Shown: positions 1-64,000 of the stretch, piece by piece
Layout: each line of letters opens with the position of its first letter
How positions within the stretch are numbered: position 1 is the first letter of the stretch
NCBI GenBank assembly: GCA_014905635.1
Contig: JABVCE010000002.1
Span: 868,001-932,000 of the forward strand
Length of the DNA stretch: 64,000 nucleotides
Source: Scenedesmus sp. PABB004
Lineage: Eukaryota
Direction of reading: 5' to 3'
The notes under the pieces: generated by a model
Seen by the model: the letters and a program-made list of their open reading frames with translations, nothing else
Databases searched by the model: none
What the model was told of the DNA's origin: nothing
Translations under genes and position numbers: made by a program

Positions 1-434
1 CGCCGCTCGCGGGCACGGCCAGCTGGTTCATCGCCGCGCACAGCGCCTCCAGGCTGGGCGCCTCGCCGCCCGCGTCCGCCGCGACGCCGCCGGCGGACCA
101 GGCCGACGGCCCCGCCGGGATGACCGCGACCGTCGCGCCGCGCAGCCCGGGGCGGAGCATGACCACGCCGTGCGGGCCCGCATACCCCGGCGCCGCGGGG
201 GCCGCGCCCATCGGCTGATAGCCCAGCATCACAGCCTGCTGCCCGCCGCCGCCGCCGTACAGCGCGCCGGGCGGCGGCGCCGGCGCGTAGCCGGCCGGCG
301 CGAAGGCGTACCCGCCGCCGCCGCCGCCGCTGCCGGGGTCGCCCGCGAGCGCCCAGTGCCGCGGGTCGCCCGGGCCGCCGTCGGAGCCGCGCGGCTGCTG
401 CAGCGCCACAAACTGCACGCCGCCGCTGCTGCCC

Positions 435-472
<38 letters not shown>

Positions 473-1340
473 GCCGTAGCCCGCCACGCCCTGGCCCGCC
501 TGGCTGTAGCTGGGCCCCGCGACGCCCGGCGCGCCGTAGCCCGGCGCGCCGCCGCCCGGCACGAGGCCGCCCGGGTGGTGGTGCGCGTGCTGCGGGCCGC
601 GGCCGGCGGCGGCGCCGCCGCCGGGCTTGTGCGTCGGCTGGGTGCGCTGCAGGCCCTGCGGCAGCTCGCGCAGCTCGTCCTCGTTGTGTGCAAAGAAGCA
701 GACCGGCCGGTTGCACGCGGCGCCGCGCTCGCACAGGAACGTCTTGTAGCGGTCGGGGTGCAGCCAGAACTCAAACGTGCTGTGGCTGCAGTTGCAGTTC
801 TCCAGGCGCGGGCAGATCTTCTTCTGCGAGGGGGCGACCCCGGCCCCAGCCGCGGCGGCGGCGGCGGCGGCGGCTTAGAGCGCGCGCGCGCGCCAGCCGG
901 GGGGCGCGCCGCGCGCCGGCAGCGGCACGGCCACGCACCGCACGCGCCTCTGGGCAGGGCAGCGCCTGGTAGAGCGAGGGGTGGCGCCGCCGCGCGAGCT
1001 CGCCCGGGTGCGCGTACGGGCACTTCTCGCGGTCGTGCTTGTCCACGCGCCGGCACATCTCGACCTGCGCGCGCGGCGGGCGCGGCGGGCGCGGGCGCCG
1101 CGGCGCGCTGGGCCGCGCCGCCGCGCTGCCGCGCCGCGCCGCCGCGCCGCGCTGCCGCGCCGCGCAGCTGCCGCTGCCGCCGCGCCGTGCCGCGCGCGCG
1201 GGCGCAGCGGTGCGGCGCGCCTTGAACACAAACATCATGAACTCGTCGGTGAAGCGCTGCACGCCGCCGGGGCCCTCGCCGGGCTCGCCCCCGGCGCCCG
1301 GCGCGGGCGCCGGCGCGCCGCCGTCGGGCGGCGGCTCCAT
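1..1340 (-). CDS. Tandem CCCH zinc-finger protein (plant RR-TZF type); 3' end runs off the window
   Basis: ATG at 1340. The spliced product reads FTDEFMMFVFK|VEMCRRVDKHDREKCPYAHPGELARRRHP...CPEARA|KKICPRLENCNCSHSTFEFWLHPDRYKTFLCERGAACNRPVCFFAHN, followed by a low-complexity Gln/Pro/Gly tail. Intron 1 has a GC donor at 1220. Confidence 0.9.
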
Positions 1341-2094
1341 CGCCCGCGGGCGCCGCCGCCGGAGCGCGGCGCGGGCTCAGCCGCGGGCGGCCGTGCGGCC
1401 TGGCGCGTCCGGGCGGCGGGGCGGGTGCGCGGGGTCACGCCGAGAGCGGGAGCCGCGGGGCGGGCTGCGACAGCGTCATCCGGCGCCTTGCGGCCCGCGG
1501 CCGCCCGCAGCGGCCCGCGCCGCACCCGTCCGGCGCGCCGACGCCGAGATCTTCGCGCACGACCCCGCTCTCGGGGGCGGGCCGCCCGCGCGCCTCATCG
1601 GCGGCCTGGGCGCCCGCGACTGCTGCTGCCCGCGGGCCAGGGCGCGGCGCGGCCCGGCGGCCACCGACGGTGGCGCACACGCAGCGACGCCCAGGCCTCA
1701 GGCGCGACGGCGCTGCGTTTGGGCTGCGAGCTTTCGCGGCGAGCTGTCGCTAACGAGCACAAGGAGGGGCGCAGCGGCTAAGGCGTGGCGCTGGGACCGA
1801 TCAACTCCAACCAATGGACCCGCCGGGCGTGGGCGCAGCCGCACGAGGGGCTGCGCGGCGCCGCCGTCAGAGCGTCACTGGCGTCTGCGAGCAGTGGGAG
1901 TTGGGAACCCCCCACACACGCCCGAGCCGCCCGATCACGCTGCGAGGGCACTCCCTGTCGCTGCAGAGCACGCACGGCGCCGCGCCGCCGCCGGCGCTGC
2001 CGCCCAACCGCCTGCGGGGCCGAGCCACGCGCGCAGCCGGCCAGGCATCAGGCGGGGGATCAGACAATCCAGCCAGGCATCAGGCAGGGTGGCG

Positions 2095-3153
2095 ATGGCC
2101 CGCGGCAAGGCCAGCGACAGCGCCGCAGCGGCGGCGGCGCCGCCGCTGCCAGCGGCGGTGCCGCCGCTGCCGGCGGCGGTGCCGCCGCTGCCTGGGCCGA
2201 CGAGGCTGCCCCGCGCCTTCACCGCGGCGCGCTGGTCCTTCTTCTGCGCCACGGTGCGCCTCCGCGCACGGGGAGCCCGGCGTTCGCGCCGCCGGGCTCG
2301 TGAACTCACCGCCAGGCCCGGGCGCGCTGCGCCGCGGCAGGTCGCGCTGGCGATCGGGGCTCTCGCGCTCATCGACCAGCGGCTGATGGGCCTGCCGTTC
2401 ACGTACGATGGGCCGAACGCGAAGTTCGCTGGGCGCCACGTCACGATCGCCTGGTGCCTGCTCTCGCCGTCGCTCGCGGGCGAGTCGGTCGACTCGCGCT
2501 GCGGGTTCAGCCTGGCGGCGGCCGCCGTCAGCCTCGCCCTCAGCCTCGTCTGGTCGTACGTCCAGGTGCGGCGGCGCGGGCCGCCCACGCAGCCGGGCGC
2601 CGCGCAGGCAGCCGTGGCACGGCCGCGGGGCGCGCGCTCCCGCCTGCAGCCGTGTCGCACGCGCGAGCACGCGCGCCGACGGCGCGCGCGCGGGCGGCGC
2701 CAGGTGCTGCGGCGCAACCCGTTCAAGCACAAGCGGGCGCGCCTCGCCGACCTCGCACTCGCGGTCTTGGGCTGTGTCTGGTGGGCGGTCGTGGCGGCGC
2801 TGCTGTGCGTCTGGACCGACCGCGCAAACCGCGGCGGCGTCATGCGCGCGTCGTGGCGCAACGGGCTGTGCTGCATCGCGTGGGCGGCGTGGCTCGCGTT
2901 TGTCGGCCTCGCCGCCACCAGCGCGCTGCTCGTCTCGGCCAAGAGCCAGGGGCTCTTCGACAAGTGGGCTGCGCGGTCGCAGGCGGCCAAGGCGGCCAAG
3001 GCCCAGGAGCGCGAGCGCGCCAAGGCCGCCAAGATGCAGGCGGACGCCGCGGCAGCAGAGGCCGCGGCCGCCGCCGCGGCCGCGGCCGCGCGCACGCCGC
3101 CGGGCGCGGGCGACGACAACCCATTCCGGCAGGGCGGCGCGGACGCTGCGTGA
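2095..3153 (+). CDS. Four-TM membrane protein, MARVEL/CASP-like
   Basis: ATG 2095 to TGA 3153. Four hydrophobic helices (VALAIGALALI, FSLAAAAVSLALSLVW, LALAVLGCVWWAVVAALLCVW, LCCIAWAAWLAFVGL) and a C-terminal NPF motif. Two GT-AG introns are read through in frame. Confidence 0.7.
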   Translation: MARGKASDSAAAAAAPPLPAAVPPLPAAVPPLPGPTRLPRAFTAARWSFFCATVRLRARGARRSRRRARELTARPGRAAPRQVALAIGALALIDQRLMGLPFTYDGPNAKFAGRHVTIAWCLLSPSLAGESVDSRCGFSLAAAAVSLALSLVWSYVQVRRRGPPTQPGAAQAAVARPRGARSRLQPCRTREHARRRRARGRRQVLRRNPFKHKRARLADLALAVLGCVWWAVVAALLCVWTDRANRGGVMRASWRNGLCCIAWAAWLAFVGLAATSALLVSAKSQGLFDKWAARSQAAKAAKAQERERAKAAKMQADAAAAEAAAAAAAAAARTPPGAGDDNPFRQGGADAA

Positions 3154-3287
3154 CGGGGCGGCATGGGAGCCGGGGCCTCGTGTGGTCACCGCGCGCTGCC
3201 TCGGACGCCCCACAGTTGACTGCGGCACGACACGCGGCCGCCCTGCAGCTGCAGCAGAGGCAGCTGCCTCTCGCGATCGGCGCTGCG

Positions 3288-4171
3288 TTACAGCACGATC
3301 AGCTGCGCCCGCCCGGCGCCGTCGCACGCGCCGCAGGGCTTCCAGCCCAGGCCCGCGCACGCCTGGCACTTGAGCCCCCGCGAGCCGGCGACCTCGAGGC
3401 CCAGGCCTTGAATCTCGCTCATCGGCAGCCACCCCGCCGCCCACGCCCCGCGGCTGCGGAGGGCCTGCGCGTTCACCCAGAGCTGCGCGCCCGCCTCGCA
3501 CGACGCCTGCAGCAGCAGGAACACGTGCGGTCCCAGCTTGCGCTGCGCTACGACGCGAAAGTGCCGCCAGCCCAGCGTCGCGGACATTGCGGTCCACTTT
3601 GAGCCTGCGCGGCGGCGGCGCGCGGTGAGCCGGCGGCCGCCAGCGGCGACCGACGGCCCGCGCGCGCCCCGCCGCTGCAGGGCGGCGCACCCTGCACGCG
3701 CTGCAGCTGCAGCGGGTTGCGTCGGTTGTAGCCGCCTCGCTTCAGGAAGCCGCGCCCGTCGCACTCGCGGCAGGCCTGCCGGCCTCGCCCCCCGCACGCT
3801 GCGCAGCTCGCCAGCCGCGCCTGCACGCGCTCCGCCGCCTCGGCCGCCGGCTCGCCGGCGGGGGCTGCTGCTGCCGCCTCGCTCGCGCCGGCCGTCGCCG
3901 CCCGCGGCGCCGCCGGCGGCCCGCGCAGCTGCGCGCGTGGCGCGGCCGCCGCCGCCGGTCGCTGCCCCAGGCCCCCGGTGGCCTGCATGCGGGTGGCGGG
4001 CGCTTGGGCGCCGCCTGGCGGCGACCGGCGGCGGACCGCGGCGGCGAGCAGCGGCGGCGGCGGCGAGCAGCGGCGGAGAGCAGCGGCGGCGGCGAGCAGG
4101 ATCGGCGCGAGGGCGTGACGCGGGCGGCGTGACGCGGGCGTTGAGCGCAGCCGTCGTAGCAGTGTGCGCAT
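3288..4171 (-). CDS. DnaJ-type zinc-finger protein with inserted Trp-rich (TIGR02450/DUF2389-like) domain, probably organelle-targeted
   Basis: Arg/Ala/Pro-rich N-terminus. Four CxxCxGxG motifs (CAACGGRG, CRECDGRG, CQACAGLG, CGACDGAG) flank GSKWTAM..GWRHFRV..LWVNAQALRSRGAWAAGW. One intron at about 3605-3690. Confidence 0.75.
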
Positions 4172-4271
4172 TGACAAAATCGCAGTTAGGAGCAGCGGCG
4201 CCGCAGAAACGCTCGTCGCGACGAGCCGGAGCTTCCGCCCCTCCCGCCCCTCCGCACAACACGCCACCTCG

Positions 4272-6306
4272 ATGCCGTCGCTGCTGGGCGCGGCGCACGA
4301 GCGCGCGGCGCGGCGCCTCGCCGCGCGCGCCGGCGCCGGCGTGGCCGCCGCGCTGGCGGCCGCTGCGGCGGCTGGCGCGGTGGCGGCGGCGGCCGCCGGC
4401 ACGTGGCTGCCCCGGCCCCCGCTGTGGGCGGCCGCCGCGGCGTGCGCCGCCGCCGAGGCGCTCTTCGCGGCTGCCTGGGCGCGGCGGCGCCGGCGCGCGT
4501 GCGCCGCGCTCGCCGCGCGGACGCCCGCCGACCGCCGCCCGCGCGCCCCGCACGACCCGGTCGCTGCGTTTGACCGCGTGCTCGCGCACCTGCGCGCCAC
4601 GGGCACGGGTGTGGACAGCTTTGTGAGTGGCTGGTTCCGCGGCGCTAAGCTGCGCGAGGTGAGGCGGGACAACGCCGCCGAGCTCCACGCCCGCCGAGGT
4701 CGCCGCCGAGGGCCGCGGCGCCGAGCTGGAGGCGGTCGTGTCGCGGCTCGAGGGTCAGCTGGCGGCGTGCGGGGCGGGGCTCGAGCCGGGCCGCAACGCG
4801 CGCGTGAGCCGCATGTGCCTGCTCAGCGACCCGCCGACGCGGCGCGCGTGGTGGCAGCCGCTCGCCTTTTACGCCGCCATGGAGGCCGCTGCCGCGCTGT
4901 GCGCGCTGGCGCTGTGTGCAGCGGGCTTCCGCCGCGGGCGCGCGGGGCGCCTCACATACTATGTGTGCGGCTGGCGCCGGCCGACGCCTGGCGCCGGCGC
5001 GCGCGGCGTGGGCGGCGAGCGAGACAGGGGGGAGCTCGGCAGCCCGCCCGGCGGCGCCGGCGACGTGCCGCTCGTGCTGCTCCACGGCATCGGCACCGGC
5101 CTGCTCCCCTATTTCTCGCTGCTCGCCAACCTTGCGGCCACGGGTGCGCGCGGCGGGGGGCGCGTGCCGCGTGGCGCCTGGCCAGCGTTCGCGCAAGCGT
5201 GCCGCCGCCGCGCACGCGCCCAGCGGCGCGCCTGCCCGCCACGCGCGCGCGCAGGGCGGCCCGTGATCGCCGTCGAGCTGCGGCACGTGGCCATGCGCTG
5301 GGGGCGCTGGGTGCCCACCACGGACGAGGTCGCCGCCGCGGTCACCGCGGTGCTGCGCGGCGAGGGCGTGGCGCGCTGCGCGCTCGTGGCGCACAGCTAC
5401 GGCACGTGCGTCGCAGCGCAGCTGCTGCACCGCCGCGTGCCGGGGCTGGGCGGCGGCGTGGAGGTCGTGGCCAGCGCGCTCATCGACCCAGTCTGCTTCG
5501 CCATGGTGCGCCGCCGGCCCGCCGCCGCGCCGCCGGCCGCCGCGCGCAGCGGCCGCGGCCGCGGCGGCCGCGCCCTGTCATGCCCCTGCCCTGCCTGCCA
5601 TGCCCCTGCCCTGCCTCTGCCGCGCCCTACTCCCCCAGTTCACCCCCAAGCTCCTCCGAGGCTTCTTCTACGAGCGCCCCAACTCGGGCAGCGCCATCGG
5701 CGACTTTGCGATGCTTTGCGCCGGCCGCGAGCTGCGCGTCACCGCGGCGCTGAGCCGGCTCTGCTGGTCCGACGTCAACCTGTGGGAGGACGAGCTGCCG
5801 CCAGGCGTCCTCGTGGCGCTCGCGGGCCGCGACGCGCTCGTCGCGGCGGACAAGGTGTGCGCGGGCGGGGCGGCGCGCGGGGCCGGCCGGCGGCCGCGCA
5901 CGCGCCGCCGCGCTCCCGCCCACCCGTGCTGCCGCGGCGCCCCCTCGCCGCCTGGGCCGCGCGCCCGCGCCAGGTGCGCGACTGGCTGCAGGCGCGCACG
6001 TCGGCAGTCGTCATGTTCCACCCGGACCTGCTGCACGCCGGCTGCCTGTTCGACCTGCACTGGCAGCAGGCGGTCCTCGGCCGGCTGCTCAGCATGCTGG
6101 ACGCGCGGCTCGCGGGCGGGCACGGCGCGGCGCCGCGGCGCGACCTGGCGCGGGCGGAGCTGGAGCAGCCGCGCGGCGGCAGCCCCAAGTACGCCCCGCG
6201 CCCGCTGCAGTGCGGCGGCCTCGCCGGCGACGCACCGCGGCCCAGCTTTGAGCTCATGGCGGTGGCCGCCGGCGTCGGCGGCATCGGCTCTGATGCGAGG
6301 GCGTGA
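4272..6306 (+). CDS. Alpha/beta-hydrolase fold protein
   Basis: Motifs PLVLLHGIGTG, nucleophile elbow AHSYGT, LIDPVCF, GRDALV and LLHAG, with GT-AG introns. There is an apparent frame break near 4685. Confidence 0.8.
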
Positions 6307-6787
6307 CGGTTGACCTGCCGGCGCCGCCTCGTCCATGTGTCTGCCAGCAGCAGGCTGTGCACTGTTTTTTTGAGTGCCCGAGGAGTGCAAGGGGTGTGAG
6401 CGTTGAGCTCGACGAGGAGCGAGCGAGTCACGGGCAGCGAGCCGCATCGCGCGCCGCCGGTCGGTCGGTCAATCGGTTCATCTGCGCGCAGGCCGCGCAC
6501 CGCTTCGGCTGGGATCCCTGAGGGCTCTTGCCTTTACGTGCACTGCACTTTTCACTTGCTTCTTTCTCGCTCGCTCGGACGTCTTGGCGTTGAAACTCTG
6601 CGGCGCGCGCACGCCCGCCTCGCCGACGCAGCCGTGGCTGATCTGCCTGATCGCCTCAAGAGCAGCAGCACGCGCACAGACGCTTCGCCCACGCGCAGGC
6701 ACACGCTCGCGCGCCTGCGCCGCCCGCCGTGCGAGCGCCGCGTGGTGCACCACACGCTCGAGCGCTCCCGCGCAGTCGCGGGGCGCC

Positions 6788-8473
6788 ATGCAGCTGCGCC
6801 GCGCGCCCCTGGCCGCTGCGACGCCGTGCACGCGGCGCGCCTGCGTCGCGGCCAGGGCGCGGGGCGGCCGAGCGCCAGCAGCGGCGGCGGCGAGCGGCGT
6901 TGCGGAGCCCGCTGCGGCAGCGCCCAGCCCATCCCCCTCGCCCCCCTCCCCCGCGGAGTCGGCGGCTGTCTTCCTCCGCCAGGAGCTGGGCCAGCTCTTT
7001 GAGACTGGCGTGAGCGCCGGGCTGGCGCGCTGCCCGGCCCGCGCTCCCGCCGCCGCCGCCGCCGCCGCCGCTGCCGCCGCCGCCAACGCCGCCAACGCCC
7101 CCGCCCGCCCCCCCATCCGCAGGAGGTGACGCGCTCGCGCTACGCAGACGAGTGAGCGTCCGGCCCGCGCGCGCAGCGCAGCGCCGCGCAGAGCAGCGCG
7201 TCACGCGCGCCGGGCCGCCCCCAGCTCACCCACGCGCGCACGCGGCCTCTAGGCTCGTGTTCGAGGACCCGGTGACACGCCTGCGGGGCCGCGACGCCTA
7301 CGGCGCCATGGTCAAGGCGCTGGCCACGCTGGCGCGCGTGACGCTGGAGCTGCACGACGTGCGCGTCGAGGGCGAGTGCGACGTCACGACGACCTGGACC
7401 ATGGCCCTCACGCCCCGCCTGCTGCCCTGGCGCCCGACGCTGCTCTTCAGCGGGCGCAGCTTCTACAAGGTCCGGCCGGCCGGCGCGGCGGGGGCCCCCC
7501 GCGGCCGCGCGGCGCCGCCCGCCCGCCCGCCCGCCCGCCCACGCAGCCGCGGGGCGCGCGCCCAGGTGGAGCCGGGCAGCGGGCTGATAACGTACCACCG
7601 CGACGTGTGGGACAGCGTGCCCGACAGCGCGTTCCCCTCGGCCGAGGCGGTCGGCGAGGTGATGCGCCAGCTGCTGCGCGTGGAACTTACGCCGGAGCTG
7701 GAGACCCCGTCGTACACGGTGCTGCGCGTGACGCGGGACTACGAGGTCCGCCGCTACGCGCCCTTCGTCGTCGCAGAGACGGCGCTGCCGCCCGGCGCGA
7801 GTGAGCGCGGCGGCATGGCGGCCGCCCGCGCCGGCGGCGCCCCGGGCCGCGCGCCGCCCACGCCCACGCCCACGCCCCGCCCGCGCCCGCGCGCCGTCCC
7901 GCCCGTGCCCGCGCTCGCGCGCCCAGCGGTGGCCAGCGGCAGTGGTTTCACCGAGCTGGCGGGCTACATCTTTGGCGGCAACGCCTCGGGGAGCGCATGG
8001 AGATGACCACGCCCGTGTTCACGCGGCGGGGCGCGGCGGGGGCGGCCGCGCGGGGGCCCGGCGAGGCGCGCGTGACCATGGAGTTCCCGATGGAGCGCAA
8101 GTTTGGTGCGCCGGCGCCGCGCCGCAGCGCCGCGGCGCGGCCGCCGGCGCCCCGCGCGCGGCGCGTGCCGACCCCGCCCCGCGTACGCGCGCGCGCGCGC
8201 GCAGACCTGTCGTCGCTGCCGGCGCCCACGAGCAGCTCGCGCGTCGCCGTGGGCGAGGTGCGCGGCTCGTACGTCGCGGCGGCGCGCTTCAGCGGCGTCC
8301 CCTTTGCGTGGGAGGTGGACGCCGCGGAGCGCCAGCTGCGCGCCGCGCTCGCGCGGGACGGCCTCGAGGCGGCGCCGGGCGTCTCGCTTGCGCGCTACAA
8401 CGAGCCGTTCGTCCTCCCGCCGCTGCGCCGGAACGAGGTGCTGATCGACCTGCCCTCCTTTGCCTGGCCCTAG
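6788..8473 (+). CDS. SOUL heme-binding protein with N-terminal NTF2-like (DUF2358-like) domain, probably plastid-targeted
   Basis: Transit-like N-terminus; LVFEDPVTRLRG; ELETPSYTVLR..YEVRRYAP; GFTELAGYIFGGN; MEMTTPV; LARYNEPFVLPPLRRNEVLI. There is a one-base frame break in the G run at about 7988. Confidence 0.9.
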
Positions 8474-8698
8474 CGCTAGGGCCTAGGGCCCATAGCGAGG
8501 TACCTCGCCACCGCGCGGCGCGGCGGCCGCCGTTGCAACAACACGGTTGTAAAGGGTTGCACGCCCCCAGGCACCCCCTCCCCCCAGCCACTCCCCGCGG
8601 CGCTTGCTCAGCGCCCCGCGCCCCGCGCCGCCGCCCGGCGTGCACGCAGCGATTGCAGTGCTGCCCGCCCCCCGCCGCGCTGCGTCCGCGGCCGCCGC

Positions 8699-9561
8699 TC
8701 AAAACTTCTCGTCCTGCGGGCGGCGGCGCGGCGGCGGCGCGCGCGGCCTGAGTGCCCAGCCAGCGCGCGGCGGCGGCGGCGCGAGGGCCCGGGCCCCCGC
8801 AGCGCGCCGCGCGCGCCGCCGCGCCGCGCGCCGCCGCCGCCGCGCCGCCGCGCCTGCCGCGTGAGGAAGTCGGGGTCGAGCCGGAACTTGCGCTCGAAGC
8901 GGGTCAGCCACGCGTCCAGCGCGCGCGTGGGGATGACGATCGCGTCGCCCCCGGGCGCCGCCGCCGCCGCCGCCGCCGCGCCGCCCGTCGTCGCAAAGGA
9001 CTCGAGGAAACGGAACAGGTCCAAGCCCACGCGGCGCCCGTACGCGAGCCGGTCTCCCACGCGGCTGCCCTCCTTGGCGGCGAGCGCGGCCAGCGGCTCC
9101 AGGCTCACGCCCAGCTGCACCGCGCCGGGCGCCGCCGGCGGCGCCGGCGCGCCGCCGGCGCCCTCGGGCCCCGGCAGCTGCAGCGGCATCGCCTCGCTTG
9201 GGTGGCCCGCGTGCACGGCGCCACGGTAGAGCCAGTCGCCGCCGGCAACGCGCAAGTAGAGGCCGAGCGCCTGGTCGGGCGGCAGCGCGCCGGGCGACGT
9301 GAGGAAGAGGGCGACCTCCCGCAGCGTCCAGTAGTCCGGCCGCACCAGCGCGCACACGTCCAGCACCTGCGGCGGGCGTGGCGCCGCCGCCGCGCGCGGC
9401 GGGCGTGGCCGGTGCCGCGCGCGGCGACGAGCGCACGCGGCGACCGCGCAGCAGCGGCGGCAGCGCAGAGCGCGCACCCAGTGTGTCGCGTCGACGGCGG
9501 TGAACGCGTCGGAGGGAATCGGGTAGGAGGCCCCGATGAACAAGACGCCAAAGGGAGCCAT
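8699..9561 (-). CDS. Hikeshi/OPI10 (DUF775) nuclear import carrier
   Basis: MAPFGVLF..VDATHW|VLD..EVALFL..WLYRGAVHAGHPS..QLGVSLEPL..DLFRFLESF..LDAWLTRFERKFRLDPDFLTRQ|DEKF*. The last intron has a GC donor at 8853. Confidence 0.88.
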
Positions 9562-9883
9562 CTGCTGCTGCTGCTGCCGCTCCCGCCCAGCGCCTGTGCC
9601 GCACGAACTGCCCGCCGCCTGTGCGCGTTCGACGAGCACTGGCACCACGAGCGCGTTGCGACACTCGAAGCGTTACAGCGGCGCTCGTGCGGGCGGCGGC
9701 GGGGCCGCCGCTGCTCGCGCAGCGCCGCGTCCGGCACACTTGCAAAATGGCCGCGTCCGACCGCAAACTGGCCAACACAGAGAGAGGAGGTCCACCAACG
9801 AAGCGCGACCGGGCGGTCGCTCTGTCACGACCGTGGTCCAGGGCTCGAGCGGCGTCTGCGGCAGAGGCGCGCCGCGCTCGGGC

Positions 9884-9890
9884 TCAGCGC

Positions 9891-9938
<48 letters not shown>

Positions 9939-12900
9939 AGGCGCCTGAAGAAGAGCACGTAGTGCGCCGCGCTGGCGCCCGCGGGCGCGCGCTCCGCCGA
10001 CACGGCGGAGTCGTTGAAGCGGCGCCAGCCGCCGCGCGCCGCGCGCCCGACCGCCTCGTAGTGCCCGCCGCCGAGGCAGCCCGCGTGCTGCGAGACCGCG
10101 GCGAGCTCGTAGCGCAGCGGCGCCGCGCCGCGCGCGGCGCCGGCGGCCAGCGCCGCGGGGCTGACAAAGGGCGCGAGGTCGAGCGGCCGCGCCGCGTCGA
10201 CGCGCACGGGCGTGTCGTTCTTGGTCAGCGAGCCAAAGCCGCTGCCGCCGGCACCGCCGAGGCCGAGACCGGCCCAGCGCGGCGCGCCGCCGGCGCTGCC
10301 GCCGTCGCTGAAGCGCTTGAGCGAGAGGACGAGCAGCCGGGGCGGCGCCCACACGCGCAGGCGCTTGGTCGCGTCGCCGCGCGTGCCGCACGCGTCGCAC
10401 TTGAACGCCTCGGCGCCGGTCAGCAGCTCGGGCTCCGCAAACGCCGCCAGGCAGTCCTGCGGCGCGGCGCGGCGCGGCGCGGCGGGCCAGCGCGTGTGGA
10501 GGGTGCGTGGGTGTGTGGGCGAAGGGGGGGGGGGTCGGCGGCGGCCGCGTGCGGGCGTGCGTGCGGGCGGCGGGCGGGCGCCGCCCCTGCGCGCCCGGCG
10601 CGCACCTCGAGCGAGACCGAGTCCCGGCCAGGCGGTAACGGCAGCAGCAGCTCGACAAACGGCTCAAACGTGTGGCTCGTGTGCTTGCACGCGGCGCATG
10701 CGATGCTCGACTGGCTCAGCCCGCCAAAGAGGTCGTCGACCAGCGAGTCGCACGCCGCGCGCGCGGCCGCGGCCGCCTCGGCCGCCTGCTCCGCCTCGCT
10801 GCCCTTGCCGCTGAGTGCCCGGAACACCGGTTTGCCCCGCACGCGGTTGGCCTCGCTCTGCGGGGCGCGCGCGCGGCGGCGGCGGGGGCGGCAGGGGGGC
10901 ACGCTCAGCCAACGGCGGCGTGGAGGCGGCGTGCGTGCACCGCAGCTCGCGGCCGCCGCACTTGCAGCCGCTCCAGCAGCGAGTGCAGAAACTCCTGGCC
11001 GTCCTGCTGGCAGCCGTCGGCCCAGCGGTCGTCCACGGCGGCCATCGCGCGCAGGAGGCGGCGCGGGCTCACCGTGGCCGCCCGCCGCCGGCCGCCGCTG
11101 CTGCCGCACAGCGACGGTGGCTGCCCGCAGCCCGGCTGGGCGGCGCCCCAGATCTCCTCCAGCAGCGAGCGCAGGGCGGGCGCCACCGTCGCGTCCGCGC
11201 TCCACGCGACGGGGCCGTGCGGCGCGCCGGGCAGCGCGCACGGGCCGAGCAGCGCCGAGACAAACTCCGGCAGGCAGTTGAGGCACTGCAGCACGCTGTT
11301 CGCGTAGCAGGTGTTGCCGAGGTTGATCAGGCCGACGCAGCCCGCTGGCGGCGCCGCCCGGTCCTCCAGCTCGTGCCCGCTGCTACTGCCGCCGCCGCTG
11401 CTGCTGCGGCCCTCGGTGGATATGCTGGTGCTGCTGCTGTCCAGCGCGGCGCGCCCGCCCGCAAGGCGCCGCCGCGCGACAAACGCCGCGCCGCCGCCAG
11501 CTGCGTGCTCGTCGCTGCTGTCGCTGTCGCTGCTACTGCTGCAGCCGCGCTCCAGCGAGGAGCTCAACTCGCTGACGTCCGAGTCGCTGTCGATGCAGCG
11601 CTGCACCGCGAGCTGCTGGCTGCCGCCGCCCGGCTCGCGCGCAAAGGTCAGGAACGCCTGCGCGGCCGCCTGCTGCGCCATGCGCGCCTGCGCCGCGTCC
11701 TCGCTTTCGTTGTCGCTGGCGCTGCGGCTGCAGCGGCGGCACGGGCCGGCGCCGTCCCCAGCGCCCGCCACCACCGCGGCGCCCCTGCGCGCGCTGGTGC
11801 CGTCGTCCTCTGGCTCATCGGACAGCGGCCGCGTGCCGATGAGGAACGACGGCTGCCGGCTGGCCGCCGCCAGGCTGCTCGCCGCGCTCAGCCCGCCGGG
11901 CAGCGGCGGCGCGCCGCCTCCGCTGCTGGGCCTTTGGCTGGCGTCGCTGCCGCTCTCGGCGCTCGGCCTGCGGTGCCCCGCAAAGGGGCTGCGCGCCAGC
12001 GCCGCACCAGCGACAGCGACAGCGCCGTGGCTGGCTGCACCGGCAGCAGCGGCTCCAGCGCCGCCGGCGCTGCTCCTGCACGTGCGCGCCGCCGCCGCGG
12101 CGACGTGGCGGCCCGGCTCCAGCCCCGGGCAGCTGGCGGGGCCGCCAGCCGAGCGCTGCTGCTGCAAGTGGGCCAGCTGCTGCTGCATGGGCTGGAAGAG
12201 GGGGTTTGGCTCGGGCGCGGCGGCGCCCAAGTGGGGGGCGGCGCCGAGGCCCAGGCCGGCGAACCGCTCTGCCAGGTGCTCGCGGTTGCGCGCCAGCAGC
12301 GCCTCGGCGGCCGCTGCCTGCTGCGCCGCCTGCCTCACGGCCGCCGCCGCGGCCGCCACGGCGGCGGTGCCCGCGGGCGCCGCCTGCTGCCGCAGGTGCT
12401 GCTGCAGCGGCCCTGCGCCGCCGGCGGCGGGCGGCGCCCGCACGCCGCCCGCTGCGCTGCTGGCGTGGCTGCCGCCGCCGGCCTCGACCGCCGCGCTGCC
12501 GTCCGCCGACGCCGGCCGGCTGCCGCCGCCGCTGCCGCCGTTGCTGCTGCTGTCGCGCGCCAGTCGCTGCAGCGCAGCCATCACGCGGCTGACACCGCCG
12601 TCGCCGCCGCCGCCGCCGCTGACGGCGCCGCCGCTCGCTGACGTCGCGGCGCTGCTCTGCTGCCGCAGCGTCAGCAGGTCCAGGTAGCCGACGCCGCGCG
12701 GCGAGCCGCGCCCGCACCCGCCGCCGCTGAGCGTCCGCGGCGCTTGCAGCGCCACGGGCGCCGCCACCGCGGACCCGCCCGCGTGCGCCAGCGTGCTGGC
12801 CGGATAGGCGAGCTCCCGCCCCGGCAGCTTCAGCGCCCTGAGCCGCAGCCTCTCCCGCTCGGCCGCCAGCAGCGCCTCCAGGCTGCCGCCGCCCCCACAG

Positions 12901-13434
12901 CCGCCCGGCCACGACTCCGCTCCGGGCTCGCCCGCGCCCGTGCTGGCGCGCCGCGCGCGCCTGGCGCCGGCGACCACCGCGTCGGCGTCGGCGCCGAGCA
13001 CGGCGCGCGCGCCCACCGCCCGCGCGCCCGGCCGCGGCGCCGGCGAGCCGCCGCCGGCGCTCCCGCGCACCCTGCGCAGCGGACGGCGGGACGGCGGCGG
13101 CGGACGTGGGCGCCAGCGCGCGCCCGGGCGGCCGCGGCGCGCGCCGGCGCGAGCCGCACCGCGCGGCGCCGCCGGGGAGCTGGTGCTGCGACGCCGTGAG
13201 CGGCGACCCCCCGCACGCGAGCCTGGCGGCCGCAGCCTTCACGCCCGCTCCGCCAGCAGCTGCTCCGGCGGCGCCAGCAGCGGCCACGGCGCGCGCCCGG
13301 CCCGGCACTGCCACGGCCACGTGCACCGTCTGGCTCGCCCCGGGGTCAGCGGCCTGCGGCGCCGGGGCGCGCTCCGTCCCGCCGCGCGGTTGCAGGCTCG
13401 CCGCCCGTCGCGGCGGCGGCGTGCCGCCGCTCAT
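9884..13434 (-). CDS. Ubiquitin-specific protease (peptidase C19) with long low-complexity N-terminus
   Basis: Cys box GLINLGNTCYANSVLQCL, QQDGQEF, zinc ribbon CAAC/CDAC, LVLSLKRF and His box YELAAVSQHAGCLGGGHY..WRRFNDSAV..YVLFF. The start codon is uncertain. Confidence 0.9.
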
Positions 13435-13753
13435 GCTCTCCGCGGCCGGAAAGCCTCCCCCCGCATCCCCGGCGCGCGGCGGCGCCCCTGCCACGGCGGC
13501 TGCGGCTCGCAGGCGGTGGCGCGGCGCGCGCTGTTTTGCTGTGTGCGGCGGTTGCGCCTGCAGCGCGGAGCGGGGAGCACGTGGTTAAGAAGGGGCGGGA
13601 AGAGAGAAGTAAGCCCGCCGGCGGCGCAAGTGCGGCGGTTTGTGCCGCGCAGCGGTGCAGCCCCGGCGCCGCCGCCGCGGCGCGGTCCCGCGCAGCCCCG
13701 CTCCCCCCGCAGACGCACCCATGCGTTCCTAGAGGCGCGCCGCAGCGGCGGCG

Positions 13754-16700
13754 ATGGCGCTGCCAGCAGCGGCGCGGCGCGTGCTGCGCCCGCCGGCCGC
13801 TGCCGGCGCGGCGGCGCGCTGCCGCGGCGGCGCCGTCGGCTGGGCGGGCCGCTGGGACGCGGCGCGCAGGGCGAGCGTGGCGGCGAGCCGGCGAGGCAGT
13901 GGCGACAGCAGCGGCAGCAGCAGCGCAGACGGCGCGCAGCCCGGCGCGCGGCGGCGCCGGGCCGCGCCGGCGGGCCGCGCCGGCGGCGGCGGCAGCGGCA
14001 GCAGCGGCGCTCGCGCGGGCGGCGCCGGCACCTCTGCCGCGCCGGCGGGCCGCGCCGGCGGCGGCGGCGGCGCCGGCCACGTTGGCGCAGCGCCGCCGCC
14101 GCCGCCGGCGCAGCCGGCCAGCCTGTGCGAGGCGCTGCCGCTGCCGTCGGCCGCAGACCTGGCGTGGAGCGACAGCACGTTCACGCTGCGGTGCGCGGGC
14201 CCGCGGGGCGAGCGCCAGCCGTCCCTGACCGCGTTCAGCTGCGCGACGCCGGCGCCGGCCCCCGCAGGGACTACCAGGTCGCCGCGATCCGTGACGTGAT
14301 CGCCGCGTGGAAGGAGGGCGCGGGCGTGCAGCTGGCGATGCTGCCGACGGGCTGCGGCAAGACCGTCGTGTTTGCCTCGCTGGCGCGTTTCATGGCGCAG
14401 CACTACGGGCCTGCGCCGGCACCTGCGCCCGCGCCGGCGCCGCCGGCGGGCAGCGGCGCTGGCGCCGAGGCGGGCGCCGAGCCGCCGGGGCGGGGGCCGG
14501 CCGTGGCGGCGGCGTGCGGCACGGACCGCAGCGGCGGGAGCGGCAGTGAGAGCGGCGATGAGAGCGGCAGCGGCAGCATCGGGGGCAGCAGCAGCAGCGG
14601 GAGCGGGAGCGGCATCGGGAGCAGTGGCTGCAGCATCAGCAGTAGGAGCAGCAGCAGCAGCAGCGAGACCAGCAGCGGCGGCGCCGTCCCAGCGTTTCGG
14701 ACCTCGCGCATGCGAAGCAAGGCCGGCGCGCTGCCGCCAGCCGCCAGCGTGGGCGCCAGCCCGAGCAGCGCAGCCGGTGACGCGCCGGCCGCAGCCGCCC
14801 TGCGTGCGGGCGGAGGCCGGAGCGGCGCAGCCCCGACGGCGGACGTGCCGCCGCCGCTGCCGCCGGCGGCGGCGGCGCCGGGCGCGATGCGCGTGCTGGT
14901 CCTGGCGCACCGCCACGAGCTGCTCGCGCAGGCTGAGGAAAAGTTCAACCTCGTCTGGCCGGCGGCGAGCGTGTCGTGGGTCAAGGGCGCCAAGAAGGAG
15001 CTGTGGGGGCAGGTGGTTGTCGCGTCCGTCGGCACCGCGGTCAACTGCCTTTCGCAGCTGTCAGCCGCAAAGTTCGCTCTGGTCGTGGTCGACGAGGCGC
15101 ACCACTCTGTGGCGAGCACGTATCAGAGTTGTCTGCGCGCCCTCGGGTTCATCCAGGACGCAGAGCTCGAGGAGCCGCTGCCCGGCGCCGCCGCGGAGTG
15201 CGAGCCCGCCGCGGGCGCCAGCGCCAGCGCCAGCGCCAGAGCCAGCGCCAGCGCCAGCGCCAGCGCCAGCGCCAGCGCCAGCGCCAGCGCCAGCGCCAGC
15301 GCCAGCGACGAGGAGGTGGAGGTGGAGGTGGAGGTGGAGGTGGAGGTCGACGCGGAGGGGGCTGCCAGCAGCGGCGCCGGCAGCAGGGGCGCGAGCTTGG
15401 AGGCCGAGGCGGCGCCGCCGCCGCCGCGGCTGAGGCGCGTGCACAGCCCCCACGCGCTGTGCATCGGCTTCACTGCGACGCCCTACAGGCGCGGCGCGCA
15501 TGCCGGGCCGCGCCCGGCGCGGCGGGCGCGGCCGCGCCGGCGTGGAGCCGCCGCCGCGACGGGGCCCGCCCGCGCCGGCGCGGCGCGCAGGATGCGTGTG
15601 CGTGAGTCGCGTGAGCTCTACGACATCGCGTCCTGCACGGTCAGCATCAACATCGCTGACATGATCGCAGCGGGGCACCTCTGCAAGGCGCGCCCGCGCC
15701 GCGCCGCGCCGCGCCGCGCCGTGGCGTGCCGCGCGGATCGGCAGGCCAGGCGCTGGCTGCCGCGCGCTGCCGCGACGCGCCCGCACGTCCCGGGGTGCCC
15801 CCCCCCCGCCGCCGCCGCCGCCGCAGGTTCGCACCACCAAGATCCTGACGCACGTCGACCTCCGCGGCGTGGCGCGCACCGCGGGCGGCGACTTCTCGCC
15901 CGCGAGCCTCAGCCGCGCCGTCAACGGCGGCGAGCGCAACGCGCTCGTGCTGCAGGCCTACCTCGAGCACTGCACGCGCCCCGCGGGCGGCGCAGAGCCG
16001 GGCGGCGCCGAGCCGGGCGGTGGCGAGCCGGGCGGCGGCGAGCCGGGCGCGCCGCTGAGCATGGCGGGGCGCGTGGCGACGCGCAAGGCCATCTGCTTTG
16101 CCGTGGACATCGCACACGCGACCGACCTGGCCGCGACCTTCACGGCGGCCGGTGCGCGGGGGGGGGGGGGGAGCTGTGACCGCGGCGGCGCGCGCGGCGG
16201 CGCCCGTGCCGCGCGCGCGACGCGGACGCCCGCCCGCGCGCAGCGCCGGGCGGGGCCCGACCCGGCGGCCGCCGGCGCCGCAGGCGTGTGCTGCGCGGCG
16301 GTGCACAGCCAGCTGCCCGCGGAGGAGGTCAAGGGTCACGTCGCGGCGTTCCGGCGCGCCAGGGTGGCCGGCGCGGAGGGCGGCGGGCAGGGGCAGGGGC
16401 CCTCCCTGCTCATCAACTGCGAGAAGCTCACCGAGGTGCGCCGCCGCGGGGGGGGGGGGGGGCTGGGGCGCCGCAGCCACGCCGCGGGCGCGCCGCGACG
16501 CGCCTGCCGCCGCTCCCGCCGGCGGGCGGCAGGGCTTTGACGAGCCATCCATCTCCGCGGTGCTCATGGCCCGGCCAACCAAATCGACCGGCTTGTACAC
16601 ACAGGCACGCGGCGGGCGGGCCGCGCCGCGCGGGCCCGCGCGCGCCGCCCCCCAGCCGCCCGCGCCCGCCCGCCCGCCCGCGCGCCCAGATGCTCGGCCG

Positions 16701-17217
16701 CGGCCTGCGCTGCGCTCCCGGCAAGGCCGACTGCCTGGTGCTGGACTTCATGGACACGTGAGCGGCGGCTGCTGTGTGTGTTGGTGCCGCACCACCCCCC
16801 GCGCCCGCGCTGCCCCTCGTGCACTCGCTGAGGCACGCGCGACACCGTCCGCCCGCCCCTGCCCCCGCCCGCGCGCCGCCTCCCAGGCACCACCGCGCCG
16901 ACCGCGTGGTCGACCTGCGCGTGCTGCTGCCAGACGCCGTGCCGCCCGCGCACGCGCCGCCGCGGCCCGAGGCCAAGGACGGGGCGGAGGCGCGCGACGA
17001 GCCCGGCCCGCCGCCCCGCGGCGGCGAGACGAGCATCATCAGCGAGCCGCTCGACCCCGCGGCGTTTGTGTGGAGCCGCGTCGGGCCGCACTGGTGCCTC
17101 AACGCCTTTGACAGCAACATCTGGCTCGTCAGCACCGAGGGTGCGCGCGGCACGCGGCGCTCACACCCCCGCGCCGTGCCGCGCGGGCGGGGCAGGCCGC
17201 GCGCAGCACGCCCGACC

Positions 17218-17252
<35 letters not shown>

Positions 17253-18182
17253 TGCCGCGCGCAGGCATGCCGCCGCAGCAGCTGCGGCAGCTGGGCCTCA
17301 CGGACGCCCACGGCGGCGGCGGCGGCGCAGGCGGCCTGCAGGCCGCCGCGCAGGCCGCGCTGGCTGCGGACGCGCGCAAGCTCGCGCTGCAGCGGCAGCG
17401 GCAGCAGGGCGCTGCGGCGCAGACCGCGGCAGCCGACGGGGACGAGGACGGCGACAGCGGCGACGAGGCTTCGGCCGACGAGGAGGGCCAGGAGAGGTGG
17501 GTGGGCGGCTGGCCGGGCGGCGCAGCTGGCGTGGCACGTGCGTGGCTGCGCGCCCGCCCCACGCGCGCGCTGCCCGCCCTGACCCGTCCCCGCGCCGCCC
17601 CCCCCCCCCCCGCCCCGCCCCAGGTTTGCCGTCCTGCACCAGCCCAGCGGCAGGCAGCTCGACCCGCGCGAGTGGGCCAACGTCGCGCGCTTCGCGCACC
17701 ACGGCCTGCGGCTGAGCGACGCGCACGGGGTCGCCATGAACTTCCTGTCCAGCCTCGAGCGCAGGCAGCAGCACGCCGCGGTCGCGGCCTGGAAGGCGCA
17801 GCGCGGCTGGGGCCGCGTGCTGAGCGTGGCGTCGCTGCGGCGTGACGCGGCGTGGCGGGGGCGGCCCATGAGCGAACGCCAGGCGGCCAAGCTGCAGCAG
17901 CTGGGCGTGCCGCTGCCGGCGGGGCGCATTGACCAGGGCAAGGCGGGCGAGCTCATCTCACAGGCGCTGATCGCGCTCGCCAGCGACGAGCAGCGGCGAC
18001 AGCTGCGCGTGAGCGGCGCCCGCGCTGAGCGGCAGCGGCGGCGCGCGGCTCGCTGCCGGCTCACGCGCCCCGCCCCGCCTCCGCCCTGCTGCCGCCGCCA
18101 GGCCAAGCTGCCGGCGGCGGAGTTTGCCGCGCTGTCGGAGCCGCTCCTCGCGCAGCGCGCCGCGCAGCTGGCGCGGGAGTGA
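13754..18182 (+). CDS. SF2 DExH helicase, Irc3-like (ResIII + helicase C + C-terminal extension), probably organellar
   Basis: RDYQ, LPTGCGKT, LVLAHRHELLAQ, VVDEAHH, GFTATPYR, LTE|GFDEP, MARPTKSTGLYTQ|MLGRGLR..PGKADCLVLDF, and C-terminal AWRGRPMSERQ..GKAGELI. About 11 introns. Confidence 0.85.
15217..15348 (+). repeat. Coding hexanucleotide repeats (GCCAGC)n and (GAGGTG)n
   Basis: About 15 GCCAGC units (Ala-Ser) followed by about 6 GAGGTG units (Glu-Val) inside a helicase exon. Confidence 0.9.
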
Positions 18183-18337
18183 ACTGACGGGTGCTGCGGC
18201 GGCAAGTCAACACGACGGCAGACTGCAAAGCGTTCAACTTGGCTGTCGATTGAATCAACGAGGTGTTGCCTGGCGGAAGGGCGCCGCACGCTAGCAACCG
18301 CCCCCCTCGCCCTGCCCCTCACCGCCGTGCGCTCGGC

Positions 18338-21031
18338 TCAGCCCACCGGCAGCAGCCCGCCGGGCGCGGCGTACAGCAGGCGCGCCGCGGTCTCGCCCAC
18401 CACCGCGCGCCACTCGCGCAGCCGCGCCTCCAGCGCGTCGGCGGCCGCGGCCTCCAGCAGCCCGCTGTCGCGCAGCGCGCCCCAGCGCACCGGCTGCTTC
18501 AGCAGGAACAGCAGCTGCGCGTCCAGCGCGCCGCCGCCGCCGCCGCCGCCGCCCGCCGCCGGCGGCAGCGGGCGCGGCACCGACAGGTTTGGCGCGACGT
18601 CCGCGCCGGGCAGGGCGCTGAGCGCGACGTACGGCGCGGCGTCGAGCGCGGCGCGCGCGCCCGCGTCGAGGCGCACCCACAGCTGCGCCGCGGGGCAGAG
18701 CAGCTCCGACGGCGCGTACTCGGCCTTGTAGGCCATCTTGGGGCAGGTGTGGATGTAGTAGCCGAGGTAGTAGTAGGCCAGCGCCGGCGCGCGCGCCGCC
18801 GCCGCGCCGACCCAGCCGATCTCGCGCAGCGCGCCGTAGCGCCCCGGGCTGAGACCCGCGAGCGCGGGGTCCCAGAAAAAGTACTTGGACGACAGGCACC
18901 TGCGCGGACGGGCGGGCGGGCGGGCGCGCGCGGGCGCGGGGCGGGCGCGGGGCGGGCGGGGGTGGGCGCGGCGCGCGGCGCGGCGCGGGCGCGGCGCAGG
19001 CGCGCGGCGCGTGGCGGCGCGTGGTGGCCGCGGCGCGCACCGCGGCAGCACGTCGACGACGCCCACCGCCACGAGGCGGCCGTCCAGCCAGTACTGCTGG
19101 TGAAAGCTGCCGTACCCGCACGCCGGCCCGCCGGCGCCCGCCGCGGCGCCCGCCTCGGCGCCGGCGCCGCCGGGCGCCTCCGGCGGCGGTGGCGGCACGG
19201 GGATGAGGGGCGTGTCGACCAGGAAACTCCGGTACCGCGCGGGCGTGAGCTCGGCGGGGTCGTCGCCGTGCTGCCCCACCTGCGGCGCGCGCGGCGGCTG
19301 GGCGGCGGCGAGCGCGGCGCTGACGCCCTGCTGCTGCGCGCACGCGGCCCTGGCTGCTGCGCTGCCGCGCGGCCCTGGCACTCGCCTGGTACTTGACGTA
19401 GAGGTCAAACTCCTCCTGTATGAACTGGCTGGGCACCATGCGCACCTCCAGCATGTGCGCCCGGCCCGCTTGGCCACGCGCCGCCTGCTGCTGCTCCCGC
19501 TGCTGCTGCTGCGGCCGCTGCTGCTGCTCCTGCTGCTCCTGCGGCCGCTGCTGCTGCTCCTGTGGCCGCTGCTGCTGCTCCTGCTGCTCCTGCGGCCGCT
19601 GCTGCGACCGCTCCTGCTGCTGCTGCTGCTGCTGCTGCTGATCCTGCTGCTGCTGCTGCTGATCCTGCCGCTGCTGCGGCGCAGGCTGCGCGCCGCCGGC
19701 CTGCGCCGCCGCGCCGCCGGCAAAGTTGATGTGCCCCTTGGCGGCGCTCGCGGTCACGCCCAGCGCCGGCTGCGCCGCGGCAGCCAGGTCATTGAAGCGC
19801 GCTGCCAGCGCCGCCGCCAGCTCTTCGGCCGGCAGCGGTGCGGCGGCACCGCTGCCGCCGCCGCCGCCCGGCGCCTGCTGCGCCTTGCGCGCCGCCGCCG
19901 CGAGCGCAAAGGCGGCCGCGCTGGTCATGCTGACGCCAGCCGGCAGCTTGGACCGCTTCCCCGGCGGCGGTGCGACCACGCGCACCGGCGGCGCGCCGGA
20001 TGCCGGCAGCTGTCCGTCCGCGCCCAGCGCCGCCACCGCCGCCTGCAGCACCGCCTCCACCTGCCGCAGCAGCGCCGCGGCGACGTCCTGCGGCGGCGCC
20101 TGCTGCTCGGCGCCGTCGCCGGCTCCGGGCTGGCTGCCGCCCGTGCAAACGCGCTTGGGCTCGCGCCGCGCGCCCCGGGCCCTGCTGCTGCCCCTGCTGC
20201 CGCTGCTGCGTCTGGCTCGTCCGCCATGTGCACGTCACCGCCCTGCTGCTCCAGCGTGCCTGCAGACGGGCGGGCGGGCGCGTGGGCCTGGCGGCGCGCG
20301 CGCGGTGGTGTGGTCGCCCGCCCCCCCCCCCTGGCTCCCGGCGGCGCACCGTCCAGGAACTGCTCCCACTTGCGCAGCAGGCGCTTGTGTGCCCTGCTGG
20401 GCTGGTACTGCCGCACGTCCAGGCGGATCGTGTACTGGCGGCAGCACGTCTGCTCCAGGTCGGGCTGCGCACGGCGCGGCGCGGAGCACGCGGCGGGGCG
20501 GTGTGAGGGCGCGCGCCGCACCGCGCCGCACCGCGCGGCGTGGCGCAGGCGGGCGGCCGCCGCACCTTGTAGAGGAAGCGACCAGACCGCCTCCAGCCCT
20601 GGTCCAGCAGCTCTGCGCGGCGCCGCGCAGCGACGGGCGGCGCAAGCTCGGCTGCAGGTGACCGCGGTGGCCCCATGCCGTGGCGCCCTCCGCCCACCCA
20701 CACGCCCGGCGCCGGGCGGGGCCTGCGGCGCCGGCGGCGCGGCCGCGCAGCGCTGCTGCTGCGCGCACCCTGGTAGTCGTGCACCGTCAGCCGGTACGCG
20801 TGCATGCCTGCGCCGGACGGTCGAGCGGGCCGTGGCGATCAGCGGGAACGCCGCGGGAGCGGTGGCGGCGGCCCGCACCGCGAGGGCGGGCCGCGAGCGG
20901 CGCCCGCGGCGCTCGGCGCCCCGCCCACCGTGGCTGACGCTGGTGCCGCCCCCGCAGTAGCCGCATGTCGAGGTGTAGGCGCCGCTGTCCTGTATGAGGG
21001 AGAAGCCGCGCTGCGCGCTGCCGCCCTGCAT
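18338..21031 (-). CDS. ATE1: Arginyl-tRNA--protein transferase
   Basis: CGYC, LLDQGWRRSGRFLYK, PDLEQTCCRQYTIRLD, EEFDLYVKYQ|VGQHGD, YGSFHQQYWLDGRLVAVGVVDVLP, LSSKYFFWDP, YYYLGYYIHTCPKMAYKAEYAPSELLCP. Confidence 0.95.
19486..19680 (-). repeat. Coding polyglutamine/QEQQQRP repeats in ATE1
   Basis: CTG-rich imperfect tandem repeats encoding QQQQQDQQQ and RPQEQQEQQQ units. Confidence 0.85.
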
Positions 21032-21257
21032 CGCGGCGGCGCGCCAACCGCTGCTGCCGCGAGGGCGGCGCGGGCGCGCAGCCGCGGCGTCAGCTGGCGC
21101 GCACGTCCGAACGCGCAGCGCACGGGACTTGACGCTGGCGGGCGCCGCGGTGCGGCCCGGCGACCGCTGCCAAGCTGTCAGCGGCTTGAAACCCCGCGCC
21201 GCAAGCCCTCGCGCGCGCCGCAGCGACGGCCGCGCCGCGCCGCGCAGTGGTACTATG

Positions 21258-21262
21258 TTACA
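21258..21262 (-). terminator. Chlorophyte polyadenylation signal TGTAA for cox2b
   Basis: TTACA on the + strand, about 22 nt past the cox2b stop. Other TGTAA sites lie downstream of genes at 8548(+), 9673(-), 51948(+) and 56308(+). Confidence 0.65.
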
Positions 21263-21283
21263 CAAGCCGGTGCCCTGCGCCGC

Positions 21284-21341
21284 TCACTCCATCCACTTCT
21301 TGAGGTAGTTGGTCACAAACTGCGCGGCAGCGAGGGGGGAC

Positions 21342-21372
<31 letters not shown>

Positions 21373-22506
21373 GCGGCGGCGCGGCGGCGGCGGCGGCGGC
21401 GCGTGAGCCCTCCTCCTCGCAGGGGCGCAGCGGCGCGCGGGCGCAGGGGGGCGCATGGGCGCGGCGGCGCAGGGGCGCGCAGCGGCGCGCGCGCGCCTGG
21501 CGCGGCGTGACGGCCTCGACCACGATGGGCATGAAGGCGTGGTTGGCGCCGCACAGCTCGCTGCACTGGCCGTAGAACACGCCGGGGCGCTGGATGGTGA
21601 CCCACACCTGGTTGAGGCGGCCGGGGATGGCGTCGATCTTCACGCCCAGCGACGGCACCGCCCAGGAGTGGATGACGTCGCTGCTCGTGACCAGCAGGCG
21701 CACGAGGCTGTTGGTCGGCAGCACGAGGCGCTCGTCGCAGTCGAGCAGCCGGATCTGCCCCGGCTCCACGTCTGCGCGCGGCGCAGCGCGGTCGGCGCGC
21801 GTGGGCGGCCCGGGCGCGAGCGTCCCGCCGCTGCGGCGGCGCGCTCGGCCTGCTGCGCCCGCCGCCGCTGCGCCCGCCGCCGCTGCGCCCAGGAGCCCGC
21901 TGCCCGGCCAGCAGCAGGCCTGCTGCCGCAGCCGCCGCCGCCGCGGGGGCGCGCCGTGCGTCGCGGCGGGGGCGCACCGGTGAGCATGTAGGCGTCAAAC
22001 TCATACTTGGCGCTCTTGGGCTCCTCCTCGCCCTTGGCCAGCAGCGCGTCGGTCACGCGCTTGCGCAGCTCGCGCCGGAACGAGGGGTCGGCCTTGAGCT
22101 TGGCCTTCAGCGCCTCGCGCGCCGACTGCGCGCACCGGGGCAGCGCGCGGGCGGGGCGGCGGGGTCGGCGGCGCCGCGGCCGACTGCCCGCTGCTGCCCC
22201 TCCCCCGTCGCTGCCACACGCCGGCGCCCGACCGCCGGGGCCCCGCCGCGCGCTGCCGCCGCCGCCGCCGCCGCCGGCGCTGGCTCGGCGACCGTGCTGC
22301 GGGGCGTGAGGCCACCCGGCGCGACGCCGGCTGGGGCGGGGCGCCGCTGCCGCCGCTGGCCTGCACCTGCCCTCCGCCGCTGCTGCCCGCCCCCTGCCGC
22401 CCCCGCAGGCGCTGCCGCGCCGCCCATGGCCACGTGGCACCGCCCGCAGCCCATTCAGCCCCCGCCCGGGGTCTGCCGCGGCCGGGAGGCGCACCTGGTC
22501 GACCAT
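21284..22506 (-). CDS. COX2B: Nuclear-encoded cytochrome c oxidase subunit IIb (C-terminal CuA half of split COX2)
   Basis: [114 protein letters not shown]. It has spliceosomal introns and no TM helices. Confidence 0.96.
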
Positions 22507-23121
22507 CCTGCCTCGCACGGCTCGGCCGTCTGCCGCCCTGCGTTGGCGGGGCGGGGCGCGGCTGCTCGCGGGGCGGTGCCAAATGCGCGGCGCGGCGGCC
22601 CCGGCGGGCGCGGCGCGGGCGTCGCGGGCACGTCGCGGGGCGCCGCGCCGGCGTGTGCGCGCCCTGCTGGGTGATCTGGCGCCGCCCGGCGTTGCTGTGA
22701 AGCTTAATGCGCGTGCTCCACACCTGAACGCCGGGGGCGACCCTGGGTGCCTGCTCGCCGCGCCTGCGGCAGCAGATGGCTGCGAGCGCAGCGCGGGTGC
22801 TGCGTCGCGTGGGGAGGGCGCCGGGAGTGTGCAGGGGCAGGCCGGGCAGAGCACCCGCCCAGCCCGCAGCGTCAGTCGGCGAAAACCGCGCGCGTCCGCT
22901 AGGCTGCCGCTGCCGCCGCGGACTGCGGCCGCTGCTGCCGCTGCGGGCCCCCACAGCCGCGCCCCGCCGCCGTGCCCGCTCCCTCTCGAGCCACATCGGC
23001 CCTCGGGCCGCCGCCGCAGCAGCCCACGCCCACCAGCGCCGCGCGCGCCGGGCCGGGCAGCAGCAGCGCGCCGCGCGCCGGGGAGGCGGGCGCGCCGCCC
23101 TCCTCGGCGCCGCCCGCCGCC

Positions 23122-26100
23122 ATGGTGGTGCGCACGTACGAGGAGGTGACGCCCCGGCGCGCCGCCGCCGCGACCGCGCCGCGGGGGCAGCGCCTGGGGT
23201 GCCGACGCCCGCCGCCGACGCTGCGGTGGGCGCCGCTTGACGCAGGAGGCGGCGTTCATCCGCCAGGTCAGCGACGTGCGCTACGACGTGTCCCCGGGAT
23301 TTGTGCCGGGCATGCGCGTGCCGGGCACGTTTTACGTCAACGCCGCGCTCAAGGACCTGCTCTTCGATGAGCTCAAGCAGCACGTCGCGCGCGGCGAGGT
23401 GCGGCAGCGGCGGCGGCGCGGCCACGGCCGCGCGACGGGCGGGGCGGGGCGGGGGCGGCCGAGCCGGCGGGCGGGGAGGAGCCGGCGCGCGGCGGCGGCG
23501 CGGCGGCGGCCGGCAGGCGGGGGCCGGGCCCCGCGCCGCGCCGAGACGTGCCGCCGCGCCGCCGCGCCCCGCAGCACGGCGGCTTCCTGCCGGCGGTGAA
23601 GCAGCTGGCCAACGTCGCGGCGCTGCCGGGCATCGTCAAGGTGCGCGCGGGGCGCGCGTGTGCGCGCCGGCGACGCGCTGCGCCAGGCCGCGGCCGCCCG
23701 ACGCTGCCGCCGCCGCCGCCGCCGCGCCCGCCCGGGCAGCGCTCGATCGCGCTGCCAGACGTGCACAGTGGCTATGGCTTTGCCATCGGCAACGTCGCGG
23801 CGTTTGACATGAACGACCCGGAGGTGCGCCACGCGCGGCGGGGGCGTGCCGCGCGTCGCCGCCGTGCCCCGGCCGCCGCTGTCCCCCGCCGCCGCCGCCG
23901 ACCCCTACCGCCGCCCCCGCCGCCGCCCGCACGCGGTCAGGCGGTGGTGTCGCCCGGCGGCGTGGGGTTTGACATCAACTGCGGCGTGCGGCTCATCCGC
24001 ACCAACCTCACGCTCGCAGACGTGGAGCCACTCAAGGAGCAGCTCGCGCAGGTGGGGGCCGCCCCGCGCGGCGCCAGGGGGGGGCCCCCGGCGCCCGCGC
24101 GCCGGCTGGCAGCAGCGCGCGCGCCCGCCGCGCCGCCCGGCCCGCGCGTGCACGCCTCACTACCGACCCCGCGCGCCGCCGCCGCCGCCGCTGGCCTGCC
24201 GCGGTCGCGCGTGCGTTCAGTCGCTGTTTGACCACATCCCGGTGGGCGTGGGCAGCCAGGGCATCATCCCCACGTCTGCCAAGGACCTCGAGGCCGCGCT
24301 GGAGATGGGCATGGACTGGAGCCTGCGGTGAGCGGGCGGGCCAGCGCCGCGGCGGCGCGCGCGTGACACGCAGCCGCGGCGCGGGCCAGGCGCCGGCCGC
24401 CCAGGCCGCACGCTGCGGCACCGCACTCACTGTGCGCGTGCGCGCGCGCAGCGAGGGCTACTCGTGGGCGGAGGACAAGGAGCACTGCGAGGAGTACGGG
24501 CGCATGCTCAACGCAGACCCCAGCAAGGTGCGCGCCACGCGGCGGCGGCGCCCCGGCGGCGCCCCTGCGCGCGCCCCGCGCGCCGTGCGCCCGGCGCGGC
24601 GCGCCCTGCGCGAGCGCGCCCGCGCGCCGCAGGTGTCGGCACGCGCCAAGAAGCGCGGCCTGCCCCAGATGGGCACGCTGGGGGCGGGCAACCACTACGC
24701 AGAGATCCAGGTCGCCCACCCGCGCGCACGCGCACGCACGCGCCGCGCCGCACCGCGCCTCGGCCTGCGCGCGCGCGCACCTCCCTGCTCCCTCCCCCCA
24801 AGAAACACACACACACACACGCCACAGCAGCATGCCCCCGCTCCCCCCGTGCCCCCGTGGTGCGTCCAGGTGGTTGAAGAGGTGTACGACGAGCCCGCGG
24901 CGCGCAAGATGGGCATCGACACGCCCGGCCAGGTGTGCGTGATGATCCACAGCGGCAGCCGCGGCCTGGGCCACCAGGTCGCGACTGACGCGCTGGTCGA
25001 GATGGAGGCGGCCATGGCGCGCGACGGCATCGCAACCAACGACCGCCAGCTCGCGTGCGCGCGCATCGGCAGCCGCGAGGGCCAGGTGCGCGCCGCGCCG
25101 CGCCCAGTGCCGCGCCCCGCGCCCGCGCGCAGCGCGCCGCCGCGCGCCGCGCACAGCACGCCGCCGACCGCCGCGGCCGCCGCCGCCGCCGCCTCCCTCC
25201 TCGCGCAATCGGGGGGCTGATGTCACACGGCAGAACTACCTGTCCGCCATGGCGTGCGCGGCCAACTACGCGTGGGTCAATCGCAGCAGCATGACCTTCC
25301 TCGCGCGCCAGGCGTTTGCAAAGATGTTTGCCTCCACCCCCGACGACCTCGACATGGCCCTCGTCTACGACGTCAGCCACAACATCGCAAAGGTGAGCGC
25401 CCGCCGCACCGTGCGGGCGCGGGCGCGGGCGGGCGGGCACGGGCGTGGGCGTGGGCGCGCCGCGCTGCCGCCAATGCCACCGCCGCCGCACGCCGCGCGT
25501 CGCGCCGCCGCCGCCGCCACGCGGGGTCACGCGCCTCGTCGCCGCGCCGCGTGCCGCGCCGCAGGTTGAGGAGCACGTGGTGGACGGGCGGCTCATGCGG
25601 CTGCTGGTGCACCGCAAGGGCAGCACGCGCGCCTTCCCGCCGCACCACCCGCTCATACCAGTGGACTACCAGCTCACAGGTGACTGCGCTGCGCTGCGCT
25701 GCTGCGGTGGGGGGCTGCGGCGGCGGGCTGCGGCGGGCGGGCGGGCGGGCGGGCGGCGGCGGCCAGGCGGCGATCATGCAGTCGCCCGGGCGCCTGGCCC
25801 AGGCGCCGCCGCCGCGCCGCCGCCGCGCCGTCGGGCGGCGCGCGCAGGGCAGCCGGTGCTGATCGGCGGCACGATGGGCACCTGCAGCTACGTGCTGACC
25901 GGCACGGAGACGGGCTTTGCGGAGACGTTTGGCTCGACCTGCCACGGCGCGGGTGCGCGGCGCCGCGCGTGCCGATCTCCGCGCGCAGGGCGGCGCGCGC
26001 GCGTGCGAGCCCCGCGCGCCCGGCCCGCCCCGCCGCGGCGCGCAGGCCGCAGCCGCAGCCGCAACAACAGCCGGCACAAGCTGGAGTACACGCAGGTGGG

Positions 26101-26502
26101 TGCGTGCGTGGGTGTGGGTGTGTGTGTGTGGGAGGTGGGGAGGCTCCGAGCCGCGTGCGCGCGCACGCGCCGCGCCGGGCGGCCGACCACCGCCCCGCTG
26201 CCGCCGGCGCGCAGGTGCTGGACGCGCTCAAGGCCAAGGGCATCGCCATCCGCGTGGCCAGCCCCAAGCTGGTCATGGAGGAGGCGCCGGAGAGCTACAA
26301 GGCGCGGCGCGCGGCGTGCACGCGGAGCACCGCCGCCCCGGGCTGCCCGCCGCGCGGCAGCGCGCCCGGCGCCCGCCGAGCCCTGGCACGCGCCGCGCAC
26401 CGCGCGCCGCAGGACGTGACGGCGGTGGTCGACACGTGCCACGCGGCGGGCATTAGCAAAAAGGCGGTCAAGCTGCGGCCGATTGCCGTGGTCAAGGGCT
26501 GA
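23122..26502 (+). CDS. RTCB: RNA-splicing (tRNA) ligase RtcB
   Basis: [13 protein letters not shown].., [98 protein letters not shown]. About 14 introns. Confidence 0.97.
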
Positions 26503-26833
26503 GCTGCCCTGCTCACAGCCCGCGGGCCGGCACGCAGCCGCGGCAGCTGGGGAGGCGGCGCCGCTGGCGGGCGCGGTCGTGGCGCGAGGGCGGCCACCGC
26601 GCGTGGCGCTGCAGCAGCGGCTGCAGGCGCGCGCGGCGCGGCCCGGGTGTCGGTGCAGTTGCAACGCTGTAGGGTTGCATGTCCCGCGCTCTCAGGCGCG
26701 TTTGTCGTGCCAGCCCAGCGCGTTGCAGTCCCGATCACCCCCGCACACGCCCGCGGCCCAGCCAGCATCCCCCAGCGCCTGCCCACCGCAGCCCAGCACC
26801 CCCAGCGCGCCCAGTGCCACGGGTGTGCGCGCG

Positions 26834-29570
26834 TCACTCGCGCGCCAGCAGCGCGTCGAGCTGCGCGGCCAGGCCGAGCACCTGCCACATCGCCTGCTGG
26901 CCCAGCAGCCGCACGACGCCGGGGCTGAGGTTTGCATCGCCGGTGCTGATGAATGGGTCCTTGGCCAGCTCGAGCGGGTCGACGGCAGGCTCTGCCAAGG
27001 CCGGGCGGCCGGGTGGCGCGGGTGAGCTAGAGCAGGCAGCAGCCAACGAGGGCGCACGCGCAGGCTCGAGTCGCCACGTGGCGCTGCACCGTGCACGGTG
27101 CAACGCGCGCGCGTGCGGCGCCCACCTGCGCCCAGGGCGTCCTGCACCACGTCCTTGACGCCAGAGGCCGCCGCGTTGACAACGAGCTCCGCCGCGTGCG
27201 AGCCCCCGTCGCCGCCGCGGTCGGCGCGGCCGACGCCGAGCCAGGACGCTCGCAGTGCCTCGGCCGTGTCGCGCGGCAGCGCGGCCTCCCACGCCGCCGC
27301 CTGCTGGTTGACCACCCACAGCACCGTGACCTGCCGGGCGGCGTGCGCAGTGCGTCAGCGGGCCCTGCCCGCCAGCGAGCTTGCCCCCGCACGCGTGCGT
27401 GCCGCCGCCGGCGGGCGCGTCCCACCTGCCAGCCGCCGGGCGCCGCCTGGTGGGCGTTTGGCAGCACGGTGTAGGTGGCGAGGTGGTGCGTCGGCCCGCC
27501 CGCGGCCGTGGTGCGCTGCAGGCCGGCAAAGAGCTCGCCGTACGCCTCAGTCGGGAAGACCTGCGCCGGCGGGCCGGCGGGCGGTGGGCGGGGTCGGCGC
27601 GCCGAGGCGCTTGCGGCGAGCCGGCCGCGGCGGCGGCGGCATGGCTCAAACCTGCAGCCGCCGGTTGTGCTCTGCTGCCGACAGGCCCGTCACAGTGCGC
27701 CGCTCCGGCCGCTCCGCGTCGTCGTCTTCGGGCAGCGCGCCAAAGAGCGCCGCAACGTCCCACTCCCAGTCGTGCGGGGCAGTGCCGAGCACGCTGCGGT
27801 CTGACGCCACGCACGCGATCACGCGGGCCACGCGGCGCCGCAAGAGCGCCGTGACGGCTGTGTTGTCCACGCCCGCACCGTCGGCAAAAGTGGCAAAGGT
27901 CGGCCGCGCGGCGTCGCCGCCAGAGTCCGCCGGGCGCCAGTAACTGCGGCGGTGGGCGGGGCAGCTCGGGGCCGGCTCCCGCGGTGCCCGCAACAGCATT
28001 GCGAGCCCCGGTCCGCCGCCGCAGCGCGCGCACCGCAGCACCTCCGTGCCGGTGAGCTCGCGGCCCAGCTTGCCGCCGGGCTTGAGCGCGTTGGTGGTGA
28101 AGGAGGAGGAGATGCCGGCCACCATCTTGAGCGGCACCAGAAAGTCGGGCTGCACCGTCGCGCTGAGCGGCAGCAGCGCGTTCAGCGCTGCGGCGGCGGT
28201 GGCGGCGCTGGCGTTGTTGGCGGCGCTGGCGTTGGCGGCGAGCAGCGTGCCGTTGTCGGCGCCCGCGGCGGCCGCCGCCGCAAACGCGGCCACAATCGGC
28301 GCCGGCAGCGGCGGCGCCGGCGCCGGCGGCGCGCTGTTGAGGCCAGCCGGGTCGGTGAAGCCGCCGCCCAGGGGCGGGTCGGTGTCGTTGTAAAAGGGCG
28401 GCACGCCGACGTACAACGGCGTGAACTGCGGGCCGCGCGGCGCAGTGGCGCGGCGGGCGAGCGTCCAGAGTTTTCGGCGGCCGCGACGCCGACAGGTGGC
28501 AGCAGGCCGGCGCCGGCTGGCCCGCACCTCAAAGGGGTAGAAGCCCAGGGGCCGATCGGCACGCAGGATGGCGCCCAGGATGATGGGGAAGGGCCGGACG
28601 GCTGCTGCGCCACTGCACAGCGCGGTGCGGGGCAGCGGCGCGGTGCGGGGTAGTCTGGTCAACGGTCCGGAGCGCCGCCGCGCCTGACCGTGTCAGGAGC
28701 CCCCGCACGGCGCCTGCGGCCGCCGCCACACCTCGTGCTGGCGTTGCCCGCGCCGCCGTCAGGGCGATACGTGTACACCGCGACGCCCGGCGGCAGCCCG
28801 CGCAGCGCCTGGTGCACAGGCCCCGCCGTGCCGGCGGCGGTGAAGGTCGCGGCATCGGCGTTGAGGCCGTACGGCGCGAGGAAGGCCGCCCCGACCGCCG
28901 CGCTCCACGCGCCCACGCCCTGCTGCTCGCCCCGCGCCAGGCTGCGCGCCGCGTCCAGGATGGCGCCTGCGTGCGGCGCGAGCGGCGGGGGCGTGCCGCG
29001 GCCGGCGGCTGGCCGCCGCCCAGGTGCAGCCACGGCGGCGGGCCCGGCGGTCGCGCGTGCCTGCGGCGCCGGTGAGGGCCAGCCCCGAGTTGGCAATGAC
29101 TCCCTCAATGGCCCCGGGAGGCGCGGAGCGCGCCAGCGCCGCCAGCGCCGCCAGCGAGAGCCCGGTCGGCGGCACGAACGGCCCCAGGAACACGTCCGGC
29201 GCGATGGCGTCCTGGAAGCTCCACGCCGCGTTGAGCCAGCTGCCGCCGCTGTTGCTGGCCAGGTAGCGCGCCGCGCGCGTGGCGTTGAGCGCGGCCAGGC
29301 CGCGCAGCCAGCCCAGGCCGAGAGACGCGGCGCGCATGCCGCCGCCGCTGAGTGCTATGCCCAGGTTCGGCTTGGCGAGCAGGCCGGGCATGGCGTAGGC
29401 GCTGCCACGGGCTTGTTCGGGAAGGTGAACCAGCTGGCGTTGGCGCCGGGCCACACCGACACGGCGAGCGGCGGCGCCGCCGCCACGCCGCTGCCGGCCG
29501 CGCCCGCCGCCGGCGCCGCGGCCGCCGCGGCGGCGATCGCCAGAAGCAGCAGGAGGCGCTCGGTTGCCAT
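26834..29570 (-). CDS. Secreted patatin/lysophospholipase (phospholipase B-like) protein, copy 1
   Basis: Signal peptide MATERLLLLLAIAAAA; GIALSGGGMRA; nucleophile YLASNSGGSW; YPFE|FTPLY; catalytic Asp in FADGAGVDN. It has a one-base deletion near 29420 relative to copy 2. Confidence 0.75.
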
Positions 29571-31112
29571 GGCGTGCGCGTGTGCGGCGCCCAGCCGTGC
29601 GCCGTCGCTGGGCGCCGTCGCTGGGCAGCGGCGTGGCGGCGGCGCCGCCGCTCGCCGTGTCGGTGTGGCCCGGCGCCAACGCCAGCTGGTTCACCTTCCC
29701 CGAGCAAGCCCGTGGCAGCGCCTACGCCATGCCCGGCCTGCTCGCCACGCCGAACCTGGGCATAGCACTCAGCGGCGGCGGCATGCGCGCCGCGTCTCTC
29801 GGCCTGGGCTGGCTGCGCGGCCTGGCCGCGCTCAACGCCACGCGCGCGGCGCGCTACCTGGCCAGCAACAGCGGCGGCAGCTGGCTCAACGCGGCGTGGA
29901 GCTTCCAGGACGCCATCGCGCCGGACGTGTTCCTGGGGCCGTTCGTGCCGCCGACCGGGCTCTCGCTGGCGGCGCTGGCGGCGCTGGCGCGCTCCGCGCC
30001 TCCCGGGCCATTGAGGGAGTCATTGCCAACTCGGGGCTGGCCCTCACCGGCGCCGCAGGCACGCGCGACCGCCGGGCCCGCCGCCGTGGCTGCACCTGGG
30101 CGGCGGCCAGCCGCCGGCCGCGGCACGCCCCCGCCGCTCGCGCCGCACGCAGGCGCCATCCTGGACGCGGCGCGCAGCCTGGCGCGGGGCGAGCAGCAGG
30201 GCGTGGGCGCGTGGAGCGCGGCGGTCGGGGCGGCCTTCCTCGCGCCGTACGGCCTCAACGCCGATGCCGCGACCTTCACCGCCGCCGGCACGGCGGGGCC
30301 TGTGCACCAGGCGCTGCGCGGGCTGCCGCCGGGCGTCGCGGTGTACACGTATCGCCCTGACGGCGGCGCGGGCAACGCCAGCACGAGGTGTGGCGGCGGC
30401 CGCAGGCGCCGTGCGGGGGCTCCTGACACGGTCAGGCGCGGCGGCGCTCCGGACCGTTGACCAGACTACCCCGCACCGCGCCGCTGCCCCGCACCGCGCT
30501 GTGCAGTGGCGCAGCAGCCGTCCGGCCCTTCCCCATCATCCTGGGCGCCATCCTGCGTGCCGATCGGCCCCTGGGCTTCTACCCCTTTGAGGTGCGGGCC
30601 AGCCGGCGCCGGCCTGCTGCCACCTGTCGGCGTCGCGGCCGCCGAAAACTCTGGACGCTCGCCCGCCGCGCCAGTGCGCCGCGCGGCCCGCGTTCACGCC
30701 GTTGTACGTCGGTGTGCCGCCCTTTTACAACGACACCGACCCGCCCCTGGGCGGCGGCTTCACCGACCCGGCTGGCCTCAACAGCGCGCCGCCGGCGCCG
30801 GCGCCGCCGCTGCCGGCGCCGATTGCGGCCGCGTTTGCGGCGGCGGCCGCCGCGGGCGCCGACAACGGCACGCTGCTCGCCGCCAACGCCAGCGCCGCCA
30901 ACAACGCCAGCGCCGCCACCGCCGCCGCAGCGCTGAACGCGCTGCTGCCGCTCAGCGCGACGGTGCAGCCCGACTTTCTGGTGCCGCTCAAGATGGTGGC
31001 CGGCATCTCCTCCTCCTTCACCACCAACGCGCTCAAGCCCGGCGGCAAGCTGGGCCGCGAGCTCACCGGCACGGAGGTGCTGCGGTGCGCGCGCTGCGGC
31101 GGCGGACCGGGG
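28006..31112. repeat. ~1.49 kb near-perfect inverted repeat (arms 28006-29495 and 29624-31112, 128 bp spacer)
   Basis: The arms are reverse complements including introns, with only a few substitutions and single-base indels. Mirror-image ORFs appear in the track (28046-28393 + vs 30725-31072 -). Confidence 0.95.
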
Positions 31113-32393
31113 TGAGTCGCGATGCTGCTCCCCCTGGCTCCTGCTTAGACATACACCGCCCCGCAGCTACTGGAGCCCCATCGCGTTTGCCGGCGGTGAG
31201 GTGCCCTTTGCCGACGGCGGCAGCGCGGACAACCTGGCGGTCACGCCCCTGCTGCGCCGCCGCGTGGCAAACATCATCGCGTGCGTGGCGGCCAGCCAGA
31301 ACATCAGCGGCGCGGACGCCGCTGATTGGGGCGGCTACCAGTTGGTGAGGCGGCCCCGCGCCGGCCGCGCTGCCCGCGCGCTGGACGCGCGGCGCCGCCG
31401 GGCGGGCGCCTCGCGCTGCTGCAGCGCGCGCGGGCGCCCGCGCCACCGCCGCCTCGCAGGACGTCTCGGGTCTCTTTGGCGCCGCGCCGGCGAGCCACCG
31501 AGACTACGACAAGGACGGCACCATCGTGGGGACGCCCGTCGATCTGTTCAACCGCAAGCTCCAGGTTCGAGCCAGGCTGGCCGGCCTGACGCGCGCCGCC
31601 GCCGCCGCGGCCGGCTCGCCGCAAGCGCCGCTGCGCGCCGACCCCCGGCCGCCGCCCGCCGGCCCCCCGGCCCGCCGGCGCAGGTCTTCCCGACGGAGGC
31701 GTACGGCGAGCTCTTTGCCGGCCTGCAGCGCACCACGGCCGCGGGCGGGCCGACGCACCACCTCGCCACCTACACCGTGCTGCCAAACGCCCACCAGGCG
31801 GTGCCCGGCGGCTGGCAGGTGGGACACACGCGCCGGCGGCGGCGGCACGCACGCGTGCGGGCGACGGCGAGGGCGAGCTCGCTGGCGGGCAGCGCTGACG
31901 CACTGCGCGCGCCGCCCGGCAGGTCACGGTGCTGTGGGTGGTCAACCAGCAGGCGGCGGCGTGGGAGGCCGCGCTGCCGCGCGACACCGCCGACGAGCTG
32001 GCCCGCAGCCGCAACGCCAGCGACCCCAGCCAGGGCGGCCTGCTCGGCGGCGTGGTGCAGGGCGTGAGCGAGGCGCTGGGCAAAGGTGAGCTGCCGGGGC
32101 GTGCGCGGCAGCCGGCGGCGATCGGCGCCTGCCCCGGTCTTGAGTGCCCCGCGACGCAGTGCGCGCTCACCCCGCCGCCAAACTGCCCCGCCGCCGCAGC
32201 CAGCAGCGGCGGCGCTGCTGGGCGCCCTGACAGGCTGGGCCTGTCTCAGTTCCCTTTCACGCCCACCGTGCGCGCTGACTACTCGCCCACGCTGACCGAG
32301 CTGCTGGGCCAGCAGGCGACGTGGCAGGCGCTCGCGCCGCAGGTCGAGGAGCTGCTGCGCCGCGCCAACGCCACCGGCGAGCAGCGCACGTGA
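29624..32393 (+). pseudogene. Phospholipase-like paralogue, copy 2, 5'-truncated (pseudogene or assembly-damaged gene)
   Basis: Same catalytic motifs as copy 1 (SGGG, SNSGG, FADGGSADN). It lacks the ATG and signal peptide, has a frame break at about 30006 and has lost an acceptor AG at about 30691. Its unique 3' exons are intact to TGA 32393. Confidence 0.6.
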
Positions 32394-32417
32394 GCTCAGC
32401 TCAGCATCGGCGCGTGG

Positions 32418-32445
32418 TGTAACACAGGGCCGTTGCGCCGTTACA
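32418..32445. terminator. Back-to-back TGTAA polyadenylation signals between convergent genes
   Basis: TGTAA on + at 32418-32422 and TTACA at 32441-32445 (TGTAA on -). Confidence 0.55.
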
Positions 32446-32888
32446 GCACGCCTCCGCCGCGAGCTCACTCATGGGGCGACTGCGGCCGCCGCTCGGCCCC
32501 TCACGAGCTCGCACACATATCGGTCATCGCCGCTCCCAGCTCGGGTCTAGGTCTAGGTCTGTCGCTACTGCAGGAGTCCCTACACACTAGACCACGCGCG
32601 CCCCCATGTGCATTCGAATGAGATGCACGCCGCGCGCGCGGTCAGGCCAGGGGGGCTGGCGCGCAGCGCCGTCCACAGAGGGCAGTGCGACAGTGCGTCA
32701 TGTCATGTCAGCCCAGGCCCCCGCGCACGCGCCCGTTGCCGCCGCAGCTGGCGGCTCCGCGCTGCGAGGCACCTCAAAATGGGCTCAGACGTTCAGGCGC
32801 AGCGCAGGAGCAGCACGCATAGCAATTGGGGAGGGGATCAGTGTTGAACAGTGTACAGAATGGTGGAGGCGGGACAGGTGATTAAAAG

Positions 32889-32963
32889 CACAACACACAC
32901 ACAAGCGCACGCGCACGCACACGCGCACACGCACGCGCACGCACACTCGCACACGCGCACGCG
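32889..32963. repeat. Imperfect CA/CG dinucleotide microsatellite
   Basis: CACAACACACACACAAGCGCACGCGCACGCACACGCGCACAC... tract. Confidence 0.75.
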
Positions 32964-33251
32964 CCATGCAGCCATGGAGAGACTGCCTCGGGCGTGTGCG
33001 GCTGCCACCCCGCCGCCGCCGCTGGGCAGGCAGCGGGCTCAGCATGGCGCGCCGGGCTCGGCGTGCGCAGCAGAGGGCTGCGTGTGCCGCCGCCGTGTCG
33101 TGCCGCACGCTCGCGGCTCGCAAGCCGGCTGCAGCTTGCCGCCGCTCCCTAGCCTGCTCGCGCCCGACTGGCCGGCAGCAGGCCGCTGCTCCCACGCCCG
33201 CCCGGCTGCGGCCGCGCCGCGCGGCACGCCAGCGCGTGCCGCGCGGCGCGC

Positions 33252-36121
33252 TCACTTGGAGGCCTGGGGCCGCGGCCACGACGCGGGGAGCAGCTTGGGC
33301 CCGGGCGGCTGGCGCAGGCGGCTGGCCTGGCTTCCCCGCATGGCGTGGAAGAGGTCGCTGGGGTAGACCGGCTTGGAGGCGTCGTACTGGATGTACCAGT
33401 CGCCCGCCTGGACCAGCGCGGCGCGGACGCGCGCGGCGGCGTGGGCGCGCGCGGCGGGGCCGGCGGCGGCGGGGCCGGGGCGGGGGGTGGCGGCGCGCGC
33501 GCGGGGGAGGGGGAAGGAGCCTCGTCGGCGCGCGGGTCTGCGCCGCGGCATCCGCACCTCGCGGATGTAGCGTGAGTTGGTGTCGAGCGGCATGTCGACC
33601 GCGACCTGGCCCCAGCCCTGCATGTACGCGGGCCGGTTGAAGACCAGCTCCTGCCCGTGGATGCGCTGCTGGCGGCGCTGGTAGCGCGCGTTGCTCGTGT
33701 CGGGCCGCCCCGGCACGGGGATGCGCGAGGCAAAGATGTTCCAAAACACGTTGTTGCTGCCGCCAAACGGAAAGTGCTGCGGGTCGCCCGACCAGTCCAT
33801 GGTCGACCAGCCCGACCCCTGCGCGGCGCGGCGGCGGCGGCGGGGTTCAACGGCGCGGGCCGGCCAGCGGGGCGGCGCTGGGGCGGGGCGGCCGCGGCGC
33901 GGGCCCCACGCGCTGCGCTGCGCTGCGCGGCGACGCGCGCGGCGGCGGTGGCGGCTGGGGCGCGCACCACGTCGATGTTTGTCCACAGGTTGTTGTGCGG
34001 CACGCCGCCGTGGTGGTCGAGCGTGAGGTCGGTGCCGATGCCGCTGCTGAACACGTTGTGCGCGCTGTAGCCGGCGACGAGGAGCTCGTGGTAGAACGAC
34101 CTGCCGGCGGCGGCGGCGGCGGGCGGGGTCACACGGCGGCGCGCGGCGGCGGCGGCCGGGGCGCGGCGCGGCGCGCACGAGCGAAGCAGCTGGCGCTGCA
34201 GCGCCTGCGCCGCCCTTGCCGTGTCAGCCTCCCTCTCCCGCGCGGCGCGCACCCGCTGATGTTGAACTTCTCGACCACGTTGTCGAAGCTCGCCCAGTGC
34301 AGCGCGATGCCCATGTGGCCGTCCTTGTCGGCGATGAGGCCGTCGGTGCGGCCGTTCCACTTGCCGCCCGCGCGGGGGCGCGTCTGCGCGATCTGCACGT
34401 CGCTGATGGTGCAGAACATGCTCGAGTAGAGCTTGATGTTGGCGTCCGAGTTGAGGATGCGCACGCGCCGCACCCACGAGTTGACCGCCGCCTCAAACTC
34501 GATCGCGTTGTAGCCCTTCTCTGCACGGCGGCGGCGGGCGGGGGAGGGGCATGGTGAGCACGGCACACGCGCGGGCGTGGCGCGCGCGGCGCAGCAAGCG
34601 GGGCGCAGCGAGCGGGGCGCGCGCGCGTGCGCGTGCCGCACCCTCGTGGTGTCCGAGGTAGGGCGTCCAGGGGAACTCGATGGCCAGGTCCTCGATGCCC
34701 ACGCCGGTGACCTTGAAGTTGGCCGACTTGTAGAGCAGCGGCTTGAACGCGAGCTGCACATCGACGTGCAGCGGGCGCTCGAGCTCCACCCAGTCGCTGC
34801 CGGACGCGAGCACGCGCGAGGAGTGGGTGAAGACCATGCGGTTGCCAAACATCGGCGCGACCTTGCTGCCCACGACGCCCTTGTAGTTCATCAGCGACTT
34901 GGCCAGGTCCGTCTGCGCGGCGGGAGCGAGGGGCAGCAGGGCGCGGGGCGCTCGGCGCTGCCGGCGCTGCCGGCGCGCTGGCTGCCAGGCGTGCGCTGCC
35001 GGCAGGCGCGCACTGACAGCGCGCGCTGCCCCAGCCCTTTCCCCGCCTTCCGGCTCACGTTTTTGTTCTCGTACATGCGCAGCGCCATCCACTGCCCGGG
35101 CACGAACACCTGGTCGGCGCGGCGCCCCGCGAGCGGCGTGCCGCTGAAGTCGGTATAGAGGCGGCGGTCGCCGCGGTTGGCGGGGCGCGAGACCTTGCCG
35201 AGGAACATGTCGTCGTTCCAGAGCTTCTCGGTGCGCTGCGTCTGAATGAGCGCGCCGAGCCAGGTGTAGGGGCTGTTGGAGCGGCCGGGCGTGTAGGACT
35301 TGCCCCAGCCAAAGAGGTCCTGCATGCTCTTGCTGATGTACAGCGTCGTCGCGTCGCGCCCCGCGCCGCGCAGCACCTGGTTGCTCGACAGCGTGAGCTG
35401 CGAGCTCAGGATGTACCTGCGCGTGTGTGCGGCGGCGGCGCCCGGCGCTCGGGCGCGGCGGCGGCACGCCGGCGCGCGCGCGCGGGCGCCCGCGCAGGCG
35501 CGGCGCACGCGCGGCCGCCGCACTCACTTGCCGGGCGGGAAGTAGATGACGCCGCCGGACTTCTTGGTCGCCTCCAGGGCCTTCTTGACCGCGGCGGTGT
35601 CGTCGCTGTAGCCGTTGCCGGCGGCGCCATACTTCTTGACGTCGGCGCTGACCGGGTAGCTCGGGATCGACGCCAGGCCCGCGCCGTACCCCGCGAACGA
35701 CCAGTCGCTGAGCGGGCCGGAGGGCTCCCAGGCCTCGCCGTCGCAGCCCCACATGCCGTTGGGCGCTGCGCGGCCGGCGGCGGCGGCGCGCCGCTCAGTC
35801 ACTCGGCAGCGGCCGCGGCGGTAGCGGCGGTGCGGCGCGCCGGGCGCCCCACCAGCCGCGGCGCGCTGCCTGGCGCCTGAGACTGCTGCGCGCCGCCCGT
35901 AGCGGCGCGGTGCGCGCCGCGTCCGCCCCCGGCGCGGCCTGGCGGGCGCGGTCAGCATCACCCGGCTCACCCTTGCCCTCCTTCTGCGCCTGCGGGCAGG
36001 AGCGCCCCACCGGCTGCGGCGTGTAGCTGCTCCAGCGCTGAAAGCTGGCCTGCGCCGCCCGGGCGCACGCGAGCGCCAGCACCAGCGCCAGCGCACGGCG
36101 GCAGGGGGCGGTGCCGGCCAT
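33252..36121 (-). CDS. Secreted parallel beta-helix protein (pectate-lyase-superfamily-like)
   Basis: Signal peptide RALALVLALACARA; DWSFAGY; DVKKYGAAGNGYSDDTAAVKKAL..GVIYFPPGK|YIL..VLRGAGRDATTL; GVGIEDLAIEF; NSWVRRVRILNSD; LDHHGGVPHNNLWTNID. About 8 introns. Confidence 0.82.
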
Positions 36122-36828
36122 CTCGCGGCGTGCGCGCGCCGGCTGGCCGCGGCCTGGCCTCGGGTCTGCACGCTATGAACAGGCTATGCAAGGTTCTGTA
36201 CACCGTGCAGGCGCGGGTCGGGCGGGGTCGCTTACGCGGCGGTCGAGCGGCCGGAAATCGAGCAGGCGGGCGCAGTACGACGCGTGGTGTGAGCAGAATG
36301 CGCGCTCACGCGCGGATGGCGGTCGCGTTCGACGATTAGGGTGACACCGCGCTCGTTACAGCGAGCGCGTGCCGGCTGGGGCGCCCTGCGAGCCGCCGCC
36401 GCTCGCGCGCTCCCCTCTGCTCGCGCCCGCCGGGCGAAGGCGCCGGGCGAAGGCAGGCGGCGGTCAGGCAGCCAAGGCCAGGCCATGCTGCGTCCTCTCA
36501 CCGCGTGCGTCGGCGCTGGCGGTGCCGCCCGCCAGCAGTCGGTCACCACGTCAGCGCCGCCGCCCAGCTGAACCGCACAAGCACGGCGCGCGGCAGCGAG
36601 CCCACACAGAATCTGATGGCTGGTTCGAGCTGCTGCGCACCTGGCGCTGCTGTCGGAGCACACCCACAGCTCGGCGCGACCGCCCACCCGCGCTGCCGCT
36701 GTCGCCGCCGCCACGGCGGGAGTTGAGCATCGACAAGCTTCGTGGCGGATCACTGATGGACTCTCTCGGTAGACCCAGCTGCAGCTGATCGGGTGCGGTG
36801 CGGGACGCCTGACTCTGCCAGTGTCGGG

Positions 36829-38268
36829 ATGCCTTCTTCGCCACGCGGCAAGGGCAAGGGAGAGCCTTCCCCGTTGCAGGTGAGCACGCTAACACGTGGA
36901 GTCAAGCTCCCGCCTCACCGCCGCCAGCCACCGGCTGCCGCCGCGCCGCCGCCAGCGCGCGCCAGGTGCGCGCTGCTGCTCGACGCCCCACCCGCCCACC
37001 CCCGCCCCCACACCCCCGCCCGGCTACCGCTACCGCTACCGCTACCGCTACCGCTGCCGCTGCCGCTGCCGCTGCCGCTGCCGCTGCCGCTGCCGCTGCC
37101 GCTGCCGCTGCCGCTGCCGCTGCCGCTGCCGCTGCAGGTGCTGGTCACGGGCGCCTCGGGCCAGACGGGCGTGCACGTGGTGCGCGCGCTGCTGGCGCAG
37201 CCCGGCGCCTTCACGCCGGCGGTGACCGTGCGCAGCGAGGCCGCGGCGCGCGCGATGCTCGCGCTCGGCCTGCCGCCGCGCGCCGTGTTTGGCGGCGTGG
37301 ACCTCGCTGGCGGCGAGCAGGGCGCCGCGGCGCTGCGCGCCGCGCTCGCGGGCCGCGACGCGCTGGTGATCTGCTCCAGCGCGGTGCCGCGCGTGGCGTG
37401 GGCGCCGACGCTGCTCGGCGGCGCGCGCGCATGGCTCGCGGCGAGGCTCGGCCGCGCCGACGTGCCGTTTGTGCCGGTCGTGACCTGGAAGGCCGGCCAG
37501 GCGCCCGAGGCGGTCGACTGGTTGGGGCAGCGGGCGCAGATCGACGCGGCGGCGGCGTGCGGCGTGGGGCACGTGGTGCTGGTCAGCAGCGCGGGCGGCT
37601 GCGACGCGCACCACTTTCTCAACCACATCGGCGGCGGCGACATGCTCAACTGGAAGGCGCGCGCGGCGCAGGGGCGGCGCAGGGCGCGGCGCGCGCGCGT
37701 GAGGCGCTGCGTGCGCGCGCCTGCCTGCGCGGCGGCCGGGCTGACGGCGCCCCGCCCGCCGCCGACGTGGCAGCGGCGCGCGGAGCAGCACCTGATCGCC
37801 AGCGGCCTGACCTACACCATCCTCCACCCCAACCGTGCGTGCCTGTGCAGACGCGCCGCACGGCGCCGGCGCGCGCGCGCTCGCGCGACGGGCCAGCGGC
37901 GCCGCACCCGCCGCCACCGCGCAGACCTGGTCGACCGGCCCGCCGGGCGGCACGTCGTCGTGCTGGGCGTCGACGACAGCCTGCAGGCGCCCCACTGGCG
38001 CGAGCGGCTGAAGATGCCGCGCGCCGACCTCGCCGCGCTCGCCGTCGCGGCGCTCGCGCTGCGCGACCGGGGGGCGGGCAACCGGTCGGTGGACGTTGCG
38101 GCGCGGCCGGCGCGCGCGGGCGAGGCCGCCACCACCACGCTGGAGCAGTTTGCGGCGCTGTTTGGCGGCATGAACGCCAACTGCAGCTACGCGATCAACG
38201 ACCGCACCGCGCCGGGCGCGGCGTGGGCGTGCAGCGGCCCGGGCGCTGCGGACGCGCCGGCCGCCTGA
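36829..38268 (+). CDS. NAD(P)-binding Rossmann-fold protein (atypical SDR/NmrA-like)
   Basis: Short exon 1 MPSSPRG..PLQ, then VLVTGASGQTG, DALVICSSAVP, PEAVDWLGQRAQIDAA, HVVLVSSAGG, MLNWK|RRAEQHLIASGLTYTILHP and MPRADLA. Confidence 0.88.
   Translation: MPSSPRGKGKGEPSPLQVSTLTRGVKLPPHRRQPPAAAAPPPARARCALLLDAPPAHPRPHTPARLPLPLPLPLPLPLPLPLPLPLPLPLPLPLPLPLPLPLQVLVTGASGQTGVHVVRALLAQPGAFTPAVTVRSEAAARAMLALGLPPRAVFGGVDLAGGEQGAAALRAALAGRDALVICSSAVPRVAWAPTLLGGARAWLAARLGRADVPFVPVVTWKAGQAPEAVDWLGQRAQIDAAAACGVGHVVLVSSAGGCDAHHFLNHIGGGDMLNWKARAAQGRRRARRARVRRCVRAPACAAAGLTAPRPPPTWQRRAEQHLIASGLTYTILHPNRACLCRRAARRRRARARATGQRRRTRRHRADLVDRPAGRHVVVLGVDDSLQAPHWRERLKMPRADLAALAVAALALRDRGAGNRSVDVAARPARAGEAATTTLEQFAALFGGMNANCSYAINDRTAPGAAWACSGPGAADAPAA
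37020..37134 (+). repeat. Intronic hexamer array (CCGCTA)n(CCGCTG)n
   Basis: About 19 hexamer units run directly into the CAG acceptor at 37135-37137. Confidence 0.9.
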
Positions 38269-38399
38269 CCGGCTCGGCGGGGCTGCCGAGCTGGTGGGGG
38301 TCGCCAGAGCTGGGGGCCAGCGGCGCACGTTGCACGCGACGCGCGCGCCGGGCCGCGCCCAGGCGCGCCGCTGCGCTCCCGCCTCGCGAGGCGCGCTCG

Positions 38400-40850
38400 C
38401 TAGCGGCCCTCGAGCTGGCCAAACACCTCGGCCTTGATGTGTGCAATAAACGCGGCCACGCCCGTGGGCGCCGGCCCCGCAGCGCCGCCGCCGCCGCCGC
38501 CGCCGGCCGCCGCGCCGCCGTCGGGGTCGTCCGGGTCGTCGATGAGCAGGCTGTCAAACAGCTCACTGCCCGCGCCGCCCTCGCGCACCAGCTCCACGTG
38601 CGTCGTCACGCGCCGCTCCTGCGCGCGCGCGGGGCGCGCCCCGGTCGCGCGCCCGCGGCCGGCGTGGGCGCGGCCGTGCCCGCGCCGGCGCTGCTGCCCC
38701 GGCTGCGCGCCCCGGCCGCGCCACCGCGCCGCACCCGCTTGATGTCCTCGACCGTGCGCCACAGCAGGCTGCCCGCCGGCGGCGGCCAGGGCATGTCCGG
38801 CGGCGCGCCCGCGCGCGCGACGACCAGGACCAGGATGAACGCGTCCAGCAGCAGCACCTGCGCCGCCACGCGCCCCTCCACGACGCCGCGCGCGACCGCG
38901 AGCGCCGCCGCCGCGCCGTCCGCGGCGGCGCCGCCCGCGGCCGCCGCGGCTGCCGCGCCGCGCGCCGCCGCCGCCGCCGCCGCGGCGAGCGCGTCGCCGT
39001 GCAGCGCGTCGCGGCTGAGCGGCAGGCCCGCCGCGATGCGCGTGTCGGCGTCGGCGTACGCTGACAGCGCCGGATAGACCGCGCAGCCGAGTTCACGCGG
39101 CGGCAGGCAGCACCAGAGGTGGTGCAGGTACGCGGTCAGGTCGCTGTGATAGGCCGCGGCCGACGACAGCAGCGGCGAGCGCAGCAGCGCAAACACGAGC
39201 CGCGGCAGCGGCGCCAGCGGCGGGCAGCTCTCAAACGCGAGGTCGACCTGCGGCGGCGCGCGCGGGCGGCGGCGGCGCGCGTCGTCGGCGGCGGCGTCGG
39301 CGGCAAAGCGGTGCGCGCGCGCCCCGCGCACCGGCAGCTGCAGCAGCTGCTCCGGCGTCGCGCGCATGAAGGAGTTGCGGTGGTAGTTCACGGTGAAGTG
39401 GACCAGCCAGTCGCGCAGCAGCAGGCGCGCCTCCGCCACGCTCTGCCCGCGCACGGCCTTGGTGATCTTGTGTGTGAGCACCGTCAGCACGGCGTCGGCG
39501 TCCACGCTGCCGTAGACTTCCGCGGGGCCCTGCGCCAGCGGCAGGCTGCCGGCGCGGCGCGGCGCGGCGGTCAGGCGCCGCCCGGCCCAGCCCGGCCGCG
39601 CGCCGTGCGCCGCGCGCGCCGCGCTCGCCGCACCGCATCGTGCACACGCGCAGGCGCCGCTGCAGCACAAAGCCGCCGCCGGCGCCGCCGCCCCGCGCCG
39701 CGTCGGGCGCTCGCGGGACGACCGCGCTGTACTGGAACGCGGCCTGCAGCGTGACGGCGCCGTCGCGCGGCGCGCCGCCGCCGCCTGCGTGCTCCAGGTC
39801 GAGCACGAAGGCCTGCCCCGGGTCGGCCGCGGGGACGTGGAAGAGGTCGCCGTGCGCCGCGTCGGCGTAGAGCCGCCCGTGGCCGCGCGCCACGCGCAGC
39901 GCGGGGCAGCAGCGCAGGCGTAGCAGCCCCGACAGCCCCCGCCGCGCCGACAGCCGCCTGCGCGGCACGGGCGCGGCGCGGCGCGGCGCGCGGTGGGCGC
40001 GGTCCGCAGGGCCGGCGCCGGCGCCGCGCCGGCGCCACGCCGCCGCCGCGCCGCCGCCGCGCCGCCGCCGCGCCGCCGCCGCCGCCGCGGCGCGCCTGAA
40101 CAGGTCCTGCGCGAGGCTCGCCTCCTCGGCGCTGGGGTACAAGAAGAGCGCCCCGCCGGTGCTGCTCACGAGCGGCTCGAGCGTGGCGAGGCCGACGAAG
40201 CCGCGCGCCGCGACAAAGAGGTCCACCACCACGCCCATGCTCGCGGCCACGAGGCCGGCCTGCTCGTAGAAGAGGCGCGACTCGGGGTCGGACACCGGGT
40301 GCAGCAGCGACGCCTCGGCCTGACGCGGGGCGCCGCGGGCGCGCCGGCGGCGGGTGGACGCGGCGCTCAGCGGCCGCCGGCGGCGGGCAGGGGCAGCCGC
40401 CGCAGCGGCCGCAGCCGCCCCCGCCCCGCACCCACCGCACCCACCTGGCGCCCCACGTCGCCGCTGCCGGGCGCGATGGTGCCGCCCGGCAGGCCCGCCG
40501 CCGCACTCGCCGCCACGGTCCGGCCATGGCCGGTGTCCGGCGGGCCAGACAGGAACACCACGAGCTGCGCCACGCCCGAGAAGCCGGCGCCCGCTCCGTC
40601 CGGGCCGCCGGCGCGTGGGCTGCCGGGGCCGCCGCCGCCGCCGCCCAGGCTCGCGTCCGCGTGCGGCGCGTTAAGGCCGCGCTGCGGCGAGGCGGCGCCG
40701 AGGCGCGCGGGTCAGCTGCGGGCCGCACGGCCAGCTTCGGCGCAGCGGGGCCCCGCAGCGCGCGACCGCACCAGGTACTCCAGCACCGCCTGCAGCGCCG
40801 GCCCGATCGCCCGGCAGGGCGGCGTCCGCCCGTTGCCGCCGCCGTGGTGT

Positions 40851-40913
<63 letters not shown>

Positions 40914-42125
40914 GCGCTGGCGGCGCCGGCGCGGGTGGGGCTGCCCGCCACGGGCGCCGCGCTGCGCTCCATGCCTGGCTGCTGCAGGCCAGCGCTCCTG
41001 CCCGCGTTGGCGGCCGACGACGGCTCCGGCAGCAGCAGGTCCAGGGCCTGCGGCGGCGGGAGCGTGCGGCGGGGGCTCCGCGGGCGCCTGCTTCCGGCTC
41101 GGCGCGCAGCCCCGCCTGCCCCACCACCCGCAAGCGCGCCTGCGCTATGCGCTGCCTCGCCACCGCCACGGGCGCCAGCAGCGCCGCCAGGGGCACCACC
41201 TCCTCCAGTGGCACCAGCACCGGCGCCGCGCCCAGCACCGGCAAGTGGTGCAGCATGGGGCCGCCGGGGCCTGGCGGCGTCGGCGGCGGAGGCGGAGGCG
41301 GAGGCGGAGGCGGGCGGGCCGGGCGGGGCGGGGCGGTCAGCGCGCCGCGCTCTGCCGCCGCGCCGCCGCCACCCGGCCGCCGCCGGGCCGCCGCCGCCCA
41401 CGAGGCCGCGTGCCTGCCAGGTCCACGAGCGTGACGACGTCCGACACGCCCACCAGGCCCACGAGGCTGCTCGGGTCGAGCGCGTCCAGCGCCGCCGGCA
41501 GCCCGCCGCGCAGCAGGTCGAGGCAGTCGTCCGGCCCTGCCACGTCCACGAGCAGCAGCGTGACCGGCACCGCGGCCGGCTGCGCGTGGTGCGGCTGCCC
41601 GTCCGCGCCGCCGTCCTGCAGCTCCGGGTCCACCACCGCCTCGTAGCACGCGCCCGCGAGCTCCGGGAGCTGCGCCCGCGCGCCCGGGTGGCGGCAGTAG
41701 CGCGCGTGCCAGGTCGTGAGGTGCGCCAGCTCCGTCTCGCGGCCGCACACGCTGCAGGTGAAGCTGCTGGCCTCGTCGTCCACGGCGCAGAGGTGGCTGA
41801 TGTACGCGTAGCAGTGCGCGCAGCGCCCGAGCGACGAGAGCAGCGGCGCACCCCCGCCGCCCGCGCCCGCCTCCCCCAGCGCCACGCCGCTCGCCAGCGG
41901 CTGCACCACGCAGGCCAGCGGCACGCCGCAGGCCTCCTGAAGCGGGGCTAAACAAAGCGGCGCGCGGCGGCGCGGCGCGGGCGCGGCGGCGGTTGGCGCC
42001 GCTGCTGCTGCGCGCCCCGCGGGCGGCGCGCAGGCGCCTGCGGCTCCGGCGCCCTGCCGCTGATCTGCTCCCAACCCGCGCTCACCCGTGGCGGGCACGC
42101 GCCGCAGCGTGAAGTCGACGCGCAT
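38400..42125 (-). CDS. Sec23/Sec24-family COPII protein (plant SEC23D-like)
   Basis: MRVDFTLRRVPAT|..CGVPLACVVQP; zinc finger RCAHCYAY..FTCSVCG; vWA trunk LLLVDV, VVFLSGPPDTGHG, VVVDLF..GLATLEPL..TGG; LLRLRC; LPRLVFALLRSPLL; gelsolin-like LLLDAF. Confidence 0.85.
40852..40912 (-). repeat. (CAG)n trinucleotide repeat encoding polyQ in the Sec23-like gene
   Basis: About 19-20 perfect GCT/CTG units. Confidence 0.9.
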
Positions 42126-42572
42126 CGTGGCCTTGCTGCTGCTGCCGCCGCCGCGGCGCGGGTGCGGCGGGGGTGCGGCGGGCGGCGAGTGGCGCCACAC
42201 GCGGCCGTGCCGATCTGGTGCTGTGTGGGTGGCAGGGGGAGGGGGCGGGCAGCGTGCGTGCCGCACGCGCGCGCGCTGCACCGCCGCCGGAGCGCGCTGC
42301 ACCGCCGCCGGCGACGGAGCGCAGAGCGCGCGGCCGTGGTGGCAGCTCGGAAACGTCGCAAAGCTACCGCTCACCGACTGCTGCACCGCCGGCAGGTCAC
42401 ACCGGCTGGCGCGGGCGGCGGCGGGCGCGTACCTCCCCGCCGTCACTGTGGCCGCAGCGCCGCACAGCTGCCGCAGCCTTAATCAGCATATTCTTGCGCG
42501 TGCCGCCCCGGTCTGCGGTCGCCCGAGCTGCGTCGGGCGCAGAGGCGCGCAAAGTGCTGCTCCCGCGCCCCG

Positions 42573-43953
42573 ATGGCTCGCCGCGCCCCGGCCGCGGTGC
42601 TGGTGCTGCTGCTGGTCGCGGTCGCGAGCTTGGACGCTGCGCGCCCTGGCGCAACGCGCGCGCCGGTAGGGGCAGCGGGAGCAAAGGTGGCGGCGCCGCC
42701 GCCGCGCGGGCAGCGGCGGGCGGCACCGCAGTGCCTGTGGCGCCCGGGGCCGGACGTCTGCGCGCTCAACCCCGCATGGGCGTTCGCCGACGCGGCGGCG
42801 CAGTCCGGCGCCGGCGCGGCGCAGCCGTTGGAGGACAGGTGCTGGCCAGCGGCGCCGGGGCGCACCTGACCAGGGCGCGCCGCTGGCCAGCGGCGCCGGG
42901 GCGCACCTGACCAGGGCGCCGCTGGTGTACGGCCAGCACACCGCCTCGCTCACCGGCGCACACGCGTGCGTGCCGCCGCCGCCGCCGCCGCCGCAGGCTG
43001 TTCCGGCGCATCACGGCGCAGCAGGCGCTCTGCCCGCACCACGGCAGCAGGTCCGCGTGCGCGGGCGAGGCGGGCGCGGCGTGCGCGTGGAACGGGCGCC
43101 TCGGCCGCTGCGAGGCTGACCGGTACGCGAGCTGGCTGCTGCCGCTCACGTGCGCGGGGTCGGAGGCGCGGGCGCTGCTGAGCTGCATGCCCAAGCCGAC
43201 GGCCGAGTGCCGCGCCGACCCCGCGTGCACGGACGAGCACGACGCGACCTGCCTGCCGCGCACGCTGCTGGCCAAGGCGCGCGCGGCCAACGCGACCGTG
43301 CACGGCGCGGTGGAGCGCGTCGCGCTCGGCGTGCTCAAGGGTGCGAGCGCGCCGCCTGCGACAGGGGTGTCAGCAGCGCCAGGCGGCGCCGCGCCCGCAG
43401 CCGCGCAGTGCGGCGCGCGCGCCGCCGACGCGCCGCGCGCGCGCCGCCCGCGCGCCGCCCAGGTGACAAGGCGGTCGTCGGCGGCTGCGTGGAGGGCAAG
43501 CTGCTCGGCCGCGTCGCGAAGCTGTGCCCCCACTCTGCGAGCTGGGGCCGCTGCAGCTCCAAGTTCTGCACCTTTGAGGTCCCGCCGTACCTGCCGCAGC
43601 GGCCGGCGGCGGCGGCCCCAGCGGCGCAGCAGCAGCCGGGCGCCGGCGGCGTCGCGTCGGCCTACATGCGGCCGCCGACCGCGACGCCGGGCGGGCTGAG
43701 CTACTACGGCGAGCACCCCGCGCCGCTGTGCGGCGTCGACACCGAGCGCCTGCGCCTGCCGGCGCAGCTCGCGGCGGTGCTGGGCGTGAGCGCGGGGCTC
43801 GCGCGCCGCGCGGCGGCCGCGGACGCCGCGTGCAGGGCGCAGGACAGCATCACGTTTGACGCCGTCACGCACACCGCCGCGTGCGGGACCGCCACCATCT
43901 CGTACGACCCGTCCGCACTCGCGGCGGCCGCGGCGGGCGCCAAGGCCGCCTAG
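42573..43953 (+). CDS. Secreted cysteine-rich protein of unknown function
   Basis: Signal peptide MARRAPAAVLVLLLVAVASL; many spaced Cys (QCLW..VCALNP, CMPKPTAECRADPAC..TCLP, GGCVEG..LCPH..RCSSKFC). Two introns; stop TAG 43953. Confidence 0.65.
42841..42925 (+). repeat. 41 bp tandem duplication at an intron 5' end
   Basis: GCTGGCCAGCGGCGCCGGGGCGCACCTGACCAGGGCGC occurs at 42841 and again at 42882. Confidence 0.85.
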
Positions 43954-44449
43954 GCGGCGCGGGCGCTCTCACTGTACTCATTGTCTTCATCATTCGCCTT
44001 CAGGCAGTTGATTCTTTGGCGCGCGTGATTGTGATCGGTCGGTCGAGAGGGAGAGTGCCCGGCCCGGCCGCCGCGCGCTGCAGCCAGCCCGCGCGCCGGG
44101 CCGGCCGACGGAAGGCTGGCGGCCGGGGCGTTGACGCAGCGGCGATAGCGCCCTGCGAGCGTGTGACGTTGAGCCGGCCGCGGCTAACGCGGTCGGGGTG
44201 GGGGGACTCTGCGCGGGCGCGGCCCGCGTCAGCCGAGCGGCCGCAGTGCAAAAGGGCTCTGCGCGTCCGCGCGACGGCGCAGCACTCAGGCGTCGCGGCG
44301 TCAGTGCCGGTGCAGACACCCACGTCGTCCCCGAGCTGCCCGTCAGCCCCATCGCTCGCTTTGCAGCGAGTGAGAGAGAGCAGCGGCGGCCGGCGGCAGC
44401 GCGCGAGGGGCCGACAGATCTCGCCCACCGCCTGATCGGTCTCGTCGTC

Positions 44450-46491
44450 ATGCTCGGCAGCACGGCGAGCTCGAATTGCGGCGCCGCGCGCTCGGCGCGC
44501 GGCAGCAGCAGCAGCTCGCCGGCGCGGGGCGCCGCGCGCGCCTGCTGGCGGCCCGCAGCAGCCGGCGCGGTCGGCCGTGGCGAGCGCACGAGGCGTTCTG
44601 CCTCCTCGACCGCCGCGCGGGCGCAGCGGTCGCAGCAGCTGGTGCCGGGAGTGGGGGCGCCTGCACCGCTCACCATGGACGCCCTGGCGCGCGCGGCGGC
44701 CCAGGACAAGTCGCAGGTGGGCCCCCGGATCGGCGGCCGTCCGCCCGGCCCACGCCGCGGCCGGCGCGCGCGCGGCTGGCGCGCTCGCGGCCGGCGCGCG
44801 CGCGCCGCCGCCGCCGCTGCCGGGGACGCCGTCGGCTGCCGACCGCCGCGCCCTGCGCGCCGCGCGGCGGCGCCAGGCCCCCTCCTCCTCGGACAAGGCC
44901 TTCGCCTACCGCGTGGCCTACCAGGGCGTCGCGGGCGCGTACAGCGAGATGGCGGCGCGGCAGGCCTGCCCCGACGCGGAGCCCGTCCCCTGCGAGCAGT
45001 TTGAGGTCGCGTTCCAGGTGCGCGCGCCGCGCGAGCCGGGCCGGCGTGCGCGCGCCAGCCGGGGAGGACGCGGCCACCAGCGCGCCAGCCCGCCCGCCCG
45101 CGGCCGGGGGCGAGCACCGCACCGCGCCGCGCCGCGCCGGCACCCGCGCCCGCGCCCGCGCGGCAGGCGCTGTCGCAGTGGACGACCGACTGGGCGGTGC
45201 TGCCGATCGAGAACAGCCTCGGCGGCAGCATCCACGCCGTGTACGACCTGCTGCTGCGCTACCGGCTGCACATCGTGGGCGAGACGAGCGTCGCGGTCAA
45301 CCACTGCCTGCTCGCGCTGCCGGGGACCAAGCCGTCCGACCTCACGCGCGTGCTGAGCCACCCACAGGCGCTCGCGCAGACGGACACCTACCTGCGCCGC
45401 CTCGGCGTCGTGCGCGAGGCGGTGGACGACACCGCCGGCGCGGCGCGCATGGTCGCGGCCGAGAAGCTGCAGGCGCGCCGGCCCGCGGGCGCCGCCGCGC
45501 GCGGGGGATGATGAGCCGCGCGGGCGGGCGGGCGGGCAGGCGGGCGCCGGTGCTGTGCCCGCGGCGCGAGCGCGGCCCGCGCCGCGCGCCGCGCGCAGGG
45601 CGTGGGCGCCGTGGCGAGCCGGCGCGCGGCGGAGCTGTACGGGCTGGACATCCTGGACGAGGACATCCAGGACGCCAAGGACAACGTCACACGCTTTATC
45701 AAGCTCGCGCGGTGCGCACGCGCACGCGGGGCGCATGGCCGCGCGCGCGCGCGCCGCGCCGCCGCGCCGCCGCGCGGCCCCGCCCGCCCGACCCCGCGCC
45801 GCCGACCCGCGCGCGCGCCGGCGCCGCCGCGCGCAGCGACCCGCTGCTCAGCCGCGAGGGCGAGGGCGAGGCGCGTGCGTTCAAGACGAGCATCGTGTTC
45901 AGCCTCAAGGAGGGGCCCGGGCAGCTGTTCAAGGCGCTGAGCGTGTTTGCGCTGCGCGACATCGACATGACCAAGATTGAGTCGCGCCCCATGCGCAGGC
46001 GCGGGGCGGGGGCGATGATGAAGAGGGGGGGGGGGGGGGGGGGGGGGGGCAGGGCCAGCAGCGTGGCGCGGCGCCGCGCGGGAGCCCGCGGCGCGGGAGC
46101 CCGCGGCGCGCGCGCCGCTCGCGGCCCGGCCCACTCGCCGCGCCGCCCCCGCCGCGCCCGCCCGCCGCGCGCAGCAACCCCATTCTGCCTGCCGAGGGCG
46201 GCGGCGGCGGCGGGCGGGCGCGGTTCAACTACCTCTTTTATATCGACTTTGTCGGCGCGCTCAGCGACCCCGTCGCGCAAAACGCGCTGCGCCACCTGCA
46301 GGTGCACGCGCGCCGCTGCCGAGGGGCAGCGCCGCAGCGCGGGGCCCGCACGCAACCCCGCCGCCGCCGCCGCCGCCGCCCGCGCGCAGGAGAGCGCGCC
46401 GTTCATGCGCGTGCTGGGGAGCTACCCCATGGAGCTGGAGCTGGGGCGGCTCGACAGCAACACGCCCTTCGACTCCATCACCGAGGCGTGA
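44450..46491 (+). CDS. ADT: Arogenate/prephenate dehydratase, plastid
   Basis: [59 protein letters not shown] domain [46 protein letters not shown]. Confidence 0.95.
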
Positions 46492-46832
46492 GCGCGGGCG
46501 CGACCCGGGGCGGGGGCCGGACCCATTCCTTGCGGGGCGCAGCGGCGCAGCGCGTGTGACGGCGCTGAACCACACGGTGCCGGAGCCCGCGGCGGCGCGC
46601 CCGCAGTGTGCCAGACCGCGCGGCCCGCAGTCCTCAGCCCCGAGCGCGCCGCCAGCCCGCCAGCCGCCGGTCGCACTGCCGGCGCCGCCGCTGCTGTCGC
46701 CGTGCCGCCGCCGTGCCGTGGCGAACGAACGACGAGGGCGGTTGCGTGGGCAGGATCACCTCACAGCAGCAGCAGGGCGTGGAGGGTGGCACGCGCAAGG
46801 GCAGCACGCGCGCAGCAGCAGACGCGAGCGCG

Positions 46833-48797
46833 ATGGGCTCGGACCTGCCAGATGTGGAGGCCCTGGAGCGCGAGCTCAAGGCCATCCGTCAGCAGCGCAA
46901 CCAGGTACGCCCGACGGGCAACCGCGCGCCGCGTCGGGGCTCGGGCAAGGCGCGGGGGCTCGCTGGCGGGCTGCCCGCCTCCAGGCGCTGCCCCGGCGCC
47001 CAGGGCGCGGCACGCCCCGCGCGGGCGGCCCTGGCGTTGATCCGGCCTGCGCCGCAGCCGTCGCGGCCGCGGCAGCCTGTCATGGCCCGCACGCGCCGCG
47101 GCGGCCGGCGCGCAGCAGCAGCGGCAGCGCCGGCGGCAGCGGGCGGCGGCCCGCCGGCCGCGCGCGCGCGCCCACCCGCCCCACGCGCCCCGCAGGCCAA
47201 GGAGCGGCTGGACGCCATGCGCGGCGGGCGCGGACGGGGGCGCGCCGGCGCGGGCCCCGGCCGCGGGCCGGGCGGCGTGCTGAGCCGCCTGGGCGGTGCC
47301 CCCGGCCCGCGGCCCGACGCGCCCCGCGGCGCCGGCCCGGGCGGCCCCCTGGGGCGCGCGGGTCGGTGTTTGACCGCCTGTATGACCGCGGCGGCAGCAG
47401 GGACTGGAGCCGCGAGGCCGGCCGCGACCAGAGCCCGGCGGAGCGCGCCAACGGCCACGCCGCTGGCGGCGCCGCCCCGCCGGGCCGCCCGCCCCTCACC
47501 AGCCGCCTGAGCAGCCGCGTGGTGGTGCCGCACGGCGACGGCGAGCGCGCCGGCAGCGCGCGCGACAGCGACGGCGCCGCCGCGGGCGGCGGCGGGCGCA
47601 AGCGCCTGCTGTCGGCGGTCGTGGTCGACGGCCAGGCCCGCACGGCGAGCGCGTCGCTGGACGGCGACGGCGCGGCGCCCGACGGCGCGGCGCCCGAGCG
47701 CGGCGGCGACGAACCGGCGGCCAAGCGCCCCGCCGTCGCGGTGGACGACAAGACCGTCAAGCGCGCGAAGCGCATGTTCGGCGCGCTCGTGGGCACGCTG
47801 CAGCGCTTCCAGTGAGCGCCTGCGCCGCCCACGCACGCACCTGCGCCGCCCCTGCTCCGTGCGCAGCGCGCCAGCGCAGCGCGCTGACCGCGCAGCGCAG
47901 CGCGCCGACCGCGCCGGCCGCGCTGACCGCGCCGCCGCCGCCGCGCGCAGGAGCGAGGACGCAGCGTTCCGCACCTCGGCCAAGGCTCAGAGCCGCGCGG
48001 AGCTGCAGCGCCGCGCTGAGGAGAAGGAGGCGGCGGAGCGCGCCGCGCTCGAGGCCGCCGAGGCGGCGCGGCGCGAGGCCGACGCCGCGGCGCGGCGCGG
48101 CGAGCGCGAGGACCAGCTGCGGCGGCTGATGGAGCTCACGCTCAAGGTGGGGCACGTGTCCGCGGCTTGATAGGGCCGGTGGGGGGACCCTCCAGAGGGG
48201 CTCAGCGGGCCTGGCCCCGGCGCGCCCGCCGCCCGCCGACCGCGCCGCGCGCCGCCCTCCGCCGCGCAGTCGGACGTCAAGGCGCTGGAGATCCTCTACG
48301 CGCGGCGCATCGCGCGGCGCTCCAAGCTGCTGCCCTTTTGCGTCACGCGTGCGCAGCCGCCGCTCTACTGGGCGCCGCGCGCGCCGTGCGACGAGTCGGC
48401 CGCGCTGCGGCAGGCGCACGCGGACTCGTTCGAGGCGTGGCGGCAGGAGCAGCTCACCGCGCTGGAGGCGGAGAAGGCGGAGCTGGCGCAGCGCGCGGTC
48501 GCGCGTCGCGAGCGCGCGAGCGGCGCCGGCCCGGCCGGCGCGGAGCAGCCGCACGCCGCGCCCGAGTACGGCGACGGCGGCGAGGGCGGGGGTTCCGAGC
48601 CAGGCGCGCCCGACGGCGAGGCGGACGAGGGCGCAGCGGGCGGCGCGGAGCAGCAGCAGGAGGAGGGCGCGGGGGGCGTGAGCGAGGGCGAGCCGGAGCC
48701 GGAGCCGCGGCCGCGGCGCACCAGGCGGCGGCCCGTGGGCTCGGACGAGGAGGAGGAGGAGCGGCTGCTCAGCAGTGAGGAGGAGGACGAGGCGTGA
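46833..48797 (+). CDS. Pinin/SDK/memA-domain protein
   Basis: N-terminal coiled coil, RGG region, KRAKRMFGALVGTLQRF, coiled coil, FCVTRAQPPLYWAP and an acidic tail. There is a frame break at about 47352. Confidence 0.8.
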
Positions 48798-49128
48798 GGC
48801 AGGGGCTGGCCACACGGCAGCGGCGGTGGCGGCGGCGGCGGCGCTGTGGGCGCCCTGGCGCGTGCGGCAACGCCGGCGTGCTCGCGGCAGCGCTGCTGTT
48901 GTTATACAAGCGATCAACCCCAGAAGCCGTGCCCCAAAAAGGTCCGCCCTTCCGCCCCTGCCTGTCCCCCCCGTTCTTCCGGCCGCACGGCGCGGCCGCG
49001 CCGGCGCGGCGCCGCGCGGGCGAGCGCCGCCAGGAGGCCGCGCCGCCCGCGCGCGCGCACGCGTGCAAGGTCGCGCAGGCCAGCGGGCCGCGCACGCGCA
49101 CGCGCTCGAGGCGTGCACGTGGGCGCCC

Positions 49129-50490
49129 TCACTCCTTGGCGCGCGAGAGGTACTGGTCTGTCCGGGTGTCAATCTTGATGAGCTCGCCGTTCTCAATGAA
49201 CAGCGGCACGCTGATCGTCGCGCCCGTCTCCAGCTTGGCCTGCTTGCTGCCGCCGCCTGCGAGCGCGGGCGCGGGCGTGGGGTGAGCGTCACTGCGGCCG
49301 CGCGGCGTGCGGTCGCGCGGCACACAGCGGCGCGCACCGCTGGCGGTGTTGCCCTTGACGCCGGGCGGCGTGTCCACGACCTCCAGCTCCACAAAGTTGG
49401 GCGGCTCGACGCTGATCACCTGCGGGCGCGCGCGAGGGCGCTGGGCGCGGGGCGCGAGGCACCGCCACCAGCGCCGCCGCTGCCCCAGCCGGCAGCTGGC
49501 TGCCAGCTGCCGGCTGCCCGCTGCTGCCGGCTGCGTGCGCGGGGTGTGCGCGGGTCACCTTGCCGTCGTAGAACATGAGCATGCAGATCGCGCCCTCCTT
49601 GAGGTACTTGGCCCAGTCGTCGCGCGGGAGGCGCGTCTCCTCGTAGCTGCCCATGTCCATGAAGATGTACTGCGGCGCGGTGCGCGCGGGCGCGGCGCGG
49701 CGGGGCAGGGAGGAGGAGGAGGGGCGCGGGGCGCGGTGACGACGGGGGCGGCGGGGCGGGCGGGGCGGCGGCGGGCGCGCGGCGGCCGCGCCGCACCTCG
49801 TCGCCGTCGGCGTAGGTGAACTGGCCCTCGCGCCGCGACACGTCGGCGAGCGTCACGCTCTCGCCGCCGCGGAACGTCTTCTCCTGGTTGCTGCCGTTGA
49901 GCAGGTTCTTGAGCTTCGTCCGCACAAACGCGGCGCCCTTGCCCGGCTTGACGTGCAGGAACTCTGCGCCCGCAGCGGCGGCGCGGGCGGCGGGTCGGCG
50001 CCGGCCGCGCGGCGCGGCCGCGGTGGTGCGGCGTCCCGCGCCGGCGGCGCGCCGGCGCGTCGCACCGAGCACGCGGAAGGGCGTGTTGTCGATCTCCACC
50101 GTCACGCCGGTCTTGAAGTCGTTGACCGAGATCTGCCCCGCGTGCGCGACGAGCGCGGCGCCGCGGCGCGGCAGCAGCGGCTGCACCTGCGGCGGCTCGG
50201 CCGGCGGCGGGCAGCACTCGCCGCGCGCGGCGCCGGCGCCGGCGCCAGCGCTCGCCCGGAGCGGCCGCGAGCTCCCCGTCAGCGCGGCCGCCGCGGCGCA
50301 CCCGGCTGCTGGGCAGGGGCGCCCAGGGAGCAGGCTGCGACGGCGGCCGCCGGCAGCAGCTGCTGCCCGCGCTGCGGGGGGCGGCAGCAATGGCGTGAGG
50401 CCCACCACAGCCTGCCACAGCGTGCCGGCCAGCCCTGGTGACCGCTGCGGCGCCGCACCTCGCCGCGGTGAGGCCGGTCGACGCCAGCAT
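49129..50490 (-). CDS. EFP: Elongation factor P, organellar (probably plastid)
   Basis: [87 protein letters not shown]. Transit peptide present; start uncertain. Confidence 0.95.
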
Positions 50491-50714
50491 GATTGCCGCT
50501 GCTCTCGGCCGCGTGTGCGGGCGGCGTGGGCGCGCGGGGGAGCGCGTTGGCTGGCTCGTCGCAGCGTCTAGGGCCCACGGCGCGCCAGGGGCGCGGAGCG
50601 CGGCAGAGCCCCGGCCAGCCAGCTCGCACTCCCGGCCCGCCTATCCACGCGCGCAGCTCCGCCGGCGCCACTGCGAATTCTGAGGGCCGCCGCTCGCCGG
50701 ACGCGCCCAGCAAC

Positions 50715-51784
50715 ATGCAGCACGCCCGCGCACTCGCCGGCCGGAGCTCCGCCGCTGCCAGCCACCTGCGCCGCGCCGCCGTCGCCGCCCCGCGCGCCTC
50801 CCCCGCCCAGCCGCTGCGCCGCGCCGTGTCCTGCATGGCGGAGAAGCTGGACAAGAGCACGCCCGACGAGACCTGGCGCAAGCTCCTGTCCGCGCAGGAG
50901 GTGCGCCGACGGCAGAGCAGCAGCGGCGGCGCCCGCGCCCGCGCCGGCGCACATTGGCGGCCCGCAGCGCGCCCCGCCTGCCCGGCGCGGCGGCGCGCCG
51001 GGCGCGGCCCGCCAGTGGCGCCGGCGGGGCCGCATGCGGCGGGGCAGCTGCTGCGCATGGGGCGCCGCGGGCGGCGCGGCATCGCGCGCACCGCCGACCG
51101 CCCGCGCCGCGCGACCGCCGCCGGCCCGCCGCAGTTCAACATCCTGCGCGAGAAGGGCACCGAGCCGCCCGGGTCGGGGCAGTACAACAAGTTTTACGAG
51201 GAGGGCATCTACAAGTGCGCTGGCTGCGGCGCGCCGCTCTACAAGTGAGCGAGCCTTCACGGGGCGCGCGGCCGGCGCGATGGCGGCGCGCGCGCGGGGC
51301 GCCGCCGAGCGCGCCGGCGGCGCGCCGGCGCGCCGCCGGGGTGCCGCGCCGAGCGCGCTGGTCTGCGCGCGCAGGTCCGACCACAAGTTCAACTCGGGGT
51401 GCGGCTGGCCTGCGTTCTACGATGAGCTGCCGAACGCGGTCCACCGCCACGAGGACGGCTCGATGGGCATGATGTGAGCGGCGCCGCCCGCCGCCCGGCG
51501 CGCCGCGGCGCCACGCGCCCGCGCGCCCGGCGCGGCCGCGCCACGCCGCGCCCACCCCCCGACGTGCCTCATGCGCGCAAAAAGGTCGCGCGCGCAGTCG
51601 TCGCCCGCCGCCGCGGTCTCCTCAAAGCGCGCCACCCCGACCCGCGCCCCGCAGGCGCACCGAGATCACGTGCGCGAACTGCGGCGGCCACCTCGGCCAT
51701 GTGTTCAAGGGCGAAGGGTTTCCGACGCCCACGGACGAGCGGCACTGCGTCAACAGCGTGAGCATCAAGTTTGAGCGCAAGTGA
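50715..51784 (+). CDS. MSRB: Peptide methionine sulfoxide reductase B
   Basis: [64 protein letters not shown]. Transit-like N-terminus. Confidence 0.96.
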
Positions 51785-52237
51785 TGGGCGCGCGCTCGTG
51801 ACGGGCGCGGCTGCCTGGCGGCGGCCGCGGCGGCCGCGACAGGCAGCTCGGGCGGCCGACCAGGGAGCCCGGGCGCCGCCGGCGCGCGCGCATGCGGCGC
51901 TGGTGGCGGGTGGGGATGGCGGTTGATCGAGTTGTGACTGCCTGACCTGTAACGACCGCGGTTGCGCGCGCGGCGGTCTCGCGGCGGTCGGCGCGTCGCG
52001 AGCAGCGGCGCAGCGGCGCTTGTGCCGCGGGGCGGGCAGCTGCCCGCAGCGCCGCGTTCCCGTGGTCCAACCCATCCGCGTCCACGCTCCGGGCAGTGCA
52101 GCGCGTCCGCAGGCGCCCAGCCCGGAGAGCGGCGCGCAGTCAATCCGCGCCGACCCCCGCCCCGCCGCAGCCCCGCCACTATCGCGTCTGAGCACGCGGG
52201 AGCGCACAAGGGACCCACTCTCGCGTCCTCTTCGAGC

Positions 52238-53353
52238 ATGGTGCAGCTCGAGCCGAGCCTGGCGCTGGTGCTGAAGCACCTGGCGCCGCACGGCGCGCTG
52301 CTGCCGGCGGAGGCCAAGGTGGGGCGCCTGGGCGGCTCCCACGCGGAACCCACGCCCGGCACGCGCCCTGACCGGCGCTGCCACGGCGCCCGCAGGCGGC
52401 GCTGGACCACTCGCTGCCCATCAAGCGCAGCGAGGCGGGCCTCACGACGCTCACACTGTGGGGCCGCCTGACCGCGCGGAACGGCAAGGTGGGCCTGCGC
52501 ACGACCCCGGGCCAGCGGCGACGGCGTGCCGCCGCCGCGGGGGCAGCGCCGGCGCGGCGCGCGAGCGGCTGACCGCGCCCCCGCAGGACTACCTGATCGC
52601 GGAGGGCTACGACCACGCCACAGCGCGCGGCAAGGCGCTGAGCTTTGCGGCCAAGTACTACTTCAGCCAAGACGGCGCGCGCTGGGCCGACCTGCCGCCG
52701 GCCGACCCCGACACAGCCGCGCGCGCGGCCAAGCTGCGCGCGCAGCTCAGCGGCGACCCGGCCTGCCAGTACCCGGCCGACGACGAGCCCCCGGCGCCCG
52801 GCGGCGCCGAGGGCGAGGCCGACGGCGAGGGCGGCAGGGCCGCGGTGACGGAGGTGCAGCGGCTGCGGTGCATCATCGACAGCGTCAACGCCGCGACCGC
52901 GGTGCAGCCCAAGGTGGGCGCCGGGCGCCCGCCACGTCCCGCGCCGCGGCCGCGCGGCGCCGGCGCCGCCAGGCGGCGGCCGTCGGCTGGGCGCTCCGCG
53001 TCGCCCTGCGCCCACCCCCGCACGGCGCCCCCGGCGCCGCGCAGGGCTCCTTCATCGCCGACGCGCACAACCAGGTCGTGCCCAACCGCATGTGGGCCGG
53101 CCTGGCCTACCCCGACAAGCTGGAGAGCTACGTGCACCGCGCCGACGCGCTGCAGGACGGCGCGGCGGGCGGGCTGGCGGCCGACGTGCGCGGCTGCTGG
53201 AGCGTCGCGCACGACAGCTTCAAGCGCCTCACCGTGCTGCGCAGCCTGCGCTTCCCCGGCTACGCCTTTTACTACGACGGCGGCAGCCTCACCTGGGGCG
53301 GGCTCTACGTCGGCGACGGCCTGGCCAACAACGACCTGGTCTTCATGCTCTGA
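52238..53353 (+). CDS. RSP9: Flagellar radial spoke head protein 9
   Basis: MVQLEPSLALVLKHL..|AALDHSLPIKRSEAGLTTLTLWGRLTARNGK|DYLIAEGY..LSGDP..EVQRL..QPK|GSF..VLRSLRFPGYAFYY..YVGDGLANNDLVFML*. Confidence 0.92.
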
Positions 53354-53899
53354 CGCGCGGCGGGGCGGCGCGCCGCCGGCGGCGGGGCAGCAGCGCTCGC
53401 GGCGTCACCCGACGGCGGCGGCCGGCCAGCGGCGGCCGAGCGACGGCGTGGCGTGGGCGTGGGGTCGGCGCTGATGAGCGGTCTGCGCCGCCGCCGTCGC
53501 AGCAGCGAGGCTGGGCGGCGCAGGCGCTGCGTGTGATGGGATCGGCCGCAGCCCCGGTCGGGCGGTGCGCGCCGCGCTCGGCGCCGGCCAGCCGGACGAG
53601 GCCGCGCAGGGCGTTCTGGGCGGGCGTTTGGCGACGCCGGGGGCGTGGTCTCGCGGCCGGCGCCCCACGTCCGACGGGCCGCCCGCGCCGCTCTCTCTCC
53701 CGGCGCCTCCCGCCGCACAGGGGCCACGCCCGCCGCCCGCGCGGCGCACAGACGCGCTCGCTGGCTCTCCGCAACAGCAGCGCCCGTCTCTGCGGCGCGC
53801 CGACACGCGGGTAACCCGTTCGCTTCAAAGGGAGCGCGCGCTCCAGCACCGCCACCGAGCGCGTCCCCTCCCTCTGCGCCGAGCCGTTCGCGGCCGACC

Positions 53900-55800
53900 A
53901 TGACGGCCGCGCCCTGGGCGGCGCCCGGGCCGCTGCCGGCCGGCGGCAGGGCCGCGGCGGCTTCGGTTGAGGCCGGCGCCCGCCGCGCGGCGGCGCTGCC
54001 GGCGGCCACCGGCCGCAAGGCGGCCTCGTTCGAGGACGGCGGCGGCCTGGACCTGCCCTCCGGCTTCTCCATCTCCGCCGCCCGCCCGGGCGCGGACGGC
54101 GGGCCGGCGGTGCCGCCGCACCCGAGCCAGGCCGAGGCGCTGCCGGCGCGCTCCCACTTTGTGGCGGCGCGCTGCCCGCTGCTCGCGACGGGCGACCCGC
54201 GCGTCGCGGGGCAGGTGCTGGAGGGCAGCGCCGACCCGACGCAGCAGTTTGTCGTCAACGGGCCGCCGGTGGAGCTGCGCTCCGACCTCTTTGCTGGCCG
54301 CATGGTGCTGCAGGCCGCGGGGCTGCCGAGCACGCCGGCGGGCGCGTTCACGGGCGCGTTCAGCCGCGCGCTCGGCAAGACGGTCATCCAGGGGCGCTTC
54401 ACGCGGCGGGTGCCCGCTGACGACATCTGGGCGGGGCAGGCCCTGTGGAAGCGCCCGCTGCTGCCGCACAGGTGCGGCGCGCGGCGCGCGCGCGGGGGCG
54501 CCGCGTGCGCGCGCCGCGCGCCGTCGCCCCTGCTGACTAACCGCGCCGCCGGGCGCGGCGGCGCCGCAGCTTCCTGAAGGTCGTCTTCACCGGCGCGGCC
54601 AAGTTTTTCAGCGCAACCTGCCGCGTCGCGACCGAGGGCGACGCGGTCGGCTTCCACAACCCGCTGCTGGCCATGGCCCAGGTCGTCAACGTGTCGCGCG
54701 CCGGCAGCGAGCCCGACCCGACCGGCCCCGTCGCGGAGGACTGCCGCCTCATGAGCCCCGCGCTCGCCGACCGCGCGGGTGCGCGGCGGCGCGCCCGCAG
54801 CCCCTTTTGGCCACGCGCCGCGGCCGCGCGCCGCCGCCGCGCGCCGCCGACCCCCCCCCCCCCTCCCCCCATGCCCGCCCGCGGCCGCAGGCAGCCCGCT
54901 GCCCGGCCCCGCGCGGCAGCGCTTCTGCGACCGCCCCGCGCAGCTGGCGGGCCTGGAGTATGACGACGAGCACGTGTACACGTTTGTGATCGGGCAGTCC
55001 ATCCTGGACCTCGTCTCGTACCGCCTCACCCTCGGCGGCGGCCTCATCCGGCTCGACCTCGCCCACATCCTCAACGGCCAGCCGCTCGCGATGGCGGCAA
55101 AGAGCATGCGGGTGCGCGCCGCGCGGGCCGGCACGCGGCGCGGCGCGCGGCGGGGCGCGGCGGCGGCGGCGGCGCGCGCGCGCGCGCGCGCGCGCGCCCC
55201 GGCCGGGCCCGGCCGCCGCCGACCGCAGCTCGCGCGCCGCGCCCCGGGCGCCCGCAGGAGGACAAGACCTTCATCAGCCTGCTCGTGTGGCACGAGCGCC
55301 TCAACTACGGCGGCGCGCCGCGGCGCGCCAGCGACGGCGCCGGCAGCACGAGCAGCAGTGGCGGGGACGGCGCGAGCAGCGCGCCCACGCTCAGCAGCTG
55401 CGGCAGCGACGGCGCGGCCTCCGGCTGCGCCAGCAGCAGCAGCAGCGGCGGCAGCGACAGCAGCAGCGGCAACGGCGACGCCGTCAGCAGCGAGGCTGGC
55501 AGCAGCGAGGCTGGCAGCGAGGCGGGCAGCGAGGCGGGCGACAGCGAGAGCGAGTACGGCAGCGCCTGCAGCGAGCTGGAGCAGGAGCAGGAGCTGCAGG
55601 ACCCGGCGCCGCACGCGCCGGCGCCGCACGCGCCGGCGCCGCCGACCGGCAGCGCCGGCGAAGGCGCGCCGAGCTGCGGTGACCTGGCGCCGCCCTGCGG
55701 CGACCTGGCGCCGAGCCGCGGCGACCCGGATCGGAGCACGTCGCGGCGCGCGCGGCGCCCCGCGCAGCTCGCGGCGCGCCTCAAGGCGCTGTGGAAGTAG
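53900..55800 (+). CDS. DUF1769-like protein, copy A
   Basis: VNGPPVELRSDLFAGRM, IQGRF..DIWAGQ, NPLLAMAQVVNVS, EDCRL, RQRF, YTF..LDLVSYRL, LDLAHILNGQPL, followed by a Ser/Gly/Glu-rich tail. Confidence 0.75.
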
Positions 55801-56843
55801 GCGGCCGCCCTAGGCGGCGGCGCGTTGGCAGACTTGTGCGCACCCCTCGCGCTGATTTTTCGTCGTCGTCGCTGTCGCTGCACCATTCTGCGAGCTGCGC
55901 GTCCCAGCGCCCGCGGCATCGCTTCAACCCGTCACTCGCGCGCGCGCCCGTGTGCACAGCCTGTCAGAGATCTGTTTGTTGTTGACGCAGCCTGCGGCCT
56001 GCCTGCCTGCCCGGTGCTGAAGAAGACGACTGACCAACCCGGCGGCGCGCGCTTTCATCTCTCTGCTGCCGACAGCTCCCCAGGCTGCCGCGCCGCTGAT
56101 GGCGGCCATTTCATGCTTGTGGGTGTGCGCGCGCGCGCGTGCGTGTTTGTTGAAGCACTCCCCGCGCAGTGGCGGCGCAGATGCTGCGTGCGTGTCATAA
56201 TGGCGTTGGGCTGCCCTTGGCGCGGCGGGTCAGCCGCCAGCTCGCCGACGGCCCCCGGCGGGCACGCCGCCGCGGGCCTCCCTGGTGGCCGCGCGCTGCC
56301 GCGTGCGTGTAATAACGCGTGAGGATCTCCCGACGCGCTCGCGCGGCGGCCGTCAGGCGCGCTGTGTGCGACACATGATGGCGTGGCCAGGCATCAAAGG
56401 CCGGCCACCAGGCTGGCCCCGCGCGCTGCGCCGCCGGGCCGCGGCGCGCGCCACATGGGCGGCTGTGTCGACACACACCGATCTCTCTGGACCACTGCCG
56501 GGACACTCGCGCGTCGGGGTGGGGGAGCCGCATCTGCTCGACTGCCGTCAGCGGCCGCCCCGGCCTCAAGAGCGCACGGCGCCCTCCCGCCCCCCACCAC
56601 GCCCCCTCCCGCGCCTCCCCCACCCCTCCCCCGCCCCGCCGCCCTCCCCCGCGCCCCCTCCCCGCCAGCACATTGTCCGGTGTGCGCCGGCAGCCACCCC
56701 CGCCCCCGCCCACAGCGCCGCCAGGCGCCCCGGCTGGCCCCCGGCGCGCCCGGCAGCGCCGCGAGTCGCCGCGGCAGCTGCAGGCCAGGCGCGGGCGCTC
56801 CCCGCCGAGGTCCCGGCAACTCCGTCGTCGGCCCCAGCGCGCC

Positions 56844-58454
56844 ATGGCCCCGCCGGCCATGGGCGGCGCCGCGACGGAGACGGTGGCGGCCATCAGCCTG
56901 CCCTCGACCGCGGCCAGCGCGCCCAAGGACCACGCGGGGCGCGTGGACCACATCGAGGGCTTCTTCGACTGCGGCCCGCGCGAGGTGCACCCGTGGCACA
57001 AGCCCGCCATGCCCAGCCAGGAGCAGCTGCAGGCGTCCGTGAACAGCCCCGTCATCGTCACGCCCAACCCCATGGTGCAGCAGCAGGTGCGCCCGGGCGA
57101 GTGTGGGATGGCGCGCGCGCGCCAGGCGGATGCCGCGCGTGGCAGCCCCCGCGGGCGGCGCCGACGCGCGTGGAGGCTCTCGCCGCGCCCCCGGAGCTGG
57201 GGCCGCCGTTGCCAGGCCGCTCGGCCGCCCCGCGGAGCTGGGCCCCCGGCGGCTCGCGCGGGAAGCCCGGCACGGCAGCCCGGGGCCGCCCGCCCACGCG
57301 CCCTCTGTGGCCCCCGCGCCGCGCCCTGCAGACCATCAACGGCCGCACCGATCCGGCGCACGAGCTGCCCATCAACGGCGCGCCGATGGTGATCAACACG
57401 AGCATGTTTGAGGGCAAGATGGAGGTCCACCTCAAGGGCCTGCCCACCAGCCAGGCGCGCATCTTTGACGGCAAGAAGCGCTTCTTCCAGGTCATGTGCC
57501 AGGTGCGGCGCTGCCGGCGGCGCGGGGCTGGCAGCGGCGCTCCCGGCGGCGTGTTTGCGAGCGCGGGCGCGCAACGCAGCGCGCACGCAGCGCGCAGCCT
57601 GGCCCGCCGCCGCGCCGGCCCACCCCCCCCCCCCCCCCGCTGCCGCCGCCGCCGCGCGCAGGGTCGCTTCAAGCGCGCCGTCGACGCCGACGGCCTGTGC
57701 ATGGGGCAGGAGTTTGTGAAGGCCGGCGGCGTGCCGCCGTGGGTGGGCGAGATGGTGCTCACCGCGGCAGCAAAGGTCTTCAGCAGCAGCACGCAGGTCG
57801 ACATCTACGCCAAGCTGCCCTACTTCATGAACCCCATCCTCGCCGCGTGCCAGCTCGTCAACGTCAGCCGCCCCGGCGAGGAGCCCGCGCTCGCCGAGGC
57901 GACCGAGGACATGCGCCTCTTTGCGCCGGAGCTCGCGGACAAGCACGGTGCGCGCGCGCCGCGCACGCGCTGCGCCGCCGCGCCCGGGGCCGCGGCCGCG
58001 CGCAGCAGCAGCAGCCGCGCTTGGTGCTGCGCGCGGCGGCGCGCCGACGCGCCGCCCGCGCCGCGCGCGCCGCCGCCGCCGCCGCGCAGGCGCGCCGATG
58101 GCGCCCGAGAAGCGGCGCAAGTGGTGCGACACGCCGCGCAACCTGTCGGGCAAGCAGTTTAGCCCCGACCACGTGTACACCTTCCACATCTGGCAGCACC
58201 TCATCGACTTTTCCACCTACAAGCTCAGCGTCGGCGGCTTTGTCAACCTGGACCTCAGCCACGCGCTCAACTGCCAGCCGCTGCAGCTGACGGTGAAGGA
58301 CACGCACGACGCGGAGTACATGTTCAGCATGCTCGTCTGGCACGAGCGCCTGCTCTACGCCGAGGACGCCGGCAGCGCCGCCGCGGCGCTCGCGGAGCGG
58401 CTCAGCAAGTGGGGCGCCGGCTTCCGCTCGCTCGTGACCGGCGCGCGCAAGTGA
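56844..58454 (+). CDS. DUF1769-like protein, copy B
   Basis: INGAPMVINTSMFEGKM, FDGKKRFFQVMCQ|GRFKR..MGQEF, NPILAACQLVNVS, EDMRL, KRRKW, YTFHIWQHLIDFSTYKL, LDLSHALNCQPL. Confidence 0.82.
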
Positions 58455-59290
58455 GCGGCGGCGGCGGCGGCGGCCGCCGCGCGGCGCGCGGCGCGCGCGC
58501 CGGCGGCCCCGCGCCATTGGCGGGGCGCGGCGCGGCGCGGCGCGGCGCGCGGGCCTGTGCAGCTGCACAGGGTGGCGTCTCGGGGTTTCGGGGAGCTGAG
58601 CGCGTCCCGGCGATGCAAGACTGCACACACTGCGGCTGCGACGGCCAGCCCTGTGTTGGCGAGCAGTCGCGGCCGCGGCCCCTGAGCCTGCGCCGGCGCC
58701 CCTCGGGGCCTGGCGCGCGGGGGCGGTCTGCTTGTTGGTGGTGAGGCCCACAAGGGCGCGGCGCCGGCGTGGCGGCGTGGACATTTTGGCGGGGCCGCGC
58801 TGACACAGCGCGCTGACACCGCGCGGCGCGCCGCACGCGGAGCATGAATCAGGGGCGGCGCGCGGCGCAGGCCGCCGCCGCCGCCGCCGGGCAAGTGGGG
58901 CTGCAAAGTCGCGCGCGCCTGCGCGGCCACCCTCTGGAACATCGCGGGCGCCGAGCCTCGAGCGGTGACTTGACGGGCGGCCGTGGTGCAACCTCGCGGC
59001 GCCCTGACCGCTGAACCGCACCGCGCGTCGCGTGCCAGCACCGGAGCGACGGCAGGGCGAGCCCCAGCAGCCTTGCCCGTGCTCCTCCCCGCAGCAGGCG
59101 CGGCGTCACCGGCCGCTGCCGCCGCTGCCGCTGTGCACCGCGGCCAGCGTCCTCTGGCTGCACCCCCGACGCCCGGTGCTGCAGCGGTCGCAGGGCGCGA
59201 GCGTTCCAGGCCGATCCAGCGCACCGCCAGGGGCAGCCACGGCACGCCGCCGACGGCAGCAGCAGCAGCAGTTCGGGTGGCAGCGCTGCG

Positions 59291-61164
59291 ATGCGCGTCG
59301 CTGGCGCGGCGCTGCTGCTGCCGTCCTTGCTGCTGCTGCTGCTCGGGACGGCGCTGGCGAAGGGAGTCGCGCAGGAGCAGGCCTGCGACGCCGCGGCCGA
59401 CGGCTCGTGCGTGATCGGCGGCTTGGGTGACGCTGGCGGCGGCTTGGGCGACGCTGGCGGCAACGGCGGCGGCGGCGGCGCGCGATTCATCGGCCCGACC
59501 TACTTTCTCGTCGACGACGAGTCGCCGCACCTCGCCAACGTGCGCGACGTGCTCGCCGCCCTCGGCTTTGCGCCCGCTGCGAGCGCGGCGGAGGCGAGCC
59601 TCGTGTGGAGCCGCCACGACGTGACTGCGCCGCCGCCGCCCGGCGCGAGCGCGCGCCTGGCCGCAGCGCACGCCGCGGTCGGCCGCCTGGGCGCCGGCCA
59701 GTTTGTGACGGGCCTGCCGGGGCTGGGGGCGGTCGCGACCAAGACGGAGCTCGCGGCGCTCGCGCGCAGCGCGCGGCTGCGCTTCGTGCCGCGCACGTAC
59801 GTGCTGCCGCGCGAGCACGCCGCGTGGGCGCGCTTCCGCGCGAGCGCGCGCGGCGCGGGCATGCAGTGGCTGCAGAAGGGCGCGGGCCACCGCGGCGTGT
59901 CGCTGGTGTCCGACCCCGACGACGCGGCGCTCGCGGCCGCGCCGCCCGGCGGCGGCGAGCTGCTCGTGCAGCAGCTCGTGCACTCGCTGCGCATTGGCGG
60001 GCGCGCCTTTGACGTGGGCGTGTACGTCGCCGTCACGAGCACGTCGCCGCTGCTGGCCTATGTGTTTGCGTCGTCCGTGCTGCTGCGCTTCACCTCGGAG
60101 GCGCTGCCGCCCGGCGGCGGCGTCGACGCGGACACGCCGGCGTCGGCGTTTGTGGTGTCGGGCCTGGACGACTATACGCCAGGCCCCGAGGTGCCCGAGA
60201 TGCAGGTGCGGCCAGGGGCTGCGCGGGCGGACGAGCGCCGCGTGGCGCGCCCGCCGACCGCGGGCCGCGCGCCGCCCGCAGCCGCACTACCGCGACGCCG
60301 GCGCCGACACGGGCCTCGGCAGCACCATGTCGCTCGCGGCGCTGCGCAGCGCGCTCTCCGCGGCGGGGGTCAACGCGACCGCGTGGTGGCTCGACGCGCA
60401 GGCCGCGGTCGTCGCGACGCTGCAGGCGGCCGCGCCGACCATGGCCGAGTCGCAGCGCTGGCGCTACCCCGGCTCGCGGGGCGCCTTCTTCGCGCTGCTG
60501 CGCTTTGACTTCATGCTCGACGAGGGCGGCAAGGCCTGGCTCATCGAGGTGCGGCGGCCGCGGCGGCCGCGGCGGCCGCGGCACGAGAACAGCGCGGCGC
60601 GGCAGGCGCGGCGCGGGGGCGCGGGACGGGCTGCTCAGAGGAGCTGCTGCTGCGGGCTGGCCACCGCCGCGGCGCGGCGCGCAGGTGAACGCGAGCCCCG
60701 GGCTGGCTGCGCCGCGCGTGCCGCGCGAGGAGCAGCTGCTGAGCCGCAAGCTCATTCACGACCTGGTGCTGTTGAAGGGCCTCGCGCCGGGCGGGCACGC
60801 CAGCCCGTTCACGCCCCCGACGCTCGCGGCGCTGCGGCATCACCCCGACGGCGTGGCGGTCGGCGAGCCGGCGTGCGCGGGCGGCTGCGACGCGGCGGCC
60901 GACTGCAGCGCGAAGCCCGCGTGCGCGCTGTGCCGCGTCTGCCGCAGCGCGTGGCAGAGCGGGCTGCTCGTGACGGTCGCGGCGGAGGGGCTGGCGGGCG
61001 GCGGCTTCATGCGCGTCCACCCACCCGGCGCAGCGCTGCGGGCGCACATGGCTGCGCAAGGGCTCGACCCGGGGCGCTACTTTGATGCGGATGAGCACCC
61101 CGACGACGCACTCGTGGCTCGCTGGCTGGCGACTAAGTGCGAGACCGACTTTCGCTGGTGCTGA
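59291..61164 (+). CDS. Tubulin-tyrosine-ligase-family ATP-grasp ligase (TTLL15-like) with N-terminal signal peptide
   Basis: MRVAGAALLLPSLLLLLLGTALA; LPGLGAVATKTEL, VPRTYVLP, WLQKGAGHRGV, VQQLV..IGGRAFDVGVYVAVTS, LLRFDFMLDE..WLIE|VNASPGL; Cys-rich C-terminus ending KCETDFRWC*. Confidence 0.85.
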
Positions 61165-61222
61165 CCCCGGCGCGGCGCGCCCGGCGGCGGCAGTGAGGAA
61201 CCACTTGCACGCGGCGCCGCGC

Positions 61223-61666
61223 TCACGCCCAGCGCTGCGCGCCCGGTGCGAACGCAGCGCGCGGCTGCGAGGCCAGCAGCCGCGGCGGCGGTGCGACCGC
61301 AACGCGCGCCTGCGCGGGCGCGCGACGGCCGCGCCGCCCCGCGCGCGAGTGAGCGGCGGGCCGGGGAACTGCGCGCGGCCGCAGCTGCAAGCGGCCGGCC
61401 GCCCGCAGCCGCACCGTGGCGTCGCCTGCCGCGACCGCGCCGCGCTGGCGGCCGCCGCAGCAGCACTCTGCCAGCACCAGCGCGGCGATGAGCGCGACGC
61501 CGACGGCGTTGATGCCCGCTCCCGCCAGGGCAACGGCCCTCATGTGGTCGAAGATCCACGCCACGCCCGGCTCTCCGCGCGGCGCGCCGCTCGCATCCAC
61601 CGCGCTGCCCGCGGCCGCCAGCGCCAGCAGCGCCCGCAGGCAGCCCGCGCCAGAGCTTGGCTGCAT
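61223..61666 (-). CDS. Possible small single-pass membrane protein
   Basis: ATG 61666; signal-like CLRALLALAAAG and TM-like AVALAGAGINAVGVALIAALVLAECCC. No recognised family. Confidence 0.35.
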   Translation of the reverse strand: MQPSSGAGCLRALLALAAAGSAVDASGAPRGEPGVAWIFDHMRAVALAGAGINAVGVALIAALVLAECCCGGRQRGAVAAGDATVRLRAAGRLQLRPRAVPRPAAHSRAGRRGRRAPAQARVAVAPPPRLLASQPRAAFAPGAQRWA

Positions 61667-62300
61667 GCTCGGCGCGCGGCTGAAGGCAGGCGCGGCTGGA
61701 GGCAGGGCTGCGCCCTGCAGGGACAGCAGGCAGGGGCCGCAGCCGCTCGCGGCGCGCCGGGCGAGCGCACACTGAGCCGCACGGCCAGCGAGCTGCAGCG
61801 GGGTCGAGAGGGGCGCAGAAGGGCGCGGCTCGGGGCGTAGGGGGACCGAGGAGCGGCCGGAGGCGCGCTGCTGGCACCAGTGCGGCACGGGGTCAAACGC
61901 GGCGCGTCGCTTCGTTGACCGCTGCGGTTTAGTCACCAGCCAAGTCGCGGAGGAGCGCCGACGTGTCACACAGTGCCGCCCGGCCGCTGCGACCACCCCA
62001 TCCCGGCAGCTGCAATCACGACCGCTGCCGCCGACAGCTGCGCCGAGGGCGAGCAGGCAAGGGTAGGGTGGGAGGGGCGAGGTCCGGGCGCCCTCCCACG
62101 CGTCGCACGAATCACGCGGGGCAAGAAAATGCTGCCTACACCATTGGGTGGCATGCCGTGCCGGATGCCTGACTGCCAAGAGCCTGCGTGCGCGCTGCGC
62201 CCCTCCACACACAGAGTGAGTCTGCGCTGCACCGATCGTGGGCAAGCTATACATCACGCGCCCCGCTCGACCCGGGCCCGGCTAGCGCTCCGAGCCCCGG

Positions 62301-64000
62301 CTAGCGCTCCGGGCCGCGCGCGGCCGCGTCGGCCGCGTCGGCGTCGAGCGGCATGAACGTCTGCAGCACCTGGCTGGTGCGGCGGTTGAGGTGCTCCGCG
62401 AGGTCGCGCACGCGCTGCCGCAGCGCATACACCTCGGCCGCCGGCATGCGCAGCACCTGCGCGCCCGCGCAGGCGGCGGCGGCGCGGCGTCGGGCGGCGC
62501 CGACGCCGGCGAGCGGCGCCGCCGCCGCCGCCAGCGCAGCGGCCCCGCCGCCGCGCCGCCCCGCCCTGCCCGCGCGCGGCGCGCGGCGGCGGGCGGCGGC
62601 GCGGCAGCGCAGTGGCTCACGCGCTGCATGACCTCCATCTCTCCCTCTCCGGGGGCCATGAGCAGGACGTGCTCCGGCTTGAGGAAGGTGTAGCTCGCGA
62701 GCACCTTTGCGTCGGCCACGATCGGCACGCCCGTCATGAGGCTGCTCACGATCGTGCTGCTCATCTTCTGCAGCAGGTAGTTTGCGCTGCCCAGCAGCAT
62801 CAGCAGCGCGTGCGTGCGGTGGATCTGCGGCGCGGCGTCGCGGCGCACGGCGGCCGCGTGTCGGCGCGCGGGCCGCGCGGCGCGGCGCCGGGCCCTGCCG
62901 CCACGCCCTCGCGCGGCGCCCCCGCCGCGGCGCCCCCGCAGCGGCGCCCCCTGCGGCGCACCGTGTCGTAGTAGGCCGGGAAGCGCAGGTTGGTGTGCAC
63001 GCTCGTGAGGTTGGCGAGCACGGGCGGGATGCCGAGCGTGTGCACGTCGCCGCGGCCGACGAGGTGCATGTGGAACGGCCGCGCCGGCGGCGCCGTCGGC
63101 AGCGTCCCCGCCGCCTGCGCGGCGAGCATCTGCGCCCACACGCGCGTGTAGTTGCGCCGCGCGGTCTCAAAGTTGCCCTGTATGGAGAAGCCGCCCAGGC
63201 AGTCGGCGGGGCCGCCCTCCGCGCAGGGCGCCTGCGCGGGCTCAAACGGCCACGTCGCCATCATCCAGTGCGTGTGGATGTGCAGCACCTGGCGCGACGC
63301 CGCCGCGACGTGCGGCGCGAGCGCGGCAAAGTGCATGCGCGGGTGCAGGCCCTGGAGGCGCTGCAGCGCGTGGTTCATGCCGTTGTGCCCCAGAGCGACG
63401 GCCGTGATGGGCCGCGCCGCGTCCAGGAAGGCCTGCGGCGCCGGCGACGGGTGCGGTGGCGGGGGCGGGTGGGGTGCTGCGCAGACCGACCCCGACCGCC
63501 CTGCCGCGCCGCCGCCGCTGCTGCGCTTGCCGCCCAGCCGCCGCCGCTGCCCCCGCCGCCGCGTGCGCGCGCCGCACCGCGGTCTCGCGCTCAAAGTACT
63601 CGGGGCTGACCAGGATGGCAAAGTCGGTGCGCTCGACGTCGCGCGGGCGGCTGGGCAGCATGCGCGGCAGGTAGCCGAGCAGCTGCGTGAAGCCGGTCGC
63701 CTCGAGCAGCGCGACCGGGCTCAGCGGCGGCGTGCCCGCCTGGCCCGCCTGGTACCACGTCACGTCCACGGGCAGGCCCGAGAGGACGTGCAAGAAGCCG
63801 GCCACAATCTCAAGGTGGTACGGCGCCTCGTTGACGAGCGCGACGCGCAGCCGCCGCCCCGTGGCCTTCAGCCAGCGCTCCGCCGCGTCGGCCGGCGCGA
63901 GCGGCGGCGGCTGGTGCGGGTCGCGGTGCGCGGCCGCGGCCGCGGCCGCGGCCGCGCCGCCGCCGGCCGCCGCGGCCGCGGCCGCAGCCGCGTGCTGCTG
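62301..64000 (-). CDS. Glycosyltransferase-like (GT-B) protein; 5' end outside the window
   Basis: RVALVNEAPYHLEIVAG, DFAILVSPEY, VALGHNG, AALAPHVA, FSIQGNFETARRNY, HLVGRG, NLRFPAYYD, KMSSTIVSSLMTGVPIVAD. Four GT-AG introns. Confidence 0.65.

Follow-up and report, generated by a model that had tools for sequence, protein, structure and literature searches.

An insert homologous to the Add1 domain of arginyl-tRNA synthetase in ATE1 of Scenedesmus sp. PABB004 and of the green lineage: a candidate reader of tRNA-Arg

The window analysed here, a stretch of 64,000 nucleotides from Scenedesmus sp. PABB004 with a G+C content of about 79%, carries an ATE1 gene on its minus strand, the protein of which (P0002) is deposited under the name ATE1. 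The deposited model is imperfect in that it fuses ATE1 to COX2b. No tRNA genes were identified in the window using ARAGORN. To judge from its encoded domains, the gene is a eukaryotic ATE1, with both ATE_N (including the CGYC motif) and ATE_C present. The human ATE1 chain 8tzv_A matches P0002 (E 5.6e-72) in two stretches that cover both halves: residues 185–264 of P0002 align with human residues 23–103, and residues 492–680 with human residues 263–441. The features of the locus are given below; the ATE1 exon ends are approximate wherever codons are split.

18338..21031, minus strand: ATE1 gene (ATG 21031-21029, stop 18340-18338; 8 coding pieces, with a putative GC-AG intron), from the exon map of P0002, Pfam and 8tzv_A
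20348..20464, minus strand: exon coding for the end of ATE_N (PDLEQTCC...KWEQFLDG), the helix preceding the insertion site
19386..20129, minus strand: single exon with the entire insert (residues 274-521 of P0002), from the translation
19716..20093, minus strand: Add1-like domain, about 125 residues, from the AlphaFold2 model, VIA-align and hhalign
19920..19928, minus strand: M-T-S, aligned by hhalign with Y39-Q40-A41 in FGDYQA of E. coli ArgRS, in a register uncertain by one residue
19722..19745, minus strand: A-A-K-G-H-I-N-F (His 19733-19731, Asn 19727-19725)
19458..19721, minus strand: Gln-rich low-complexity linker of about 88 residues, from the domain to the GNAT core (translation)
18341..19279, minus strand: ATE_C, the catalytic GNAT half, two exons and the intron between them (PF04377, E 4e-31)

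The initial annotation, made from the sequence and its open reading frames, proposed that an insert lies between the two ATE1 domains, and this arrangement is upheld: the insert is flanked by the PF04376 piece at 20351-20464 (ATE_N; E 1.8e-8, Pfam) and the PF04377 piece at 18341-19279. The stretches that it quoted (LLRQVEAVLQAAVAAL, VRVVAPP, TSAAAFALAAAARK, AEELAAALAARFN and VTASAAKGHINF) all lie in one frame of the minus strand (translation of 19420-20234), in which positions 19722-20090 code for 123 residues (VAAALLRQ...KGHINF) inside one exon of P0002 (20129..19386). In order, the exon encodes an N-side linker, the Add1-like domain, the Gln-rich linker and, last, the strand with which the core begins (HMLEVRMVP...KYQ); Pfam matches within the Gln-rich linker are low-complexity noise only. 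All six frames are open for hundreds of codons in this window; at 79% G+C, an open frame alone is therefore no proof of coding, and it is conservation that supports the coding status of the module. Its identity is 54% to the module of P0004 (an open reading frame from a transcriptome entry) and 52% to that of P0005 (from another Scenedesmus), whereas the Gln-rich linkers on its flanks show no conservation in comparison with either protein. A search of 1.84 billion representatives with a profile of 13 algal inserts recovered the module in 82 proteins (E ≤ 1e-3).

The GHINF motif attributed to plant ATE1 in the initial annotation is real, with GH[LIV]NF found in 117 of 120 listed proteins, and a survey of the insert across Viridiplantae placed the domain in every one of the 120 listed plant ATE1s. 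The carriers named among these are land plants and range from liverworts to angiosperms, and named chlorophytes carry the domain as well; the land-plant proteins with the module have an ordinary composition. ATE1s of the Viridiplantae, that of this alga included, generally carry a domain of about 125 residues that is predicted to be folded (see below) and is homologous to Add1. Cluster look-ups yielded taxon names for almost none of the marine and metagenomic ATE1s, whether these had the insert or lacked it. A Tetradesmus obliquus model (P0003; 493 aa) is without the module, ...QQQQQPGI being joined directly to AAEFIQEEF.

In ArgRS, it is by Add1 that the D-loop of tRNA-Arg and its identity nucleotide A20 are read. 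The resemblance of the insert to this domain (Arg_tRNA_synt_N, PF03485) was borne out by profile comparison: hhalign aligned 62 ATE1 inserts with 31 ArgRS N-domains at a probability of 98.2% (E 5.4e-14, score 75.5, 92 columns), and a non-redundant set of 106 inserts with the window protein placed first gave the same probability (E 5.7e-14), the ArgRS profile being composed only of E. coli and 30 Pseudomonadota loci. As controls, two reversed alignments gave 12.2 and 13.5, and none of 100 column shuffles exceeded 15.0, so the resemblance is far above chance. Matches to the PF03485 profile were found at the level of the family: the gathering cut-off (21.5 bits) is passed in two land-plant ATE1s, from Riccia (P0099, 25.9) and Brachypodium (P0191, 21.6; domain at about residues 160–292), and in a Pfam scan covering 72 land-plant ATE1s, PF03485 was detected at E ≤ 0.1 in 19, making it the third commonest family (the next being found in 4 of 72). 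At E ≤ 0.001 it was detected in only 2 of 77 representatives. The homology is already sporadically visible in database matches, with PF03485 among the precomputed Pfam matches of 2 of the 120 plant proteins. The top three matches in an ESM Atlas feature search were PF03485 clusters (0.88–0.85), which we counted as a lead only.

The window insert on its own had no match to PF03485 in Pfam at E ≤ 10 (its sole match being to DHHA1, E 0.077), nor did 14 algal homologues at E ≤ 1, and a word-based search with the insert alone returned the window's own protein only. The 82 matches to the profile of 13 algal inserts included no ArgRS proper; against the PDB at E ≤ 10, the same profile (HMMER) found no ArgRS and no ATE1, though the PDB holds both human and yeast ATE1, and returned a single designed helical repeat (E 1.6). 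When the 13-insert profile was compared with the single E. coli ArgRS N-domain, hhalign aligned 9 columns only (1.2%), and detection of the homology by hhalign thus requires a real ArgRS profile. Taken with the structural matches below, the profile comparison makes it very probable that the insert is a homologue of Add1, the N-terminal domain of ArgRS; it would have been derived from an ArgRS gene.

Disorder of the insert would have counted against the initial annotation, but the prediction is of a folded segment: AlphaFold2 gave a model (mf9265a0dc7f3) with a pLDDT of 89 and a pTM of 0.81, in which a long helix is followed by a short helix, a strand, two helices and a beta-hairpin. In this model, the domain has the features of the Add1 fold, namely about 100 residues of alpha/beta structure that begin with a long helix and, after strands and helices, end in a beta-hairpin. 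A full-length Brachypodium model has a domain with the same order of elements, on linkers with a pLDDT below 50. The structural match to Add1 that had been anticipated was also recovered, with ArgRS N-terminal domains as the best matches in both Foldseek and VIA-align. The first five Foldseek ranks are all ArgRS, over 118 columns (2zue_A with a probability of 0.99), with no match of the insert model at E ≤ 0.001. Among the 48,161 chains compared using VIA-align, six had Z ≥ 8, all of them ArgRS N-termini (Z 10.9–8.3; rmsd 2.0–3.3 Å over 83–96 residues; chain residues ~1–95), and yeast ArgRS was at rank 8. Identity in the structural alignments was 23% to Thermus and 26% to Neisseria ArgRS, versus 15% to human and 16% to Pyrococcus ArgRS; that the highest identity is to bacterial ArgRS is only a hint regarding the donor lineage.

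The hhalign alignment of 106 sequences has a single invariant column, Asn (106/106), and the nearby columns are G in 104, H/Y/F in all 106 and A in 85. Here, A-A-K-G-H-I-N-F is aligned with A78-G79-P80-G81-F82-I83-N84-I85 of E. coli ArgRS, the floor of the A20 pocket, such that the conserved Asn corresponds to N84 and the His/Tyr/Phe two residues before it to F82. The contacts of the A20 pocket reported for E. coli ArgRS are F36, Q40, A78, F82, and N84 (PMC8975779, PMC3956977); of these, A78 and N84 form hydrogen bonds with A20, on which F82 stacks (PMC8975779). A motif of the form Tyr/Phe-Asn/Gln has also been described for ArgRS (PMC3956977). The positions of A78 (Ala in 85), F82 (as His/Tyr/Phe), and N84 are kept in the inserts, and two of the five contacts (F36 and Q40) are not retained: in 99 of the 106 sequences Thr or Ser stands in place of Q40, and F36 is replaced by Leu, Val or Ala. 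The columns of M-T-S are occupied mainly by Y (62) or F (20), T (64) or S (35), and S (87) or C (14).

The insert is confirmed as an observation, and with the gene and the insert's conservation, predicted fold, homology to Add1 and insertion site established, the best overall explanation, and a reasonably probable one, is that green-lineage ATE1 contains an Add1 homolog that serves as a tRNA-Arg reading domain. That the insert itself reads tRNA-Arg, and hence binds tRNA, is suggested by its conserved residues and seems to us slightly favoured. Selection or channelling of Arg-tRNA-Arg by the insert, as the initial annotation proposed, is consistent with the conserved A20-pocket residues and with a location that matches the tRNA-binding loop of human ATE1, and we infer that the nucleotide read would be A20. 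For the mechanism, the domain, tethered on both sides by long disordered linkers, would act as a flexible reader of tRNA-Arg: while the GNAT core grips the acceptor and T arms of the tRNA, the domain would dock on the tRNA elbow via the pocket of Ala, His (or Tyr or Phe) and Asn that it has kept, and this docking could raise both affinity and specificity for Arg-tRNA-Arg. More tentatively, and with chances a little short of even, an early green-lineage ATE1 may have captured the identity-reading module of ArgRS, and the arginyltransferases of plants and green algae would choose their Arg donor via A20 at the tRNA elbow using the inherited pocket.

A less likely alternative is that the domain is derived from Add1 and has lost tRNA reading, its role now being stabilisation or protein binding; it might, as the 'variable domain' of yeast does, pack on the substrate-binding domain, or contact ArgRS or another partner. 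Consistent with this, ATE1 and RARS are reported to interact independently of tRNA in mammalian cells (PMC9456563), two of the A20-contact positions differ from those of ArgRS, and mutation of the equivalent pocket residues in yeast ArgRS is reported to leave the kinetics unchanged (PMC8975779). However, the module is most strongly conserved precisely at the A20-pocket residues (Asn and the aromatic/imidazole position, each 106/106), which a scaffold role would not need, and the domain is predicted to sit on low-confidence linkers rather than to be packed against the core. Chance or convergence, whereby an Ala-rich low-complexity stretch in a genome of 79% G+C mimics the Add1 pattern, is very improbable and close to refuted: the very high G+C content and the openness of every frame, the lack of a Pfam match for the window sequence, and the failure of HMMER profiles to reach ArgRS would fit such an origin, but the module is conserved in land-plant proteins of ordinary composition, the hhalign score exceeds all 102 controls several-fold (75.5 against ≤15.0), the curated Pfam cut-off is passed in two plants, and every structural match with Z ≥ 8 is an ArgRS N-domain. 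Least probable of all is that the segment is intronic or an annotation artefact absent from the mature algal protein, as the omission of the module from the T. obliquus model and the COX2b fusion in P0002 might suggest, given that the module is in frame within one exon, is 52–54% identical to those of P0005 and P0004 where the Gln-rich linkers are not conserved, and recurs in all 120 listed plant ATE1s.

Plant ATE1 is central to oxygen and nitric-oxide sensing via the Cys-Arg/N-degron pathway. Our literature search found no paper describing homology between the ATE1 insert and Add1; the domains listed in a 2017 review of plant ATEs are ATE_N and ATE_C only. Among the solved chains matched by P0002 there is no plant ATE1 structure. 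How ATE1 chooses Arg-tRNA-Arg from the tRNA pool has been posed as an open question (PMC10115844), for which a synthetase-derived reader of tRNA identity in plant ATE1 would offer a concrete mechanism, with definite residues and a definite nucleotide (A20). If the favoured reading of the insert as a tRNA-Arg reader is true, it would clearly exemplify the transfer of a domain from an enzyme of translation to a non-translational user of aminoacyl-tRNA, in which a synthetase domain is reused by an enzyme that draws aminoacyl-tRNA away from translation. The green solution would then be independent of the basic helix that evolved in animals, where a comparable result would have been arrived at differently in the same loop.

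Compared with known systems, the insert resembles ArgRS Add1 in its predicted alpha/beta fold (Z 8.3–10.9, six chains) and in profile (hhalign 98.2% over 88–92 columns), and has in common with it the motifs (D)Y-T-x-N...LA and SP-x-x-[IV]-A-E-x-L; A-x-x-G-[HYF]-[LIV]-N-F in the insert corresponds to A-G-P-G-F-I-N in ArgRS, although the stacking Phe/Tyr of ArgRS is usually His (92/106). Unlike Add1, the insert includes an additional basic loop (~6 residues) and a variable loop (~17 residues or more), and it is internal in a GNAT-fold transferase rather than N-terminal in a class I synthetase; because it sits between ATE_N and ATE_C, it represents a homologous domain in a new context and not an ArgRS. 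Yeast ATE1 (S. cerevisiae and K. lactis; 7TIF, 8E3S, 7WFX) has the same core of ATE_N and ATE_C (E 1e-31 to 1e-34 against P0002) but is without an Add1-like module and has its own 'variable domain' at another place. Yeast ATE1 is reported to contact the acceptor and T arms only, with a mini-helix supporting arginylation (PMC10115844), and contact with the D-loop would thus be dispensable for catalysis in general. The closest parallel in position is human ATE1: the window insert replaces human residues 104–262 in the loop that leads from the final helix of the N-terminal half to the next GNAT core strand, and the human tRNA-binding loop (residues 105–268, with a conserved basic helix at 191–220) occupies the same site in the core. 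The helix of the human loop is described as contacting tRNA-Arg at its D arm, T arm, and variable loop (PMC11283454), the same region of the tRNA that Add1 reads in ArgRS; the element of the green lineage differs from the human loop in its origin and in being an entire folded domain.

The insert of about 125 residues between the ATE_N and ATE_C halves of the Scenedesmus arginyltransferase ATE1 is homologous to Add1, the N-terminal domain of arginyl-tRNA synthetase (ArgRS; Pfam PF03485), and would derive from an ArgRS gene. G+C content is ~79% across the whole window, and because stop-free stretches hundreds of codons long are present in all six frames, open frames are no evidence of coding here. 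The exon map was obtained by placing on the window DNA the deposited protein P0002 ("ATE1 [Scenedesmus sp. PABB004]", 787 aa), which has 100% identity to the insert and C-terminal exon of the window:

ATG at 21031, minus strand: ATE1 start
About 21031-20927, 20808-20770, 20614-20566, 20464-20348, minus strand: ATE1 coding pieces 1-4
About 20257-20234, 20129-19386, 19279-19040, 18898-18341, minus strand: ATE1 coding pieces 5-8
18340-18338, minus strand: ATE1 stop

The exons flanking the insert match ATE_N (E 1.8e-8) and ATE_C (E 4e-31) in Pfam, in agreement with the initial annotation, which had placed the insert between these domains; all the peptide stretches that it quoted were recovered by translation and the P0002 map in one frame, inside the single exon 20129-19386.

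The intron after ...DLYVKYQ (19280-19385, minus strand; 106 nt, frame restored) has GC at its 5' end (CAG/GCGAGT) and CAG at its 3' end, and is of the GC-AG type provided that the deposited model is correct. P0002 also joins an upstream COX2b gene (21284-22128, minus strand) to ATE1 (start 21031, minus strand). Residues 6-155 of P0002 match residues 4-152 of 9f5x_2C, a cytochrome-c oxidase chain complete at 153 residues. COX2b is terminated in its own frame by a stop immediately after ...KKWME, and ATE1 orthologues begin with the Met of MQGGSAQRGF; the joined model appears to be an artefact of annotation. An RtcB tRNA-splicing ligase gene (PF01139, E 2.7e-15, one piece), also tRNA-related, lies upstream on the opposite strand (about 23150-24231, plus strand), probably by coincidence.

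PF03485 was matched neither by the window insert (Pfam, E<=10) nor by 14 algal homologues (E<=1), a profile of 13 algal modules retrieved no ArgRS from the PDB (E<=10), and hhalign of the insert profile with the single E. coli ArgRS sequence was not significant. The likeness to the ArgRS N-terminal domain, as first proposed from the sequence, was borne out with profiles on both sides: 62 insert domains compared with the N-domains of E. coli and 30 Pseudomonadota ArgRS gave a probability of 98.2% (E 5.4e-14, score 75.5) over 92 columns, almost the entire domain, against scores of 12.2 and 13.5 with either alignment reversed and <=15.0 in 100 column shuffles. With 106 inserts (<70% identity, window protein first), the result was 98.2%, E 5.7e-14. 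Two plant proteins exceed the PF03485 gathering score of 21.5 bits: those of the liverwort Riccia sorocarpa (residues 199-315, 25.9 bits, E 1.6e-5), in which DYTCNIAFPLAAAVK resembles E. coli ArgRS DYQANGMMAVAKK by eye, and of Brachypodium (21.6 bits). The family is found at E<=0.1 in 19 of 72 named land-plant ATE1s, where it is the third commonest after ATE_C and ATE_N (next family, 4/72), and at E<=0.001 in 2/77 representatives.

AlphaFold2, given the window's 130 residues (20102-19713) and an alignment of 12 homologues, predicted a confident fold (pLDDT 89, pTM 0.81; no segment <50) with helices at residues 4-28, 47-52, 63-76 and 92-110 and strands at 57-61, 116-121 and 124-129. Foldseek against the PDB gave no match at E<=0.001; its ranks 1-5 are all ArgRS, with 118 aligned columns (2zue_A: E 0.085, probability 0.99, TM 0.51). 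VIA-align against 48,161 representative chains returned six with Z>=8, and the structural comparison supported the initial reading, all six being ArgRS, always at residues about 1-95 (rmsd 2.0-3.3 A, 83-96 residues): P. horikoshii (Z 10.9), P. falciparum (10.1), human (9.9), T. thermophilus (9.6), K. pneumoniae (8.3) and N. gonorrhoeae (8.3). Yeast ArgRS ranks eighth (Z 6.8); the best unrelated chain reaches Z 7.3 and all others <=5.7. The top three ESM Atlas feature matches (0.88-0.85) are clusters with PF03485 in 28-30% of members, a lead only, since they fall below the 0.9 line.

Identity of the module reaches 54% in the transcriptome-derived ORF P0004 and 52% in P0005, from another Scenedesmus, and is 18-33% in more distant algal ATE1s; the Gln-rich stretches flanking it are not conserved among relatives. 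The 13-module profile matched 82 of 1.84 billion representatives at E<=1e-3 (8 at E<=1e-10); matches of sufficient length carry ATE_N and/or ATE_C, and none of the 82 long enough to judge is an ArgRS. A full-length ATE1 profile matched 3003 proteins at E<=1e-10; the named proteins among the best 120 are from land plants (the liverworts Riccia, Marchantia and Calypogeia, a fern, Pinus, Amborella, monocots and dicots). All of these 120 contain the module, near full length in 119, ending in GH[LIV]NF (117), GYLN[LF] (2) or no such motif (1).

Several relatives differ. Tetradesmus obliquus P0003 (493 aa) passes from ...QQQQQPGI directly to AAEFIQEEF, at the exact point where P0005 runs on into the module, and represents either an annotation splicing the domain out or a genuine module-less isoform. 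P0004 (693 aa) has the insert and lacks the conserved ATE_C stretch CLSSKYFFWDP...LSLG, reading ...VVDILPRYGALQEIHW, which may reflect a splice variant or assembly gap. Marine/metagenomic ATE1s (P0007, P0011, P0014, P0015, P0017-P0019, P0023; 418-541 aa) have a short acidic linker in place of the module. A divergent subgroup (P0010, P0022, P0024, P0025) is marked by Cys/Trp in its first helix and by the motifs SS-x-x-CF-x-LAK and G-[YF]-[VL]-N-[FL]; a marine eukaryote transcriptome is the source of one cluster member.

Conservation was counted in the 106-sequence insert set (<70% identity):

19745-19743, minus strand: Ala three residues ahead of Gly (A 85/106)
19736-19734, minus strand: Gly preceding His (G 104/106)
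19733-19731, minus strand: His (H 92, Y 8, F 6)
19727-19725, minus strand: Asn of G-H-I-N-F (N 106/106, sole invariant column)

A-x-x-G-H-[LI]-N-F shows a gap-free alignment with E. coli ArgRS A78-G79-P80-G81-F82-I83-N84-I85. According to Igloi (2022, PMC8975779), E. coli ArgRS holds A20 by hydrogen bonds from F36, Q40, A78 and N84 with F82 stacking, N84 (T. thermophilus N79) being central. [quoted passage not shown]

The most likely role of the module is that of a tethered reader of tRNA-Arg, for which we infer both tRNA binding and A20 reading. On the tRNA, the GNAT core of ATE1 would hold the acceptor and T arms, and the D-loop/variable pocket would be where the Add1-like domain docks on its flexible linkers. 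A20 would be accommodated among three residues: the invariant Asn, the small Ala and a stacking His (Tyr/Phe). The main rival is that a domain of the same origin serves as a scaffold or binds a partner; the two changed pocket positions (Q40 and F36) count against tRNA reading, as do the kinetically silent pocket mutants of yeast ArgRS (PMC8975779) and the functional module-less ATE1s (PMC10115844). A tRNA-reading Add1-like domain offers a specific, testable mechanism, and how ATE1 selects Arg-tRNA-Arg is a question posed in work on yeast ATE1 (PMC10115844).

In the openly available papers searched, nothing linked arginyltransferase with an Arg_tRNA_synt_N/Add1 domain, and papers naming PF03485 were unrelated to arginyltransferase. 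Precomputed annotation lists PF03485 sporadically (2/120 proteins), so a database user could have noticed the match. We rate this as a combination, undescribed in the literature found, of an enzyme and a domain that are each known.

In a full-length AF2 model of the Brachypodium ATE (72-sequence alignment, mean pLDDT 69), residues 162-289 show the same order of elements as the algal insert, and the flanks (121-162, 292-327) have pLDDT <50. The algal C-side linker is ~88 residues of Gln-rich low complexity; its protein sequence has near-repeats of QQRPQEQQEQQ and its DNA has CTGCTG-rich repeats (19458-19700, minus strand), and the linker is not kept in relatives. Because P0002 residues 185-264 and 492-680 align to human ATE1 (8tzv_A) 23-103 and 263-441, the alga's 227 intervening residues replace human 104-262. 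According to Lan et al. (2024, PMC11283454), human 105-268 is an unstructured loop from helix alpha-C to strand beta-6 of the GNAT domain, and its conserved basic helix 191-220 touches the D arm, T arm and variable loop of tRNA-Arg; yeast ATE1 contacts are described as restricted to the acceptor and T arms (PMC10115844). The human tRNA-elbow helix leaves the core at the same place as the linkers of the algal Add1-like domain.
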